A stretch of 61,283 bases of DNA, the filler included, from Candidatus Desantisbacteria bacterium CG1_02_49_89 (GTDB taxonomy: Bacteria > Desantisbacteria > UBA1551), in the NCBI GenBank assembly GCA_001871075.1. It is 4 parts of 4 records of this genome, joined end to end, with 100 filler letters (N's around TTAATTAATTAA, not from the genome) between each part and the next. Parts side by side here need not be neighbours in the genome. Positions count along the whole stretch, not along the records: positions 1 to 20,314 come from MNUP01000061.1; 3 more parts are not named here. The stretch is one strand, 5' to 3'. The notes below the pieces were generated by a model. It did not search any database. It was not told the origin of the DNA and worked only from the letters and a program-made list of their open reading frames with translations. A program made the position numbers and the translations under genes. Shown in pieces: positions 1 through 61,283 of this stretch; positions within the stretch are counted from its first letter, which is position 1; each line of letters starts with the position of its first letter.

Positions 1-27
1 AGAAATATTGTAAGGATATGTTCCATA

Positions 28-243
28 ATGCGAAAAATGAGAAGTAATGAGCTCAAGGAATGGCGGGAGAAATGCAGGCGTCAGCTCAAGCGAACCTTGA
101 AAGAGCGGATGGATTATGGATTTGTTTATACCTACAAACCAGTCATAGATGATGCTAAATCTCGAGTATTTGATACGATGGCAGAATATAGAAAATGGTG
201 TAAAAAAAATTTACCTCGATATTTAGGATACAGTAGAAAATGA
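28..243 (+). CDS. small basic hypothetical protein
   Basis: 71-aa ORF whose stop overlaps the next ATG (ATGA coupling); no motif recognised. Confidence 0.6.
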   Translation: MRKMRSNELKEWREKCRRQLKRTLKERMDYGFVYTYKPVIDDAKSRVFDTMAEYRKWCKKNLPRYLGYSRK

Positions 244-965
244 ACAAATCGTTACTTGACAGGATTATTGATTTCTACAGGGAATTTGAGAACGCGAATA
301 TCGCGGGGGTGCTTGCGCGCAAGAGCAGGACCTTCAACAGATTCCTGAACTGGTGGCTGGGCAGGAAAAGAAGGCAGTTCCTTTCTTCAAAGAACAAGGA
401 AGAGCTGAACGAAAAGCTCGTAAGGTTTTACGCGCCGTTTTCGCTCTTTTACATGAACGCAAGGCCGGAAAAATATCTCGGCCAGGACATACTGGGCAGA
501 AGGGATTTCTTTATAAGGCACGCGAAACCGCGTGCGATCGACATCGGCATGCAGGACGGGTATTTCGTGCGCGAGATGAAGAAGAACGGCATTGACGCGG
601 TAGGAACTGACTGCCTCAGGGTCATGGTCGAAATGGCCGCCAGGTCTGACCCCGGCGGCGAATACCGCAGATGCTTTGCGGAGAAGGTTCCTTATCCCGA
701 TAATACGTTCCAGACAGCAATATGTTCACATATTCTGGAGCATGTTCTTAAACCAGAAGATGTTCTAACAGAGGCGCGAAGGATACTGAAGCCCGGCGGC
801 AGGATCATAGTTGTCGTGCCGTTCTTTCTTGACATAGAGCCCACTCATCTGCGGGAATACAATAATAAGGAAAGCCTGGTTGCCGAAGTCGGCAAATTCT
901 TCAGGATAGAGAGCTACCACGAAAAGGTCGGCGAAGGCCATGGTTGCATCGGCATCAAAGAATAA
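240..965 (+). CDS. class I SAM-dependent methyltransferase
   Basis: AIDIGMQDG motif I variant, AEKVPYPDNTFQ, SHILEHV, RILKPGG. Confidence 0.85.
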   Translation: MNKSLLDRIIDFYREFENANIAGVLARKSRTFNRFLNWWLGRKRRQFLSSKNKEELNEKLVRFYAPFSLFYMNARPEKYLGQDILGRRDFFIRHAKPRAIDIGMQDGYFVREMKKNGIDAVGTDCLRVMVEMAARSDPGGEYRRCFAEKVPYPDNTFQTAICSHILEHVLKPEDVLTEARRILKPGGRIIVVVPFFLDIEPTHLREYNNKESLVAEVGKFFRIESYHEKVGEGHGCIGIKE

Positions 966-1011
966 AGCGTGTCAGCGTATCAGAGCAAAAGCAAGGAATA
1001 TTATTGTAACT

Positions 1012-1137
1012 CAGGGCTTTAGCCCTGATATCAAACCTGAAGGTTTGAGTTACACTTCAAAGGTAGTCTCCCGCCCCGATGTCTATCGGGGCGAGGTCTC
1101 GCCCGCTGAAAGACGGGCGGACAGTGAATTCAGTGCC
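1012..1137. repeat. composite REP-like palindromic element (CAGGGCTTTAGCCCTG hairpin plus double-hairpin element); near-identical copy at about 8782-8897
   Basis: agccctgatatcaaacctgaaggtttgagttac...cgccccgatgtcYatcggggcgaggtctcgcccgctgaaagacgggcgga.agtgaattcagtgcc is present at both loci. Confidence 0.85.
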
Positions 1138-1184
1138 CTCAGTGTCAAAATAGTTTTTACACTGTAATCATATTCGGGGGTTCG

Positions 1185-1481
1185 ATGGGATATGAAAAAT
1201 TCATAAAACAGGTGAGCGGGAAGAAAAAGAGCGACTTGATGCTGTTTACGCTGACCACCTGCGGGTGGTGCCAGAAAACAAAGAAACTGCTGAAAGAGCT
1301 GGGCGTGGAATATAAATACGTGGACGTGGACCTGCTTGAAGACAAAGACAAGCAGGAAGCCCAGAAAATAATGACGCGCTGGAACCCCAGGTGTTCTTTC
1401 CCGACCCTGGTTATTAATAACACCAGGGCCATCACTGGTTTCCAGGAAGACCAGCTGAAGGAGCTTGCGGATAATGCGTGA
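1185..1481 (+). CDS. glutaredoxin family protein (NrdH-like)
   Basis: TCGWC redox motif, SFPTLVIN cis-Pro motif, ITGF. Confidence 0.9.
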
Positions 1482-1992
1482 TGTCAGCGATAAAGATATA
1501 GATGCTCTCTACGGGATTTTTAAAAAAGACGCGGAGAGCGGCGGGTATTACCTTAATCCCGACACTGGTTTTGCGAAAGAGCTTGTCAGGGGGCTTATTG
1601 CAAATGAAGAAAGATACGGCTATCAGTCCTGTCCCTGCAGGCTTGCTTCGGGTATTAAAGAGGAAGATCTGGATATAATATGCCCCTGTGATTACAGGGA
1701 CGAGGACATTGGGGAATACGGCGCGTGTTACTGCGCGCTTTATGTTTCCGGGGAGATCGCTGAAGGCAAAAAGAGCGCCGGTTCAATCCCGGAGCGCAGG
1801 CCGGCTGCAGAACAAAGAAAGAAAATGAAAACGGAAAAAGAAACAGGCAGGATTGAAAATGGCGGCAAGCTTTCTTTGCCTTTACCGGTGTGGAGGTGCA
1901 AGGTGTGCGGCTACCTGTGCGCCAGGACAGAACCGCCGGAGATCTGCCCTGTCTGTAAGGTAAAAAAAGACCGCTTTGAGCGATTCCTTTAA
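1474..1992 (+). CDS. ferredoxin:thioredoxin reductase catalytic-subunit domain fused to a C-terminal rubredoxin-like domain
   Basis: CPCR, CPC and CYC motifs of FTR-c, then WRCKVCGY...CPVC; ATG at 1474 overlaps the glutaredoxin end. Confidence 0.88.
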
Positions 1993-2007
1993 CCCAATGC
2001 AAAATAC

Positions 2008-2057
2008 AGTTTATATAGTTTACAGAGTTTACAAAGTTTATATAGTTTACAGAGTTG
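2008..2057. repeat. 9-mer tandem repeat tract (GTTTAYAnA)
   Basis: gtttatata gtttacaga gtttacaaa gtttatata gtttacaga; similar 9-mer tracts at about 24500-24560 and 28018-28080. Confidence 0.8.
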
Positions 2058-2192
2058 AAATCCGTGCCGTAGCCCGCCACGAATATTGGCGGGCGAAGGT
2101 CCCTGCGCTAAGCTGCGCAGCAGCTGCAGGGGGCACTTTCGTGTCCCGAAGGGATCCCTTTGGGACTTTCGTGGAAATCTTTGGAGGAGGTT

Positions 2193-3890
2193 ATGCGTAA
2201 GTATAGTATCGGGCTGGACTTCGGGACGAACTCGGTAAGGGCGCTTCTGGTTGACGTCTCTGACGGCAGCGAAATAGCCACCCATGTCCACGGTTACGGA
2301 TCCGGGGACGCCGGCATTATAACCGACCCGAAGGACGCCAACCTTGCGAGGCAGAATCCGGCTGACTGGATAAAGGGAATAGAGGTTTCGGCAAGGAACG
2401 TGCTCGCGCAGGCGAAAAAAAAGAAAGGTTTCAGGCCTGATGACGTGATCGGCATAGGGGTTGACACGACCGGAAGTACGCCGGTGCCTGTTGATAAAAG
2501 CGGCACCCCGCTTTCGTTTAATAAGGAGTTCAGGAGCAATAAGAACGCGCTTGCGTGGCTATGGAAGGACCACACCGGCATTGCGGAGGCGGAGGAAATA
2601 ACCGCGCTTGCCGCAAAAGAGCATCCCGAATACCTGGCGAAATGCGGCGGCACTTATTCCTCCGAGTGGTTTTTCTCGAAAATACTCCACTGCATCCGCG
2701 TGGACCCGAAGGTGTTTGACGCGGCTTTTTCCTGGGTTGAGTTCGCGGATTACATCCCGGGAAAGCTGACAGGCATAACAGATCCTTTGAAGATGAAACG
2801 CAGCGTCTGCGCTGCGGGCCACAAGGCAATGTACAACGAGGGATGGCAGGGCCTGCCATCCGCTGATTTCCTGGCGAAGCTTGATCCGAAGCTGGGGGAG
2901 CTGAGGAAGAACAGGCTTTACGCGAAAGCGCGCACATCGGATATTTCAGCGGGAAAGCTCAGCCTTGAATGGGCTAAAAAACTGGGCCTGCCCGAAGGTA
3001 TTGCGGTCACGGTCGGGGCTTTTGACGCGCACATGGGCGCGGTAGGCGCTGGAATAAGGCCGGGCGTTCTCTCGAAGATCATCGGCACATCCACCTGCGA
3101 CATGATGGTTGTCCCGCATTCAGAAAAGCTTGCGGATATCCCCGGCCTTTGCGGCATTGTTGACGGTTCGATACTGCCCGGGTATTTCGGGCTTGAAGCT
3201 GGCCAGTCCGCTGTTGGCGACATATTCAACTGGTTTGTCAGTAAAAGCGTGCCGGATGCGTACCAGAAAGAAGCCAGTAAGAAGGGCCTGGATGTCCACG
3301 CGCTTCTCACAAAGAAAGCGGCAAAGTTAAGGCCGGGGGAAAGCGGGCTGCTCGCCCTTGACTGGAACAACGGCAACCGTACCATTCTGGTAGACGCGCG
3401 GCTGACAGGCCTGATGCTGGGCCAGACACTTCACACAAGCGCTGAAGAGATGTACCGCGCCCTGATCGAGGCAACGGGTTTCGGCGCGAAGGTGATAATA
3501 AACCGTTTTGAGGAATACGGCGTCAAAGTAAATGAGGTAGTGAACTGCGGGGGTATAGCCGAAAAGAATCCTCTCCTCATGCAGATCTACGCCGATATAT
3601 TCGGCAGGCCCATGAAGATCTCAAGGAGCGCCCAGACCTGCGCGCTTGGCGCCGCGATATTCGCGGCTGTCGCTGGCGGAGCCTACGGGAGAACCGAGGA
3701 CGCGCAGAAAGCGATGTGCGGGCTTAAAAAAACAGTTTATACGCCGGATGCCGGGAACCGGATGGTATATGAAAAGCTTTTCGGCCTTTACAGGCAGCTG
3801 CACGACGCTTTCGGCGTGAAAGAATATTCGGGCGGTCTTTCGCACGTCATGAAAGAGCTGCTTTCCATAAAAACAGAAGTTAAACGTTAA
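2193..3890 (+). CDS. araB: ribulokinase (FGGY family)
   Basis: IGLDFGTNSVRA, GIGVDTTGST, LWKDHT, YSSEWF, AAGHKAM, LEAGQSAVGD, LDWNNGNRT; GGAGG RBS before ATG 2193. Confidence 0.9.
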   Translation: MRKYSIGLDFGTNSVRALLVDVSDGSEIATHVHGYGSGDAGIITDPKDANLARQNPADWIKGIEVSARNVLAQAKKKKGFRPDDVIGIGVDTTGSTPVPVDKSGTPLSFNKEFRSNKNALAWLWKDHTGIAEAEEITALAAKEHPEYLAKCGGTYSSEWFFSKILHCIRVDPKVFDAAFSWVEFADYIPGKLTGITDPLKMKRSVCAAGHKAMYNEGWQGLPSADFLAKLDPKLGELRKNRLYAKARTSDISAGKLSLEWAKKLGLPEGIAVTVGAFDAHMGAVGAGIRPGVLSKIIGTSTCDMMVVPHSEKLADIPGLCGIVDGSILPGYFGLEAGQSAVGDIFNWFVSKSVPDAYQKEASKKGLDVHALLTKKAAKLRPGESGLLALDWNNGNRTILVDARLTGLMLGQTLHTSAEEMYRALIEATGFGAKVIINRFEEYGVKVNEVVNCGGIAEKNPLLMQIYADIFGRPMKISRSAQTCALGAAIFAAVAGGAYGRTEDAQKAMCGLKKTVYTPDAGNRMVYEKLFGLYRQLHDAFGVKEYSGGLSHVMKELLSIKTEVKR

Positions 3891-3895
3891 AAGAT

Positions 3896-3975
3896 TTCCA
3901 CGAAATCACTCTGCCCGTCTTTCAGCGGGCGAGACTTCGCCCACCTGAAAGGATGGGCGAGGAAACCACGAAAAA
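3896..3975. repeat. double-hairpin REP-like element in a CCACGAAA tract; near-identical copy at about 59345-59425
   Basis: tttccacgaaatcactcYgcccgtctttcagcgggcgagacttcgcccacct....ggatgggcgaggaaa.cacgaaaaa at both sites. Confidence 0.85.
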
Positions 3976-4206
3976 GGCTTTTTACAGGGATCTTCGAAAG
4001 AGATTTAAATTCCGTCTTACGTCGTAAGTCGTACGTCGTTCGCAAATGATTTTAATAACACGTAAGACGCTCGACGCATGACGCACGACGGTATTATTCA
4101 TCCCGCTGAATCCCTGTTAAAATGTTTAGGATTTTACCCGTAATCATTTTTAAATAATCACTGCAATCTCTTTTAAAATCACTGTAATCAAAAAAAAGGA
4201 GGAAAA

Positions 4207-4500
4207 GTGATCCTGCTTTGGCCTGTGATTATGCTGTTGCTGGGTATTAAAAAACTGATACTGTTGCTTGTCAGCCTGCACTCCTGGATAGTGTGCCTGA
4301 TAGCGATATTGATGCTTATGTCCGTGCTTATGTGGGACTTCAAGAAGAAAGGGAGGCATCTTTCATATAACCTTGATTCACCGTTTGAACCAAGCCTTAT
4401 GCCCGGTATCTGGGCAATAACATCCGTTGTCATACCTGAAATAAGGGATATAGAGCTTCCGTCCGGGACGTATAAGGTGGGTAAGGTGTGCTGGAACTGA
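4207..4500 (+). CDS. possible small membrane protein
   Basis: AGGAGG RBS before GTG and a hydrophobic N-terminal half; no family recognised. Confidence 0.35.
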   Translation: MILLWPVIMLLLGIKKLILLLVSLHSWIVCLIAILMLMSVLMWDFKKKGRHLSYNLDSPFEPSLMPGIWAITSVVIPEIRDIELPSGTYKVGKVCWN

Positions 4501-4606
4501 TTTTGGTTTGCTGGTCAGTCAGTTTGCTGGTTTCCTGGTTTATAATATAAAATTCCTTTAACCAGCTGACCGATAAACCAGCTAACCAGCTAACACGGGA
4601 GTATTT

Positions 4607-5677
4607 GTGTTATACAAAGAAGACTGGGAACAGGCCCAAAAAAGGTTTAAAGCCCTATGGAAGCGCGAGATCATAGACAGGGTGGCGGTGCAGGTTACCG
4701 CGCCCAGGAAAGACTCTGCCGGTTCGTCCAGCTGGGATGGGTGGATGCTTATGAGGGAGCGCGATAATCCCGAAATCGCGATCGCCGAATTTGAAAAATA
4801 TTGCGCCATGACGTATTTCGGCGGCGAGGCTTTCCCGCAACTCTGGATCAACTTCGGCCCCGGGTTCATGGCAACCTATATCGGGGCGGAGCCGAAATTC
4901 GCACCTGACACGGTCTGGTTTGAAACACCCAAGGAATGGCAAGAGCTTAAGGATGTAAGGTTTGACGCGGAAAACAAATGGTGGAAACTGACAAAGAAAT
5001 GCACTGAGCTTTCTTCCGCCGCGGGAAAAGGCAAGTGGATAACCGGAACAACAGACCTGGGCGGACCGCTGGATATAGCCGCATCCCTGAGGGGCACGCA
5101 GGCGCTCCTGCTTGACCTTGTTGAATGCCCGGACAGGGTCAAGGCCCTCACCAAAAATATCAACAGTCTGTGGGCTGATTATTACAACGGGTTTTTTGAG
5201 ATCACTAAGAAGAACGGCATGGAAGGGACCGGGGCGTGGATGGGCCTGTGGTCGCCCCGTAAGTGGTATCCGTTCCAATGCGATTTTTCCGCGATGATCT
5301 CCCCCGAGATGTTTAAGGAATTCGTTGTTCCCGACTTGCTGGAACAGTGCAGGTATCTGGATAATCCAATATACCACTGGGACGGGCCCGGGCAGATACC
5401 CCACCTTGACCTGTTGCTTGACATACCAAAGCTTGACGGCATACAGTGGGTCCCCGGCGCGGGCCAGCCCGGATGCGAATCGCGGAAGTGGTTCCCTCTT
5501 TACAAGCGGATCCAGGAAAAAAAGAAAATGCTCATACTTGGCGGGATCCCGCCCAATAACATAGAGGAGCTTCTGAAGGAAATTTCTCCGAAGGGCCTTT
5601 TGATCAGCACCTGGGCTGCTTCCGAGGACGAGGCGAAGGACCTGCTGAGCAAGGCTGCGAAGTGGTCCGCGCGTTAG
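4607..5677 (+). CDS. uroporphyrinogen decarboxylase/MtaA-CmuA-like TIM-barrel protein
   Basis: NFGPG, QCDFSAMISPEMFKEFVVP, YHWDGPG, IQWVPGAG. Confidence 0.75.
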   Translation: MLYKEDWEQAQKRFKALWKREIIDRVAVQVTAPRKDSAGSSSWDGWMLMRERDNPEIAIAEFEKYCAMTYFGGEAFPQLWINFGPGFMATYIGAEPKFAPDTVWFETPKEWQELKDVRFDAENKWWKLTKKCTELSSAAGKGKWITGTTDLGGPLDIAASLRGTQALLLDLVECPDRVKALTKNINSLWADYYNGFFEITKKNGMEGTGAWMGLWSPRKWYPFQCDFSAMISPEMFKEFVVPDLLEQCRYLDNPIYHWDGPGQIPHLDLLLDIPKLDGIQWVPGAGQPGCESRKWFPLYKRIQEKKKMLILGGIPPNNIEELLKEISPKGLLISTWAASEDEAKDLLSKAAKWSAR

Positions 5678-5783
5678 CGCGGCTAGCGCCGCAAGTTTCA
5701 CAGTTTCGCGGCTTGAAGGTTTCGCAGTTAAAAATTTGCAATTTGCAATTTGAGATTTGAGATTTGCAATATAAGGGAGAAAA

Positions 5784-6551
5784 ATGATCCACAAGACGGC
5801 AATAATACATCCTAAGGCGGAACTGGGCAAGGATTGCGACATAGGCCCTTACGTTATCATAGGCGAACACGTAAAAATGGGCAAGGGCGTCCAGGTTATG
5901 CCGCACGCGGTTATCGACGGCTGGACCACCATCGGGGAGGGATGCAAAATATTTCCCCACGCCGTCATAGGCATGATCACGCAGGACCGTAAATACAAGG
6001 GCGGCAGAAGTTACGTGATAATAGGGAAAAACACGACGCTGAGGGAATTTGTGACAATCCACATGGCAACGCCGGAAGAGGGAAAGACCGTTGTCGGGGA
6101 TAACTGCCTTTTGCTTGCCTACTGCCACGTCGCGCACGAATGCATCCTGGGGAACGGCATTATAATGTCGAATGCCGTGAACCTCGGGGGCCACGTGGTC
6201 GTTCAGGACAACGCGATAATCGGAGGCATGACAGGCGTGCATCAGTTCTGCCGCGTCGGTAAGTATTCGTTTACCGGCGCTTGCTCTAAGATCTCCCAGG
6301 ATGTCCCGCCCTATATGCTCGGTGAGGGCAACCCGCTCAAGATCTACAGCCCGAACGTGGTGGGGCTTGAGCGAAATAACTTCTCTGACGAAACCAGGGA
6401 CGCGCTTAAGAAAGCGTACAAGCTCCTCTATATTTCGGGCCTGAACGTTTCCCAGGCAATCGAGAAGATAAAACAGGACCTGCCTCAGATACAGGAAATA
6501 CAGGAACTGCTTACTTTTATAGCGGAGAGCGAGCGGGGAATTACCAAATGA
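5784..6551 (+). CDS. lpxA: UDP-N-acetylglucosamine O-acyltransferase
   Basis: hexapeptide repeats, QDRKYKG, REFVTIH, HVAHEC, VHQFCRVG, QDVPPY, NVVGLERN. Confidence 0.95.
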   Translation: MIHKTAIIHPKAELGKDCDIGPYVIIGEHVKMGKGVQVMPHAVIDGWTTIGEGCKIFPHAVIGMITQDRKYKGGRSYVIIGKNTTLREFVTIHMATPEEGKTVVGDNCLLLAYCHVAHECILGNGIIMSNAVNLGGHVVVQDNAIIGGMTGVHQFCRVGKYSFTGACSKISQDVPPYMLGEGNPLKIYSPNVVGLERNNFSDETRDALKKAYKLLYISGLNVSQAIEKIKQDLPQIQEIQELLTFIAESERGITK

Positions 6552-7354
6552 CCGATTGGATAATTAGTAAGATCCCAGTTTCATTAAAAATTATTTTAGT
6601 TTGTTCGGTAATCCTGCTATGGACTATGGTCTATGGACCATGGACTAGTAGCTTTGCGCAGCAAAGCTACTACTTCGGCTACAAGCTTTCCTTCTACAAT
6701 CTGTTCTCGCCGCAAATGTACGCTTTCCGCCGGGCCCACCAGTTCACGGTCGGCTGCGAAGGCACATATCTCCCCAGCCCCGCGGTTTTCAACATTGAAG
6801 CCCAGTATAACTGGATCGACGAAGTGAACGGGAAGGTTTCTTCCCACAACCTGACTGCCTGGGTCATGAGCATCAGCGGGATATCAAATGGCACAGACAC
6901 CGTGAAGATGCAGTTCAGGCGCTTCGTGAACCTTGTGAACCATGAGCTGGATAACAGCTGCGTCTCGCTCGAATACCAGAAGATCTTTACGGCAGGTTGC
7001 GACAACCTGTTCGCCAGGGTTCGGGCAGGCGCCGGTTTCTCCGGGAAACTTCTGCCTTTATACGGGGCGAATTTGCAGTACCAGCCTTCGTCCAATTCGT
7101 CAATCAATGTCAACCTGAACTGGCTTGAGGACGGTGAGGATAACCCCGAGTTTGTTTTTAAGCTGCCGGTTTCAGCCGGCATTGAAGGCAGGTTCAGGTC
7201 GCAGGATACATATCTGGGATGGCAGCCTGCCGGGGACGGCATAGGCGCTGAATTCGTCTGGGATCCTTTGAAAACGAATATGATGACCAGCAGTGAGGGC
7301 AAAATAACGCACTACTGGCTCAAAGGCTACGTCGGCAACCGCTTTCTTTTTTAA
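6548..7354 (+). CDS. exported, probably outer-membrane hypothetical protein
   Basis: signal-peptide-like N-terminus, amphipathic beta-like segments, C-terminal Phe; coupled to lpxA. Confidence 0.6.
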   Translation: MTDWIISKIPVSLKIILVCSVILLWTMVYGPWTSSFAQQSYYFGYKLSFYNLFSPQMYAFRRAHQFTVGCEGTYLPSPAVFNIEAQYNWIDEVNGKVSSHNLTAWVMSISGISNGTDTVKMQFRRFVNLVNHELDNSCVSLEYQKIFTAGCDNLFARVRAGAGFSGKLLPLYGANLQYQPSSNSSINVNLNWLEDGEDNPEFVFKLPVSAGIEGRFRSQDTYLGWQPAGDGIGAEFVWDPLKTNMMTSSEGKITHYWLKGYVGNRFLF

Positions 7355-7794
7355 GGCGTATCAACGTGTCAGCGTATCAACGTGTCAGAGCAACAACAAG
7401 GATTTTTATTGCCCGCCCCTTTGGGGCGAGGTCTCGCCCCGATGGACATCGGGGCGGATAACTCAGGGCTTTAGCCCTGATTCAAATAAGCTCCTTCATT
7501 TTTAATTTTGTTCCGAAGGAATCCCTTTGGGACATTTTGCATTTTTAATTAAGACTATGGACAATGATCGCCACTACGGCGACCCGCCGAAGGGGCGAGC
7601 GCTGGTCTTGAAAGAAGAAATGTTTAATTGAATTAAATGTTGTAAAATCAGAGGTTTTTGAGGATTAGGGCCAGACTTCGGTTTTTGCAGACTTTCACAC
7701 AGTTTCATAGAGTTTCTCGGGTTTTCATTTACTGTGTCAGTAAGACCAGGAGTCTCTGCAGAAAAGGTGGTTTAGGATCAAATGAGGCAGATTA

Positions 7795-8361
7795 ATGTTT
7801 AAAAGAAGACTAATAGTATTTGGTATATTTTCAATATTGTTGGGTTCATTGATATTAAGTGGGTGCACTCAGAATATCAAATATGGATTTATGATTCCCC
7901 AAAAACAGTTTTTTCAAATAGTAAAAACTGTTGCGGTCATCCCTATTTTATTTAATTATTATGAAAATGCGATGATAGTACAAGAAGGATCACAAATAAC
8001 CCAAGATTGTATTCTTGAAGAATTAAAAAAAATTGGCATATTTAATATTCTTCCCCTTGAGAATACACGGGATTTATGGAAAAAAACTTTAAAAGAAACG
8101 CACATGGAAAAATTTTCTAATAATACAATGAGTAAGTTTGATAGGGAGGAATTCAACAATTGTATAAAATATTTTTTAGCAAATGCTAAAGTAGATGCAG
8201 GGTTATTAGTAACTTACAGTATAGAAGATGGAAAAGGAACATATTGGGCTTGGAAGTGGTATGCAGGAATCATGTATATGGCACCTTTTTTTACGGAAAA
8301 CGAACGTACAATTCCAGTGCTAACATTGTTTGCAGAGGAATTCTGGGGACACAATACTTAA
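7795..8361 (+). CDS. AT-rich putative lipoprotein, possibly C-terminally truncated
   Basis: lipobox LSGC after a hydrophobic signal; visibly lower GC than flanks; ends inside a GGGGACA repeat motif. Confidence 0.6.
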   Translation: MFKRRLIVFGIFSILLGSLILSGCTQNIKYGFMIPQKQFFQIVKTVAVIPILFNYYENAMIVQEGSQITQDCILEELKKIGIFNILPLENTRDLWKKTLKETHMEKFSNNTMSKFDREEFNNCIKYFLANAKVDAGLLVTYSIEDGKGTYWAWKWYAGIMYMAPFFTENERTIPVLTLFAEEFWGHNT

Positions 8362-9012
8362 TTATGATATGAAGATTTGTTAATATCACCGTGCCTCCAC
8401 GGCAGGTGAGGTAGTAGGGTTGCCGACCTGTCCGCCGAAGTGGCGGAAGTGGCAACCCTCTAATGAAATAATTATATAAGGTAATGATGGTGTGGTCGCC
8501 CCTTCGGCGACCAGCCGTCGAGGCTGGAGAGGTGGCCTGTCTGACGAAATTTCAATGTAGTCAGGCCGAGTGTCATACTACACTCTCTCTGGGTAGATTC
8601 GGGGGAGAAAGTCGAGTTTCGTAAGATAAAGCTGATGGTGCTGGTCTTGAAAGCCAGTGCTATGAAGGCTATTGAGCGAATCTTTTGTATATAATGATAA
8701 CTCAGGGCTTTTCGAATACCCGCCTCCGCCTTAAGAATTGGCGGATGCGCCAATATTTAAGGTGCAAATCTTTAAGGAGGGAGCCCTGATATCAAACCTG
8801 AAGGTTTGAGTTACATCAAAGGTAGTCTCCCGCCCCGATGTCCATCGGGGCGAGGTCTCGCCCGCTGAAAGACGGGCGGATAGTGAATTCAGTGCCACAG
8901 GGATCATCAGCTAAGTTCTGATCCGAAGGTCCTTGCGTTATAGCTCCAGTTTCATCGGAGCTGCAGGGGCACTCAGTGGCAAAATGTATCTTTTTGCGAT
9001 AGGCGATAGGCG

Positions 9013-10164
9013 ATGAGCGATAAGCGTAAGTTGAAGATAATGATGGTGGCTGGCGAGATTTCCGGTGACCTGCAGGGCGGGATGCTCGCGCAGGCCATAA
9101 AAGAACTTGCCCCGAGCGCTGTCCTGTTCGGCATGGGCGGCCAGAAAATGAAGGACGCCGGGGTTGACATCCGTTTTGACGTGCTGCGTCACGCGAGCAT
9201 AGGTATATGGGAGAACGCTAAAAATTATTTCCTGACAGTCCGCGCGGTATTTAACCGGATGAAAAAAGTTGTTGAAGAGGAAAAGCCCTCCTGCATAGTT
9301 CTCATAGATTACCAGGGATTCAATCTTGAGCTCGCGAAGTTCGCGAAAAATAAGGGCATCCGGCTCGTTTATTATATACCTCCCCAGTACTGGGCGTGGC
9401 GCACCGGGCAGGCAAAATACGTTTCCCGGCTTATAGACCAGATCATAGCGATACTGCCTGAAGAGGAGGAGGCATACAGGAAAGCAGGAGCGAACGTCAC
9501 TTTCGTCGGAAGCTCGCTTCTTGAAAGGGTCAGGGTTCCGGGGACGCAGGAAGAGCTGAGGGACACGCTGAGCGTTAAAAAGGGATCGAAACTCATCGCT
9601 TTGCTTCCGGGAAGCAGGTTTTCAGAAATTAGAAGGCTTCTTCCGGTGATACTTGGAGCGGCCAGTATCCTGAAGGGAAGGGTTCCTGAGATAGAATTTG
9701 TGATGCCGGTTGCAGCACCTTATCTTAAACTAGAGATAGAAACGCAGGTTAAGAGGTCCGGCCTGCCTATAAAAATAACAGACGGCGATGCGTATGAAGT
9801 ACTGAAAGCCAGTGATATTTCAATTATCTGTTCAGGCCTTGCCACGCTTGAAGCAGCGCTGCTTGGGACCCCGATGGTCGTGGTATACAGGGTGTCTTTC
9901 CTGACATCCCTGATAATGAGGATGTTGATACGGATCCCGAATGTCAGCCCGCCGAATATCCTTGCAGGCAGGGCGATAGTTCCCGAACTGTTGCAGGAAA
10001 GGGCAAACGCCCGGAACGTGGCTGACACCGCCTGCAACATAATGATGGATCCCGATGCAATAAGCGAAATGAAGAAAAATCTTTCCGGAGCGGTTTCAAG
10101 GCTGGGAGGCCCGGGTGCGTCCCGCCGCGCCGCGGAGATAGTGCTGAAAGTGGCAGGCCTTTAG
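9013..10164 (+). CDS. lpxB: lipid-A-disaccharide synthase
   Basis: VAGEISGD, IDYQGFN, YYIPPQYWAWR, LLPGSRFSE, SGLATLE, PELLQ. Confidence 0.95.
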   Translation: MSDKRKLKIMMVAGEISGDLQGGMLAQAIKELAPSAVLFGMGGQKMKDAGVDIRFDVLRHASIGIWENAKNYFLTVRAVFNRMKKVVEEEKPSCIVLIDYQGFNLELAKFAKNKGIRLVYYIPPQYWAWRTGQAKYVSRLIDQIIAILPEEEEAYRKAGANVTFVGSSLLERVRVPGTQEELRDTLSVKKGSKLIALLPGSRFSEIRRLLPVILGAASILKGRVPEIEFVMPVAAPYLKLEIETQVKRSGLPIKITDGDAYEVLKASDISIICSGLATLEAALLGTPMVVVYRVSFLTSLIMRMLIRIPNVSPPNILAGRAIVPELLQERANARNVADTACNIMMDPDAISEMKKNLSGAVSRLGGPGASRRAAEIVLKVAGL

Positions 10165-10199
10165 GAATAATTGCAGGAATCTAGATTGGAGGCATAAAA

Positions 10200-10679
10200 A
10201 TGTCAGAACTTATTAAAAAAGCAATTGACCTTGCTGTTGAGGCGCACAAGGGGCAGAAAGATTCCCGTGGGGAGGAATATATAGAGCATCCTTTTGAGGT
10301 TATGCGCAGGATGATGAGGGATAAAAGGCCTGAGATCGAGCTTGCGGTCGCGGTGATGCATGATATACTTGAGGACACGCCCAGGACCGAAAAAGACATA
10401 TACAATGCGGTAAGCGCTTGCTGCGCGGACAAGGCCTTGCTGGTTACCGAGGCTTTGAAAGCTATTACAAAGGCAAAAAATGAAGACTACGATGAATATC
10501 TTGAAAGGCTTAAAGGGAATGTTATCGCGAGGATGGTCAAGCTGTATGACCTTGAACATAACATAGAGCGGAATCTGAAGACCTTCAAGGAAGATAAAAA
10601 AAGCGCGCAGCGCCTCCTGAAATATATCAGGGCGTATGACTATCTTGGCGGCACAAATCAACCTTATACCACCTCGTAG
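10200..10679 (+). CDS. HD-domain hydrolase (small alarmone hydrolase/Mesh1-like)
   Basis: AHKGQ..GEEYIEHP, MHDILED, VKLYDLEHN. Confidence 0.8.
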   Translation: MSELIKKAIDLAVEAHKGQKDSRGEEYIEHPFEVMRRMMRDKRPEIELAVAVMHDILEDTPRTEKDIYNAVSACCADKALLVTEALKAITKAKNEDYDEYLERLKGNVIARMVKLYDLEHNIERNLKTFKEDKKSAQRLLKYIRAYDYLGGTNQPYTTS

Positions 10680-10723
10680 GTGGAACAGGCATTTTTAAAA
10701 AAACAATAAAAAGTATTTAAAAC

Positions 10724-10752
10724 TTGACAAATTGAATAAAATGTGTTATAAT
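10724..10752 (+). promoter_or_regulatory. sigma70 promoter of the leader-metY operon
   Basis: TTGACA-17bp-TATAAT with extended -10 TG. Confidence 0.85.
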
Positions 10753-10763
10753 GTTTCTAATAT

Positions 10764-10785
10764 AACAATTCCTATAGGAATTGTT
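10764..10785. promoter_or_regulatory. 22-bp perfect palindromic operator AACAATTCCTATAGGAATTGTT
   Basis: perfect inverted repeat just after the -10; second copy at 18167-18186 in the same promoter context. Confidence 0.8.
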
Positions 10786-10816
10786 GACATTAAGATTTTA
10801 GCAAAATTATGATTTA

Positions 10817-10848
10817 ACCCCCCGCGGCTTGCCGCGGGGTAATTCAAA
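10817..10848. repeat. CCCCGCGGCTTGCCGCGGGG palindromic element (also at about 29309-29343 and 54117-54154)
   Basis: three copies with shared flank GTAATTCAAA or TTTGAATTAC. Confidence 0.8.
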
Positions 10849-10879
10849 TATCTGAACGAAGGTAGAGGGGAGCATCGCA

Positions 10880-11026
10880 GTGAAGAAGCAACTGTTTGAG
10901 AACACAGACATTTTGAATTCTAACGAAGCTCATCATCCGCGCAATAGCGCAGAATCTTGTATGTGCTGCGGAATTGCTATGTGCAACTGTCTGCGGATAA
11001 TGGGCATTGCGGAGGTGTTGTCATAA
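10880..11026 (+). CDS. putative Cys/Met-rich attenuator leader peptide, 48 aa (MKKQLFENTDILNSNEAHHPRNSAESCMCCGIAMCNCLRIMGIAEVLS)
   Basis: translated by hand; GTG start after a GAGGGGAG purine tract; 5 Cys and 3 Met within codons 27-41; followed by a terminator. Confidence 0.75.
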   Translation: MKKQLFENTDILNSNEAHHPRNSAESCMCCGIAMCNCLRIMGIAEVLS

Positions 11027-11068
11027 TATAATAAGGAAAGAAATCCGGAAAAGACTTATGGAAACCCT

Positions 11069-11105
11069 AAGCCCATTATCAGAAGACTGATGGTGGGCTT
11101 TTTTT
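11069..11105 (+). terminator. intrinsic terminator (attenuator) between the leader and metY
   Basis: 14-bp stem AAGCCCATTATCAG-aaga-CTGATGGTGGGCTT with two G-U pairs, followed by a T tract. Confidence 0.85.
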
Positions 11106-11158
11106 GTTTTTAAAAGGAGGTGATAATAGCTTAAAAATCTGTGTAATCGTTTTTTTGA

Positions 11159-12502
<1,344 letters not shown>

Positions 12503-12566
12503 AAAAAATCCCCCTTATTCCCCCTTTAAAAAGGGGGATGGGGGGATTGGGTTATGGGGAGAAATA

Positions 12567-13718
12567 ATGACGGATAAAAAAGGTATTGGGACTGTTGAAA
12601 CGCAATATTATACGTTTGCGCATCCGCCGGGTTCATTTATTCTTGAAAACAGTGGAAGGCTTGGTTTGGTTACGCTCGCGTACGAGACGTACGGCAGGCT
12701 GAACAACGAAAGGTCAAACGCCGTGCTCATAGCGCATGCCCTGTCCGGAGACGCCCACGCAGCGGGTTTTCACAAAGGTGACGAGAATCCGGGCTGGTGG
12801 GATAATATGATAGGGCCGGGCAGGGCATTTGATACCGATAAATATTTCGTTATCTGCTCGAATGTCATCGGTGGATGCAGGGGGTCAACCGGCCCGTCTT
12901 CCATAGATCCAGAGACACGCAGGCCGTACGGCCTTGATTTTCCGTCCATAACCATAACGGATATGGTAAATGCCCAGAGACTTCTTATTGATCATCTGGG
13001 CATTGAAAAACTTCTTTCCGCGGCAGGCGGTTCAATGGGCGGAATGCAGGTTCTGGAATGGATGGTTTCCTATCCGGGGCGGATCAGAAGCGCCATACCC
13101 ATTTCCACGGCAGCAAGGCACTCGCCGCAGCAGATTGCTTTTAATGAAGTCGGCAGGCAGGCTATTATGGCTGACGCCAACTGGAAAAACGGTTATTATT
13201 ACGGGAAAGAACCGCCTGACAGGGGGCTTGCTGTGGCGAGAATGGTGGGGCACATCACTTTTATGAGCGATAGATCAATGGCTGAGAAATTCGGCAGGCA
13301 GTTAAAGAACAGGAAAGAATTCTCCATGTTTGGGGCTGATTTTGAAGTGGAGGGATACCTGCAATACCGCGGCAGCAGTTTCGTAAAAAGGTTTGACGCC
13401 AATTCCTATCTTTACATCACCAAGGCAATGGATAATTACGATGCGTCCAGGGGCAGGGAACTCAGCGAGGTTTTTAAGGGCATTGACGCGAGAGTCCTGG
13501 TCCTGGCTTTCAAATCGGACTGGCTTTATCCGGCATACCAGTCCCTGGAAATTGTCAAGGCCTGCAAGCTTGCAGGGCTGGAAGCCAGTTACTGCGAGAC
13601 AGGTTCCGCATACGGTCACGATGCCTTCCTGTTAGAGACGGAAGAGGAAACGCATCTTATAAAACATTTCCTGGAGAAGGTTTTTCTCCGGAGGGTGAAT
13701 GGAGAATATGAGATATAA
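12567..13718 (+). CDS. metX: homoserine O-acetyltransferase
   Basis: HALSGDAH, GWWDNMIGPG, GGSMGGMQ nucleophile elbow, RFDANSY, YGHDAFL. Confidence 0.93.
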   Translation: MTDKKGIGTVETQYYTFAHPPGSFILENSGRLGLVTLAYETYGRLNNERSNAVLIAHALSGDAHAAGFHKGDENPGWWDNMIGPGRAFDTDKYFVICSNVIGGCRGSTGPSSIDPETRRPYGLDFPSITITDMVNAQRLLIDHLGIEKLLSAAGGSMGGMQVLEWMVSYPGRIRSAIPISTAARHSPQQIAFNEVGRQAIMADANWKNGYYYGKEPPDRGLAVARMVGHITFMSDRSMAEKFGRQLKNRKEFSMFGADFEVEGYLQYRGSSFVKRFDANSYLYITKAMDNYDASRGRELSEVFKGIDARVLVLAFKSDWLYPAYQSLEIVKACKLAGLEASYCETGSAYGHDAFLLETEEETHLIKHFLEKVFLRRVNGEYEI

Positions 13719-14340
13719 TTCTGCCGGGCCAGAGCAAAAAATAATTTTTGAGCTTGTAAAACCCGGCTCGTCTGTTCTGGACCTCGGATGCGGGGATGGA
13801 GAATTACTGTCCCTGCTGGCCAGAGAAAAAAAAGTTAAAGGTCAGGGGATAGAAATAAACGAGAAGTCGATACATGAATGCGTGGCAAAGGGGCTTAATG
13901 TATTCCACGGCGACATAGACTCGGGGCTGTCCGATTACCGGGATAAGTCCTTTGACTACGTGATACTCAACCACAGCCTGCAGGAGGCCAAAAAGCCGGA
14001 GGTCGTTTTAAGGGAAGCCCTGCGGGCAGGCAGGAAGGCCATAGTGAGTTTCCCGAACTTCGCCCATTACTCGGCGCGCCTGCAGATATTTTTCAGGGGA
14101 AAAACTCCCGTTACCCCTTCTCTGCCCCACAGATGGTATGACACGCCCAATCTTCATTTCCTGAGCATTTCAGATTTTGCCGAATATTGCCGGGAGAGGA
14201 ACATCATGATAGAAAAATCCTTGTTTATCGGAAAGAACAAAGCTGTATATATATTCCCGAACCTGTTTGCGCTGGCAGGAATATTTCTTATCGCAAACGG
14301 AAAACCGGGAAAGTTTCTGATGAAAAAGGAGGATGTATGA
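13699..14340 (+). CDS. metW: methionine biosynthesis protein MetW
   Basis: VLDLGCGDG, VSFPNFAH, WYDTPNLHF; directly after metX; start may be 13708. Confidence 0.9.
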   Translation: MENMRYNSAGPEQKIIFELVKPGSSVLDLGCGDGELLSLLAREKKVKGQGIEINEKSIHECVAKGLNVFHGDIDSGLSDYRDKSFDYVILNHSLQEAKKPEVVLREALRAGRKAIVSFPNFAHYSARLQIFFRGKTPVTPSLPHRWYDTPNLHFLSISDFAEYCRERNIMIEKSLFIGKNKAVYIFPNLFALAGIFLIANGKPGKFLMKKEDV

Positions 14341-15479
14341 ATGAGTATAGGTATCTTGAACTCAAGGCAGAATTGCTTGCCGAAGGCATCCAGGCATCGG
14401 AAGAAGCCCTGAGTGGAGTGGGCAATGAATATAAGGAGCAGAATCATGGTCTGTTTGGATGGGATTTTGAGGACCATGTCGGAACGAGTCTCCCGGATGA
14501 TTTCATGCTTCCGGATGGAACGATTGTCCAGTTCAGGAAAAACAGCCGCTCGCCGTATAAAGTTTCCGGGAAAGGAAACAACCTGACCCTGTCAAAAGGA
14601 GAGGAGGAAATATGCAGAGCCGAATGGCTGCCGAGACCCGCATATTATAATAAGGAAACCGCGAACAACAACAAGATGGTGAAGATCGGGCAGGTAGGGG
14701 GCGGGGACTGCCTGTTCTTCTGCTATCAGAATTACTGCAGCCATTTTGCCGGGAACGAAGAATGCCTTTTCTGCAACCTTGTCTCAACCTTAAAGACCTA
14801 TGACTCTGTGCTAAAAAAGAAGGATACCGAGGATATAGGGGAAGTCGCGGGAGAAGCTTTTTCCGAGGGCAAAGTAAAGCACGTCTTGCTCACCGGCGGA
14901 TGCTTCAATCATCAGAAAGAGATAGAGCTTGTTGCAGATATTATGAAATCAATACGGAAAAAGACGGGTTTCAGCCGCGTCCCGGGGACAATCCTTCCTT
15001 CTCCCGCGAAAGGCGAAGACGAAATAAAGAAATATTATGATACAGGAATTCAAGCGATCGGTTTCAGCATGGAGATATGGGATGAAAAATTATACCAGGC
15101 AATCTGCCCGGGAAAATCCAAAAATACAAGCCGCGGGACTTTTGTCAATTCAATAGAAACAGCGGTTAAGATTTTCGGGGCAGGCAACGTATACGGAGTG
15201 TTCGTTATGGGATTGGAACCGAAGAGAACATTCCTGGAGGGTGTCAGGGAAATCACAAATATGGGGGCAAACGTTGTTCCGTTCGTATGGTCGCCCAATC
15301 CGGGCTCAAAACTCGAAGGTCACAGGGCTCCGGCAGGCGGGTGGTTTGTTGAAACAACGCTGGAAGCCTCAGAAATAGTATGTAACGCAGGAGTCCCGTC
15401 AGGAATTGAGAACCATTGCTATAAATGCGACGGGAACTCCCTGCTCCACGATGCACTGCGCTTAAAAGGAATTGAGTAA
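14337..15479 (+). CDS. radical SAM protein with a non-canonical Cx8Cx2C motif
   Basis: YCSHFAGNEECLFC, LLTGG, ICPGK, MGLEP, C-terminal CYKC; ATG 14337 overlaps the metW stop. Confidence 0.8.
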   Translation: MNEYRYLELKAELLAEGIQASEEALSGVGNEYKEQNHGLFGWDFEDHVGTSLPDDFMLPDGTIVQFRKNSRSPYKVSGKGNNLTLSKGEEEICRAEWLPRPAYYNKETANNNKMVKIGQVGGGDCLFFCYQNYCSHFAGNEECLFCNLVSTLKTYDSVLKKKDTEDIGEVAGEAFSEGKVKHVLLTGGCFNHQKEIELVADIMKSIRKKTGFSRVPGTILPSPAKGEDEIKKYYDTGIQAIGFSMEIWDEKLYQAICPGKSKNTSRGTFVNSIETAVKIFGAGNVYGVFVMGLEPKRTFLEGVREITNMGANVVPFVWSPNPGSKLEGHRAPAGGWFVETTLEASEIVCNAGVPSGIENHCYKCDGNSLLHDALRLKGIE

Positions 15480-15585
15480 TCCCCCTGCAATCCCCCTTTA
15501 TAAATCCCGGTTATATCAGTATGGGATCCCGTATGCGAATGTATCGGGAAGGGGGAATAAGGGGGATTTGAAAACGGAGGCATAA

Positions 15586-16953
15586 ATGGGCCGGGAATTT
15601 AGCAACGTGCTTGAGACTATCGGCAGGACGCCGCTTATCAGGTTAAACAAAATGACGAAAGAGATCAAATCAAAGATATACGTCAAGGCTGAATCGTTCA
15701 ACCCGGGCGGAAGCGTAAAAGACAGAATAGGCCTTGCCATGATAGAAGCAGCTGAAAAAGAAGGACTTGTAAAACCCGGAGGTACGATTGTCGAGGCTAC
15801 AGCAGGCAATACCGGCGTTGGTCTTGCGCTTGCGACTGCAATCAAGGGTTACAGGACGATATTTGTCATACCGGATAAAATGAGCGAGGACAAGGTCGTC
15901 CTGCTGCGGGCATACGGGGCAGAAGTTGTCATTACTCCGACTTCCGTGCCTCCGGATTCTCCGCAGAGCTATAACGGGGTGGCTGACAGGCTTGCCAGGG
16001 AAATACCCGGGGCATTCAGGCCCAACCAGTTTGCCAATCCGAACAACCCCCTTGCCCATTATCAGACGACCGGCCCGGAGATCTGGAAAGACTCAGGCGG
16101 CAGGGTTGAGGTGTTTGTGGCGGGAATGGGCACAGGCGGCACAATTTCGGGAATAGCAAAATATCTAAAAGAGAAAAAATCAGGCATAATCATAGTCGGG
16201 GCAGACCCTGAGGGCTCAATACTTTCAGGGGACAGCCCCAGGTCGTATAAGGTGGAGGGAATCGGGGAGGATTTCATACCCAGGACGTTTGACCGCCAGA
16301 TAGTTGACGAAATGATACGAGTCAGCGACAAGGAATCGTTTAATACAGCCAGGCGGCTTGCCAGGGAAGAGGGCATTCTTGCAGGCGGCTCGTCCGGAAC
16401 AGCCGTTGCAGCCGCCCTGAAATTCGCAATGCGGCTGGAAAAACCGAAATACATAGTTGCGCTCCTGCCTGACACCGGCAGAAATTACCTGACGAAGATA
16501 TTCTCAGACTCCTGGATGCAGGAGAACGGCTTCTGGGAAGGCAGGGACATAAGGCCGTTAAAGGTCGGGGAAATCCTTGCGAAGAAGAAAGATTTCCCGC
16601 GGATGATTTCTGTCAGCCCGAAGGATATTCTAAGCAAGGCGGTAAGGCTGATGCATAAATACGGCATTTCGCAGATTCCTGTAGTTGACAGGGGAAAATC
16701 CGTGGGCAGCTTAGACGAGGCGTCCCTGATGAAACTCCTGCACGACGGAATAGATTTCAGCAAGCAGAATATTTCTGCGGTTATGGGCAGGCCCCTGCCG
16801 GTGCTTGATGAGGAAACAGACGTATCAGAGGCATACAGAATACTCCTGTCAGGCACGACCGGCTTTATTGTTGCCAGAAAAGGCGTGTCTGCCGGGGTTA
16901 TCACCAGGACGGATTTAATAAATTACTGGATCATAAAAAAGGAGGGCGGATGA
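15586..16953 (+). CDS. cbs: cystathionine beta-synthase with C-terminal CBS domains
   Basis: NPGGSVKDRIG, EATAGNTG, GMGTGGT, YKVEGIG, PDTGRNYL, CBS pair (ISQIPVV). Confidence 0.9.
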   Translation: MGREFSNVLETIGRTPLIRLNKMTKEIKSKIYVKAESFNPGGSVKDRIGLAMIEAAEKEGLVKPGGTIVEATAGNTGVGLALATAIKGYRTIFVIPDKMSEDKVVLLRAYGAEVVITPTSVPPDSPQSYNGVADRLAREIPGAFRPNQFANPNNPLAHYQTTGPEIWKDSGGRVEVFVAGMGTGGTISGIAKYLKEKKSGIIIVGADPEGSILSGDSPRSYKVEGIGEDFIPRTFDRQIVDEMIRVSDKESFNTARRLAREEGILAGGSSGTAVAAALKFAMRLEKPKYIVALLPDTGRNYLTKIFSDSWMQENGFWEGRDIRPLKVGEILAKKKDFPRMISVSPKDILSKAVRLMHKYGISQIPVVDRGKSVGSLDEASLMKLLHDGIDFSKQNISAVMGRPLPVLDEETDVSEAYRILLSGTTGFIVARKGVSAGVITRTDLINYWIIKKEGG

Positions 16954-18086
16954 GATTTGAGACAAGGGCGATACATTCTGGCCAGGACCCGGATTCGGCA
17001 ACCGGAGCGGTCATCGTGCCTGTTTACCAGACATCCACATACAGGCAGGATGCGATAGGAAAGCACAAGGGCTATGAGTATTCGCGCACGGGAAATCCGA
17101 CGCGAAAGGCGCTTGAGGACGCCCTTGCCTCTCTGGAAGGCGGAAAGCACGGGCTTGCCTTTGCTTCTGGGCTTGCCGCAACGACGGCCGTGTTCAGCAT
17201 TTTAAAAAAAGGAGACCACGTTATAGCCGGGGATGACATTTACGGCGGGACCTACAGGCTGCTTGAAAAGGTATTCAGGCGCTGGGGCCTAGAAGTCACC
17301 TACGCGGACGCGGACGACGGGGACGCCTTTCAGGGTGCGGTCCAGGAGAATACAAAACTCATCTGGATTGAAACGCCCACTAATCCGCTTCTGAAAATCG
17401 TTGATGTTAAAAAGCTTTCCGAGATAACAAAAAAGGAAAATATAATTCTTGCGGTGGACAACACGTTTGCAACCCCTTATTTTCAAAGACCTCTTGAGCT
17501 TGGGGCTGATATCGTTGTCCACAGCACGACAAAATACCTGTCAGGGCACAGCGATATAATAGGCGGCGCCGCAATAACTTCAAGGCAGGATATATACATA
17601 GATTTGAAGTTTTACCAGAATGCCGCGGGAGCGGTTCCGGGCCCCTGGGATTCCTGGCTTGCTCTCCGCGGAATTAAAACCCTTTCCGTCAGGATGAGAG
17701 AACATGAAGGCAATGCCTTATATTTAGCCGGTTACCTTTCGGGGCATCCACGTGTAGAGAGGGTCTATTATCCCGGGCTGCCAGGGCACAGCCGGCATAA
17801 GTTAGCAAAAGAACAGATGAGCGGTTTCGGCGGGATGATAAGCTTTGAACTGAAAGGCGGTTTTCCCGAAGTTGAAAAATTCGTCTCCAGGCTGAAAATA
17901 TTTTTACTTGCAGAAAGCCTGGGCGGAGTGGAATCACTTGTTTGCTATCCTCCAAAGATGACGCACAGTTCTTTTTCCGCGGAAGAGAGGGCGAAAAGAG
18001 GGATCAAGGATAATTTAATAAGGCTTTCCGTGGGCATAGAGCATAAAGATGACCTCAAAGACGATTTAGAGCAGGCGCTGGGGTGA
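16950..18086 (+). CDS. cystathionine gamma-lyase/gamma-synthase
   Basis: YEYSRTGNPTR, ETPTNP, HSTTKYLSGHSD, LAESLGGVESL; coupled to cbs, consistent with reverse transsulfuration. Confidence 0.9.
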   Translation: MRFETRAIHSGQDPDSATGAVIVPVYQTSTYRQDAIGKHKGYEYSRTGNPTRKALEDALASLEGGKHGLAFASGLAATTAVFSILKKGDHVIAGDDIYGGTYRLLEKVFRRWGLEVTYADADDGDAFQGAVQENTKLIWIETPTNPLLKIVDVKKLSEITKKENIILAVDNTFATPYFQRPLELGADIVVHSTTKYLSGHSDIIGGAAITSRQDIYIDLKFYQNAAGAVPGPWDSWLALRGIKTLSVRMREHEGNALYLAGYLSGHPRVERVYYPGLPGHSRHKLAKEQMSGFGGMISFELKGGFPEVEKFVSRLKIFLLAESLGGVESLVCYPPKMTHSSFSAEERAKRGIKDNLIRLSVGIEHKDDLKDDLEQALG

Positions 18087-18128
18087 AATATGACGCTTTT
18101 TATAGACTTCTAAAAAATACATTGAGAC

Positions 18129-18186
18129 TTGACAAATCGGAAAAGGTGTGTTATAATGTTATTATGACAATTCCTATAGGAATAGT
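18129..18186 (+). promoter_or_regulatory. sigma70 promoter plus second copy of the ATTCCTATAGGAAT operator
   Basis: TTGACA(18129)-17bp-TATAAT(18152) with TG; ACAATTCCTATAGGAATAGT at 18167-18186. Confidence 0.85.
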
Positions 18187-18218
18187 TGACAATAATAAAA
18201 CAAAGGAGGAAAGAGCTT

Positions 18219-19009
18219 ATGGCAGAGAAAGTAAGTTTTAGTCCAGTTGGTGAAAAGGAAGTTACGCGAGCAATAGCAGAATCTTTTTTGAAGCAATTTC
18301 AGGATTATGCTGACAGCGACGTAATCATTGTAGGGGCAGGTCCGTCCGGGTTAATGGCCGGAAGAGATCTGGCGAGTAAGAAAATTAAAGTTTTAATAAT
18401 AGAGAGAAATAATTATCTCGGAGGAGGTTTCTGGATAGGTGGTTATCTGATGAACAAGGTTACGGTGAGGTCCCCGGGAGAAAAAGTCCTTGAAGAACTG
18501 GGCGTGCCGTTTGAAAAGGCGGTAGAGGGATTATTCGTAGCAGACGGTCACATGCTTGTTCAAAACTGATTGCCGCTGCCTGCGATGCAGGCGTGAAGTT
18601 TGCAAATATGACTATTTTTGACGATGTAATTTTGAGAGAAAACAACAAAGTTGGCGGCGTGGTAATTAATTGGACGTCCGTATCTGCGCTTCCCAGAGAG
18701 ATTACCTGCGTGGACCCCGTTGGTCTGGAATCGAAACTGGTCATCGATGCCACGGGCCACGATGCAGTGGTGGTGAAAAAACTCGAAGCAAGAGGTCTAA
18801 CTAAAACAAAGGGTTTTGGAGCAATGTGGGTGGAAAAATCAGAAGACCTGCTGGTGGAACACACAGGGGAAGTACATCCCGGGCTTGTCGTTGCAGGGAT
18901 GGCTGTAACCACTACTTACGGTTTGCCGCGAATGGGTCCAACTTTCGGAGCGATGCTTTTGTCCGGCAGAAAAGCGGCAGAGTCTGCGACGCAGATGTTA
19001 AAAAAATGA
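18219..19009 (+). pseudogene. thi4: Thi4-type thiazole synthase split by a 1-bp deletion at about 18549 (true pseudogene or sequencing error)
   Basis: IVGAGPSGL, GGGFWIGG, then a frame switch; restoring GGT C[C]A CAT gives [14 protein letters not shown]; second half has [31 protein letters not shown]. Confidence 0.85.
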
Positions 19010-19860
19010 AGAAGTTCCACATTATTTATTTGTATGGTGAGCCTTCAACGGAAAATTTACAGGTGAAAGAACTCGGTGAATATTTGAAGGGAAAGTTACC
19101 AGGTTTAAAAACAGAGGTTCGTCAGGATTTTTTTCTTCATCATCTCAAGAGGTTTACGCAGAGCCAAATGGAGGAAAGAATAGAAATTCTTGCAGAGGGT
19201 TTTGCAAGAACAAGGGTTCACAACATTGGAAGGGATACAGGGGAAGGGGCACCTTTGCCGATGGAGATTCAGTACGAAATTAAAAATATTGAAAATCCAG
19301 CTGCTCGCAAGCGCGGCATTCTTTATGATGGTTTTTATGTCCAGAATCTTCTAAAAGAACTAATCCCGGCACAAGAACGGACTCCGGAGCATATTCATAT
19401 AAATTTTACGAACCAACTGTTGGGAACGATGGGTGATGACAATCGCTATCATACCAGGGTAGCGATATATGGCTATCCTGTGCTGATTTCTACGACCGGG
19501 GTTGTTGAAGCACCGGCAAAACCCAAGGAGTTTTATGTATTGAAAGAAAAATATCACACCATGGGAATGGGTGAAGTTGGGATTCAGAGACTCAAAGAGG
19601 AATTCAGGGAAAAATTCATTGACTACAACGATAGTCGTCTTACGGAAGTGTTAAAAGGATATGTTTTGCAGACTTTATTTTATTATTTGGCAGGAGACCC
19701 TTTTTGTCAGGACAAGAATTGCCGGCTTTTCAATGCACACTGGCAGGAAGAAATGATTCATGCGCAACTCAAGACCCCCTATGAATTATGCACCTTTCAT
19801 AGAGGAATTTTAGAAAGAATGATAGAAGAGGAGGAAATAAATGCAAGAGATATTAAATGA
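19006..19860 (+). CDS. hypothetical protein with archaemetzincin-like Cys-rich C-terminus (DUF6775-like putative metallopeptidase)
   Basis: ATG overlaps the thi4 stop; [30 protein letters not shown]. Confidence 0.55.
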
Positions 19861-20314
19861 ATTTGAGGATTTAGAAACTAAGAGCGCGGAAGAAGTTGTC
19901 AAATGGGCACTTGAGAAATACGGCGATAAAATTGCCTTGGCTTCAAGTTTTGGAGCAGAGGATATGGTATTGACGGATATTATATTGAAGATTAATTCTC
20001 GTCCGATGCTTCGATCGGACTCTCCGAAAGCGAGAATTTTTACTCTCGATACCGGAAGACTTCCACAGGAAACCTATGAGGTTATGGAAAAGACAAGAGA
20101 AAAGTATAAAGCAAAAATCGAAGCCTATTTTCCGGACACGTCCTCTGTAGAAAAAATGACCGAGGAGCATGGACCAAACCTGTTTTATAAAAGTGTTGAC
20201 CTGCGCCATTTATGCTGTAAGGTAAGAAAAATTGAGCCGTTGAACCGTGCTTTTTCAGGTCTGTCGGCATGGATATGCGGTCTCAGGAAGGAGCAGGCGG
20301 TGACCAGGGCAGGG
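19841..20314 (+). CDS. cysH: APS/PAPS reductase, partial (truncated by contig join)
   Basis: SSFGAED, TLDTGRL, LCCKVRKIEPL (CC pair typical of Fe-S APS reductases), WICGLRKEQ. Confidence 0.9.
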
Positions 20315-20414
20315 NNNNNNNNNNNNNNNNNNNNNNNNNNNNNNNNNNNNNNNNNNNNTTAATTAATTAANNNNNNNNNNNNNNNNNNNNNNNNNNNNNN
20401 NNNNNNNNNNNNNN
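20315..20414. other. artificial contig-join spacer
   Basis: 44 N + TTAATTAATTAA + 44 N. Confidence 0.98.
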
Positions 20415-20953
20415 GATTTTCTGCTCATCTTTTAACACAATAATCTTTTTGTTGGGGATAAGACACACGGTTACTTCTTGCTCCGGAAATCGACCTACCT
20501 TCCAGATTCTGCCTTCGAGAGTACCCACCCCCCTCACCCTACCCCTCTCCCTCGAGGGGAGAGGATAAAGGAGAGGGTGATTATTACCTGATTTTTAAAC
20601 CAGCCAGCCTAAATCAATTTCCCCCAGATAGGTATACTTCTGATTGTTCCCCAGGTATACTTTTGATTATTTCCGCACAGCAATTTAATAAAGTATATTC
20701 TATATAATAGAAACTGCCGGTTTTTAAGCCGGCAGTATCATCATCAATTACAACCTTGCAGGCTGGAATTCATACGGTCTCATTATTTTCCAGCGGAAAA
20801 AATTAATGTAAGTCCCTTTCCAAAGTAATCATTTTCTCGATTTTTAGCCTCCTGATAATAATAAAAAACCCACTCGGTTAGGTTCTGTCGAGTGGGTTAT
20901 ATTTTCAGCATAAGACTGGAAATGGGTTTATCCTGCCAATATCCTTATCGGTT

Positions 20954-21172
20954 TCAGGCATTATCGCTCTCCCAATCTTCCGTTGAAATGTCCGCCTGCC
21001 TTAAAATCTCCTTCAGCAAAGGATACGAAATATCTCTAGAACCATGCGGATTCGGGATCCTGAGTTTAAGAGAACTCTTTATCATGAACTGGTGCTTGCC
21101 TCCGGAAAATGGACCATCAAATCCAAATCCCCTAAGTTTTGTTATGAGTTCTCTCCGTGAAATTGTTTTCAT
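20954..21172 (-). CDS. hicA: HicA family toxin
   Basis: GGKHQFM, IPNPH..DI..LLKEILRQA. Confidence 0.88.
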   Translation of the reverse strand: MKTISRRELITKLRGFGFDGPFSGGKHQFMIKSSLKLRIPNPHGSRDISYPLLKEILRQADISTEDWESDNA

Positions 21173-21414
21173 ACCCGGATTTTTTCCTGCACGCGGATCT
21201 GCGTTTTATCAATAACCGGAAAGGGATCCCCGTCTTTAACTTTTAACAGAATCCACTCTTCTAAAACTTCGGTGAGTTCTTTTCTGCAGTCCTCTACGGT
21301 TCCGCCATTCGCCCACACGCCTTTAAACTTAGGTATCTCGGCAAACCAGGTATTATCCTCGAGTTTTTTATATTGCGCCCTTTGCAAAGCTTTTTGAATA
21401 TATTCCATCAGCAT
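21169..21414 (-). CDS. hicB: HicB family antitoxin, short form
   Basis: WFAEIPKFKGVWANGGTVEDCRKELTEVLEEW; AGGAGG RBS before ATG 21414. Confidence 0.88.
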   Translation of the reverse strand: MLMEYIQKALQRAQYKKLEDNTWFAEIPKFKGVWANGGTVEDCRKELTEVLEEWILLKVKDGDPFPVIDKTQIRVQEKIRV

Positions 21415-21477
21415 TTTACCCTCCTGTCCGCTTTCCGCAAGATATTCCAGTTTCACAGGTTATATTTTCTGCTTTAT

Positions 21478-21506
21478 ATTATAGCATAAATACTCTTATA
21501 TGTCAA
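21478..21506 (-). promoter_or_regulatory. sigma70 promoter of hicBA
   Basis: minus strand TTGACA-17bp-TATAAT with TG. Confidence 0.75.
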
Positions 21507-21525
21507 GAAGCATGATAATAGAGTT

Positions 21526-21638
21526 AAAAATGGGGACAGTCCCGACCGCAGAGTCATTGGCTCAGTTCTGACTCGTAGGTCCCTGTGTTCAGCCCCGGTT
21601 CACCGGGGCTACAGGGATTGGGACAGTCCCCATTTTTT
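21526..21638. repeat. element bounded by inverted AAAAATGGGGAC(A/T)GTCCC repeats
   Basis: aaaaatggggacagtccc ... gggacagtccccatttttt with internal hairpin agccccggttcaccggggct. Confidence 0.7.
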
Positions 21639-21783
21639 ATGACAAACCCTTCTTCACCTTCCTTAATTATGAATTATGAATACTGAGTTATGAGCCAAAA
21701 ACAAGGTATTTAATTTGAATGAAACTCCATGCTGTTGATTCATAATGCCCCTTGGGGCATAACTCATAATTCATAATTGATTT

Positions 21784-23979
21784 TTAGAATTTAAGCGCTA
21801 TGCCTCCGAACACGACTGTCCCGGGCAGGGGGTAGCCGTATTTGTCCTCAACGCGCTGGTTAAGAAGGTTGTCTATCTTGATCGAAGCGTGCAGCCACTC
21901 AACTATCTTGTAGTTGAAGTTCACGTCTACGATGTTAAGGTTGCCCACCTGCTTTACCTGCGCGGGTTCGTTCAGGGGCTGGTAAAGGTCTCTGCGATCT
22001 CCCACGAACCTGTAGTTGCACCTCAGGTTCATCCTCTTCCCCTCAAAATCAACCCCGCAGTTCGCCTTGAATTTCCCGACGTTGTACACATCCCTCTGGT
22101 TCGTGATGTCCCAGTTTTTCAGAAGCCAGGTGAAATTCGCGTAAGCCCTCACTGTCTTTGACCAGCCCCAGATGTCGCTCAAAACCACTGTTGCTTTGCC
22201 TTCTATGCCGTATGCCTCGGCGTTCACCGCGTTCTGGTATGTCAGCGTGGCGCCGGTTGTCGTTTTCTCTATCCCGCCGTTAAGAAAGGAATAGAAATAT
22301 GAGATGTCCGCGTAAACCGCCGGCATGTTGAAGGTCACTCCCGCGTCGTAAACAACATTTTTCTCAGGCAGAAGATCAATGTTCCCGTGCACGGCGCGCG
22401 TGTCGCCTGTTGGCGGGGTGAACGAACCGATCTTCTGATAGGGCTCGGGAACAACAAATCCAGTGCCTGCTGACGCGTGCACCTGCGCTATGTCCGAAAC
22501 CCTCCACGCCGCGGCGACCCTGGGATCGAAGCTTGACGAATACTCCTCCCCCGGAGAGTTTTTCAGAAAGTCGGTTGAAAGCGCGTCCAGCTTGTACCCG
22601 TCATACCTTATGCCCAGTGTGAGCATGAGCCTTTCGTCCATTACGCGCAGCCTGTCGCAGGCGAACACGCCGAAATTGAATTTTTCGCTGTCAGGCGCAA
22701 GCGGTGCGGTATTTGCCCCGTTTGCGCACCTGCCGTTCACGGTTTTGTCCCAGTTGTAATCCGCGCCGAAAACCACCTCGTGGTGGTCGGAAAAACGCTC
22801 CCTGTCCTGCGCGGATATGTTCATGTAATCGGTGCGCGAATCGTTTGTTTTGTAACCTGCCTGCGACTTATAGGCTGAAACGTTGTTGCCGCCGTAAAAC
22901 CTTGCCTGCCACATGTGCTCGTCGGTCTCTGTTTTCCCTCCGTAGATCACGTCGTAGGTAAGCCTGCTCATGTCCTTTTTGCCCGGATCCTGCACCTTGT
23001 TCTCGAAATCGCCCGCGTAATTCATGTCCTGGGCGAGGAACATATCCACCCGCCAGTCGATCCTGTGGTTGTCCGTGAGCTTGAAGCCGGACCTGTAAGC
23101 GCCGTTGTAATTGGTGCAGCTGTTGCCCAGCCAAAGGCGGTTCGCAGGCGGTACCGGGTACTGCGCCTCTTCAAACGCGAGTAAAGTGAGGTCGTAATCA
23201 GTGCCCGGGAACGCCGAACCGCCGATATCCGCGAAACCCTTCCATGCCATGAACGTCCTGAACTCATAACCTACCTCGCCCTTCACTTTTTCTCTGCTGT
23301 GCTTTGTGACTATGTTGATCGCGCCTCCCATGCCGCCTGAACCGTATAAATAGGAAGCAGGCCCTTTCAAAACCTCTATCCTTTCCACATCGTCTATTAA
23401 GATAGTGGAAAGATTTGTTGTCAGGATCTTCCTGCCGTCCACTAAAACCGCTGTGCGCCTCATGTTCGAACCGGGATTAGGCGCGAACCCCCTTATGCCT
23501 ACGTCGCTTAACCCTTCGGGGTACGAAATGATGTCAGCCCCGCAGTTCCTCGCGATCGCGTCCGCTACGTTCTTCGCGTTGGTCTTCTCGATATCTTTCC
23601 TTGTTATAATGTCCACCACCACAGGCAGGTCTGAAAGCATGCACTCTCCCCTGTTCGCTGTGACCACAGTGCCGTCCAGCCCGTTGGCTATCCTGCTTTC
23701 CTTATATAACCTTTCAGCCCTGTCAACCGGGTCCTCTTCCCCTTCATCCTGGGCCGGCACCTCGTTATACACCAGCCGCTCAACCTTGTTCCTGGGAACA
23801 GTAAACCTGCCGAAGTCTGTTGACAGCGTCACGAAGTCCGTGTCAGACGACGTGACCGTGCCTGTAAGCACCTTGCCGTCCCTCAGGTAAAGCTTTGCCG
23901 CGCAGCCGTCTGCGCTCCATACTGCCACCGCGAGAACCATTATTACTCCCGCAACTGCCCCTTTCACACCTTTTAACAT
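21784..23979 (-). CDS. TonB-dependent receptor with an extra N-terminal small beta domain
   Basis: TVVTANR TonB box, IRGF, VLVDGR, RIEVLKGPASYLYGSGGMGGAINIVTK, IDNLLN, C-terminal LKF; AGGAGG before ATG 23979. Confidence 0.9.
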   Translation of the reverse strand: MLKGVKGAVAGVIMVLAVAVWSADGCAAKLYLRDGKVLTGTVTSSDTDFVTLSTDFGRFTVPRNKVERLVYNEVPAQDEGEEDPVDRAERLYKESRIANGLDGTVVTANRGECMLSDLPVVVDIITRKDIEKTNAKNVADAIARNCGADIISYPEGLSDVGIRGFAPNPGSNMRRTAVLVDGRKILTTNLSTILIDDVERIEVLKGPASYLYGSGGMGGAINIVTKHSREKVKGEVGYEFRTFMAWKGFADIGGSAFPGTDYDLTLLAFEEAQYPVPPANRLWLGNSCTNYNGAYRSGFKLTDNHRIDWRVDMFLAQDMNYAGDFENKVQDPGKKDMSRLTYDVIYGGKTETDEHMWQARFYGGNNVSAYKSQAGYKTNDSRTDYMNISAQDRERFSDHHEVVFGADYNWDKTVNGRCANGANTAPLAPDSEKFNFGVFACDRLRVMDERLMLTLGIRYDGYKLDALSTDFLKNSPGEEYSSSFDPRVAAAWRVSDIAQVHASAGTGFVVPEPYQKIGSFTPPTGDTRAVHGNIDLLPEKNVVYDAGVTFNMPAVYADISYFYSFLNGGIEKTTTGATLTYQNAVNAEAYGIEGKATVVLSDIWGWSKTVRAYANFTWLLKNWDITNQRDVYNVGKFKANCGVDFEGKRMNLRCNYRFVGDRRDLYQPLNEPAQVKQVGNLNIVDVNFNYKIVEWLHASIKIDNLLNQRVEDKYGYPLPGTVVFGGIALKF

Positions 23980-24588
23980 TTTAACCTCCTGTTTCCCGCT
24001 GGCTCCCCTTCCTGCTTTCCGGGGAACAGCCCGCCGATCTTGCTGGGCGGGCATCAAATCTTTGCGGTTTTTCATTTTCTACGCCTATCATTATACCACA
24101 ATTTTTTAATAATAACAGACGGTTTTCGGCCAAACTTTACGTATCTTGCTATAAAAAATGATTACACAGACTTTAGAGGATGATTACACGGATTTAGCGT
24201 GAAAGGCGGGCCGGGAAGAAAACAATTACCGGGGGAAAACTGAGGAAAGAGGGAAAAAGGCAATAAAAAAAGCCCTGTTGGAAAAAACACAGGGCTCTTC
24301 GATAAAAACCGCTGAATTTGCCTATTTTACGTTTCTTGCTTACACTTTACGTTTATTGCCGTAGCGCCATCCGCTCAGTTCTGGCGCGAAGGTCCCTGTG
24401 TTACCCGCCAATATTCGTGGCGGGACAGGGACAAAATACCGTTCTGACTCGAAAGTCCTTTACCACAGAGAACACAGAGAAATACCATTTTCCACGAATT
24501 CAACCTTTTCAACCTCTTTAACCTTTTCAACCTCTTTAACCTTTTTAACCCTTTTAACCAATACAACGATTTCTAACAAACAACATCT

Positions 24589-25263
24589 CTAGAACAGGTA
24601 AATATTATAGCCTACTGCAAGCCAGAGATTATGAAATGAACCGTAATATAAATAGTATGAGTTTACAGGCCCGTAATAATATCCTATTTCCGCAGAGATC
24701 GCGTACGGGATCTCAGGGTCTCTGAGCACGTCCCCGCTTATAATACCCATAAATCCCGTGCTCAGGCCGTAACCGGTGTTCATAAGCACAACCCCGCCGC
24801 CAACGCTCAGATAGCGCATGTCTTCGCGCAGGAAACCCCACAAACCTTTAATAATAATTGTCGGGCCGCTTCCGTAAAGCTCGAACACGTTGTATTCAAA
24901 CTGTATGGCTGCTGCCGGCGTGACCCACCATTTTACGGTCGGGCAGAGGAACATGCCGCTGTAATATCCTATCATGTCCATCTGGAAACCCACTGAAAGG
25001 GTTTTCAGCTTTTTTGCAGGCGCCTTCTCCGCCTGAAGCGGCGCCGCTTCTTCGTCCTGCGCTGGTTTAACGTACTCGATCCTGAGTATCTCTTCCTGCC
25101 TTATAAGCACTTCGCCGTAGGAAGTTTTCACCCGGATGCTCTCAGAATCCGAACCTGTGACCGAACCTGAGATCACGTCCCCTTTTTTAAGGTAGATCTC
25201 CTCAGCTGATACCGCTCCGGCAAGGGAACCCAAGATCAAAAACAGGATTACGGTCTTTTTCAT
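24589..25263 (-). CDS. outer-membrane beta-barrel-like protein with N-terminal YLKxG domain
   Basis: signal peptide, IYLKKGDVISG..VKTSYGEV..RIEY, C-terminal YNIYLF. Confidence 0.7.
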   Translation of the reverse strand: MKKTVILFLILGSLAGAVSAEEIYLKKGDVISGSVTGSDSESIRVKTSYGEVLIRQEEILRIEYVKPAQDEEAAPLQAEKAPAKKLKTLSVGFQMDMIGYYSGMFLCPTVKWWVTPAAAIQFEYNVFELYGSGPTIIIKGLWGFLREDMRYLSVGGGVVLMNTGYGLSTGFMGIISGDVLRDPEIPYAISAEIGYYYGPVNSYYLYYGSFHNLWLAVGYNIYLF

Positions 25264-25276
25264 GTCGGTTTCTTCC

Positions 25277-25987
25277 TCAGAACAGGTATATTTCCATTCC
25301 GTAGTGGAAATAAAAACCCTTGTCATCCAGATTCATGGGGTTAAAGTAATAGCCTATCTCAAGCGACACAGGCATGGGATATTCATAGATATCGGTTTGC
25401 GGCGCCCAGTAAGTATCGTAACGCGATCTGGGATAGAAGAACTCTATGCCGAACAGCCCGACAAGCCCGGGCACCCACGCGTTCGCTGGGTTATTGATGA
25501 TCATCCCCCCGCCCAGGTACAGGTTATACCTCTTATTGCGGCTGAAACCCCAGAAACCCTCCAGGTTTATCAGGGGAGAGACCGGCCCGTACCAGCTCAG
25601 GATGGGGAAACCCACCCCTGCCCTGAACCCTATATCAGGAGTGATCCACCACTTAATGTTTCCGCCTATATCAAAGAACGAAAAGAAAGAGGCGTCCTCG
25701 TGGAACCCGATGGAGAAGACCTTTGTTGAAATATCAGCTTCGTGGAAAACCGGGCCTCTCGGCGCTTCCTCCTTCTTTTCCTCGCGCTTCTGCTTTACGT
25801 ATTCTATGTCCTTGATCTCGCTCATCTTGACCAGCACTTCCCCGTATGAGGTTTTGACCTTCATAATCTCGGTGTCCGAACCGGTTATTGTCCCGCTTAT
25901 GACAGTGCCATCCTTGAGATATACCTCCTCGGCGCAAACCGGCAGGGATATAAGCAGGATCATAATTAAAAACACGGTCTTTTTCAT
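25277..25987 (-). CDS. outer-membrane beta-barrel-like protein with N-terminal YLKDG domain (paralog of 24589-25263)
   Basis: MKKTV signal, VYLKDGTVISG..VKTSYGEV..IEYVK, KWWITP, EIGYY, C-terminal EIYLF. Confidence 0.7.
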   Translation of the reverse strand: MKKTVFLIMILLISLPVCAEEVYLKDGTVISGTITGSDTEIMKVKTSYGEVLVKMSEIKDIEYVKQKREEKKEEAPRGPVFHEADISTKVFSIGFHEDASFFSFFDIGGNIKWWITPDIGFRAGVGFPILSWYGPVSPLINLEGFWGFSRNKRYNLYLGGGMIINNPANAWVPGLVGLFGIEFFYPRSRYDTYWAPQTDIYEYPMPVSLEIGYYFNPMNLDDKGFYFHYGMEIYLF

Positions 25988-25988
25988 G

Positions 25989-27044
25989 TTATTTGTAGCC
26001 GTCAGTCCTTATGACGGCTATATGCCCCCTTGAATAAGTATAGGCTGACACGTAAACATAATTTCCGTCCGGGGAAACCGCGATCCCTTTCGGGCTTCCG
26101 CTGAAACTTATGGTCTTGACCACGGCGTTGCCGGGTATGCTTACAATATAGAGCGTGCCTGAATAAGAGGAGTAGTAATCTTCCGGGCAGCTTGCGATAT
26201 AGGCATACCTGCCGCTTGGCGCGACAGCCACTCTCGGGTAATCGCCCACAGGTATGGTTTTTATCACGGATGTGTCGGAAGTGCGTATCACGGACACGTT
26301 TTCGGAATAGTAGTTAGCCGCGTAAACGTATTGTCCGTCAGGGGTCACCGCTATACCTGTCGGCTCTTCTCCCACAGTGACCGTGCCGGCGATAGTCCCG
26401 TCAGAAACACGGACTATGTCCACTCTGCCAGGCCAGCGATACGTGCTGGTAACGTATAAGTAAGCGCCGTCCGGGCTGAACGCCAGGGCCTGGGGTTCGC
26501 TGTCCACCGCGATGGTACTGGTAACGCTGTTATCGGATGTCCGGATAATAGAAACGTCATCGGAAAATTCGTTCGCGGTATATACGTATTTCCCGTCCGG
26601 AGACACTGCAAGTCCTTTTGGCGCTGAGCCGACGATCACTGTTTTAACCACTGTGTTGTCAGAAACGCGTATAACAGAGACCGTATTGTTGTAACCATAG
26701 GAATGGGACACATAAACATAATTCCCGTCAGGGGTTATCGCTATCTGCTCAGGATTGCTCCCTACCGCTATGGTAGCGGCTATCGCGTTGTCACCGGCGC
26801 GGACCGCGTAAACTTTGTCATTATAATCGTCGGCCACGTATATATACTGCCCGTCCGGGGTGACTGCCAGGCCTTCAAGATATTCCCCGACCGATATCAG
26901 CTCGCTCGCGTAAGCCGTTTCCTTCATTTTGCTTATTTTGTCCCTGAACGCGTCCACGATACCCACGAAAAATCCGCTTTCAGCCGGCGCGGACAGGATA
27001 AAAAGCGCGATCAAGACCAATACCGCTGTTCTCAGTTCCTTCAT
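25989..27044 (-). CDS. YVTN/YncE-type beta-propeller repeat protein
   Basis: seven repeats of VGxxPxGIAVTPDGxYVYV. Confidence 0.88.
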   Translation of the reverse strand: MKELRTAVLVLIALFILSAPAESGFFVGIVDAFRDKISKMKETAYASELISVGEYLEGLAVTPDGQYIYVADDYNDKVYAVRAGDNAIAATIAVGSNPEQIAITPDGNYVYVSHSYGYNNTVSVIRVSDNTVVKTVIVGSAPKGLAVSPDGKYVYTANEFSDDVSIIRTSDNSVTSTIAVDSEPQALAFSPDGAYLYVTSTYRWPGRVDIVRVSDGTIAGTVTVGEEPTGIAVTPDGQYVYAANYYSENVSVIRTSDTSVIKTIPVGDYPRVAVAPSGRYAYIASCPEDYYSSYSGTLYIVSIPGNAVVKTISFSGSPKGIAVSPDGNYVYVSAYTYSRGHIAVIRTDGYK

Positions 27045-27889
27045 TTCTTCTTGCCCTTGGGGAAGTAATAGTTAAACCCGACGTTGAGGATGAAATCAAG
27101 CCCTCCGGCGTAACCTCCGGGAGGGTCAAAAGCCATCACCCAGGCAGGGCCGATGTCCGCGGTGAATGAAATGCTTTTCGTAAGCCTGTATTCCACTCCG
27201 GCAAAGCCCTCGAACGCAAGCCCCCAGCCGTCGATATCGTCCACGCTGAAGAAAGAAACGTCGACCTCCCCGCCGAAAAGCAGGAAGAACGCCTGGTGCA
27301 AAGGCAGGTTGTAGTAGAACCTGAACCCCGCGACCCCGATGCCCGGCCCTGCCGCTCCCCTTATTTCAATGGCCCAGGGCGATTCTGTCCAGTACTTGAA
27401 AGTGATCCCCGGGTAGAACAGCCCGATCCCCCACCTGTCCAGCATCGGGTATATAGGGCTTGTTTCCGGTATTATTTCCTTAGCCGGTTCAACGGGAGCC
27501 GGCTGCGCCGCGGTCTCCTCTTCCTTCGCGATCCTCGCGATGATATCCTTCCTGAAGCTGGTCTCGCCGGCAACGGTCCTCACCCATATCGTATCGGTGT
27601 CAAACTTTAATATCGTGCACCTGACAAGAGAGCCGTTTAAAAAGTAGATCACGTCCTTACCGCCTGCGTCCGAGGCATATTCGATCTTATCGATATATTC
27701 AATGCGCTCGATCTTCTCCCTGGGTATCACAATTTCGCCTGCCGTGTTCTCAACGGTTACGCCGTCCGCGCCGTAGCTTTTGACGGTTCCCGTGGCAACG
27801 GTCCCGTCAGTCAGGTATACCTGGTGGGCTGACGCGGCGCAGGCGGACAGGACCACACCCAAAATTATCATCAACATTTTTCGTTTCAT
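27041..27889 (-). CDS. outer-membrane beta-barrel-like protein with two N-terminal YLxxG domains
   Basis: VYLTDGTV..IERIEY and IYFLNGSL..IARI, then barrel strands ending VGFNYYF. Confidence 0.7.
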   Translation of the reverse strand: MKRKMLMIILGVVLSACAASAHQVYLTDGTVATGTVKSYGADGVTVENTAGEIVIPREKIERIEYIDKIEYASDAGGKDVIYFLNGSLVRCTILKFDTDTIWVRTVAGETSFRKDIIARIAKEEETAAQPAPVEPAKEIIPETSPIYPMLDRWGIGLFYPGITFKYWTESPWAIEIRGAAGPGIGVAGFRFYYNLPLHQAFFLLFGGEVDVSFFSVDDIDGWGLAFEGFAGVEYRLTKSISFTADIGPAWVMAFDPPGGYAGGLDFILNVGFNYYFPKGKKK

Positions 27890-28241
27890 ATTTTTACCCC
27901 GGAAGCACGAAATAAACCACGGAGGCACAGAGTAATCTTTTGGTTTTCTGACAACTGACAACTCACAACTGATAACTGCCCTTTAACCACGAATTTACAC
28001 GAATTTTCACGAATGTCAACTTTGCAAACTTTGTAAACTTTGTAAACTGTAAAAACTATGTAAACTTTGTAAACTTATAAGCTTGGAACTTTGACACGCT
28101 GATACGTTGACACGTTGATACGCTTTAAATTAAGGACAGTGGTCGCCTCAACGGCGACTCGCCGAAGTGGCGAGACCGTCGACCGCCTGTCCTACGAAGC
28201 CTTGGCGTAGTAGGGTGGACTGTGGACTTATTTAAGGCCTG

Positions 28242-29105
28242 CTATGGACTGCTGACAATGGACTTCAGCAGGCTTCGATAGTCCCTTGGCGACATCTTCT
28301 CCAAGTCCTTGAACATCCTGTTGAAATGCGTGATGTTGTCGTAACCCACGCTTGTGCCTATGTCCGTTATCTTTGAATCCGTTGTGGAAAGCAGTTCCTT
28401 CGCCTTGTCCATGCGGGTGCGGGTCAGGTATTCTATGAACGTGAAGCCGGTCTCCTTCTTGAACGTCCTGCTGAAATGGTAGATACTGAGGTTCACCGTT
28501 TTCGCGGTCTCGTCAAGGCTGATGTCGTCAAAGTAATTTTCCTGTATGAACCTTTCAACCTTTTCAACGTGCGGGCTCTTTGCGGCTCTTGCCGCCCCCA
28601 GTTTCAGTATCTCCTCCGCCTTACCCAGGTAGCTGAAGAACATGTGCCCCAGTTTCAGGTATTCCTTAAGCCTTATCTCAGGCACCACGGAAACGTCAAA
28701 ATACGCGTCTTCAAGTTTTTTAAGGTCTATCTTCATCCCCTTCACCTTCTCTTTGACCCGCGCGAAGCTCTCCTGGGAAGGCGGGGCTGTAAGGCAGGAG
28801 CGGAAATAGACGTTGGTTATGAACCTGTCCCCGATGAATATTGGGAACGCTATGTCGGTCAGGCCGAACTGGCACTCGTAGTAATAAGGGCCCTGGTTCT
28901 CGCGGGCGATTGACCCGCCTTTCGCGTCTGACACAAGGCACCCCCTTACACCCTGCGGAGCCGTGTGCATTAATTCGCAGAACGTGTTGAGCTTCCACCC
29001 CCGCTTCACGAACTCCCTGTATATGTTCTCGGATTTTATAGCGTCCAGCATGCCTTCGAACACCGCGGCTATCGTGCCGGGAAAATCCTGCCACAGCTGT
29101 TCCAT
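28242..29105 (-). CDS. AraC family regulator with PocR-like sensor domain
   Basis: FC..C..YYYECQFGLTDIAFPI N-terminal pattern; HFSRTFKKETG, VGYDNITHFNRMFK, SPRDYR. Confidence 0.88.
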   Translation of the reverse strand: MEQLWQDFPGTIAAVFEGMLDAIKSENIYREFVKRGWKLNTFCELMHTAPQGVRGCLVSDAKGGSIARENQGPYYYECQFGLTDIAFPIFIGDRFITNVYFRSCLTAPPSQESFARVKEKVKGMKIDLKKLEDAYFDVSVVPEIRLKEYLKLGHMFFSYLGKAEEILKLGAARAAKSPHVEKVERFIQENYFDDISLDETAKTVNLSIYHFSRTFKKETGFTFIEYLTRTRMDKAKELLSTTDSKITDIGTSVGYDNITHFNRMFKDLEKMSPRDYRSLLKSIVSSP

Positions 29106-29554
29106 CTCTGCCTCCCGAACCTGTATATCGCGAATCGTTTTAAAACAGTTATAGGCAAAATCGATAAATGCACTTAATAGTTCAAAACTCGATAGTTCAC
29201 GGATATTTATTAAATTTTTTCTTTATTCTTAAAATCCATTTTTGATTCCTGATTCCCCCTTACTCTAATTATTATACTATGCTTATGTAAAAAGTCAAGC
29301 AATTTATTGAATTACCCTGCGGCTTGCCGCGGGGTAATTCAAAGTATATCCGTTATAAAATAAAACTGCCGGATTCTTAAACCGGCAGTATTAATCATGA
29401 GATCGCGTAACTCAGGGCTTTTCGAAGACCCGCCTTTGTCCGCCAATTCTTATGGTGGAAATCTTTAATGTGGGAGCCCTAATTATAGTATTCAGAATTC
29501 CCTTGAAAAATAAAGGTAATAAAAAATGGTGGCTGTCCCTATTTATCATTGCCT

Positions 29555-30232
29555 TTACTTACTTGCCTTTTCTCCATAATGCCCTGCGATCTCCTCGGGA
29601 GAAAGCACGCGGTTATAGATACGCACTTCATCAATCATCCCGATAAATCCTGCGCCGATAAGGACCGGATTATCAGCAGGGCTTGGTTCCATTTTTCTGA
29701 TAGATTCCTTTTTTTTGCCATTGACCCATAACTGCAGTTTCTCCCCTGTCCATATCCCCACAATATGGGACCATTTCTACAGAGCGGGCACAGAGTTTGA
29801 AACCCTGGGCTCCCAGCTCCCGTCTGAATAAATGAGCAGAGAGAATTGGTTCTTTTCCTGGGGCGGGTCAACGCGCAACTGGTATTCATCCTGCTTGTTT
29901 ACAATAAACCGCCAGCCTTCAATTTCAGCCGGGCAGACCCATGCCTCGATGGTAATCCCTTTTGCCAGCCTTAAATCTCCGGCATCAGGAATCTCGACGC
30001 TGCTGTTCCCGTCAAATAAAAGCGCCTTTCCGGATTTGCCGTCCACCCACCCGGCACCCGCAATCTGGCCGTCATATCCCTTTCCTGAAGAGTCCCTGGC
30101 AACTTCACCGTCACCTTCGTCAAACTTCCACCAGCCCACAAGACCCTTCTCCTTTTCAGCTGCCAGACACCAGACTCCGGACACCAGACAGCAGACAACC
30201 AGAACCGCTACCAGACCGAATTCCTTTTTCAT
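29555..30232 (-). pseudogene. secreted LamG-domain protein interrupted by an in-frame TAG at 29777-29779
   Basis: LVGWWKFDEG..ITIEAWV..VPAL*KWSHIVGIW..LWVNG..IDEVRIYNRVLS in one continuous frame. Confidence 0.75.
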
Positions 30233-30344
30233 TTTACCCTCCAAATGCAGATTTAGATTAAGATTAAAGTTAATTGTAAAAAAGAATTTGATCTCTCTCG
30301 GTCTCCCTTTATAAAAGGGAGAATCAGAAGGAATCTAACCTGTT

Positions 30345-33170
30345 TTATTTTTCTACCAGCCGGATATAGTCTACTTCTGCAGTAACTCCTTCTTCGCCGG
30401 TGGGGTCAAATCGTAAATCCGTGATGAGGTCTGACAACCAAAGAGAGTTTTTCCCAACATTGAGTTTATACTCATGAAATTCTCCGTCTCCTTTAATCCT
30501 AAAACCGAAACTCATGGGTTCATTATAATTCTGAGACGACTTTGTAAGCCAGAATATTTGCCCCTGGGAATTTTTGCTTATTTTGACCCGTATGACAATA
30601 AACGGAAATTTTTCTCCGTTGATTTCTAACTCAGAACTTCTAAACGCAGAATCATTCGTGGCAGATGTGCCCTTTAACACTCCGCCTGCCACCCCTGCGT
30701 CATTTAAATTCATAAGGGGGTTCCAGCCCTCTCCGTTCCCGTCCTCATTGAATTCCCAGGCAATCATCCGGCTAATGTCCTGCCACTGTTTTACTGAAAG
30801 ACCTGCATCCTGAGGAATAACATCCTGGTGGCCCTTTGATTCAGTGGTAAACACTTCTCTTATTGCATCCAGGTATCCAAATCCAAATTCTCTGTGCGGC
30901 TCTATAAAATCTCCTTCGCCAAACTCATTCCATGCTTCTGCCAGAACAATATTAAGTTTATCTTTTCCAACAGGGTGTTTGTCTGTAAATCCCTTTGCCA
31001 ATTCAAGCATCTTTTTGAATTTATCCGGATGTTTACCCGTGCGCGTGAATGCCTGTTCCCCGTGCCAGGGACGGGCATCCCAGCCCGGGTCAGTAACAGC
31101 AATATAATCCAGCAATCCATACCCCGCAATCTCTTCCCAGATGGCATTATAGCCCTGTATTGCCAGATCATAGGGAGAAGTCTTTTCTCCTGAATTCGCA
31201 CCTGCAGACGGATAGTTATAACCTGTAACCGCGTCATAGCCCTCTTCCTTGAGCGCCTCAACTGTTCCCTTTCCGGGATATGCACAAGCTGCCAAGTACA
31301 ACCCGCTAAAACCTTCTTTCCTGCATAACTCTCTCATTTTTTCAAAAGCAATCTTTGCCTTCTCAACTCCCATATCTTTGGTTATCCTGTCAGGGCTGAA
31401 AATAATTACCACAGGTTTATTGTCTATCTTCAGATATTCCGGCTCTTTGAAGTAATTCTTCAGCCAGTAATTGGTAACCTTGAGCAAGTCCTGTTCTGAG
31501 GAAGTTTTGTCCGGATTGTGGTTGCACCAGCAGATGCAGAACATAAGGTATTTGCGATATCGGGATTTTAAATACCCGTTATTTAAAGCATGGTCAAGCT
31601 GCCTTGCGCCTCTGTCCCAGTACCAGTCATATGCAAAAAAGGAAATTCCGTGTTCCACAGCCCATTTTATATGCCAGTCTGCGATGTCAGGCTCTCCTTC
31701 CTGATACCAGCCCAGCACGGGTTTGCGTTCAGGAAAGTTTTTTATGGCAGCCCATCCTTTATGAGCGCCCTGCTTCCACCCCGGGAAGTAGTAGGCGCCA
31801 ACCAGGTAATTTGATTTCGCAGGTTTTGGTTCCGGCACATATGGTTTGCCTTCAACAATTCCAGGAGAAACAGAAATCTTCGCTGTGAAAGAAAGAACAG
31901 CGGATGCAGAGACAGGCGTAAAATTCTTTCCCGTAATTTCGAGCCTTGCAATATCCTGAATTGGATTCGGACCTTGAATGAACCAGCGAATTTCTTCTTT
32001 TTTCTCCAGAACTTTAATTTTTTTGGTGGTCCTTTCTCCCTCCATAACCTGAACTCCTGCCGGAAGCAACACAGAAAGGTTGATTTCCTCACCGGGTTCT
32101 CCGCCGATGTTTTCCAGCACACAGATCAGGTCTGCATCCTGTCCTGCCCTGTTGATTGCTTCCTCTAAACCGAAATACATCACTTTCATCTCTGCCGGAC
32201 CCTTTGGTTTTTCTGCAATTCTGACGGACTTCAGTTCAGCCCTTGCCCCATTTGCATCAGAAGGACGCAGGGCTATGGCAATAACTCTTTTATCCCATTT
32301 GGGCGCAGAACTTATGTTTATAGCGTAAACATGGAACTGTTCGTCTGCAATAAGGTCAAAAACCCTTCTCTCCATTCCGGGCTCTCCTTCTCTCATCCAG
32401 CGGATCTCTCCTTTTGTGCCTTTATCCACCTTCATTATAAATGAAACCCAGGCAAAATCCGCGATGTTTTTGATTTCTATGCGCGGAGAAAGAATCAATG
32501 GCTCTTTCCCTGCAGCCACAATTTTGAGCGCGCCTTCTGCAGCATCTATCTTAGCATCCTGCCATACTTTCCAGCCCTGCAGGTTCTTTTCTTTGTCAAA
32601 TGTCCAGTCAGGCAAAACAGATTCCCTGTCTTCCTTTAGAAGTTTTTCACCCAGCGTGAGCACCGGTTTATCCTCTTGATTTTTCACAGGTCCGATTCCT
32701 ATCCAGTCAATGAATAAATTTCTGTCTGATGCCGCTGCTGCATAATCATTTATAAAAGAAATGCTTATAATGTGCTCCCCTCTGTTAAGAGTAAAAGCAT
32801 CTGTGAAATAGACTTTTGGCTTGCCCATATCTTCTTTCACCTCCCACTCAAAACTCCCCGCATCACCCCCGTCAATCTCAACAACCATTTTCGGCCATTT
32901 TTCTTCTGTATCCGGGTCTAATGCAGGTGTTCCTGCTGACTGCACTGCAACTTTATAAAGTCCTTTTTCTTTCACATTGCACTTCACAGTCAAACTGGCA
33001 TTAGCCCAGAACGCCCACCAGCCGGGGATATTACCCATTCCTCCGGTGTGTTCCAATGCCTGGTCCTCAGCCTCAACGATCCCCGGGACCTCTATCTGTG
33101 CATGGCAGACCACAAAAAACACACAGCTAAACATCACAACAACCAATCCGCCGATTAAAACTCTTTTCAC
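30345..33170 (-). CDS. secreted glycoside hydrolase family 99-like/WbsX-like protein with carbohydrate-binding domains
   Basis: GAYYFPGW, PVLGWY, FAYDWYW, GWDARPW, AWNEFGEG; DRNLFIDWI CBM-like segment. Confidence 0.75.
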   Translation of the reverse strand: MKRVLIGGLVVVMFSCVFFVVCHAQIEVPGIVEAEDQALEHTGGMGNIPGWWAFWANASLTVKCNVKEKGLYKVAVQSAGTPALDPDTEEKWPKMVVEIDGGDAGSFEWEVKEDMGKPKVYFTDAFTLNRGEHIISISFINDYAAAASDRNLFIDWIGIGPVKNQEDKPVLTLGEKLLKEDRESVLPDWTFDKEKNLQGWKVWQDAKIDAAEGALKIVAAGKEPLILSPRIEIKNIADFAWVSFIMKVDKGTKGEIRWMREGEPGMERRVFDLIADEQFHVYAINISSAPKWDKRVIAIALRPSDANGARAELKSVRIAEKPKGPAEMKVMYFGLEEAINRAGQDADLICVLENIGGEPGEEINLSVLLPAGVQVMEGERTTKKIKVLEKKEEIRWFIQGPNPIQDIARLEITGKNFTPVSASAVLSFTAKISVSPGIVEGKPYVPEPKPAKSNYLVGAYYFPGWKQGAHKGWAAIKNFPERKPVLGWYQEGEPDIADWHIKWAVEHGISFFAYDWYWDRGARQLDHALNNGYLKSRYRKYLMFCICWCNHNPDKTSSEQDLLKVTNYWLKNYFKEPEYLKIDNKPVVIIFSPDRITKDMGVEKAKIAFEKMRELCRKEGFSGLYLAACAYPGKGTVEALKEEGYDAVTGYNYPSAGANSGEKTSPYDLAIQGYNAIWEEIAGYGLLDYIAVTDPGWDARPWHGEQAFTRTGKHPDKFKKMLELAKGFTDKHPVGKDKLNIVLAEAWNEFGEGDFIEPHREFGFGYLDAIREVFTTESKGHQDVIPQDAGLSVKQWQDISRMIAWEFNEDGNGEGWNPLMNLNDAGVAGGVLKGTSATNDSAFRSSELEINGEKFPFIVIRVKISKNSQGQIFWLTKSSQNYNEPMSFGFRIKGDGEFHEYKLNVGKNSLWLSDLITDLRFDPTGEEGVTAEVDYIRLVEK

Positions 33171-33178
33171 TGGCCCCC

Positions 33179-36100
33179 CTATTTAACCCGCACTCTAAAT
33201 TTAATACTCCTCTGTTCGTTGACGCCCAGCGTGTTTATTCCCCATCGCAAACCTTTAATGTTTTCCGCGCCGGCAGGCGGACTGCTGTTCCACGGCTCCC
33301 ATATTGCGCCGGCCGGGTCAGCAGCATATGTCCAGGAATCAGCAATTGTTTCACTATCCATTGAGAGGAATGCCACCGGAGTGTATACCGCCGTGTTGAA
33401 TGTTATGGTATCAGTGATTATGAGATTTATGGCAGTTTCTCCTCCAACATTTGAAATCTTCAGCCTGAATTCTAAAGTATCACCGGCAGAGAGTAAAACA
33501 ATTGTTTGCGTATCCTGCCCGGTGAGCTGTTCGTTCCTGACAAATTTTTCAAGGAGGATAACAGGCATCACGATTGTTTCCTTCTGACTGCTGATAATAT
33601 CAGAAGAAGTTATGGTAATGACAGGTGCTCCACCGCGGCTGTCCTTATAGAAAAATACTATGGAGCCGGAAGAGAACCTGATGATACTTGTGTCAGACCA
33701 GGATTCCCTGCCCAGTGAAAATCTGCCTTTTGAAGAAGTTGATTTCAGAGACGCTGTTTCATTCCAGCCTGTATCTGTATTGCCCGATTCATCCCTGGCA
33801 ACAACTGCAATAGTATCAGACGCCTGTATTGAAGAAATCACAAACGGCGGAGAAAGGAATTGCAGCTTGGAAGCAGTAATGGTTTCCTGCTGTGCCGCGG
33901 GAGTCAGCCCTGAATGGGTAATTGTAATAACCGGGCTGCCGATAAGGTAGTCCCTGTAATAGAATGCGGCAGAGCCGTTTGTCAGGGTTACTGTATTTAT
34001 ATTTACCCAGTTCTGTGTCAGCGAGAAAGAACCGCTCTCAGAAGAAGTCAAGAGATTAGCAGCCTCATTGAAATTGCTGTCAACATTACCAACTCCATCC
34101 TCAGCAACAACAGTAACAGGAACTGCCTGGCCGGATTTAGCCTTAAAAGGAGAATTTGTAATTTTCAGCTGAGTAGCCAATATCCTGAAGGTAATCGGTT
34201 TCTGCCTTCCTTCATAACTTGCCACAATCTCATCCGCAGGCAATGCTTTATTATACAACCTGACTTCATCAATAACGCCGGGCCAGCTTGTTCCTATATT
34301 AACCGGATTTGACGTTGAATCAATTGAGCCCGTCCTTGTGGAAGACGCCTTGAATTCTCCGTTAACATATATCTTAAGGTTGCCTGCTCCTGCATTTTTG
34401 TCATAGGTTGTTACCACGTGATACCAGATTCCTGCACCCGGCTGTATCCCGCTGTTTACCCTTGGCTCCCAGCCTGCGCCGATAACCACAAAAGAGGTGA
34501 AGTTTCCACTCTCTGTGGGCGGAAGAGGGTCGCGGCGGAGCTGGAAACTGTTGCTCTTATCAATGTACATCAGCCAGGTGCCTTCACCCACCCGTTTTAA
34601 CCACAGCTCCGCTGTCAACTCATCACTAAAATGCAGAGAATCAGTATCAGGGATTGTTACATAATTCCCGGTCCCGGTGAATTCAAGCCCGGAACCATAA
34701 TATCCGCTGGCCCAGGCAGGACTACCCGTAAGAGAACCGTTGTTTTTATATGGAGAGACATCATAAGCCGCAGTTCCTTCTCCCTCATCAAAATTCCACC
34801 CGCCTGCGAGAAGATTATCTTTGAAGATTGTATTCTTTATGGTTTTTGAGCTGTCGCCTAAAAGATAAGCTGTAATGGTGTCCTTTCCCGGGAGGGTTGA
34901 AACAAGCAGGCCCGTGCACCACCCGTTTGTATCGGTTACCTGCCCGTTTGGATAAGTAATCGTGTCATATGCATCATCCGCTGTTCCCTTGCGGCTTGTA
35001 GTGATTACCACTGTTTTGCCGGGAACAGGATTGCGGCACCTGTCTGTTACAACTGCTATCACGGGACAGGGGGTGATTCCGTCTATACCCGCATTGCGGG
35101 AACCAACTATAATATACGAAGCGGTTTCGCTGAAATCACCGAGGTTGACATACTGAGCCTGGGTTGTTTCAGACAAAGACCCGCTTCTGACTGTGAGCGT
35201 ATAAGAACCGGGTTTTATATCTTTGAAGAAAACGTATGTCTCGCCGCTTACAAACCTTAAGGTCAGAGAAGAAGCCCAGTTCTCTCCGCCGGGCGCGGCA
35301 GAAAACCTGCCGGTTGGCGATGAGGACGAAAATTCGCAATCTTCATTGTAGTTATCTGCCTTTGAACCGTCAGACCACTGCGCCTGGACCACTATTGACT
35401 CAGATGCAGAACCGGCAACAATCGTTCTGGGGGGAGTAAGAAACGCAATTTTTGACGCTGCTGCCCAGGTAATGGGTTTTTTTCTTCTTCCTTCATAATC
35501 TGCCCTGACTTCCTCTGCGGACAGGGCCTTGTTGTATATGCGCACTCCATCCAGCAATCCGGGGAAGTTATACCCGCCGCCTCCGCCATAGGAACCTATG
35601 TAAAGGTCCCCGGAAGAAGGATTTATGCCCCCTATCCTGTCCAGAGTTGCTGTTTCAACTCCGTTAACATACAGGCGCAGTTTTGAACCGTCACTTGTTC
35701 CCACCACATGGGTCCACTGGTAAAGCGGCACAGCGTATGGACTGGTAAAGTAATGGCTCCATGGAGTCAGGGGGACATGCCATGCCACATACCCGTCCCC
35801 GCCAAAGCCCAGACGATAACCCTGGGCTCCATCTGTCACTTTATTTATCATCCAGGAATCGCCTGTTGTGCCTGTGCGATAAAACCACAGTTCAACTGAA
35901 ATCTGCTGGGGGTCAAGGGAATCAGTGTCAGGGACTGAAACATAGTCTGTGGAACCGTTAAAAGAAAGGGAAGAACCGTATTTGCCTTGAGCCCAGGTCG
36001 GACCATAGAGCCTTCCGCTGTTCGCAGGAGAACCGGCAATGTCTCCGCCTGCCTCATCAAAGTCCCACCTTCCAGCAGGAGCCGAATTAAAGAATGTGAG

Positions 36101-37803
36101 TTCAATGATCTTTCCCGGTTCTCCGGTTACTGTTGCAGTAATCGTGTCTTTTCCTTCAAGCGAAGAAACTACTATGCCTGTTGCCATTCCGTTTTCGTCT
36201 GTGGGCTGGGAAGGCTGGGTTATTGTATCGCAGGTGTCCTCAGAAGTGCCCTTGCGGCTTGTAGTAATTAAAACAGTTGCACCCGGGATTGGATTGTAAT
36301 AGATATCCGTTACAACGACTCTTATTTTACACTGGTTCTGCCCGTCTCCAATGGGATTACGGGGACTAATTACAATATATGAAGCAGTTTCAGAGAATAC
36401 GCCTGGCGTTATTAACTGAACTTGTGTTGTATCCGGTAATCCAGGACTTTTTACTGTAATTATGGATGGGCCGGCTTTCGTGCCTTTGTAATAAACATAG
36501 GTTTCGCCATCAACTACCCTGAGTGAAATCGAAGAAGACCATGTTTCACCTGTCTGGGTATCGCAGAATAAACCGTTTGATGACAGGAATTGGCAATTTG
36601 CGTTAAAATTAGCAGCTTTTGAACCATCAGCCATTTGCGCCTGCACGCATATGGACTCCGATACACTGCCGGCAACCAGTGTCCTTGCTGGAGTGATAAT
36701 CGCAAGTTTGTCTGCACTGGTGAATTCAATTGTAGGGACCCTGCTGGCGCGCACGCAGTCAAACCATGCAGTGCCCACCCCACCCTGCATGCACCTGTAT
36801 TCCATCTGGTATGCATCTGCAGGGACACTGAACAGTGCGCTCAAAAGTGTCCAATCAGAATTGCCAGAGAGTCCGCTGGAATTGACATCTCCCCTGACAA
36901 TACCGCCGTCCCACCAGATTATCCTTATCACGGCGCTGCCGCTGGACAGGTCAGTCTTTGTATACTGGGTGAAACGATATGCACTGCCGGGGATAACAGA
37001 CTTTTTAACAGAAGGGGCAGCAAAATTGTCTGCTGCGCTGGTACACGTATGCCTGATTGCCTTAACTCCTGAATATGGTGTGTCACTTACCAATGACCAG
37101 GAACCTGAATTTGCGGCAAAACTCCAATCATCTGGTCCAGACCCTTTTTCAAACGACGGATTAGGAAGAACGTTCTCAGTTATGGTCACGCCCTCGGAGA
37201 AGGCAACTACTGTATCCTGGCCTGCCACAGAAGAAACTATCGTTCCCGTGCTTTGCCCGTTTGAATCTGTCAGTCCCGGCTGGAAGATTGTATCTGCAGT
37301 AGAACCGCGGGATGACACAATAGTAACCTGCCTGCCGGAGAGGGGATTCCCGATGTTATCCCTGATAAAAATCGCAACCTTGCACTGGTTAACTCCGTTT
37401 GCCGGAAGTGAGCCTGTGCCGGGAGAAACGATACGCAGATAAGAAGCAGTCTCTGAAACAGGAATACTGGCAAGGACTTCCACAATTTGCGTGTCTGAAA
37501 TCAAGCCCTGTCTGGACACAGTAATCACAGGACTGTCTGCTTCAGTATCGGAATAATAGAAAATTCCGGAACCCGCACCAAGCGTAATTGAGCTGTCGTT
37601 TGATGTGCTCCAGTTAAATTTATCTGTTGAAAACCGTCCTGATACCGAAGAAGATAAGAGACCGACAGTCTCATTGAATGTCCCAGCCTTTTCCCCGAAA
37701 TTGTCCAGTACCTCAATGGCAATTGACTCGGAAGCAGAACCGGTAAAAACCGTCCTGGGGGGAGTGATGATTGCAATCTCAACTGGTCCGACAAATTCAA
37801 TAG
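33179..37803 (-). CDS. large modular surface protein (Ig/invasin-like repeats, two LamG domains, CBM-like domain); 5'-partial
   Basis: frame stays open up to the gap; repeated SETASY..TDxxG..DTITA units; WDFDE..GVRIYNKALS; ENVLPNPSFE. Confidence 0.8.
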
Positions 37804-37903
37804 NNNNNNNNNNNNNNNNNNNNNNNNNNNNNNNNNNNNNNNNNNNNTTAATTAATTAANNNNNNNNNNNNNNNNNNNNNNNNNNNNNNNNNNNNNNNNN
37901 NNN
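37804..37903. other. artificial contig-join spacer
   Basis: N run with central TTAATTAATTAA. Confidence 0.98.
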
Positions 37904-37988
37904 AATTTTATGCGTTACGCCTGCAAGGTGGAGCAGGTTTCTGTCCGTTAAAATAGTTGCTGAAAAAGTGTAAAGTAACCTGAATTGC

Positions 37989-38063
37989 TCAATTATTTAA
38001 AGGGAATAAAATTAGTGCCTGTCCCCAATTTACCGGGATATTCTCATCTACAAATATTCGCAT
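37989..38063 (-). pseudogene. truncated DUF5615/VapC45-like PIN toxin
   Basis: MRIFVDENIP start directly after the DUF433 gene, then stop after 24 aa. Confidence 0.65.
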
Positions 38064-38068
38064 GGTTT

Positions 38069-38305
38069 TTATGCCGCAGCTTTCTCAAGATTAATAGGCG
38101 TAATCTGTTCCTCGGTTAAACTTGCAGCATAATCAAGGCAAGCGAGAACGTCCTCGCGTTTTAACGATGGGTACTCTTCAAGCAATTTCTTTATTGTATC
38201 TCCATTAGCAAGCATGCCGATGACCTGGTGAACAGGAATGCGCGTGCCCTTGACACAAACTTGGCCATGACAGATCTTTGAGTTGATTGAAATACGTTCG
38301 TACAT
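38069..38305 (-). CDS. DUF433 family antitoxin
   Basis: RISINSKICHGQVCVKGTRIPV..LANG..EEYPSLKREDVLACLDYA. Confidence 0.88.
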   Translation of the reverse strand: MYERISINSKICHGQVCVKGTRIPVHQVIGMLANGDTIKKLLEEYPSLKREDVLACLDYAASLTEEQITPINLEKAAA

Positions 38306-38558
38306 ATCGCTCCTCCTTCTCAAAAAGAAACACTTCAAGCTTTTGTTTCCTTCAAAGAGTGTGCGTTATAAATATGTCAAATGGTATTATATCATGATTT
38401 AGCAGTAATGTCAAGGAAAGGGGCGAATTTAAGGGTCGGGGTTTTTTGATGTCATTGCGACCCGCCAATATTCGTGGCGGGGTGGCAATCCTATATTGAG
38501 ATTGCTTCGTCCCGACTTACCGGGACTCGCAAAGACAACAGTAACTATTCCGTGGAAT

Positions 38559-41500
38559 TCAGTAGTATAGTACTTCTACCTTGATATCTTTAACCGGTTT
38601 ATCAAAAACAACCCATTCTTTGGCTGGGTCAAAATTGGAATAAGATGAGCCATTGACAAGGACCTTTTTGATTTGCGCCTGTTTCGGATGGCGAATGCGG
38701 ACAAATATATTACCGGGACTCTTGCGGAGATTAAGCTCAAGATTGCAGACAATTCTTTGCGCCGAAACAGATTTATATTCAGCGCTGACAGCGCCGAACC
38801 CGGTTTTTACGTTCTTCAGCCACATTTTTTCCTTCTTCGCGAACCACTGCCGCGGGATCCCTTTTCCTATGTAGAGCTCGTCCCCGGCCTCGCACACGAA
38901 CATCATTTTCAGCCACCTGGAAAAATTCGCCTCGTCAGAGGTCTTGAAGTGCGCGCCGCCCGTTATCCCGAGCTTTGGCAGGGGGTGCTCTACCAGGAGG
39001 TTAAGGTCAGGCCTGTAAGCGGACGCGAATCCGTTAAAAAGCGCGCGCAGAAAATGCCTTATCTCGTCCCTGTATAAATAAGGAAGAGGGCCTGGCAGAA
39101 GGTTGGGCTGCATTGAGAACCCGCCGATACCGAACCACTGTTTTTTGAAATTGCGAAGCCCGTACCCGAACCTGCGGTCAACGTAGCGGTTATCCTCGTA
39201 ATCCTTAAGGATCCAGGCTGCCTCCTGCGAACAGGGGTCAAAAAGCCGGGCGATGAGCGTGTAGATCGCACCCTCCAGCACTTCCCTTATCCATCCGTAA
39301 TCCCTTCCGCGCAAATACAGCCGGGACGGAAAATGTGGCACGTAAGTACCATCCCGCAGTTTTACAACCGGGGATCTGCGACTTGCCTGCCTGAAACCCG
39401 TTCTCAGGTCATCCGCGTATTCCCCGGCTTCTTTCCCAAGCCTTTTTCCTTCAGGATGGCCTGCTTCTAAAAGCGCCCTGGCGCAGGAATCAAGCCCCCA
39501 CCAGGTAAGAGTGTTGGTTGAAAGCCAGTAATAGAATTCTGTCACATCCTCAAGACTGCCTGCGGGAAGGAACCCGTATTCCATGGCTCCCGCGTTCTTC
39601 TTTGTATTGTTCCTCTGCCTTATAACCCAGTCGCATCCGGCAATAAGCCTGTCAGCGCTGGATAAAAGCCATTGCGCGTTGCCGCTCAGGCGAAAATGCT
39701 CTCCCGCGCACCACAGCACCCAGCCGTGATGCTGATTGTAATGGCCGCACTCGTACCCGCCTGCCCCGAAGAACATCCCGTTATAGTCAGTGAAGTTCCC
39801 GGGCTGGGGCACAGTGCCCTGGTATTTCAGGAACACGCCAAGCCGCCTTTCTGCCTCGTCGTGCAGGCCGCGCTGGTCCAGGTCATTGATGATCATGCAG
39901 GATTCGTTCGAAAAATTGCCGTACGAGACAGTGCCCACGCAGGTGTTCACGAGCTTGTTGTCGTCAGGCATTGCTTCATCCGTTATGAAAACGTGCGCGA
40001 GATGCGTGCGATGGAAATCGTTGAGGATGGGCTCAGGCGTTCTTATGCCGCATCCCCTGTTCTCCTGCTTTTCCCAGAACTCTTTCGCCTCGGCAAGCTC
40101 CCTGCCGAACTCCTTCACTCCAAGAGCAGAAAGCTCTTCCGCGGTCTTAAGCGCGGTAAAGGGAATCTTGATCACCACCTCTTCTGATCCGCCCGCCCGC
40201 AAAACCGTTTTGTAAACAAGTTCCCTTTGGGTGCTTTCGCAAAATTTACCCTCTCCCCTCAAGGGAGAGGGAGAAGATGAGGAAATTGAAAAGCGCAGAA
40301 GGTTCTCGTTCTTATAATAGGTATAAACAAGTTCATCTATTTTTATTAGGCCTTCGGGCTTGCCGCCCGCAACCGCGTTGTTCGTATACACAGCTTCTGC
40401 CAGCGCGGAAAGCTTGAGTTTTACGCTTGCTGCTTTCCTGCCCGTGTTCTTAATTATAATTCTTGCAATCGCGATAACAGGCGAATCCGGGGGGATCTCG
40501 CCCGCAAGGATGCTGCGTAAAAGCGGCACCGCGAATACTGTCTGTGAAACTGAGACTGTCCCTTTCCTGAAGATTGAAGTTAATATCGGCAGTTTATTTT
40601 TTTCAATGTATCTATCTTCCAATCTGTAATCTTGTAATCCGATCTTCAGGCCCCAGTTCCCCTCCCTTTTAATGCCGGGGGTATCTTCGCCTTTCACGTT
40701 CATCAATCTGGGGTTGTCGCGTATCAGTATCGCGCCGTCAGGGAAGATCATGAACTTCTGCCTTGAGTGCTTGCACCCAACAAAATAATAGGTAAGGTCG
40801 GGCTTCGGCATTGCTTTCAGCGCGTTTTTCAGGGATTGTTCTTTATGCTTAAAAACCATGTCGTAGATCGTCTTGTTCTTCTTGAGGGCACAGGTTATTT
40901 GCCCGAAAGGCCTGGTATCAGAGGAATTTTTTACAAGGATATTAAGAAGGGGAACAAACACGGGGTTTTCAAGCGCTTCTTTTACATTGAAAGTAAAGCT
41001 GCCTTTATCTGTATTTAGCGTGACAAGCGGCTCGTCGCCGGAAAAGGGATTTTTCGGGGTCATTATGGTGAGCTTGATTTTCGATTGGAAGATTGGAAGA
41101 TTGGAAGATTGTCCGCCCATGTTGGTACTGGGCGAAACCTCGCCCCGATGTAAAGTTGGGGCGGGGACTATTGGACTATTCGACGATTGGACAGTATTTA
41201 AAAGCTCACAATTATAGGTGCTTACGACAGTTATGGGATTATTGTCTTTGGATTCAATTGTAAGGGCGGCTTGCTTGCAGGGGGAAGTGGTGTAAACCGC
41301 GGGATTTTTGAGCGGAGATCCTGCGGGCAGCCCGATCTTAAGCTTCATTGTCCTTCTGAACCTGACAGCGTAATTCTTTTCAGCCGGATATTCTTCCGAA
41401 AGCGGGCGGAATCCGATAATTATTCTTCCGTTTTCCTCTTTTATCTCTGTAGAGGCAAGCTTATACTCGCCGTTGAACCAGTCATCTGTTTTTGCCCAGC

Positions 41501-41708
41501 CAAAACCGCCTGTGCCCCGGCTCAATGAAGTTTCCCAGCGTTCTTCTGGCCAGATTTTTTTCCAGTACAAGACCTTTATGGCCGAAAGATCCTGCTGGCT
41601 GGCGGTTTGCGGCTCAAGAACTACGGATTCGATGTCCCGTGCCTCTTCCCAGACCCATTCATTTTCGCTAATTTCACGGGCAAACGGTATTATATTTATT
41701 TTTTTCAT
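38559..41708 (-). CDS. large hypothetical protein with probable (alpha/alpha)6 glycoside hydrolase-like domain
   Basis: long ORF; YGNFSNE, HHGWVLW, GFLPAGSLED, GIPRQW, TGFGAVS C-terminal sandwich pattern. Confidence 0.6.
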   Translation of the reverse strand: MKKINIIPFAREISENEWVWEEARDIESVVLEPQTASQQDLSAIKVLYWKKIWPEERWETSLSRGTGGFGWAKTDDWFNGEYKLASTEIKEENGRIIIGFRPLSEEYPAEKNYAVRFRRTMKLKIGLPAGSPLKNPAVYTTSPCKQAALTIESKDNNPITVVSTYNCELLNTVQSSNSPIVPAPTLHRGEVSPSTNMGGQSSNLPIFQSKIKLTIMTPKNPFSGDEPLVTLNTDKGSFTFNVKEALENPVFVPLLNILVKNSSDTRPFGQITCALKKNKTIYDMVFKHKEQSLKNALKAMPKPDLTYYFVGCKHSRQKFMIFPDGAILIRDNPRLMNVKGEDTPGIKREGNWGLKIGLQDYRLEDRYIEKNKLPILTSIFRKGTVSVSQTVFAVPLLRSILAGEIPPDSPVIAIARIIIKNTGRKAASVKLKLSALAEAVYTNNAVAGGKPEGLIKIDELVYTYYKNENLLRFSISSSSPSPLRGEGKFCESTQRELVYKTVLRAGGSEEVVIKIPFTALKTAEELSALGVKEFGRELAEAKEFWEKQENRGCGIRTPEPILNDFHRTHLAHVFITDEAMPDDNKLVNTCVGTVSYGNFSNESCMIINDLDQRGLHDEAERRLGVFLKYQGTVPQPGNFTDYNGMFFGAGGYECGHYNQHHGWVLWCAGEHFRLSGNAQWLLSSADRLIAGCDWVIRQRNNTKKNAGAMEYGFLPAGSLEDVTEFYYWLSTNTLTWWGLDSCARALLEAGHPEGKRLGKEAGEYADDLRTGFRQASRRSPVVKLRDGTYVPHFPSRLYLRGRDYGWIREVLEGAIYTLIARLFDPCSQEAAWILKDYEDNRYVDRRFGYGLRNFKKQWFGIGGFSMQPNLLPGPLPYLYRDEIRHFLRALFNGFASAYRPDLNLLVEHPLPKLGITGGAHFKTSDEANFSRWLKMMFVCEAGDELYIGKGIPRQWFAKKEKMWLKNVKTGFGAVSAEYKSVSAQRIVCNLELNLRKSPGNIFVRIRHPKQAQIKKVLVNGSSYSNFDPAKEWVVFDKPVKDIKVEVLYY

Positions 41709-42075
41709 ATAAACCTCTAAAATAAACACCCCCTCCCTGTCCGGGAGAGGGCTTAAAGACAGAAACAGTCAGGGCTTAAGCCCTGAGTTACATATAAATT
41801 ATTATCCACAGGTTTTCCACACCTGTGGATTACTGCTTGATCGCCTCAAATCTGTGTTTTCCCCTTATTTTTCATCATTATTATTGACTTTGTGTTTTTA
41901 AACCTTACGCGTAACACGTTACACGTTACACGAATCCACACTGCCTGTTATTTGATATTATAACCATATTTATCAAAAAGTCAAGGACGGGCACGCCATT
42001 GATATCGCGTAAATAATGATTTGTCATTTTCAGAGAAGACCAGGCACCCGAACTTCTTTTTCTTAACAATCCACA

Positions 42076-43314
42076 TCAGCCGCCAACCACTTCCATAGCG
42101 ATACGGGCCCAGGCAGAGAGGCGCTCCGGCTGGTAGCGCACCGTGCTGACATCTTTCAGGATGAACTCCAGGGGACAGCCGTGTTTCTCGCAGACCGTCC
42201 GCGTCGCGATAAGGTCTGCCCGGACCACCTCGGGATCAAAGCGTTCCATGGCGACAAAGGCCGGGTTCGGCTTGCGCGAGAAAACAAAGTCCCTGCCTAT
42301 CCCGGACGCGCCGCGTTCCTGGTTCGTCCACGGGCTCATTGAAACTTTGCGCACGTTGGGGATCATGCGCACTTCTGCCATTTTGCCGTCCAGCGGGTCG
42401 CAGCACCCGTAATAAACCAGGCCGAAACGCGCGCAGTAGCGGCTCGCGTAATCCACCTCGAATTCCTTGAACATCTTGGGCGAGACCGTGGAAAACATCT
42501 GCGCAAGCCCTGCAACCCAGAGGTCCTTGGTGCGGGGTTTCTTGGGATTGAATCCCGGCGCAGGCAGCTCGTCAGTGTAGGCGCCGGTGCAGTGTATCAG
42601 GCCCTGCGTCTCGCACAAAAGCCCCTGTTCCTCCAGCTGGTCAAGCATTGCAAGATAACCCTCGGTTACGCGGCCGACCAGTTTGTGCATATATTCAGGC
42701 CGGTCCACCAGGGCGTACAGCGCGTTCTCCACGCCCATCCATGTGCTGATTGGGTCCCACAAGGACATGCACCACGGGTCCATGCCCCAGGGCCGCACCT
42801 CGAGCAAGCCGTCAAAGAGTTCGTGAGCAACAGCCAGGCGGCGTTCGGTCTCTGCCGGGTCATGGGTGATCCGCGGTTTTTTAATTTTCTCCAGGTCCGC
42901 TTCGGTCTGGAACTGGTTTTCGAATTTGTGGCTTATGACGTCCCTCCCCGGGTCGGTTGCCAGGGTTTCCTCCTGCACGCCTATGCCGAATCCGCTGTTG
43001 CCAATCGCCTTCGGCACCGGTATGAACGGCTCCACGACCATATCCACGGGGAAATGTTTCCACTGGTAGAGTGTCCGCCGCAGGTACAGCTCATACCCGC
43101 GGCATTCACCGTCCGCGCTTTTCAGGGTCAGCTCTTCGCCGGTGTTCATCTCGTTCCAGCAAACCTGGTCGATCATCACCATCGGGCGCGCCGGAGCGCG
43201 CGCGTTCAGCTTGCGCCACAACGCCTTCTTTTCGTTCTGCGCGGGAAGCGCCGCGATCTCTGCCGCGCGGGCGGCAAGCTCCCGCACTATCTTCACATCA
43301 TCCCTGCTCAGCAT
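42076..43314 (-). CDS. uroporphyrinogen decarboxylase-like protein
   Basis: LVDRPEYMH, VSPKMFKEF, YYGCCDPLDGK, VSMSPW, SRKPNP, ILKDVST. Confidence 0.7.
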   Translation of the reverse strand: MLSRDDVKIVRELAARAAEIAALPAQNEKKALWRKLNARAPARPMVMIDQVCWNEMNTGEELTLKSADGECRGYELYLRRTLYQWKHFPVDMVVEPFIPVPKAIGNSGFGIGVQEETLATDPGRDVISHKFENQFQTEADLEKIKKPRITHDPAETERRLAVAHELFDGLLEVRPWGMDPWCMSLWDPISTWMGVENALYALVDRPEYMHKLVGRVTEGYLAMLDQLEEQGLLCETQGLIHCTGAYTDELPAPGFNPKKPRTKDLWVAGLAQMFSTVSPKMFKEFEVDYASRYCARFGLVYYGCCDPLDGKMAEVRMIPNVRKVSMSPWTNQERGASGIGRDFVFSRKPNPAFVAMERFDPEVVRADLIATRTVCEKHGCPLEFILKDVSTVRYQPERLSAWARIAMEVVGG

Positions 43315-43424
43315 GCTCGTTCTCCTTTCGGATAAACATATTTAAAAATACCTGGCCCTGCCTTTATTATTTGCGCCGCCTTTTTAAATGACATGGTATC
43401 AACTTTGTGAAATTTTTCACATTG

Positions 43425-43577
43425 TCGCCTGTGGATCGTTTCGGGGTCGAATGTCTTCTTCTGCCGCATCTCCAGCTGGTTCACCGCACTTGAGGGCATG
43501 AAATTGCACCCAACCAGCCACGGCTGTTTGTAATACCGCTCGTTCGCCCTTTCTTTAGTCCGCGCTTGGCTGCTCAT
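43425..43577 (-). pseudogene. N-terminal remnant of a GH5-like glycoside hydrolase
   Basis: KQPWLVGCNFMPSSAVNQLEMRQ..TFDPETI resembles a known family N-terminus, with Arg where Trp is expected; truncated. Confidence 0.5.
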
Positions 43578-43623
43578 TTCCTCATCCGCATTGATCGTTT
43601 TTTCGACAAGATTTACACTACAT

Positions 43624-43951
43624 TTATACATTATTTAAATTCTGTAGTGTAAGATATTCTTTATCAATTAATTCATACATAAGCGGAAAGAGGGGCTTTG
43701 CGTCTTCAAGGCTCTTTTTTATCTGAACCTTCCATTTCTTTGGGAACCCTGAATATATTTTGCCTATATCTTCGGGCTTCAGCGCCTCACCCACATAAAG
43801 GGCCTGTTCTATATCCTTCATTTTCTTATTTTTTTACCCCAAAATGCTCCTGGTATAGAAAGAAGCACCAACTGCCTATCAGGACGATCCCTTCTTTCCA
43901 CAGGTCGTTGTCATCAATGATCTTAAGTACATTTTTAACGGGCTCGAGCAT
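43624..43951 (-). pseudogene. internally deleted GSU2403-like nucleotidyltransferase-fold gene
   Basis: N-terminal IVLIGSWCFFLY (43826-43951) abuts a C-terminal-like KDIEQA..PKKWKVQIKKSL (43624-43821). Confidence 0.5.
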
Positions 43952-44249
43952 TTCTTTTCCCCTCGGACCGCCTGATTATCTCTAACGCCTGTTTCGCCTC
44001 TTTCAGCTGTTGCAGCATCAATTTGCGCTTTTTAAGATCCTTCTCGATTAAGACGGGCTTTTCTTTCCCAAGGTATTTGTGCACAACCTTTTCTCCGTTC
44101 CTTAACTGAAGATAATAATAGGTCCTGCCGTATATATTTCTTTTTTTAACGCTGCCTTTGGGCAGAGATCCAATTCCTTTATTAAGTTCTTTTTGGATCG
44201 CTATATAATATTCTTTGCTTTCCTGCAATATGCCTGTTAGAACCCTCAT
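43935..44249 (-). CDS. small basic protein (DUF6788-like)
   Basis: LPKGSVKKRNIYGRTYYYLQLRNGEKVVHKYLGK. Confidence 0.65.
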   Translation of the reverse strand: MRVLTGILQESKEYYIAIQKELNKGIGSLPKGSVKKRNIYGRTYYYLQLRNGEKVVHKYLGKEKPVLIEKDLKKRKLMLQQLKEAKQALEIIRRSEGKRNARAR

Positions 44250-44633
44250 CTCTTCCTCCGGCCATACACTACAATTATACAATTTATTACATTTTGTAGT
44301 GTAAAAGACCAATGATATTATATCATAAAAGGCGCCTAAAGTCAAGAAAATAAAAACCGGGCTTTAGCCCAGCTGTTAAATCGGCTCATTCCCGATATTA
44401 TTAGCATTTAACCATGTTGGGGATTCAAAATTATTAAAAGTAGCCTGAAAAAGTTTTAAAAACAAGGGGATTAAAAATGGTGCCTGTCCCATTAACAAAA
44501 TGCCATTTGTATGTGAAGGAGAGGAGAATTAGAAAATGCCGATTATCAACTTAAAAGGCAGTGTAATAGATGGGGTCAGGTCAAATCAAAATATCATCTA
44601 AGTTGTAAATGAATGGGGTGCTGAAGCTATTTT

Positions 44634-45161
44634 CTAAGCATCGGGATAAACGGGGAAAAGATGAGCGATAAAACGACCAACAAACGGCAACAGAACAAAA
44701 GAAAGAAAAACAATACTAACAATTAATAATCTACCGGGTAACCCATTTATTAAATTCATCCTTTCATCACTAATCTCAACTTTAGCTATTCCAAAAATAA
44801 GCAGTAGTATTGAAACTATAGAAATAGAAGGTGTTAATATTCTTAAAAAATTTCGATATGGAGAAAAATATAAAATTACTATTAAAAAATCTCCTAATAT
44901 TGAAAATATTACCGCCCATATTGTAATTTTATTGAACTTCCCCCTTTTCCTAAAATTTGAAGGTGGTTTATTCTCTGTTTTACCTGAATATTTAACCACT
45001 AAGGAAACTAAAAATTGTATAAAACGCGGCATGCACAAATAAAAACCAACAAAAGCAGACGCAAGACCAAAAACAGAAAGGATACTTTGTGATTTAGATC
45101 CCACAAATACACATATTATCCCACCAACTAATAAAAAAATATCCAAATATTTCTTAAACAT
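44634..45161 (-). CDS. AT-rich integral membrane hypothetical protein
   Basis: about 5 hydrophobic segments; GAGG RBS. Confidence 0.65.
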   Translation of the reverse strand: MFKKYLDIFLLVGGIICVFVGSKSQSILSVFGLASAFVGFYLCMPRFIQFLVSLVVKYSGKTENKPPSNFRKRGKFNKITIWAVIFSILGDFLIVILYFSPYRNFLRILTPSISIVSILLLIFGIAKVEISDERMNLINGLPGRLLIVSIVFLSFVLLPFVGRFIAHLFPVYPDA

Positions 45162-45275
45162 TTACCTCGCTCTCTTTCTGATCTGCCCCATCAATTTCTA
45201 AACCACCTGTCCACTTGCTTTCCGACCTCTATCTGTATTCAGTGGATTAGAAGTGAGGGTGGGATACCACGCGTT

Positions 45276-45402
45276 TGAATTTCGACAAAATATGGGAAAA
45301 AGTGTCGAGATTAGGCATCATGGTTAATGCTCACCGACGGGAAAACTTCCACTTATCAGATATATGAATCTCGACAAAATATCGGAAAAAATGTCGAGAT
45401 TA
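45276..45402. repeat. two 38-bp imperfectly palindromic direct repeats, 89 bp apart
   Basis: TGAATYTCGACAAAATATSGGAAAAARTGTCGAGATTA at 45276-45313 and 45365-45402 (35/38 identical). Confidence 0.8.
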
Positions 45403-45415
45403 ACCACAATGGTTC

Positions 45416-46936
45416 CTACTCACTAAAAGGGAAAGCCCTGTTTGCCATATACACAGTAGATGGACCCGCCCCCAACATATTAATAATTCCTAATTTGTGA
45501 AAATGCTCTAAATGCCTTTCCGCTTTTCGATTATTATAATTAAAATGTTCTGCATAATCATTCTTACTTATTTGCCATACAATAAAAACATGTTCTACTC
45601 CACGTATCTCATCACTGTTGAGTTGATCAAGAATTTTCTTGTCTGTTAGAGGTGGAATATCCTTGCTAGATCTATAAAATATTAAATCAAGAAAAGGTTC
45701 TTTAAAAGAAAAATACGGAAAGGGAATATTATATTCTTGGGGTAATGATCTGTATGTATTCATTCCAAGTCCTCTTCCTTCTACTAAATTTAATTCATCG
45801 AAAACAGAAAATATCTGAGGATTTCGACTTAAATAGGGAGCATTAAAATTTTGCATCTGCTCTAAAGAAATAGGTGCAACAGGACGACCAGGACTTTTTA
45901 CGATTATTGTATGTTCATTAATTTCAACGTGACAAAGTGCTAATTTACAATCGTAATCTCTGTGAGCCAAGGCATTAACCAAAGCCTCACGAATTGGTTT
46001 ATAAGGAAAGTCCGTACGAGATGATCTTTGAGAAGATGATCTATCTATACTCGTTCGCAATACGCTGTACCACCATTCTTCAAAAGCCTTTGGAACAAGA
46101 ACCAATGGACCTTTAAAATCCTTAATTCCAACCCTTCTATCCGGATAAGTAATAGTGCCCTTAAGGGTCACCTGCGAATAAAAATCTTCAGGATTTTTAC
46201 CGAAAAGAATTAACCCAATTCCCGTTGGAATATATTTTCCAGCTATTTTATCCACTAATCCTTTGTGGTATAACTTATTGAAAAAATCTTTTGATACTAT
46301 TGTTCCTTTGAAATTCGTTTCTTTTTTATAAAATTCAAGAGCTTCATTAGAGAAATCAGAAAGGCTAGCTTTTTTGTTTGCCTTTTCAAAATCAGACAAA
46401 ACAAAAGATGTATTTTTATCTGCGTTCTCAGCTCTTTCTCTTGCTTGTTTTATGAACTCAAGGTTCTCTTTTTCGATGATCTTCTGTAAATCTTGATCGA
46501 ACATTTTAACTTTAATACCTGCATCTTGTAAACATTTTATACCTTTACGATCAACCATTGGGTCAGGATCTTCAATTCCAATCCACATTTTCTTAATGCG
46601 TGCCGAAACGATGCGTTCAGCACAACAAACTCTTCCGGGACCACGAGATCCAGGTGCGCAAGGTTCTAGGGTAGCAAATAAATAAGAACCTGTTAAATCC
46701 GCTTTCTCATGTTTCTTATCAAGGACTGTAAATTCTGCATGATCCCCCTGGCGCAATTCTCCTCTAAAACCTGTATCGATAGAACCATCGGGCATAAGTA
46801 ACACTGCTCCAACTTTGGGACTTTTTTTATCTGAGCGAGGTTCCTGAATAGATTTTTTCATTACCTTAACTGCCATCTTCATGTATTTGCGTGGTTCAAA
46901 TTCCTTAAATTTTTTTTCAACGCTTTTTTTATTCAT
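45416..46936 (-). CDS. zinc-dependent cytidine/dCMP-type deaminase fused to HATPase_c_4 (RecG C-terminal-like) and winged-helix domains
   Basis: PKVGAVL, HAE, TLEPC..CC, DPDP; then REALVNALAHRDY, SPG, RNPQI, VEGRGLG, C-terminal GAGPSTVY. Confidence 0.8.
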   Translation of the reverse strand: MNKKSVEKKFKEFEPRKYMKMAVKVMKKSIQEPRSDKKSPKVGAVLLMPDGSIDTGFRGELRQGDHAEFTVLDKKHEKADLTGSYLFATLEPCAPGSRGPGRVCCAERIVSARIKKMWIGIEDPDPMVDRKGIKCLQDAGIKVKMFDQDLQKIIEKENLEFIKQARERAENADKNTSFVLSDFEKANKKASLSDFSNEALEFYKKETNFKGTIVSKDFFNKLYHKGLVDKIAGKYIPTGIGLILFGKNPEDFYSQVTLKGTITYPDRRVGIKDFKGPLVLVPKAFEEWWYSVLRTSIDRSSSQRSSRTDFPYKPIREALVNALAHRDYDCKLALCHVEINEHTIIVKSPGRPVAPISLEQMQNFNAPYLSRNPQIFSVFDELNLVEGRGLGMNTYRSLPQEYNIPFPYFSFKEPFLDLIFYRSSKDIPPLTDKKILDQLNSDEIRGVEHVFIVWQISKNDYAEHFNYNNRKAERHLEHFHKLGIINMLGAGPSTVYMANRAFPFSE

Positions 46937-47221
46937 TGGGTCTATCCCTTCATATTAGTTTTATCAATTCAAACAATAAAACCCATTCTGTTTAGTTATA
47001 CATTGAATGGGTTTAGTTTTATACCTTGAGCCCAAAAATGGATCGTTCCCGCAAACTTCTTTGATGTGTTGGTAACATAGTCTAATCACAAATACTCCGA
47101 GTACCATTATATTTTGCTCGGAAAAGGTGGACCTCAAACCGATTATCTGCAGTGATAAAGAATGACAACTGATATTATAACCATATTTAGTAAAAAGTCA
47201 AGGGCAGATATGCCGCTGCTT

Positions 47222-48055
47222 TTATCTTCGCGGCAGGACAGCGGCGGTAAAACCGAGTTCTTTTTTGATGCGGCTTACGTCGTAAACCGAGTCGAACTCA
47301 TGCCCCGGTTGCTTGAAATAAGACAGGTCCACGTCATTGCCCCACCAGTTTTTGAGTATCTCCGCAATAGGGTCAGCGACCCAGGCTTTCGGACCCGTTG
47401 CGTTCATAATGCGGACACCCGGCTTGTACGGAGCTTCCGCTGCCAGGGTAAAAGCGCGGACCGCGTCGTTCAAAGCCATGATGGTTATGCCTCCAAGCCC
47501 CCATTCATTCAGGGGACCGACCTTTGACAGCGGAGTCAGATTGTTATCCCCGCATATGGATGCCAGGCGCAGGTTGATCACGTCGATCGCCTCATTCTGG
47601 CGGCAATAATACCTGGTGACCTCTTCCATAAGGTATTTGGACAGGCCGTATCCGTCTTGGTCAAGGCAGGGATGCTCGTCCGGGATGGGAAGCTGCAGCG
47701 GCCGGAATTTTTTGCTCTGCATGCCCACGACCGCTATCGAACTTGCCATAACAAACTTTTTGCACCCGCGGTCCATCAGGCAGCGCATTAAACAGCGCGT
47801 GCTTTCAACGTTGACCAGGATGCCGTCGCGCTCTAAGCATCCCCCGGTAACCGCCGCAAGGTGCACCACAACGTCTATCTTGCGGTCTTTAAGGCGTTGC
47901 AAATCCTCAAACGAGCCAAACTCACCCCGGACCCATGCCAGGCCCAGACCCGGGTCTTTCCTGCTCATACAGACCACATCGTGATCTTTGGCCATGGAAG
48001 CCGCCAGGGCCTTGCCGATAAAACCGCTTGTTCCTGTGATCAGCACGAAGCTCAT
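47222..48055 (-). CDS. NAD-dependent epimerase/dehydratase
   Basis: ITGTSGFIG, HLAA, ASS, YGLSK. Confidence 0.88.
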   Translation of the reverse strand: MSFVLITGTSGFIGKALAASMAKDHDVVCMSRKDPGLGLAWVRGEFGSFEDLQRLKDRKIDVVVHLAAVTGGCLERDGILVNVESTRCLMRCLMDRGCKKFVMASSIAVVGMQSKKFRPLQLPIPDEHPCLDQDGYGLSKYLMEEVTRYYCRQNEAIDVINLRLASICGDNNLTPLSKVGPLNEWGLGGITIMALNDAVRAFTLAAEAPYKPGVRIMNATGPKAWVADPIAEILKNWWGNDVDLSYFKQPGHEFDSVYDVSRIKKELGFTAAVLPRR

Positions 48056-48188
48056 TATACTTTCTCCCTTCTAATCTATCAATATTTTTTACTAATTTCG
48101 CCCCTCACCTTCATCCTCTCCCTCCCTCCACCAAGATCGGCGGGCAAGCGAGGGGAGAGGGCGGGGTGAGGGTGACTTTTGTGACAGC

Positions 48189-49196
48189 CTAGTCCGCCCA
48201 TTTAATTACAACGCCGATGATATCCTTCTCTTTGCCCTTGTTGATCCGCTCAAACATTTCCGGCGACTCCGCGAAACCGATGCGGTGCGTGATGCAGTCC
48301 TCCCATTTAAGCGCGCCTGAAGCCATGTTCTTGACGACAGCGCGCCTGCACGGTTGCAACCCGTCGTCACAGGGGAATAACATCCTGAGCTTGCGGCCGT
48401 GGGCAGGAAGAAACTGCATCGATACAGGGGCAGCCCCGTAATTGCCCTGCCACACAAAAGTGCCGAGATGGCGGCACAGCGCTATCGCCGGGTCAAGGCA
48501 CTTGGGAATGCCTGTGCATTCAAACACCACGTCAGCCCCGTCCGGCGCGATCTTGCGCACTTCCGCTTCAATATTCCCCGAAGCCCCGTTGACCAGGTGG
48601 TCTGCTCCCATTTTATTGGCGATCGAAAGCTGCTTTTCGCTGATGTCCACGGCGATTACCACGCAGCCCCTGTGCGCGCACGCCGCGACAACGCCCAGGC
48701 CGATCAGGCCTGTGCCGTGCACGACCACGGTCTGCCCCATGCGCGGGTTCGCCATATCAACGCCGAACAGCCCTACCGCGGGCATAACGAACATGCTTGC
48801 CGCTTCCATGGAAGCGCCCTGTATCATATGCGCAACCCCGTGGTCCGTGTGGGGTTTGCAGACGATGCGGGAACAGTGCGTGCCTGAGACGCTGCTTACC
48901 CTGGCGCCGTTTGCCAGCTCAATGGAATCGTTGCCCCGGAAATAAACCTTGTCGCCGGCCTTGAAATCAGTGATGGCGGCTCCTGCCGCCTCGATAACGC
49001 CCGTTCCCATATAACCGGTGCACAGGGGATACGGGCCCCAGGATATTTTATTTCGGATCAGGGCGAATTCGGTCCCGATGCTCACTCCCGAATAATGGGT
49101 CTTGATGGCAACCTGGTCAGGGCCCGGGTCTTTAAGGATAACGTCCTCCAGTGTAAAGTTCTGCTTGTCGCTGCAGATCAGCGCTTTTGCCTTCAC
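48189..49196 (-). CDS. medium-chain (zinc-binding type) dehydrogenase
   Basis: SGVSIGTE, GYMGTG, HGTGLIG, DVVFECTG, ITHR. Confidence 0.85.
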   Translation of the reverse strand: MKAKALICSDKQNFTLEDVILKDPGPDQVAIKTHYSGVSIGTEFALIRNKISWGPYPLCTGYMGTGVIEAAGAAITDFKAGDKVYFRGNDSIELANGARVSSVSGTHCSRIVCKPHTDHGVAHMIQGASMEAASMFVMPAVGLFGVDMANPRMGQTVVVHGTGLIGLGVVAACAHRGCVVIAVDISEKQLSIANKMGADHLVNGASGNIEAEVRKIAPDGADVVFECTGIPKCLDPAIALCRHLGTFVWQGNYGAAPVSMQFLPAHGRKLRMLFPCDDGLQPCRRAVVKNMASGALKWEDCITHRIGFAESPEMFERINKGKEKDIIGVVIKWAD

Positions 49197-49389
49197 CGTG
49201 CCTCCTTAATTACTGATGTTCGCTTAATTGGTTGACGTTTTTTAATGTCATTGCGAGGGCAAAGCCCGCGGCAATCTCGTCGTTAAAAACGAGATTGCTT
49301 CGCCTGCCCGCCACGCTTCGCTCGCGGCTTTGGCTCGCAAAGACAGCCGTCAAGGTATTATACAATATTCAGTAAATGTACTAAAATAA

Positions 49390-49420
49390 ATATGCCTGCT
49401 TTCACCAGCAGGCATATTTT
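49390..49420. terminator. probable bidirectional intrinsic terminator
   Basis: aatatgcctgct-ttcacc-agcaggcatatt stem with A/T tracts on both sides, downstream of gyrA. Confidence 0.55.
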
Positions 49421-49697
49421 ATGCGCAAATTATGCAAAGACCGTTAATTGATGCCAACCTTCTGCTATTCATCCTTTTCTCCGAGTAAATTTTTTCTCGG
49501 CTATACTTTACTAAAAATACATCGGGCGCAATAAATTGCGCCCCTACGCAAAACGTCCAAAAGCAGATTGCCCCAATGGGGTCTCCCAAAGGGATCCCCT
49601 TGGGACCTTTGGAACAAGCTCTGCCACTACAATGGCAGGGCAAGCCCTGCAGCTGCAAAATCCCCCTAATCCCCCTTTTATAAGGGGGACAAAACGA

Positions 49698-52600
49698 TTA
49701 CTTCTTCTTAGGGGGACGGCCGCGCTTTTTGCCTGCGGGCTTTTCCAGCTTTGACCCTTTATCTTTCGCAAGGCTCCCTCCATTACTAACTTGGCGGGTC
49801 TTCGAAAAGCCCTGCCCTACGACATCTTTTTCATCATCCTCAGGCGCTATGCGCGCGACCGCGACAACCTTGTCCCCGGCTTCCAGCTTCATTATGTGCA
49901 CACCCTGGGTTGCCCTGCCTATTTCCCGCAGGCCCTTGACCCCGAACCTGATGATTATGCCTGAAGAGGTTATGACCATAAGCTCGTCTTTGTCCTCAAC
50001 CGTCCTTATGGCAACAACAGGCCCGTTCCTGTCGCTTCCCTTGATGTTGATAACGCCCTTGCTGCCCCTGTGAGTTTTGCGGTATTCCTTGATCTCTGTC
50101 CGCTTGCCGAACCCGTTCTCTGTCACGGTGAGAAGCGACTGTTCCTCGCTTGAGGTTGTGACCATCCCTATCACGTAATCCTTCTTTTCAAGGGACGCGC
50201 CGCGCACGCCTGTCGCTCCCCTGCCCATCGGCCTGACCTCCTGCTCTCCAAACCTTATTGCCTGGCCCTGGTACGTTCCGAGGATAACTTCCTGGTTTCC
50301 GTCAGTAAGGCGCACGTCGATAAGCTGGTCATCTTCGCGCAGTTTCAGGCCTATGATGCCTGTTGACCTGGGATGCGAATATTCCGAGAGAAGGGTTTTC
50401 TTGATGACCCCGTGTTTTGTCGCCATTATGAGGAAGTGCTTGTCATCGAACTCCCGCACCGGTATGTAGGCGGCTATGCGCTCTTCCTGGGAAAGCTTGA
50501 GCAGGTTTATTATAGCCTTGCCCTTTGCCTGCCTTGAGCCCACCGGGATCTCGTAGACCTTCATCCAGTAGACCTTGCCTATGTTGGAGAAGAAAAGGAT
50601 CTGGTCGTGGGTTGAGGCTATGATGATGTCCTCGACAAAATCCTCCTCTTTGGTTTCCATTCCCACAACGCCCCTTCCGCCCCTGCGCTGCCTGCGGTAC
50701 GTGTCAAGCGGCAGGCGCTTTGTGTACCCGGCGTGGGATATCGTGACGACCATGTCCTCTTCCTGTATCAGGTCCTCTATGTTGAATTCGGCCTCTCCCT
50801 CGACTATCTTGGTCCTGCGGCTGTCCCCGTATTTCTTCTTCAGTTCAGCGAGATCTTCCTTAATAAGGTTAAGGATCTCTTTCGGGGTCGCCAGTATGAA
50901 TTCCAGGCGCGCTATCTTCTTGCGCAGTTCGATATATTCCTGGTCAAGCTTCTCCTTTTCAAGCTGCGTCAGCCTTTGCAGCTGCATCTGCAGGATCGCT
51001 ATTGCCTGCTCTTTGCTTAAGCTGAAACTGTCCATCAGTGCCTGGCGCGCCTCGTCCGCGTCCTTGGATTTCCTGATGGTCTTTATGATGGCATCCAGGT
51101 TTGCAAGCGCTATTTTCAGGCCCTCGACTATATGCGCCCTTGCCTTCGCCTGTTTCAGCTCAAACTGGCTGCGCTTCGTGATTATTTCCTGGCGGTGCTT
51201 GATATAATAATGCAGCATTTCCTTAAGGGTGAGCACCTGGGGCTTGCCGTCAACAAGCGCGAGCATTATAACGCCGAACGTTGCTTGCATCTGGGTGTGG
51301 TGGTAGAGCTGGTTCAGTATAACGTCCGGCATTTCGTCGCGCTTCAGCTCTATGACCACGCGCATCCCCTCGCGGTCAGACTCGTCGCGCAGGTCGGCAA
51401 TGCCTTCTATCTGTTTTGTCCTTACAAGGTCCGCGATCTTCACAAGCAGTTCTGACTTGTTCACCTCATAGGGTATTTCCTTAACTATTATATTGGTCTT
51501 GCCCTGCCTGCCTTCCTCTGTATCCGCAAGCGCCCGCACGGTTATCAGGCCCCTGCCTGTTTCGTAAGACGACCTTATACCGTCCCTTCCCAGTATTATG
51601 CCCCCTGTGGGAAAATCAGGTCCGGGCATTATCTTCAGCAGGTCCTTGACATCTATGGCCGGGTTATCTATGACCGCGGTTATCGCGTTGGCAAGCTCAA
51701 TAAGGTTGTGGGGAGGGATGTTGGTCGCCATCCCGACCGCTATGCCCGAAGAGCCGTTGAGGAGAAGGTTGGGCAGAACAGACGGCAGCACGCTGGGCTC
51801 TTTCAGGGTTCCGTCAAAGTTGGGAAGGAAATCAACGGTTTCGGATTCTATGTCTTTGAGCATCTCCATCGCCATGTGCGCGAGCTTCACTTCGGTGTAT
51901 CTCATTGCCGCGGGCGAGTCCCCGTCAACAGACCCGAAATTACCCTGGCCGTCGATAAGAGGGTAGCGCAGGCTGAATTCCTGCGCCATCCTGACAAGGG
52001 TGTCGTAGATCGCGAGGTCACCGTGCGGGTGGTATTTTCCCATACAATTATGAGAAACCATCCCGTTTGCAATAAATTCATGCGTATTTTCTACCTGCAT
52101 ATCATAGGTTACCTCGGGGTGGGCCTGCTCGATTTTCGCCACCCTTAAGAAATAGATTTCGTCTGAAATCACGTCATTTATAAATTCTGCTAAAGGAGAA
52201 CCAACCTTCACCAGTTTCTCCTGAATGCCCCAGTCAACAATCTGAGTTCTTCCCAAGTATTTTTCTTTTAAATCGGCTGAATAACGAATCTTGCAACCAC
52301 CCGGATATTTTATTCCCCTTCTGAATTTCTTACCGGATCTGTCGGTGTACCACCCGCCGCCAAGATGCGAGCTGCTCAATTCCTTAAAAATAGTTTCTGA
52401 ACCGTTAGGAACAATGTCGTATTTAATAAGCTTCAGCCTGTCAGATCCAATCTTCCTTAGCAATTCGTTCTTAGCTCTTTTACCTTCATCCATAAGGTTC
52501 AAAAATGGCGCCAGTTTTGCGGCAAAGCGCCCGTTTGTTTCCAGCAAGAAAGAAGGATGCCTGCTTTTTATCTCTCTGCCGTTAACGATGTGGCTTTTGA

Positions 52601-53879
52601 GATTTTCATTTTTATATTTTGTGCTGAAAATGCCAAGGTGCTGAAGCAGCACCGCAATTTGGTCAACCAGCGTCTCAGAAATAGATGTGTATCTGATGAT
52701 GTTCCTTTTGTTGTGAATGCTGCCGTCGCCGTCTATTAAACCGCTGATAAACGAAAATATTGCGCTCTTCGGCGATTTAAGTATCTGCGGCGGGATAACC
52801 TTGGTTAAAGCATTGATGTCTTTCAGAGAAAACGTAGAAATCAAATAGGAATTGATTTCCGAGCTATTGATCCTTATCTGATACCCCCTGTTTCTCATTA
52901 TTTTACCGCTGGTTGCTCTGTAATCGTAATCGATCACTTCTGTCGTGGCGTCATATTTAAATTCTACTTTAAGCACCGAATGTATTTTTTCCATAATCGG
53001 CTTTGAATTAGAGTAAAAACAAATTCTTGGATATTTCCCCCTGGCAAGCCAGCCGTCGGAGATTAATTGCCCAAGGAGGTAGGCGATGTTTTCATTAAGA
53101 TACAGGATTCCTTTTTTAAAATCGGGCAGTCTCATATACTCTTTGATTTCAGGATAATGGGCGCGGACGACTATGTGGTCGTTCTCGCTGAGCTTCCCGG
53201 CCTCTTTCCACTCATATTTGAGCTCTTTGTTCAACACCCTGAACATCTGGGAGGGGGTCGCTGTGCTGGATATTCCGTTTTCAAGCGAAATCTTAACCAG
53301 GTTTCTTTCCGGCATCTCGTATAGTTCGGTAACCCTTTCCTCTCCGGTTTGCGTAATTATTGTTTCTCCCCGCTCCACTTCTTGAACAGGGATTAAACCG
53401 CGATTTGTCAAAATGAGCGTATCCTTAACAAAACACTCGCCCACGATGCGCGCGCTCTTCTTGTACGGCTTGTCGGGGCTGCACCCCAGCTCGTTCATCG
53501 CGTGCAGGATCCTGCGGTGCACGGGCTTCAGCCCGTCGCGGATATCAGGCAAAGCCCTGCCTACTATCACGCTCATCGCGTAATCTATGTATGAGTCCTG
53601 CATTTCATCTTCTATTTCTCTGGGCAGTATGCGTTCTTCCGAAGGTGGCGGGGCAGCGGGTTCGGGTTCAGGGTGCCCGAACTTGTTCGGGGGTTTTTTG
53701 TTTTTTGCGGGCGGCTCGGTAAGCGGCACAAGCTCGGGGTGCCCGAACTTGTTCGGGGTTTTCTGTTTTTCCTCGTCAGGCGCTGCTGCCTTCGGTTCCT
53801 CTTTCTGCGCATCCTGCGCGATTTTAACGATTTCTTCTATGCCCTCTGCTGGTTTCTTTTTCGGTCTTCCTTTTGGCAT
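49698..53879 (-). CDS. gyrA: DNA gyrase subunit A containing an intein
   Basis: [43 protein letters not shown], GyrA-box QRRGGRG. Confidence 0.96.
52047..53435 (-). mobile_element. 463-aa intein with LAGLIDADG homing endonuclease
   Basis: C1 [44 protein letters not shown] then +1 Cys; removal restores [16 protein letters not shown]. Confidence 0.93.
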
Positions 53880-54194
53880 TTGTATTTACTCCTCTCTCAA
53901 AATAGTCGATAGTCCCGCCTTCGCAAATACTTAGCAAGTCTATGGTTCCTCTGTTCGAGAAAAACTTGCTAATTGCTACGGCGGGCAGGCTGTTCGTCGT
54001 CAGTCAATGGTCTGTCGTTCCTGCGGAAGCAGGAACCCAACAAATAATTTCATAATTACATACCCGTTAAACCTTGCTCTCCTTGCTTTCTTCTTTGGCT
54101 CTTCGTAAATTTTGTCTTTGAATTACCCCGCGGCAAGCCGCGGGGGGTTAAATCATATTTTTGATAAATTTTTTAATTACAAAAGATTCTGTGT

Positions 54195-54652
54195 CTATCC
54201 AACGATTGAATCTATTTGCTCTTGATTTTCTCTATTTAGTTCTTCCTTGGACATATCATTAATTTCATTTAATAAATGTTCTGTTTCTTCTTTTAGCTTT
54301 TTGTGTTTCTTTTTTAGCTGGGCAACATATTCTTTTTCTTCCTTAGCCAACCCTTCTTCGTCTTCTATGTCACGGGTTATACTATCTATTTCATCAAGTA
54401 AATATTGTATGTTTTCTTGGTGCTCTTTTGTTGTATCAACCAATGCTTCAAAACGTATTATCTTATCTTTTAATTTCTCGTTTTCTCGAAAAAAGAGCCA
54501 ACACGTATATCCTAAAAAACACAGCCGATTATTAAGATACTCCTTGTTGTTTTAAATAGAAAGATATAGCCACCGGATAAAATTACAGCAATAATAAAAA
54601 TTTTACGTACTGTTGCGCCAAAATGGCTTTCTTTTAGCTTTGTTTTTGCCAT
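54195..54652 (-). pseudogene. membrane-anchored coiled-coil protein frameshifted in a T6 run at 54514-54519
   Basis: adding one T joins ...IIGCVF to LGYTCWLFFRENEKLKDK... and the 54195-54443 ORF. Confidence 0.55.
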
Positions 54653-54701
54653 ACTCAACCCTTTTTCTCTGCCGCGCATTTTTCTCGGTTTTGAATTCAA
54701 C

Positions 54702-54887
54702 TCATTGAATATAAGACCTATCTAATATTATAGCAAGCAATTCGGTATTTGAGAGTTTTTCGGGCCCATACCGTTCCAGTCTTTCCCTGGGCCGCTCAAT
54801 CCTCGGCATGCCCTCTATGGTGGTTCCGCCGAGGCGCCCTTTGGAGTTTTTATTTTTTGACTCCTGTGTTTTCATCTGTGCTCTCAA
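54702..54887 (-). pseudogene. radC: RadC N-terminal fragment
   Basis: MPRIERPRERLERYGPEKLSNTELLAIIL followed by an early stop; JAB domain absent. Confidence 0.75.
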
Positions 54888-54900
54888 AACAATATTATAC

Positions 54901-55000
54901 NNNNNNNNNNNNNNNNNNNNNNNNNNNNNNNNNNNNNNNNNNNNTTAATTAATTAANNNNNNNNNNNNNNNNNNNNNNNNNNNNNNNNNNNNNNNNNNNN
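54901..55000. other. artificial contig-join spacer
   Basis: N run with central TTAATTAATTAA. Confidence 0.98.
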
Positions 55001-56831
55001 CATATATGAAACGTACATTGCCATTATTGTCATATTGCCAGGTAGTTGTCTTGCTTCTGGGGTTTATCAATTTCGTAATACCATTACAAGGACCTCTAAA
55101 TTCTTTCGTTGTTTCCTTTTGAGGTCCACTTGTGAAATATTCAATATTCTTTTCATATCTTATATTACCAGTTTCGTCATAGTCATATTTGGTATAGATG
55201 TTGTTGAAATCTACTTTGGATAAGAGATTACAGGTATCATCCCATGATCCAGTAGTTATATACCCCCCTTGCTCAATGGCAACATTATATCCTTTTTCAT
55301 CATACCTGTCTTTGACTGTAAAAGGTTGAGAAGGACTAAGATACTCAGTAATTGATGCCTGGGGCTCGTTCCCAACGATTTGATACAAGAAATTAGCGAG
55401 CAATACTTGCTGGGCATTTTTGATATTGACTACTCTTCCGAATTCATCATATTCGTAATTCAGTTTAGAATCGCCGGGACCGCGCCTTGGTTCATCTGCA
55501 TAACTCAATCTATGCATATGATCCAAATCATAATTGGCACTTTGAATATAGTTATATATAGAATTATAATATTTTTGTGTATCATTTGCTTGTTGAACCC
55601 AGGCTTCATGAAGGTATGGCCAGGCATATAATCTATTCTGGTCCTTTTGCTCATAAGTATAGCGATAAGTCCGGCCTTCAAAGGAAATACTGGTAACAAC
55701 TGAGATATAATAAGTGGTGGGCGCCTGATCAGGACCGTTCCAGCGATCCAGGCAATAACGGTCATTGGTAAAATTAATAGAAAAATTATTTCTACTTGGG
55801 CTTGATATTGAATTAAGAGTAGGACTCCAATTTGAAGAAGACCACTCAAGATTTATCTCGTGGCCATTCTTGTCTCTTATCTTTTTTAGATAACCGTTGC
55901 ATAATGAGGATGGTAAGGCAGTTTCATAATTAATAAAATAATATTTTGTTCCGTATTTGTCTTTAAGCACATAATAATTCCCGTTGTCCTCAAAAGAAAG
56001 CCAAAGATAAACACCCGGAGGTGCTTTAAATTTTGTATTTGGAAAAGTTCCTGTCGCTATGCACCTAAAAGCATGAACAGCTCCGGATTGGTCCTGGAGA
56101 TAAACAGTATCGCCTATTGAGTATCCAGTCTGCTTCGGATTAAGAATCTTCATGTCATAATTTGAAGTCCACCCTTTGCCGAATATCCCAACTGCTTCAG
56201 ATTGGCTGTTGTAAGTCCTAGCAAACCTGATATTTGGGCCTCTGCCCTGTATATTGAAATCTTCAACGGAAAAACATAAGTTTCCACTCAAGCTATTTAC
56301 GTTTCTAACCAGTCTCTGGGTTCCTCTCACGGGTATTCCTAAAATGCTTGAGGGGCTAAAAAAGCATTTTACTTCTACTGAAGTCCTAACAAATATATTT
56401 GGAGCATTAGGGTTATTTAAATCAGAAGGATCGCGACCACCATAAGTAATATCTACTATATATCTACCTGTTTTTGTGGCTGCAAAAGTAGCAGTAGCTT
56501 CTCCTGAAGAATTTGTTCCAACAAAATCTGAATTGCTTCTGCCTACCTCTGTAATATAATATCCTCCGTCTACGGGTTGAAAAGTTAAAGACATACCTTT
56601 AAAGGGATGCCATTCTCCAATTTCAGGGTAATATTTTTTTACTTGGGCAGTTATTTTGCATGTCCCGCTATTGTAAATTATTCCTGGACTAACGTATGCC
56701 GTAAGTGAATAATATCCTTGGCCTGCGATCGCGATTGAGGAACAAGAAATACAAATAAAAACATATAAAATCATATTTAAAAATGGAAGAGATTTTTTCC
56801 AAAAATAAATATGTTTATTGTATAGATTCAA
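55001..56831 (-). CDS. RHS/YD-repeat protein with DUF6531-like domain, 3'-partial
   Basis: VNSLSGNL..FARTYNS..GIFGKGWTSNYD; YEYDEFGR, YDYDETGN, WQYDNNGN; AT-rich; start uncertain. Confidence 0.8.
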
Positions 56832-57228
56832 TATTTATCCTAACTAAATATATTTGTTTATCAATTTCTTTTTTCGTTAATCGGATAAATTTTAAACAAA
56901 AAGGCGCCGGGTCTATATATTATACAGACTCCAAGCGCCTTGTATTTTTCCTGTAATTCCAGCTATTCTCTCTGCTAATACGACTCATAAAAACCTCGGT
57001 AAAATGACCTTTTTCAATACCCCTTTCTTTATCTTCTATTATAGTAGAATTTATATATTTGTCAAGGAAATGTTAGATTTATATGATTTTTTATACTTTG
57101 TTATGCGGAATCGCGGGATAAATCCCGAGGCTACCGCAACGGGCGTAAACGCCCTACTCCACAAAATCCCCCTCAATCCCCCCTTTCTCAAAGGGGGAAT
57201 TTAAATTCACGGGCTACGACATAAATTT

Positions 57229-58110
57229 TTACAGGCTCAGCTCGGCGCGAGTTTGCGCGGACTGCCTGCCCAGGACAAGCACCTTGATCACCTCCAGCGT
57301 TTCCTCCGGAGGGAAAGGCATTTTTTTCGTTTTCACCATTTCAACGAATTTGCTAAGCATGTTCGAGTAGAAGTAGTTGCTGTCCTCGACAACCACCTGC
57401 CTCCATCCTTTCGCTCCGTAAAGGTTCATCTGGAAAAGGTAACCGATATCCTTGAACACAGTAAGAATGAACTGCCTTCCGTCCTTTTTTGTGACAACAA
57501 CCATGTCTTTGCCTTCAGAGCCCAGGTTGCGGACCGACTTTATCCCCGGACCTATGACCGCGTACAGCTGCTCAAACGCGTGTATGCCGTAGAAGATAAG
57601 GTCCCCGCTGCACGTTGTATTCCCGGTAAGGATATCACCGATCTCATCCTTCTTTAAAAGGAAAGCCTCGACTTCCTTCGCGTAGCGCAAAGCCGAACAG
57701 GACATCATGGGGCAGTTGTATTTTTTCGCAAGCCCAATAATGGTCTCTGCTTCTTTTATGTCGGTTGAAAGGGGTTTGTCGATGAACGCGGGGATGCCCG
57801 CCTTCAAAAATGGCTCCGCCTTTTTCTGGTGCTGCATTGAGAGGTCGTCGGTTATTATAACGCCGTCCACCTTACCGATCACGTCCTCCATTTTCGGGAC
57901 GACATTCTCGATGCCGCATATCTTCGCAAGCAGCCCGGCTTTTTCCTTGTCCGCGTCCCACAAATGGGTAACACGGGCGCCTTCGATCCTGGCACTGTAT
58001 AAAGGATAGTTATTTTTCTGCGCGAGGTCCCTGTCATACCCGTTGAACATTTCGGAAAATGAATTCGCGTGCCATATGCCGGCCCCGCCGATGATAGCGA
58101 TCTTTATCAT
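57229..58110 (-). CDS. Gfo/Idh/MocA family oxidoreductase
   Basis: IAIIGG, FIDKPLS, SCSALRY, FYGIHA. Confidence 0.85.
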   Translation of the reverse strand: MIKIAIIGGAGIWHANSFSEMFNGYDRDLAQKNNYPLYSARIEGARVTHLWDADKEKAGLLAKICGIENVVPKMEDVIGKVDGVIITDDLSMQHQKKAEPFLKAGIPAFIDKPLSTDIKEAETIIGLAKKYNCPMMSCSALRYAKEVEAFLLKKDEIGDILTGNTTCSGDLIFYGIHAFEQLYAVIGPGIKSVRNLGSEGKDMVVVTKKDGRQFILTVFKDIGYLFQMNLYGAKGWRQVVVEDSNYFYSNMLSKFVEMVKTKKMPFPPEETLEVIKVLVLGRQSAQTRAELSL

Positions 58111-58240
58111 TACAGCTCCCTGATTACAGTGATTTCAAAAGAGATTACGGTGATTATTTTTAGTATCAAGAACTAAAAAAAGCTATAATCTCTGTGCCTC
58201 CGTGCCGTGCCCGCCGATCTTTAAGGCGTGGCCTCTGTGG

Positions 58241-59281
58241 TTATCCTATTTTTATGGGTTTATTGGAAAGGGCGCTGTCCCAGACCGCTTCCGCGAACTG
58301 CAGGTCTTTCGCGCCGTCAAACAGATCGGATCTGGGCTTGTCCTGCCCGAGGCAGGACCTCACGAAATTTTCAAGCTCACCATTATAACCAAACGTCTCC
58401 CCTGACTTAGAGCCCAGTGAAAGTTCCACCCAGCCCGGGTTCCATTGAACCGTCTGGCTCCTTCCTCCCCAGGGCGGCACTGGTATAGGCATCGGCAGGC
58501 CTTTGGGCCTGTATTTGAAATGGAGCATCTCGTCTATGTCGATCCAGCACCCGTTGCCCGAGATCCTCAGGCCCTCTGTATAATCCCCCTCGCAGGCGCT
58601 GAGGTTCATTACCCCGACCGAGCCTTCCCTGAATCCGACCGTGATAGCAAAACCGAATTTCCCTTCCTCAACCCTGTTGAGCTTGGCGTAAACCTCCCCG
58701 ACATCCCCGCAGAAGAACCGCACAAGGTTCAGAAGGTGTATGACCTGGCCTACAAGAAAAGCCAGCTCGTTCTCCTTTATGCCCCATATCGCCGGATACG
58801 GCCCGGGGTCCGAGAACCTCACTGAAATTTCCACGATCTTCCCGAAACCTTCCTTTTCCATGACCATTTTTGCCATATTGTAACATACTGAATACCGCTT
58901 CGTATACCCGACTGCGCCCCAGAGTTTTCTTTTTTGGGCGTGTTCCGCCAGATCCAGGGCATCCTTATAGGAAACCGCTGAAGGTTTTTCCACAAAGATC
59001 GGGAGGCCCGCGTCCAGGCATTGCTTTCCAGCCCCCATATACATCGGCGGGGGGCCGACAACAGCCGCTCCGTCAAGCTTTTCCTCTTTCAGCATTTTCC
59101 CAAGATCGGTATACCACTTCCCCGCGCCGAACATCTTCGCGTTGCGCTCGGCAAGCGCCTGGTTCAGGTCGCATACCGCCACAAGGTCAGCTTCGGGTAT
59201 GCCTTTTAAGGCGGGATAGAGCGCGTTGGTCGCATGCCCTCCGCATCCCACAAACCCGATCCTCGCCTTCTTTTGTTCCAT
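58241..59281 (-). CDS. Gfo/Idh/MocA family oxidoreductase
   Basis: IGFVGCG, VAVCD, FVEKP, VGYTKRY; GGAGG before ATG 59281. Confidence 0.88.
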   Translation of the reverse strand: MEQKKARIGFVGCGGHATNALYPALKGIPEADLVAVCDLNQALAERNAKMFGAGKWYTDLGKMLKEEKLDGAAVVGPPPMYMGAGKQCLDAGLPIFVEKPSAVSYKDALDLAEHAQKRKLWGAVGYTKRYSVCYNMAKMVMEKEGFGKIVEISVRFSDPGPYPAIWGIKENELAFLVGQVIHLLNLVRFFCGDVGEVYAKLNRVEEGKFGFAITVGFREGSVGVMNLSACEGDYTEGLRISGNGCWIDIDEMLHFKYRPKGLPMPIPVPPWGGRSQTVQWNPGWVELSLGSKSGETFGYNGELENFVRSCLGQDKPRSDLFDGAKDLQFAEAVWDSALSNKPIKIG

Positions 59282-59541
59282 TGAACCTCCTGTATTGCGC
59301 AGATGTAGACGGATTAGATAATACGGATTCATACGGATAAAGAATTTCCACGAAATCACTCCGCCCGTCTTTCAGCGGGCGAGACTTCGCCCACCTAAAG
59401 GGATGGGCGAGGAAAGCACGAAAAACAGTCAGCCACGGATTCTCACGGATTACTACATTCAGCATTCAACTTTTAGCATTCAGCAGATTAACCCATGACC
59501 CGTGACACATGACTAATGACTGTTTTAAAGGAACTCGGCTT

Positions 59542-59626
59542 ATTATAGCATATAAGGGTATTTTTTGCAAGTTTTTGGATTTTATTGGTATTTCTTTATT
59601 GACAAATGCCTTTTATCCTATATAAT
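59542..59626. promoter_or_regulatory. divergent sigma70 promoters
   Basis: minus strand TTGCAA-17-TATAAT (59570-59542); plus strand TTGACA(59599)-16-TATAAT(59621). Confidence 0.6.
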
Positions 59627-59650
59627 AGTAGGCTATATGGAGGCTATTCA

Positions 59651-60730
59651 ATGATTTCTAAAGAAAGGGTTAGAAAAGCGATCGAGCACGCTCAGACCGA
59701 CCGGGTCCCGATTGACTTCTCCGCCAGGCAGGAGGTTTATGAGAAGCTTGGGGGGATATTAGGCCTGAAACCCGGCGAATCCGTTGAGCAAAGGCTGGAA
59801 GTCGACCTGCGCGGGGTTGGGCCCGCGATCAAGAGATCCGCCAGCCCCCTGTGCTACGCTGATCCCACGATCAAGGTGGAAAACAACGTCTATTTTGACA
59901 TCTGGGGAGTGGGTTTCAGGCAGAACCGCACGGAGTCCGGGGAATACATGGACCTCTGCTTTAACCCGCTTAAAAAAATTTCCGGCGTTAAGGAGCTCGA
60001 TGATCATCCCTGGCCGGCAGCGGATATGTGGGACTATTCCTCTCTTTTTGACCAGGCAAACGCAAACAGGGATTTCTGGGTCGGGGCGCACAGCAGGGGC
60101 ATGTTCGAGATAGCCTGGTTCATCCGCGGGTTTGAGGAATTCATGGTGGATATGCTGGTAAATCCGGGCCTCGCCTCCGCGCTGCTGGACAGGATACAGG
60201 AATACCTTATGGCCAGGTCGGAACGCATACTTGCCGAAGGAAAAGGGCTCATTGACATGATGGAATACAACGACGATGTCGGCGGGCAGAACGGGATGCT
60301 TATAAACCCGGACCTCTGGCGCAAGTTCATAAAGCCGCGCATGGCTTCCTTTATAAAGATGTGCGGGAAATACAACGCGAGGATAAGGTTTCATTCCTGC
60401 GGCGGCATTCGGCCCATAATCCCGGACCTGATAGAGATTGGGGTGGATGTGCTCAACCCGGTCCAGACCCTGGCAGCAGGTATGGAACCTGCGGGGCTGA
60501 AAAAAGATTTCGGCGGCCGCTTGGCCTTCAACGGCGGCATAGATACCCAGGAACTGCTGGTTAATTCCACTCCCGAACAGGTCCGCAGGGAAGTAAGCAG
60601 GCTGATAAACATCTTCGGCAGGAACGGAGGGTACATCCTTGCCCCCTCTCATGTGTTCCAGGGCGACGTGCCCATAGAGAACGTTGTGGCGGTCTATGAG
60701 ATAGCGTTAAATAAGAAATTATCTGTTTAA
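59651..60730 (+). CDS. uroporphyrinogen decarboxylase/MtaA-CmuA family protein
   Basis: DRVPID, DIWGV, DDVGGQ, FHSCG, LNPVQ, GGIDTQ, YILAPSH. Confidence 0.85.
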   Translation: MISKERVRKAIEHAQTDRVPIDFSARQEVYEKLGGILGLKPGESVEQRLEVDLRGVGPAIKRSASPLCYADPTIKVENNVYFDIWGVGFRQNRTESGEYMDLCFNPLKKISGVKELDDHPWPAADMWDYSSLFDQANANRDFWVGAHSRGMFEIAWFIRGFEEFMVDMLVNPGLASALLDRIQEYLMARSERILAEGKGLIDMMEYNDDVGGQNGMLINPDLWRKFIKPRMASFIKMCGKYNARIRFHSCGGIRPIIPDLIEIGVDVLNPVQTLAAGMEPAGLKKDFGGRLAFNGGIDTQELLVNSTPEQVRREVSRLINIFGRNGGYILAPSHVFQGDVPIENVVAVYEIALNKKLSV

Positions 60731-60804
60731 AACTGTTGACGTATTACGTGTTTTTTAACTCATGACGCATGACCCATGACACATGACTGTTATAAGGAGA
60801 AAGC

Positions 60805-61283
60805 TTGACTCTCGAGCAACTGATGAAGCGGGCGACTGACGGGCGCGCAATGGACAGAAAAAAGCATTTGCGCGCTTCAAACATATACCGGCTTATGAAA
60901 GAGCCTTTCGGACTGTGGTGCGACTATTTCGCACCCGGGGATGAAAGGGTCGAGGAATCCTGCCGCTACGATGAAATAATAAGGCAGAAAGGCAGAGAAT
61001 TCGAGGAGACCTGGGTCAGGCAGAACTACCCGGACGCGAAGAAAATTGAACAGGCGCGGAGCGAAGAAGCGCTTGCGAACACCCTGCGCGCGATGCTTGA
61101 CGGCGTTCCCGCGATATCGTCCGCGCAGCTATGGTGCCTGGGCGACGAGGTTTACGGGAAATCCGACCTGCTTGTCAGGCGGGACGACGCGTCTTCAGAC
61201 CTGGGCCCGTTCCACTACCAGATCAAGGAAATAAAGATGTCTTTCGCCCTGAGGGATCACCAGTCGATGCAGGCGGCGCTCTA
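60805..61283 (+). CDS. TM0106-like RecB-family nuclease, 3'-partial (not in the ORF track)
   Basis: AAGGAG RBS, TTG start; hand translation gives YGKSDLLVR..YQIKEIK..QAAL, a PD-(D/E)xK/QxxxY pattern. Confidence 0.7.
   Translation, partial: MTLEQLMKRATDGRAMDRKKHLRASNIYRLMKEPFGLWCDYFAPGDERVEESCRYDEIIRQKGREFEETWVRQNYPDAKKIEQARSEEALANTLRAMLDGVPAISSAQLWCLGDEVYGKSDLLVRRDDASSDLGPFHYQIKEIKMSFALRDHQSMQAAL

Follow-up and report, generated by a model that had tools for sequence, protein, structure and literature searches.

The metY operon of Candidatus Desantisbacteria bacterium CG1_02_49_89 raises the question of how the genes for homocysteine, methionine and cysteine synthesis are controlled in this genome. 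Control of methionine genes is usually credited to SAM riboswitches, T-boxes or protein regulators, and we found no SAM-I riboswitch anywhere in the genome. The operon was found in the DNA analysed here (hereafter the window, i.e., the whole stretch of 61,283 nucleotides), behind a leader region that carries a promoter, a short ORF and a terminator (Table 1). We propose that this leader is probably a ribosome-mediated transcription attenuator of metY-metX-metW-rSAM-cbs-cgl, which would read the supply of both cysteine (Cys) and methionine (Met) through codons of the short ORF.

The metY operon and its leader ORF

The gene order metY-metX-metW-rSAM-cbs-cgl, which had been given in a first-pass annotation of the same DNA, was upheld by the gene identities obtained from Pfam and NCBIfam. 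The radical-SAM protein bears a Radical_SAM match in Pfam with no SPASM domain found, and, since its frame overlaps metW, the position of its start is uncertain. We found no strong terminator on the + strand within 12400-18086, and the next consensus promoter appears at 18129. As the operon makes homocysteine (metX and metY) and turns it into cysteine (cbs and cgl), the sensing of both end products fits its metabolic output.

The first-pass annotation had also claimed a 48-codon ORF with five Cys and three Met codons in a run of 15, and this claim matches the sequence in every detail. Outside codons 27-41, the ORF carries no further internal Cys or Met. The first cluster of the two residues is Cys27-Met28-Cys29-Cys30 (10958-10969). 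The ORF is preceded by a 5' UTR of ~120 nt in which a Shine-Dalgarno (SD) sequence is present; its stop codon stands at 11024, and 168 nt separate its end from metY. In a six-frame scan of the genome (2.48 Mb), 122 short ORFs contained at least five Cys+Met in 15 residues, and the leader ORF turned out to be the single top short ORF of the genome for Cys+Met density (eight in 15 residues). The runners-up are two short ORFs with seven in 15, neither of which has a terminator.

The leader ORF would regulate the operon as a translated uORF, with translation presumably starting from the GTG codon. Its peptide matched no family in Pfam or NCBIfam, and a search of the 48 residues against 5.8 billion proteins returned no homologue except the peptide itself. 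We therefore sought relatives through metY loci. In a rough scan of the same genome, no other amino-acid leader attenuator appeared convincing.

Table 1. Features of the metY leader and operon (positions in the window)
Feature	Position	Strand	Remarks
Promoter TTGACA-17 nt-TGTTATAAT	10724-10752	+	Sigma-70, 12/12 matches, extended -10 (TG)
Perfect palindrome, 22 bp	10764-10785	.	11+11 nt, 100%; just past the -10 box
SD-like GAGGGGAG	10865-10872	+	7 nt 5' of the uORF GTG; direct reading
Leader ORF	10880-11026	+	48 codons, GTG start, TAA stop (from the sequence and ORF list)
Segment 1 (protector / anti-antiterminator 5' strand)	10928-10940	+	Extended helix 10923-10948
Regulatory codon block CMCCGIAMCNCLRIM	10958-11002	+	Codons 27-41; 5 Cys + 3 Met in 15
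Segment 2 (antiterminator 5' strand)	10984-11005	+	Core 10996-11005; pairs with segment 1 or 3
Hairpin in antiterminator loop	11012-11068	+	Holds the uORF stop codon; MFE structures
Segment 3 (terminator 5' arm)	11069-11082	+	Also pairs with segment 2
Segment 4 (terminator 3' arm 11087-11100) and T tract 11099-11111	11087-11111	+	3:4 duplex
Two 14-nt direct repeats AAATCTGTGTAATC	11135-11171	+	Between terminator and metY ribosome-binding site
metY (O-acetylhomoserine sulfhydrylase / homocysteine synthase)	11195-12502	+	TIGR01326, 656 bits, cut-off 495
metX (homoserine O-acetyltransferase)	12567-13718	+	NF001209, 496 bits, cut-off 331
metW	13699-14340	+	TIGR02081, 237 bits, cut-off 190
Radical-SAM protein ('variant_rSAM' domain)	14187-15479	+	NF045502, 357 bits, cut-off 125
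Cystathionine beta-synthase (PALP + CBS domains)	15586-16953	+	TIGR01137, 549 bits, cut-off 510
Cystathionine gamma-lyase/synthase family enzyme	16950-18086	+	Final gene ahead of the next promoter; Pfam/NCBIfam

Competing helices in the leader RNA

Four segments of the leader can form three helices, designated 1:2 (protector), 2:3 (antiterminator) and 3:4 (terminator). The terminator stem (11069-11100) comprises 14 pairs, six of which are G-C, closed by a 4-nt loop and followed by a T tract that runs to 11111; its energy is -21 to -23 kcal/mol. The core of segment 2, GATAATGGGC (10996-11005), is the exact reverse complement of GCCCATTATC (11071-11080) in the terminator 5' arm, and the complementarity extends to 22 nt (10984-11005 with 11071-11092) at 82%. 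On the 5' side, CATCATCCGC (10931-10940) pairs at 9/10 positions with GCGGATAATG (10993-11002), and the extended protector helix (10928-10940 with 10993-11005) covers 13 nt with 85% to 12/13 pairs. The duplex energies were -20.1, -23.9 and -22.7 kcal/mol for 1:2, 2:3 and 3:4, respectively, the value for 1:2 ranging from -20.1 to -22.7 kcal/mol. In the ensemble of the full-length leader, 1:2 (P about 0.8-0.95) and 3:4 (P about 0.95) prevail, and in the folding calculations 2:3 prevails when the folded RNA lacks either segment 4 or the part 5' of a stalled ribosome. Thus, the 14-bp terminator with its T tract downstream of the uORF (found at 11069-11111), the exact 10-nt antiterminator and the 9/10 protector helix, all claimed previously, were recovered; the fold switches from 1:2 and 3:4 to 2:3 as had been predicted, and the window agrees at the sequence level with the 1:2/2:3/3:4 logic of a trp/his-type attenuator.

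Both the overall fold and the pairing at its centre stand out against shuffled sequences. The leader fold has an energy of -62.9 kcal/mol (z = -3.76), equalled by 0/200 shuffles, and the uORF region pairs with the terminator 5' arm at -17.7 kcal/mol (z = -3.5), which none of 200 dinucleotide shuffles reached.

The eight Cys and Met codons are placed unequally with respect to these helices, as judged with a ribosome footprint of the generally known size. The codons of the first cluster (10958-10969) stand 18-29 nt from segment 1, on its 3' side, with a further 15 nt or more before segment 2, so that codons 27-30 would be the block best placed for read-through. Codons 35, 37 and 41 reach into segment 2 or adjoin it, and stalls there should therefore favour termination rather than read-through. 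The uORF stop lies 19 nt past segment 2, and a ribosome terminating there would thus leave the antiterminator unmasked. The hairpin between segments 2 and 3 (11012-11068) could serve as a spacer or pause element.

Related leaders upstream of metY in other genomes

Within 400 nt 5' of metY, 15-codon windows free of stops and containing six or more Cys+Met were found in sense frames in 24/145 loci and in antisense frames in 0/145. A strong intrinsic terminator was present before metY for 24 of the 26 Cys/Met-rich uORFs examined, the exceptions being L111 and L136. We built a covariance model, R1, from 24 Met/Cys-rich metY leaders with the window's leader excluded. At E <= 1e-10, R1 matched 30/160 metY loci, of which seven had not been used in training. 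At any E, the matches outside the training set numbered ten, namely those seven and the weaker L035, L130 and L038. Clear Met/Cys-rich uORFs were recognised in seven of the ten (L031, L046, L035, L116, L120, L134 and L186); of the remaining three, L130 has a weak uORF, L038 lacks one and L157 is cut short. The expectation that Cys/Met-rich uORFs with a covarying antiterminator and terminator precede metY orthologs was borne out. The match of R1 to the window's leader was weak (10.8 bits, E = 0.055), albeit the best in the 61-kb window, and genome-wide the model gave no match at E <= 1.

The closest relatives of the window's leader are three Omnitrophota leaders (L035, L205 and L206), which align with it over the whole span between start codon and T tract, the GTG of the window aligning with the ATG of the three leader ORFs. 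These three score 27-42 bits with R1. A second covariance model, R2, built from the three near-identical Omnitrophota leaders with an over-fitted structure of 59 pairs, matched the terminator part only (E = 0.14), and a sequence-only nhmmer profile of the same leaders was used in its place. With this profile, the window's leader was the best match in the genome (10929-11107, E = 9.1e-4).

The operons of the family are of the type metY-(cysK-like)-metX-metW or metY-cbs-cgl, with metY placed directly after the leader or after one or two small genes; the window's leader likewise heads a metY operon. Most family uORFs end with G-x-G-G-P/L-x-M-stop, a few codons past the antiterminator block. The uORF of the window departs from this pattern in that R-I-M-G stands at the equivalent place and six more codons follow, which is reflected in the distance of its stop from segment 2 given above. 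It also departs from the family geometry in that its first Cys codon is not part of segment 1 but is found 18 nt 3' of it. According to the records, the leader loci belong to Thermodesulfobacteriota/Syntrophales, Omnitrophota, Kiritimatiellae and Candidatus Solincola; the rare groundwater phylum from which the window comes would extend this list. No leader was found in the genomes of other phyla that were first taken as relatives, and a second genome from the same phylum as the window gave no match. On balance, we are inclined to see in the window's leader a divergent representative of an apparently undescribed class that is large and spans several phyla, namely terminator-type attenuators that mix Met and Cys codons and precede operons for direct sulfhydrylation (metY together with metX/metW, cysK-like or cbs-cgl genes) in anaerobes.

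Covariation and selection on codons and helices

In an alignment of four sequences, the window and three others, 86.4% of the cells in the antiterminator were paired, against 20-43% in slid controls, and 95.8% in the terminator, with two compensatory pairs in each helix; the covariation in these four sequences was not significant against column shuffles (71/500 for the antiterminator and 149/500 for the terminator). One position changes jointly in segments 2, 3 and 4, being A-T-A in the window and G-C-G in the three others. Among 21 leaders with distinct terminator arms, pairing with the leader's own arm averaged -15.8 kcal/mol as opposed to -12.0 kcal/mol with foreign arms, a difference that 0/10,000 permutations reached. 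The window ranked first of the 21 in this cognate-arm pairing, and the signal was absent in L147, L118, L177 and L050 (ranks 14-17 of 21). Only 15/35 leaders beat shuffles at p <= 0.05, and the register of the protector helix differs between the window and its relatives.

In the core RMVMCCCMR of the Omnitrophota trio, four of the nine codons vary and every change is synonymous; among codons 1-25, 15 vary and 10 of these alter the residue, the N-terminal half being not conserved. The synonymous TGT/TGC changes show that codon meaning is conserved rather than the exact RNA sequence. CATCATCCGC is identical in the window, L035 and L205 and is read in a different frame in L035 and L205, which makes the constraint on this stretch one at the RNA level. 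Apart from the three helices and a single hairpin, which varies, we found no extra conserved structure.

A proposed mechanism of control

If the leader is genuinely an attenuator, transcription would start at the promoter 10724-10752, probably also under a repressor that binds an operator, and the 48-codon leader would be translated while being transcribed. With ample charged tRNA-Cys and tRNA-Met, the ribosome would reach the stop at 11024, and segment 1 (10928-10940) would re-pair behind it with segment 2 (10993-11005). This would free segment 3 to pair with segment 4 as the terminator (11069-11100 and the T tract), and the polymerase would halt before metY. When either Cys or Met is short, the ribosome would stall at Cys27-Met28-Cys29-Cys30; the stalled footprint would abut segment 1, so that 1:2 is blocked and segment 2 is left free. 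The 2:3 pairing (22 nt, -23.9 kcal/mol) would then form ahead of the synthesis of segment 4, allowing read-through into the operon. The stall positions, the termination at ~11105 and the responsiveness to Cys or Met are predictions from the sequence; that both amino acids are sensed, and which of the eight codons act, we likewise infer. A point against this scheme is that a shortage of methionine also limits the initiator tRNA and would lower translation of the leader.

Alternative explanations

The leader may be an attenuator that senses a single amino acid, the other kind of codon being kept since AUG/UGY runs supply the self-complementarity of the switch. The family leaders range from near-pure Met (L115, six Met and one Cys) to Cys-dominated ones (L040 and L177), the Met/Cys run of the main family pairs in MFE folds with a stretch just past the stop, which makes these codons structural as well, and in the window no cluster but the first (C-M-C-C) has a favourable position. 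Nevertheless, we consider this reading unlikely, as (i) both codon kinds stand in frame in nearly all of the listed leaders, (ii) the operons make homocysteine/Met and Cys alike, and (iii) the TGT/TGC changes preserve the meaning of the codons. It appears improbable that the terminator is switched otherwise, i.e., by an unrecognised metabolite- or protein-binding RNA or by a general translation-rate sensor, with the Cys/Met bias being secondary. Rfam gave no riboswitch or T-box match in the window's leader (10000-12000) or in 20 related metY loci; in the window, searched to E <= 10, the sole family hit was PyrG_leader, which scored 28.9 bits against a cut-off of 65 and covered the terminator hairpin only. 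The enrichment of Cys/Met-rich uORFs is specific to strand and frame (24/145 versus 0/145), no change in the Met/Cys core alters a residue, and the conserved structure is confined to the three helices and one variable hairpin. These points argue against such a switch, whereas the weak direct similarity of the window to the family model is in line with it.

Two further readings deny the leader ORF its regulatory role. A functional Cys-rich peptide, either a precursor modified by the radical-SAM enzyme or a metal-binding peptide, is suggested by the Cys-rich C-terminal half of the ORF and by the radical-SAM gene in the same operon, but it seems most improbable to us. The radical-SAM gene lies 3.2 kb off, behind three met genes, with no SPASM match, and was present in only 1/21 family loci examined (L055). 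The leader ORF and this gene lack the features expected of a RiPP precursor and its enzyme (adjacent maturase, co-occurrence, SPASM/twitch). Further, the peptide had no homologue among the 5.8 billion proteins, its N-terminal half is unconserved, the reading frame of one conserved stretch differs between leaders, and the ORF overlaps a covarying RNA switch. Alternatively, a chance ORF may lie beside an ordinary terminator, or the whole may be a non-regulating remnant, with the operon driven from a start 3' of the terminator. The gene-start-associated repeat between the terminator and metY and the mobile-looking repeat of 52 nt in the 5' UTR are compatible with this idea. We find it distinctly improbable against the Cys+Met composition, which is the extreme of the whole genome, the exactness of the 10-nt complementarity, the significant energy z-scores, and the homologues of the same architecture before metY elsewhere; no other gene lies between 10679 and the uORF for the strong promoter at 10724.

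Comparison with known attenuators

Ribosome-mediated attenuation is textbook knowledge for Trp, His, Leu, Thr, Phe and Ile/Val, the classical leader peptides being trpL, hisL, thrL, leuL and pheL of E. coli/Salmonella. The proposed Met/Cys attenuator resembles the trpL/hisL type in its short SD-led uORF, its cluster of codons for pathway products, its 1:2/2:3/3:4 helices and its terminator before the first gene. It differs in that the peptide mixes Cys and Met codons, that the regulatory codons are located between segments 1 and 2 instead of inside segment 1, and that the host is a rare uncultured groundwater lineage in contrast to the classical proteobacterial hosts. SAM riboswitches (S-box and relatives) and Met/Cys T-boxes occupy the same 5' position in met leaders and bring about the same conditional termination; the sensor differs. 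To our knowledge, cysteine leaders are known solely as translational or terminator-less variants. In full-text searches of articles, we found no published methionine or mixed Met/Cys leader-peptide attenuator.

Polycysteine uORF attenuators have been described in mycobacteria (Canestrari et al., bioRxiv 10.1101/834739), and leader peptides with Cys codons have been predicted in Actinobacteria (Seliverstov et al. 2005, PMC1262725). These systems are translational, by Shine-Dalgarno sequestration, or lack a terminator hairpin, and they are leaderless and restricted to Cys. The mycobacterial and actinobacterial uORFs share with the attenuator proposed here the use of Cys codons to report the charging of Cys-tRNA to sulfur/cysteine genes, whereas the leader of the window combines an SD-led uORF with an intrinsic terminator, a covarying antiterminator and Met codons. 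The uORFC-8-2 motif before cysS in Rhodobacterales is a predicted ribosome-mediated attenuator (Brewer et al. 2021, PMC8632094). According to its published description, it resembles the window's leader in having Cys codons in frame and a terminator stem followed by U residues. By that same description, it differs in having two tandem Cys codons and no Met, and in controlling a tRNA synthetase gene. In beta-proteobacteria, a terminator/antiterminator leader, the metXZ RNA element, has been predicted ahead of metX/metZ (Leyn et al. 2014, PMC4239095); as described there, it is a conserved RNA element without a leader peptide and belongs to another taxon.

If the proposed attenuator is genuine, methionine has a ribosome-read attenuator after all, and one peptide would integrate two amino acids. 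The device would then stand in for the SAM riboswitches used elsewhere, perhaps moving between phyla with metY. A terminator-type leader with Met and Cys codons before metY in many uncultured anaerobes would close the gap that the known attenuators leave for these two amino acids. Such a leader would serve as a simple marker for sulfur-amino-acid regulons in metagenomes, and would offer a compact natural two-input sensor for tests of stall position versus output.

Promoter, repeats and a putative operator around the leader

The consensus promoter claimed ahead of the leader is present with 12/12 matches (TTGACA/17 nt/TATAAT), and transcription is expected to start near 10759. The upstream gene ends at 10679, and no gene lies between this point and the uORF for the promoter to serve. 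Besides the promoter, the 5' UTR of the leader contains the 52-nt mobile-looking repeat mentioned above. In four DNA contig sets, contigs break at the repeats flanking the leader, leaving 10868-11068 uncovered.

The two direct repeats downstream of the terminator (11135-11171) are copies of a dispersed gene-start-associated element; an SD and a start codon on the same strand follow 58/151 arrays of the element, as opposed to 9/151 on the other side. It is possible that the repeat provides an extra promoter or a 5'-UTR signal, which would weaken the leverage of the attenuator. As it lies downstream of the terminator, it could drive expression of metY independently of the attenuator.

The palindrome just past the -10 box is probably the operator of a repressor, and would constitute a second layer of control at the DNA level. 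For this genome, the putative operator and the proposed attenuator together point to co-regulation of homocysteine synthesis with reverse transsulfuration on two levels. CymR/Rrf2 was considered as the repressor and dropped, as no Rrf2-family gene was found in the genome (93.5% complete). A near-identical promoter with the same palindrome recurs at 18129-18191, and the copy behind this twin promoter (18167-18191) is the only other one in the genome.

Leader structure and its departure from chance

Upstream of metY lies what is most likely a ribosome-mediated transcription attenuator, with cysteine (Cys) and methionine (Met) codons as the input it reads; this interpretation is supported to the limit of sequence analysis, and the element is most likely a divergent member of a widespread family of leaders preceding metY. 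It lies on contig C69 (positions 1-20314 of the window) of a genome from groundwater/aquifer samples that is 93.5% complete in 150 contigs; the rest of the window comprises other contigs separated by N fillers (20315-20414, 37804-37903 and 54901-55000). The first-pass annotation had described a 48-codon Cys/Met-rich uORF between a consensus promoter and metY, all details of which match the sequence, and had claimed a terminator, an exact 10-nt antiterminator and a 9/10 protector helix, each of which is present where it had been placed. This observation is confirmed.

Features of the leader region and the genes behind it
Feature	Position	Strand	Basis
Promoter TTGACA-17-TATAAT with TG extension	10724-10752	+	perfect consensus
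22-bp palindrome immediately 3' of the -10 box	10764-10785		repeat search
SD-like GAGGGGAG	10865-10872	+	sequence reading
uORF, 48 codons, GTG start at 10880, TAA stop at 11024-11026	10880-11026	+	ORF list
Cys/Met codon block CMCCGIAMCNCLRIM, codons 27-41	10958-11002	+	sequence reading
Segment 1 (protector)	10928-10940		
Segment 2 (antiterminator 5' strand)	10984-11005		
Segments 3/4 (terminator arms)	11069-11082 / 11087-11100		
Terminator-like hairpin, 14 pairs, T tract to 11111	11069-11100	+	terminator scan
metY, metX, metW, 'variant' radical-SAM, cystathionine beta-synthase (cbs), cystathionine gamma-lyase/synthase family enzyme (cgl), in order			Pfam + NCBIfam

Outside codons 27-41 the uORF has no internal Cys or Met, and the terminator scan found the hairpin to be the sole strong plus-strand terminator-like site in 10100-12600. 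GATAATGGGC (10996-11005) and GCCCATTATC (11071-11080) are perfectly complementary, and the complementarity around them extends to 22 nt at 82%; CATCATCCGC (10931-10940) pairs with GCGGATAATG (10993-11002) at 9 of 10 positions, or over 13 nt at 85% when extended. The leader fold was 3.8 standard deviations better than dinucleotide shuffles, and the pairing of the terminator 5' arm with the uORF region (-17.7 kcal/mol) was matched by none of 200 shuffles. When short ORFs were scanned in six frames across the whole genome (2.48 Mb, 150 contigs), 122 contained at least five Cys+Met per 15-residue window; the uORF had the maximum, eight, and the two runners-up with seven were without a terminator.

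Alternative folding and proposed mechanism

The duplex energies were -20.1 kcal/mol for the protector helix (1:2), -23.9 for the antiterminator (2:3) and -22.7 for the terminator (3:4). When both states were folded, 1:2 and 3:4 prevailed in the complete leader at equilibrium (pair probabilities ~0.8-0.96), with 2:3 at 0.04. A transcript ending before segment 4 has 2:3 in its minimum-energy structure, and so has the RNA downstream of a ribosome stalled on codons 27-30 when folded alone. The alternative folding of this leader, as modelled, is the logic of trp/his-type attenuators. Unlike in the textbook attenuator and most relatives, however, segments 1 and 2 flank the regulatory codons here: 18 nt separate segment 1 from the first Cys codon downstream, the stop codon is 19 nt past segment 2, and codons 35, 37 and 41 are within or adjoin segment 2. 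With this placement, a terminating ribosome would not cover segment 2, and termination in replete cells would thus have to depend on 1:2 re-forming behind the ribosome. Stalls at codons 35, 37 and 41 should block the antiterminator, and, judging from the usual ribosome footprint, the first cluster, C-M-C-C, is therefore expected to be the productive stall site.

Relatives before metY

No homologue of the 48-aa peptide was found among called proteins, and the leader had no match in the only other genome of the organism's phylum in the collection searched, where that phylum has two genomes. We therefore collected 160 metY loci, 80 from species-representative genomes and 80 from metagenomes. In 145 of them the upstream sequence was 250 nt or longer; stop-free windows of 15 codons containing six or more Cys+Met within 400 nt upstream of metY occurred in sense frames at 24 of these loci and in antisense frames of the same DNA at 0/145, a clear frame- and strand-specific enrichment. 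A strong hairpin with a T run stood before metY after 24 of the 26 Cys/Met-rich uORFs examined, the exceptions being L111 and L136. A covariance model of the family (R1), trained on 24 aligned leaders from 23 loci with the window excluded, reached E <= 1e-10 at 30 of the 160 loci, including seven outside the training set (L031, L046, L116, L120, L134, L186 and L157, the last cut by a contig end); weaker non-training matches were L035, L130 and L038. Clear Met/Cys-rich uORFs were present in seven of these ten (L031, L046, L035, L116, L120, L134 and L186), while L130 has a weak one, L038 has none and L157 is truncated. The enrichment and the model matches together bear out the Cys/Met-rich uORFs expected upstream of metY orthologs.

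The carriers are labelled as Deltaproteobacteria, Desulfomonilia, Syntrophales and Thermodesulfobacteriota MAGs, a Kiritimatiellae MAG, Candidatus Solincola and an Omnitrophota MAG. Archaeal metY loci gave no R1 match at E <= 0.1, the sole archaeal-labelled match (E = 0.86) being noise, and Rfam returned no family match in seven of these leaders or in 13 leader-less loci. Two complete Met/Cys leaders, each with one terminator, stand in tandem before metY in a deltaproteobacterial MAG (L055:2480-2900). The metagenome loci L111 (141-323) and L136 (2298-2500) have in common another conserved upstream stretch with neither a T-run terminator nor an Rfam match, which may be another, unclassified leader; their metY genes (88% and 84%, respectively, over the best segment) are among the closest to that of the window.

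On the window's leader, R1 scored 10.8 bits, the best match in the window (E = 0.055) and not significant genome-wide. The Omnitrophota leader L035 aligns with it from start codon to T tract at 71% identity, and searching 65 Omnitrophota genomes yielded full-length homologues in two more, L205 (85%) and L206 (79%). The sequence profile of this trio placed its top match in the whole genome of the window at 10929-11107 (E = 9.1e-4; second best 0.14), and the three leaders score 27-42 bits against R1. We conclude that the element is probably a divergent homologue tied to the family via the Omnitrophota group, the direct link being weak. R2, a structure-based model built on the three leaders, proved unhelpful.

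Covariation and codon selection

Covariation was assessed in four sequences, the window and the trio. Paired cells made up 86.4% of the antiterminator, versus 20-43% with a slid partner, with two pairs changed on both sides, and 95.8% of the terminator, with two compensatory pairs; one position covaries in three strands (A, T and A in the window, where the trio has G, C and G). Column shuffles of the four sequences reached the observed values in 71/500 and 149/500 cases, so that these alone are not significant. Across the family, the terminator arm paired with the uORF end better than 95% of shuffles in 15 of 35 leaders (median z -1.5). In 21 leaders with distinct arms, cognate pairing averaged -15.8 kcal/mol versus -12.0 for non-cognate pairing, reached by 0/10,000 permutations. 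The window ranks first of the 21; L147, L118, L177 and L050, at ranks 14-17, may be wired differently.

The Met/Cys core is, judged from the alignment, under selection on codon meaning: in the trio core RMVMCCCMR all four variable codons are synonymous, and in codons 1-25 of the trio 10 of 15 variable codons are non-synonymous. L035 and L205 share segment 1 CATCATCCGC letter for letter with the window yet read it in another frame, which points to a role at the RNA level.

Operon content and probable additional regulation

The claimed gene order metY-metX-metW-rSAM-cbs-cgl is backed by Pfam and NCBIfam. Scans found no strong plus-strand terminator within 12400-18086 and placed the next consensus promoter at 18129; from strand, spacing and the terminator/promoter scans, we infer a single operon of six genes. 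Among 21 family loci with downstream sequence, a metX-like gene is present in 17, metW in 15 and a cysK-like PALP gene directly after metY in 10; cbs-cgl is present in L186, the window and L035. With homocysteine and cysteine as their expected products, such operons suit a leader that contains codons of both kinds. The uORF might instead encode a precursor peptide for the radical-SAM enzyme of its own operon; however, only L055 of the 21 family loci has a radical-SAM gene, which counts against a precursor.

The radical-SAM gene of the window (14187-15479, 'variant_rSAM') has no SPASM domain and lies within the met operon; that of L055 (6218-7231) has one and lies inside or after the operon. 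By a raw hand count, uncorrected for relatedness, leaders average ~3.0 Cys codons with a cysK-like gene directly after metY (n=10) and ~1.9 without (n=10). In Omnitrophota loci (L035:1759-2902 and L205), a small DUF2292 gene and a DUF3034 gene lie between leader and metY, and in a Desulfomonilia MAG (L037:5096-6067) DUF3034 stands after metY; these families may be part of sulfur-amino-acid metabolism.

A near letter-for-letter copy of the metY promoter (10724-10790) with its palindrome lies directly after the operon (18129-18191), before a Thi4-family gene, a DUF6775/DUF7001 gene and a PAPS-reductase-domain gene. As the palindrome recurs with the same promoter, the operon is probably also under a repressor, and the two copies, the only ones in the genome, suggest a small sulfur regulon of one putative repressor. 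No Rrf2-family gene was found in the 93.5%-complete genome. The Thi4-family gene is split into ORFs 18186-18569 and 18593-19009 (Pfam profile positions 1-97 and 114-235), which could reflect a frameshift, a stop or an assembly error.

Relation to known leaders

In the retrieved portions of the literature, Cys leader peptides without terminators are described in Actinobacteria (PMC1262725), as are polycysteine translational attenuators in mycobacteria, whose authors called cysteine uORF attenuation previously undescribed (bioRxiv 10.1101/834739), a predicted Cys-codon attenuator before cysS in Rhodobacterales (PMC8632094) and a metXZ RNA element without leader peptide in beta-proteobacteria (PMC4239095). 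Within the open full-text literature covered (PMC2965389 included), no leader-peptide attenuator for methionine, or for Met and Cys together, came to light. The Met/Cys family before metY appears to be undescribed so far; the element is a variant on a known control type and brings no new principle of control.

Repeats in the 5' region

Two copies of a 14-nt unit (AAATCTGTGTAATC-like) occupy 11135-11171, downstream of the terminator and ahead of the metY ribosome-binding site; one metagenome contig is missing one 23-nt unit there. The genome has ~151 such arrays, often dimers with 23-nt spacing, which end a median of 19.5 nt before a start codon; a same-strand SD, start codon and open frame follow 58 of 151, versus 9/151 on the divergent side. 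The role of the unit may be that of a promoter or 5'-UTR signal specific to the lineage; if it serves to initiate transcription or to process the transcript, some metY expression may escape the attenuator.

The 5' UTR also carries an inserted 52-nt element (10797-10848) with a 9-bp G+C hairpin (10820-10839), dispersed in near-identical form: other contigs carry more than 12 copies of it at 96-100% identity. In contigs C83 and C75 the halves of the element are ~130-540 nt apart, as if by insertion at the hairpin, and read depth over the repeat is very high in metagenome contigs. Its appearance suggests a small repeat that is mobile or marks a target site.
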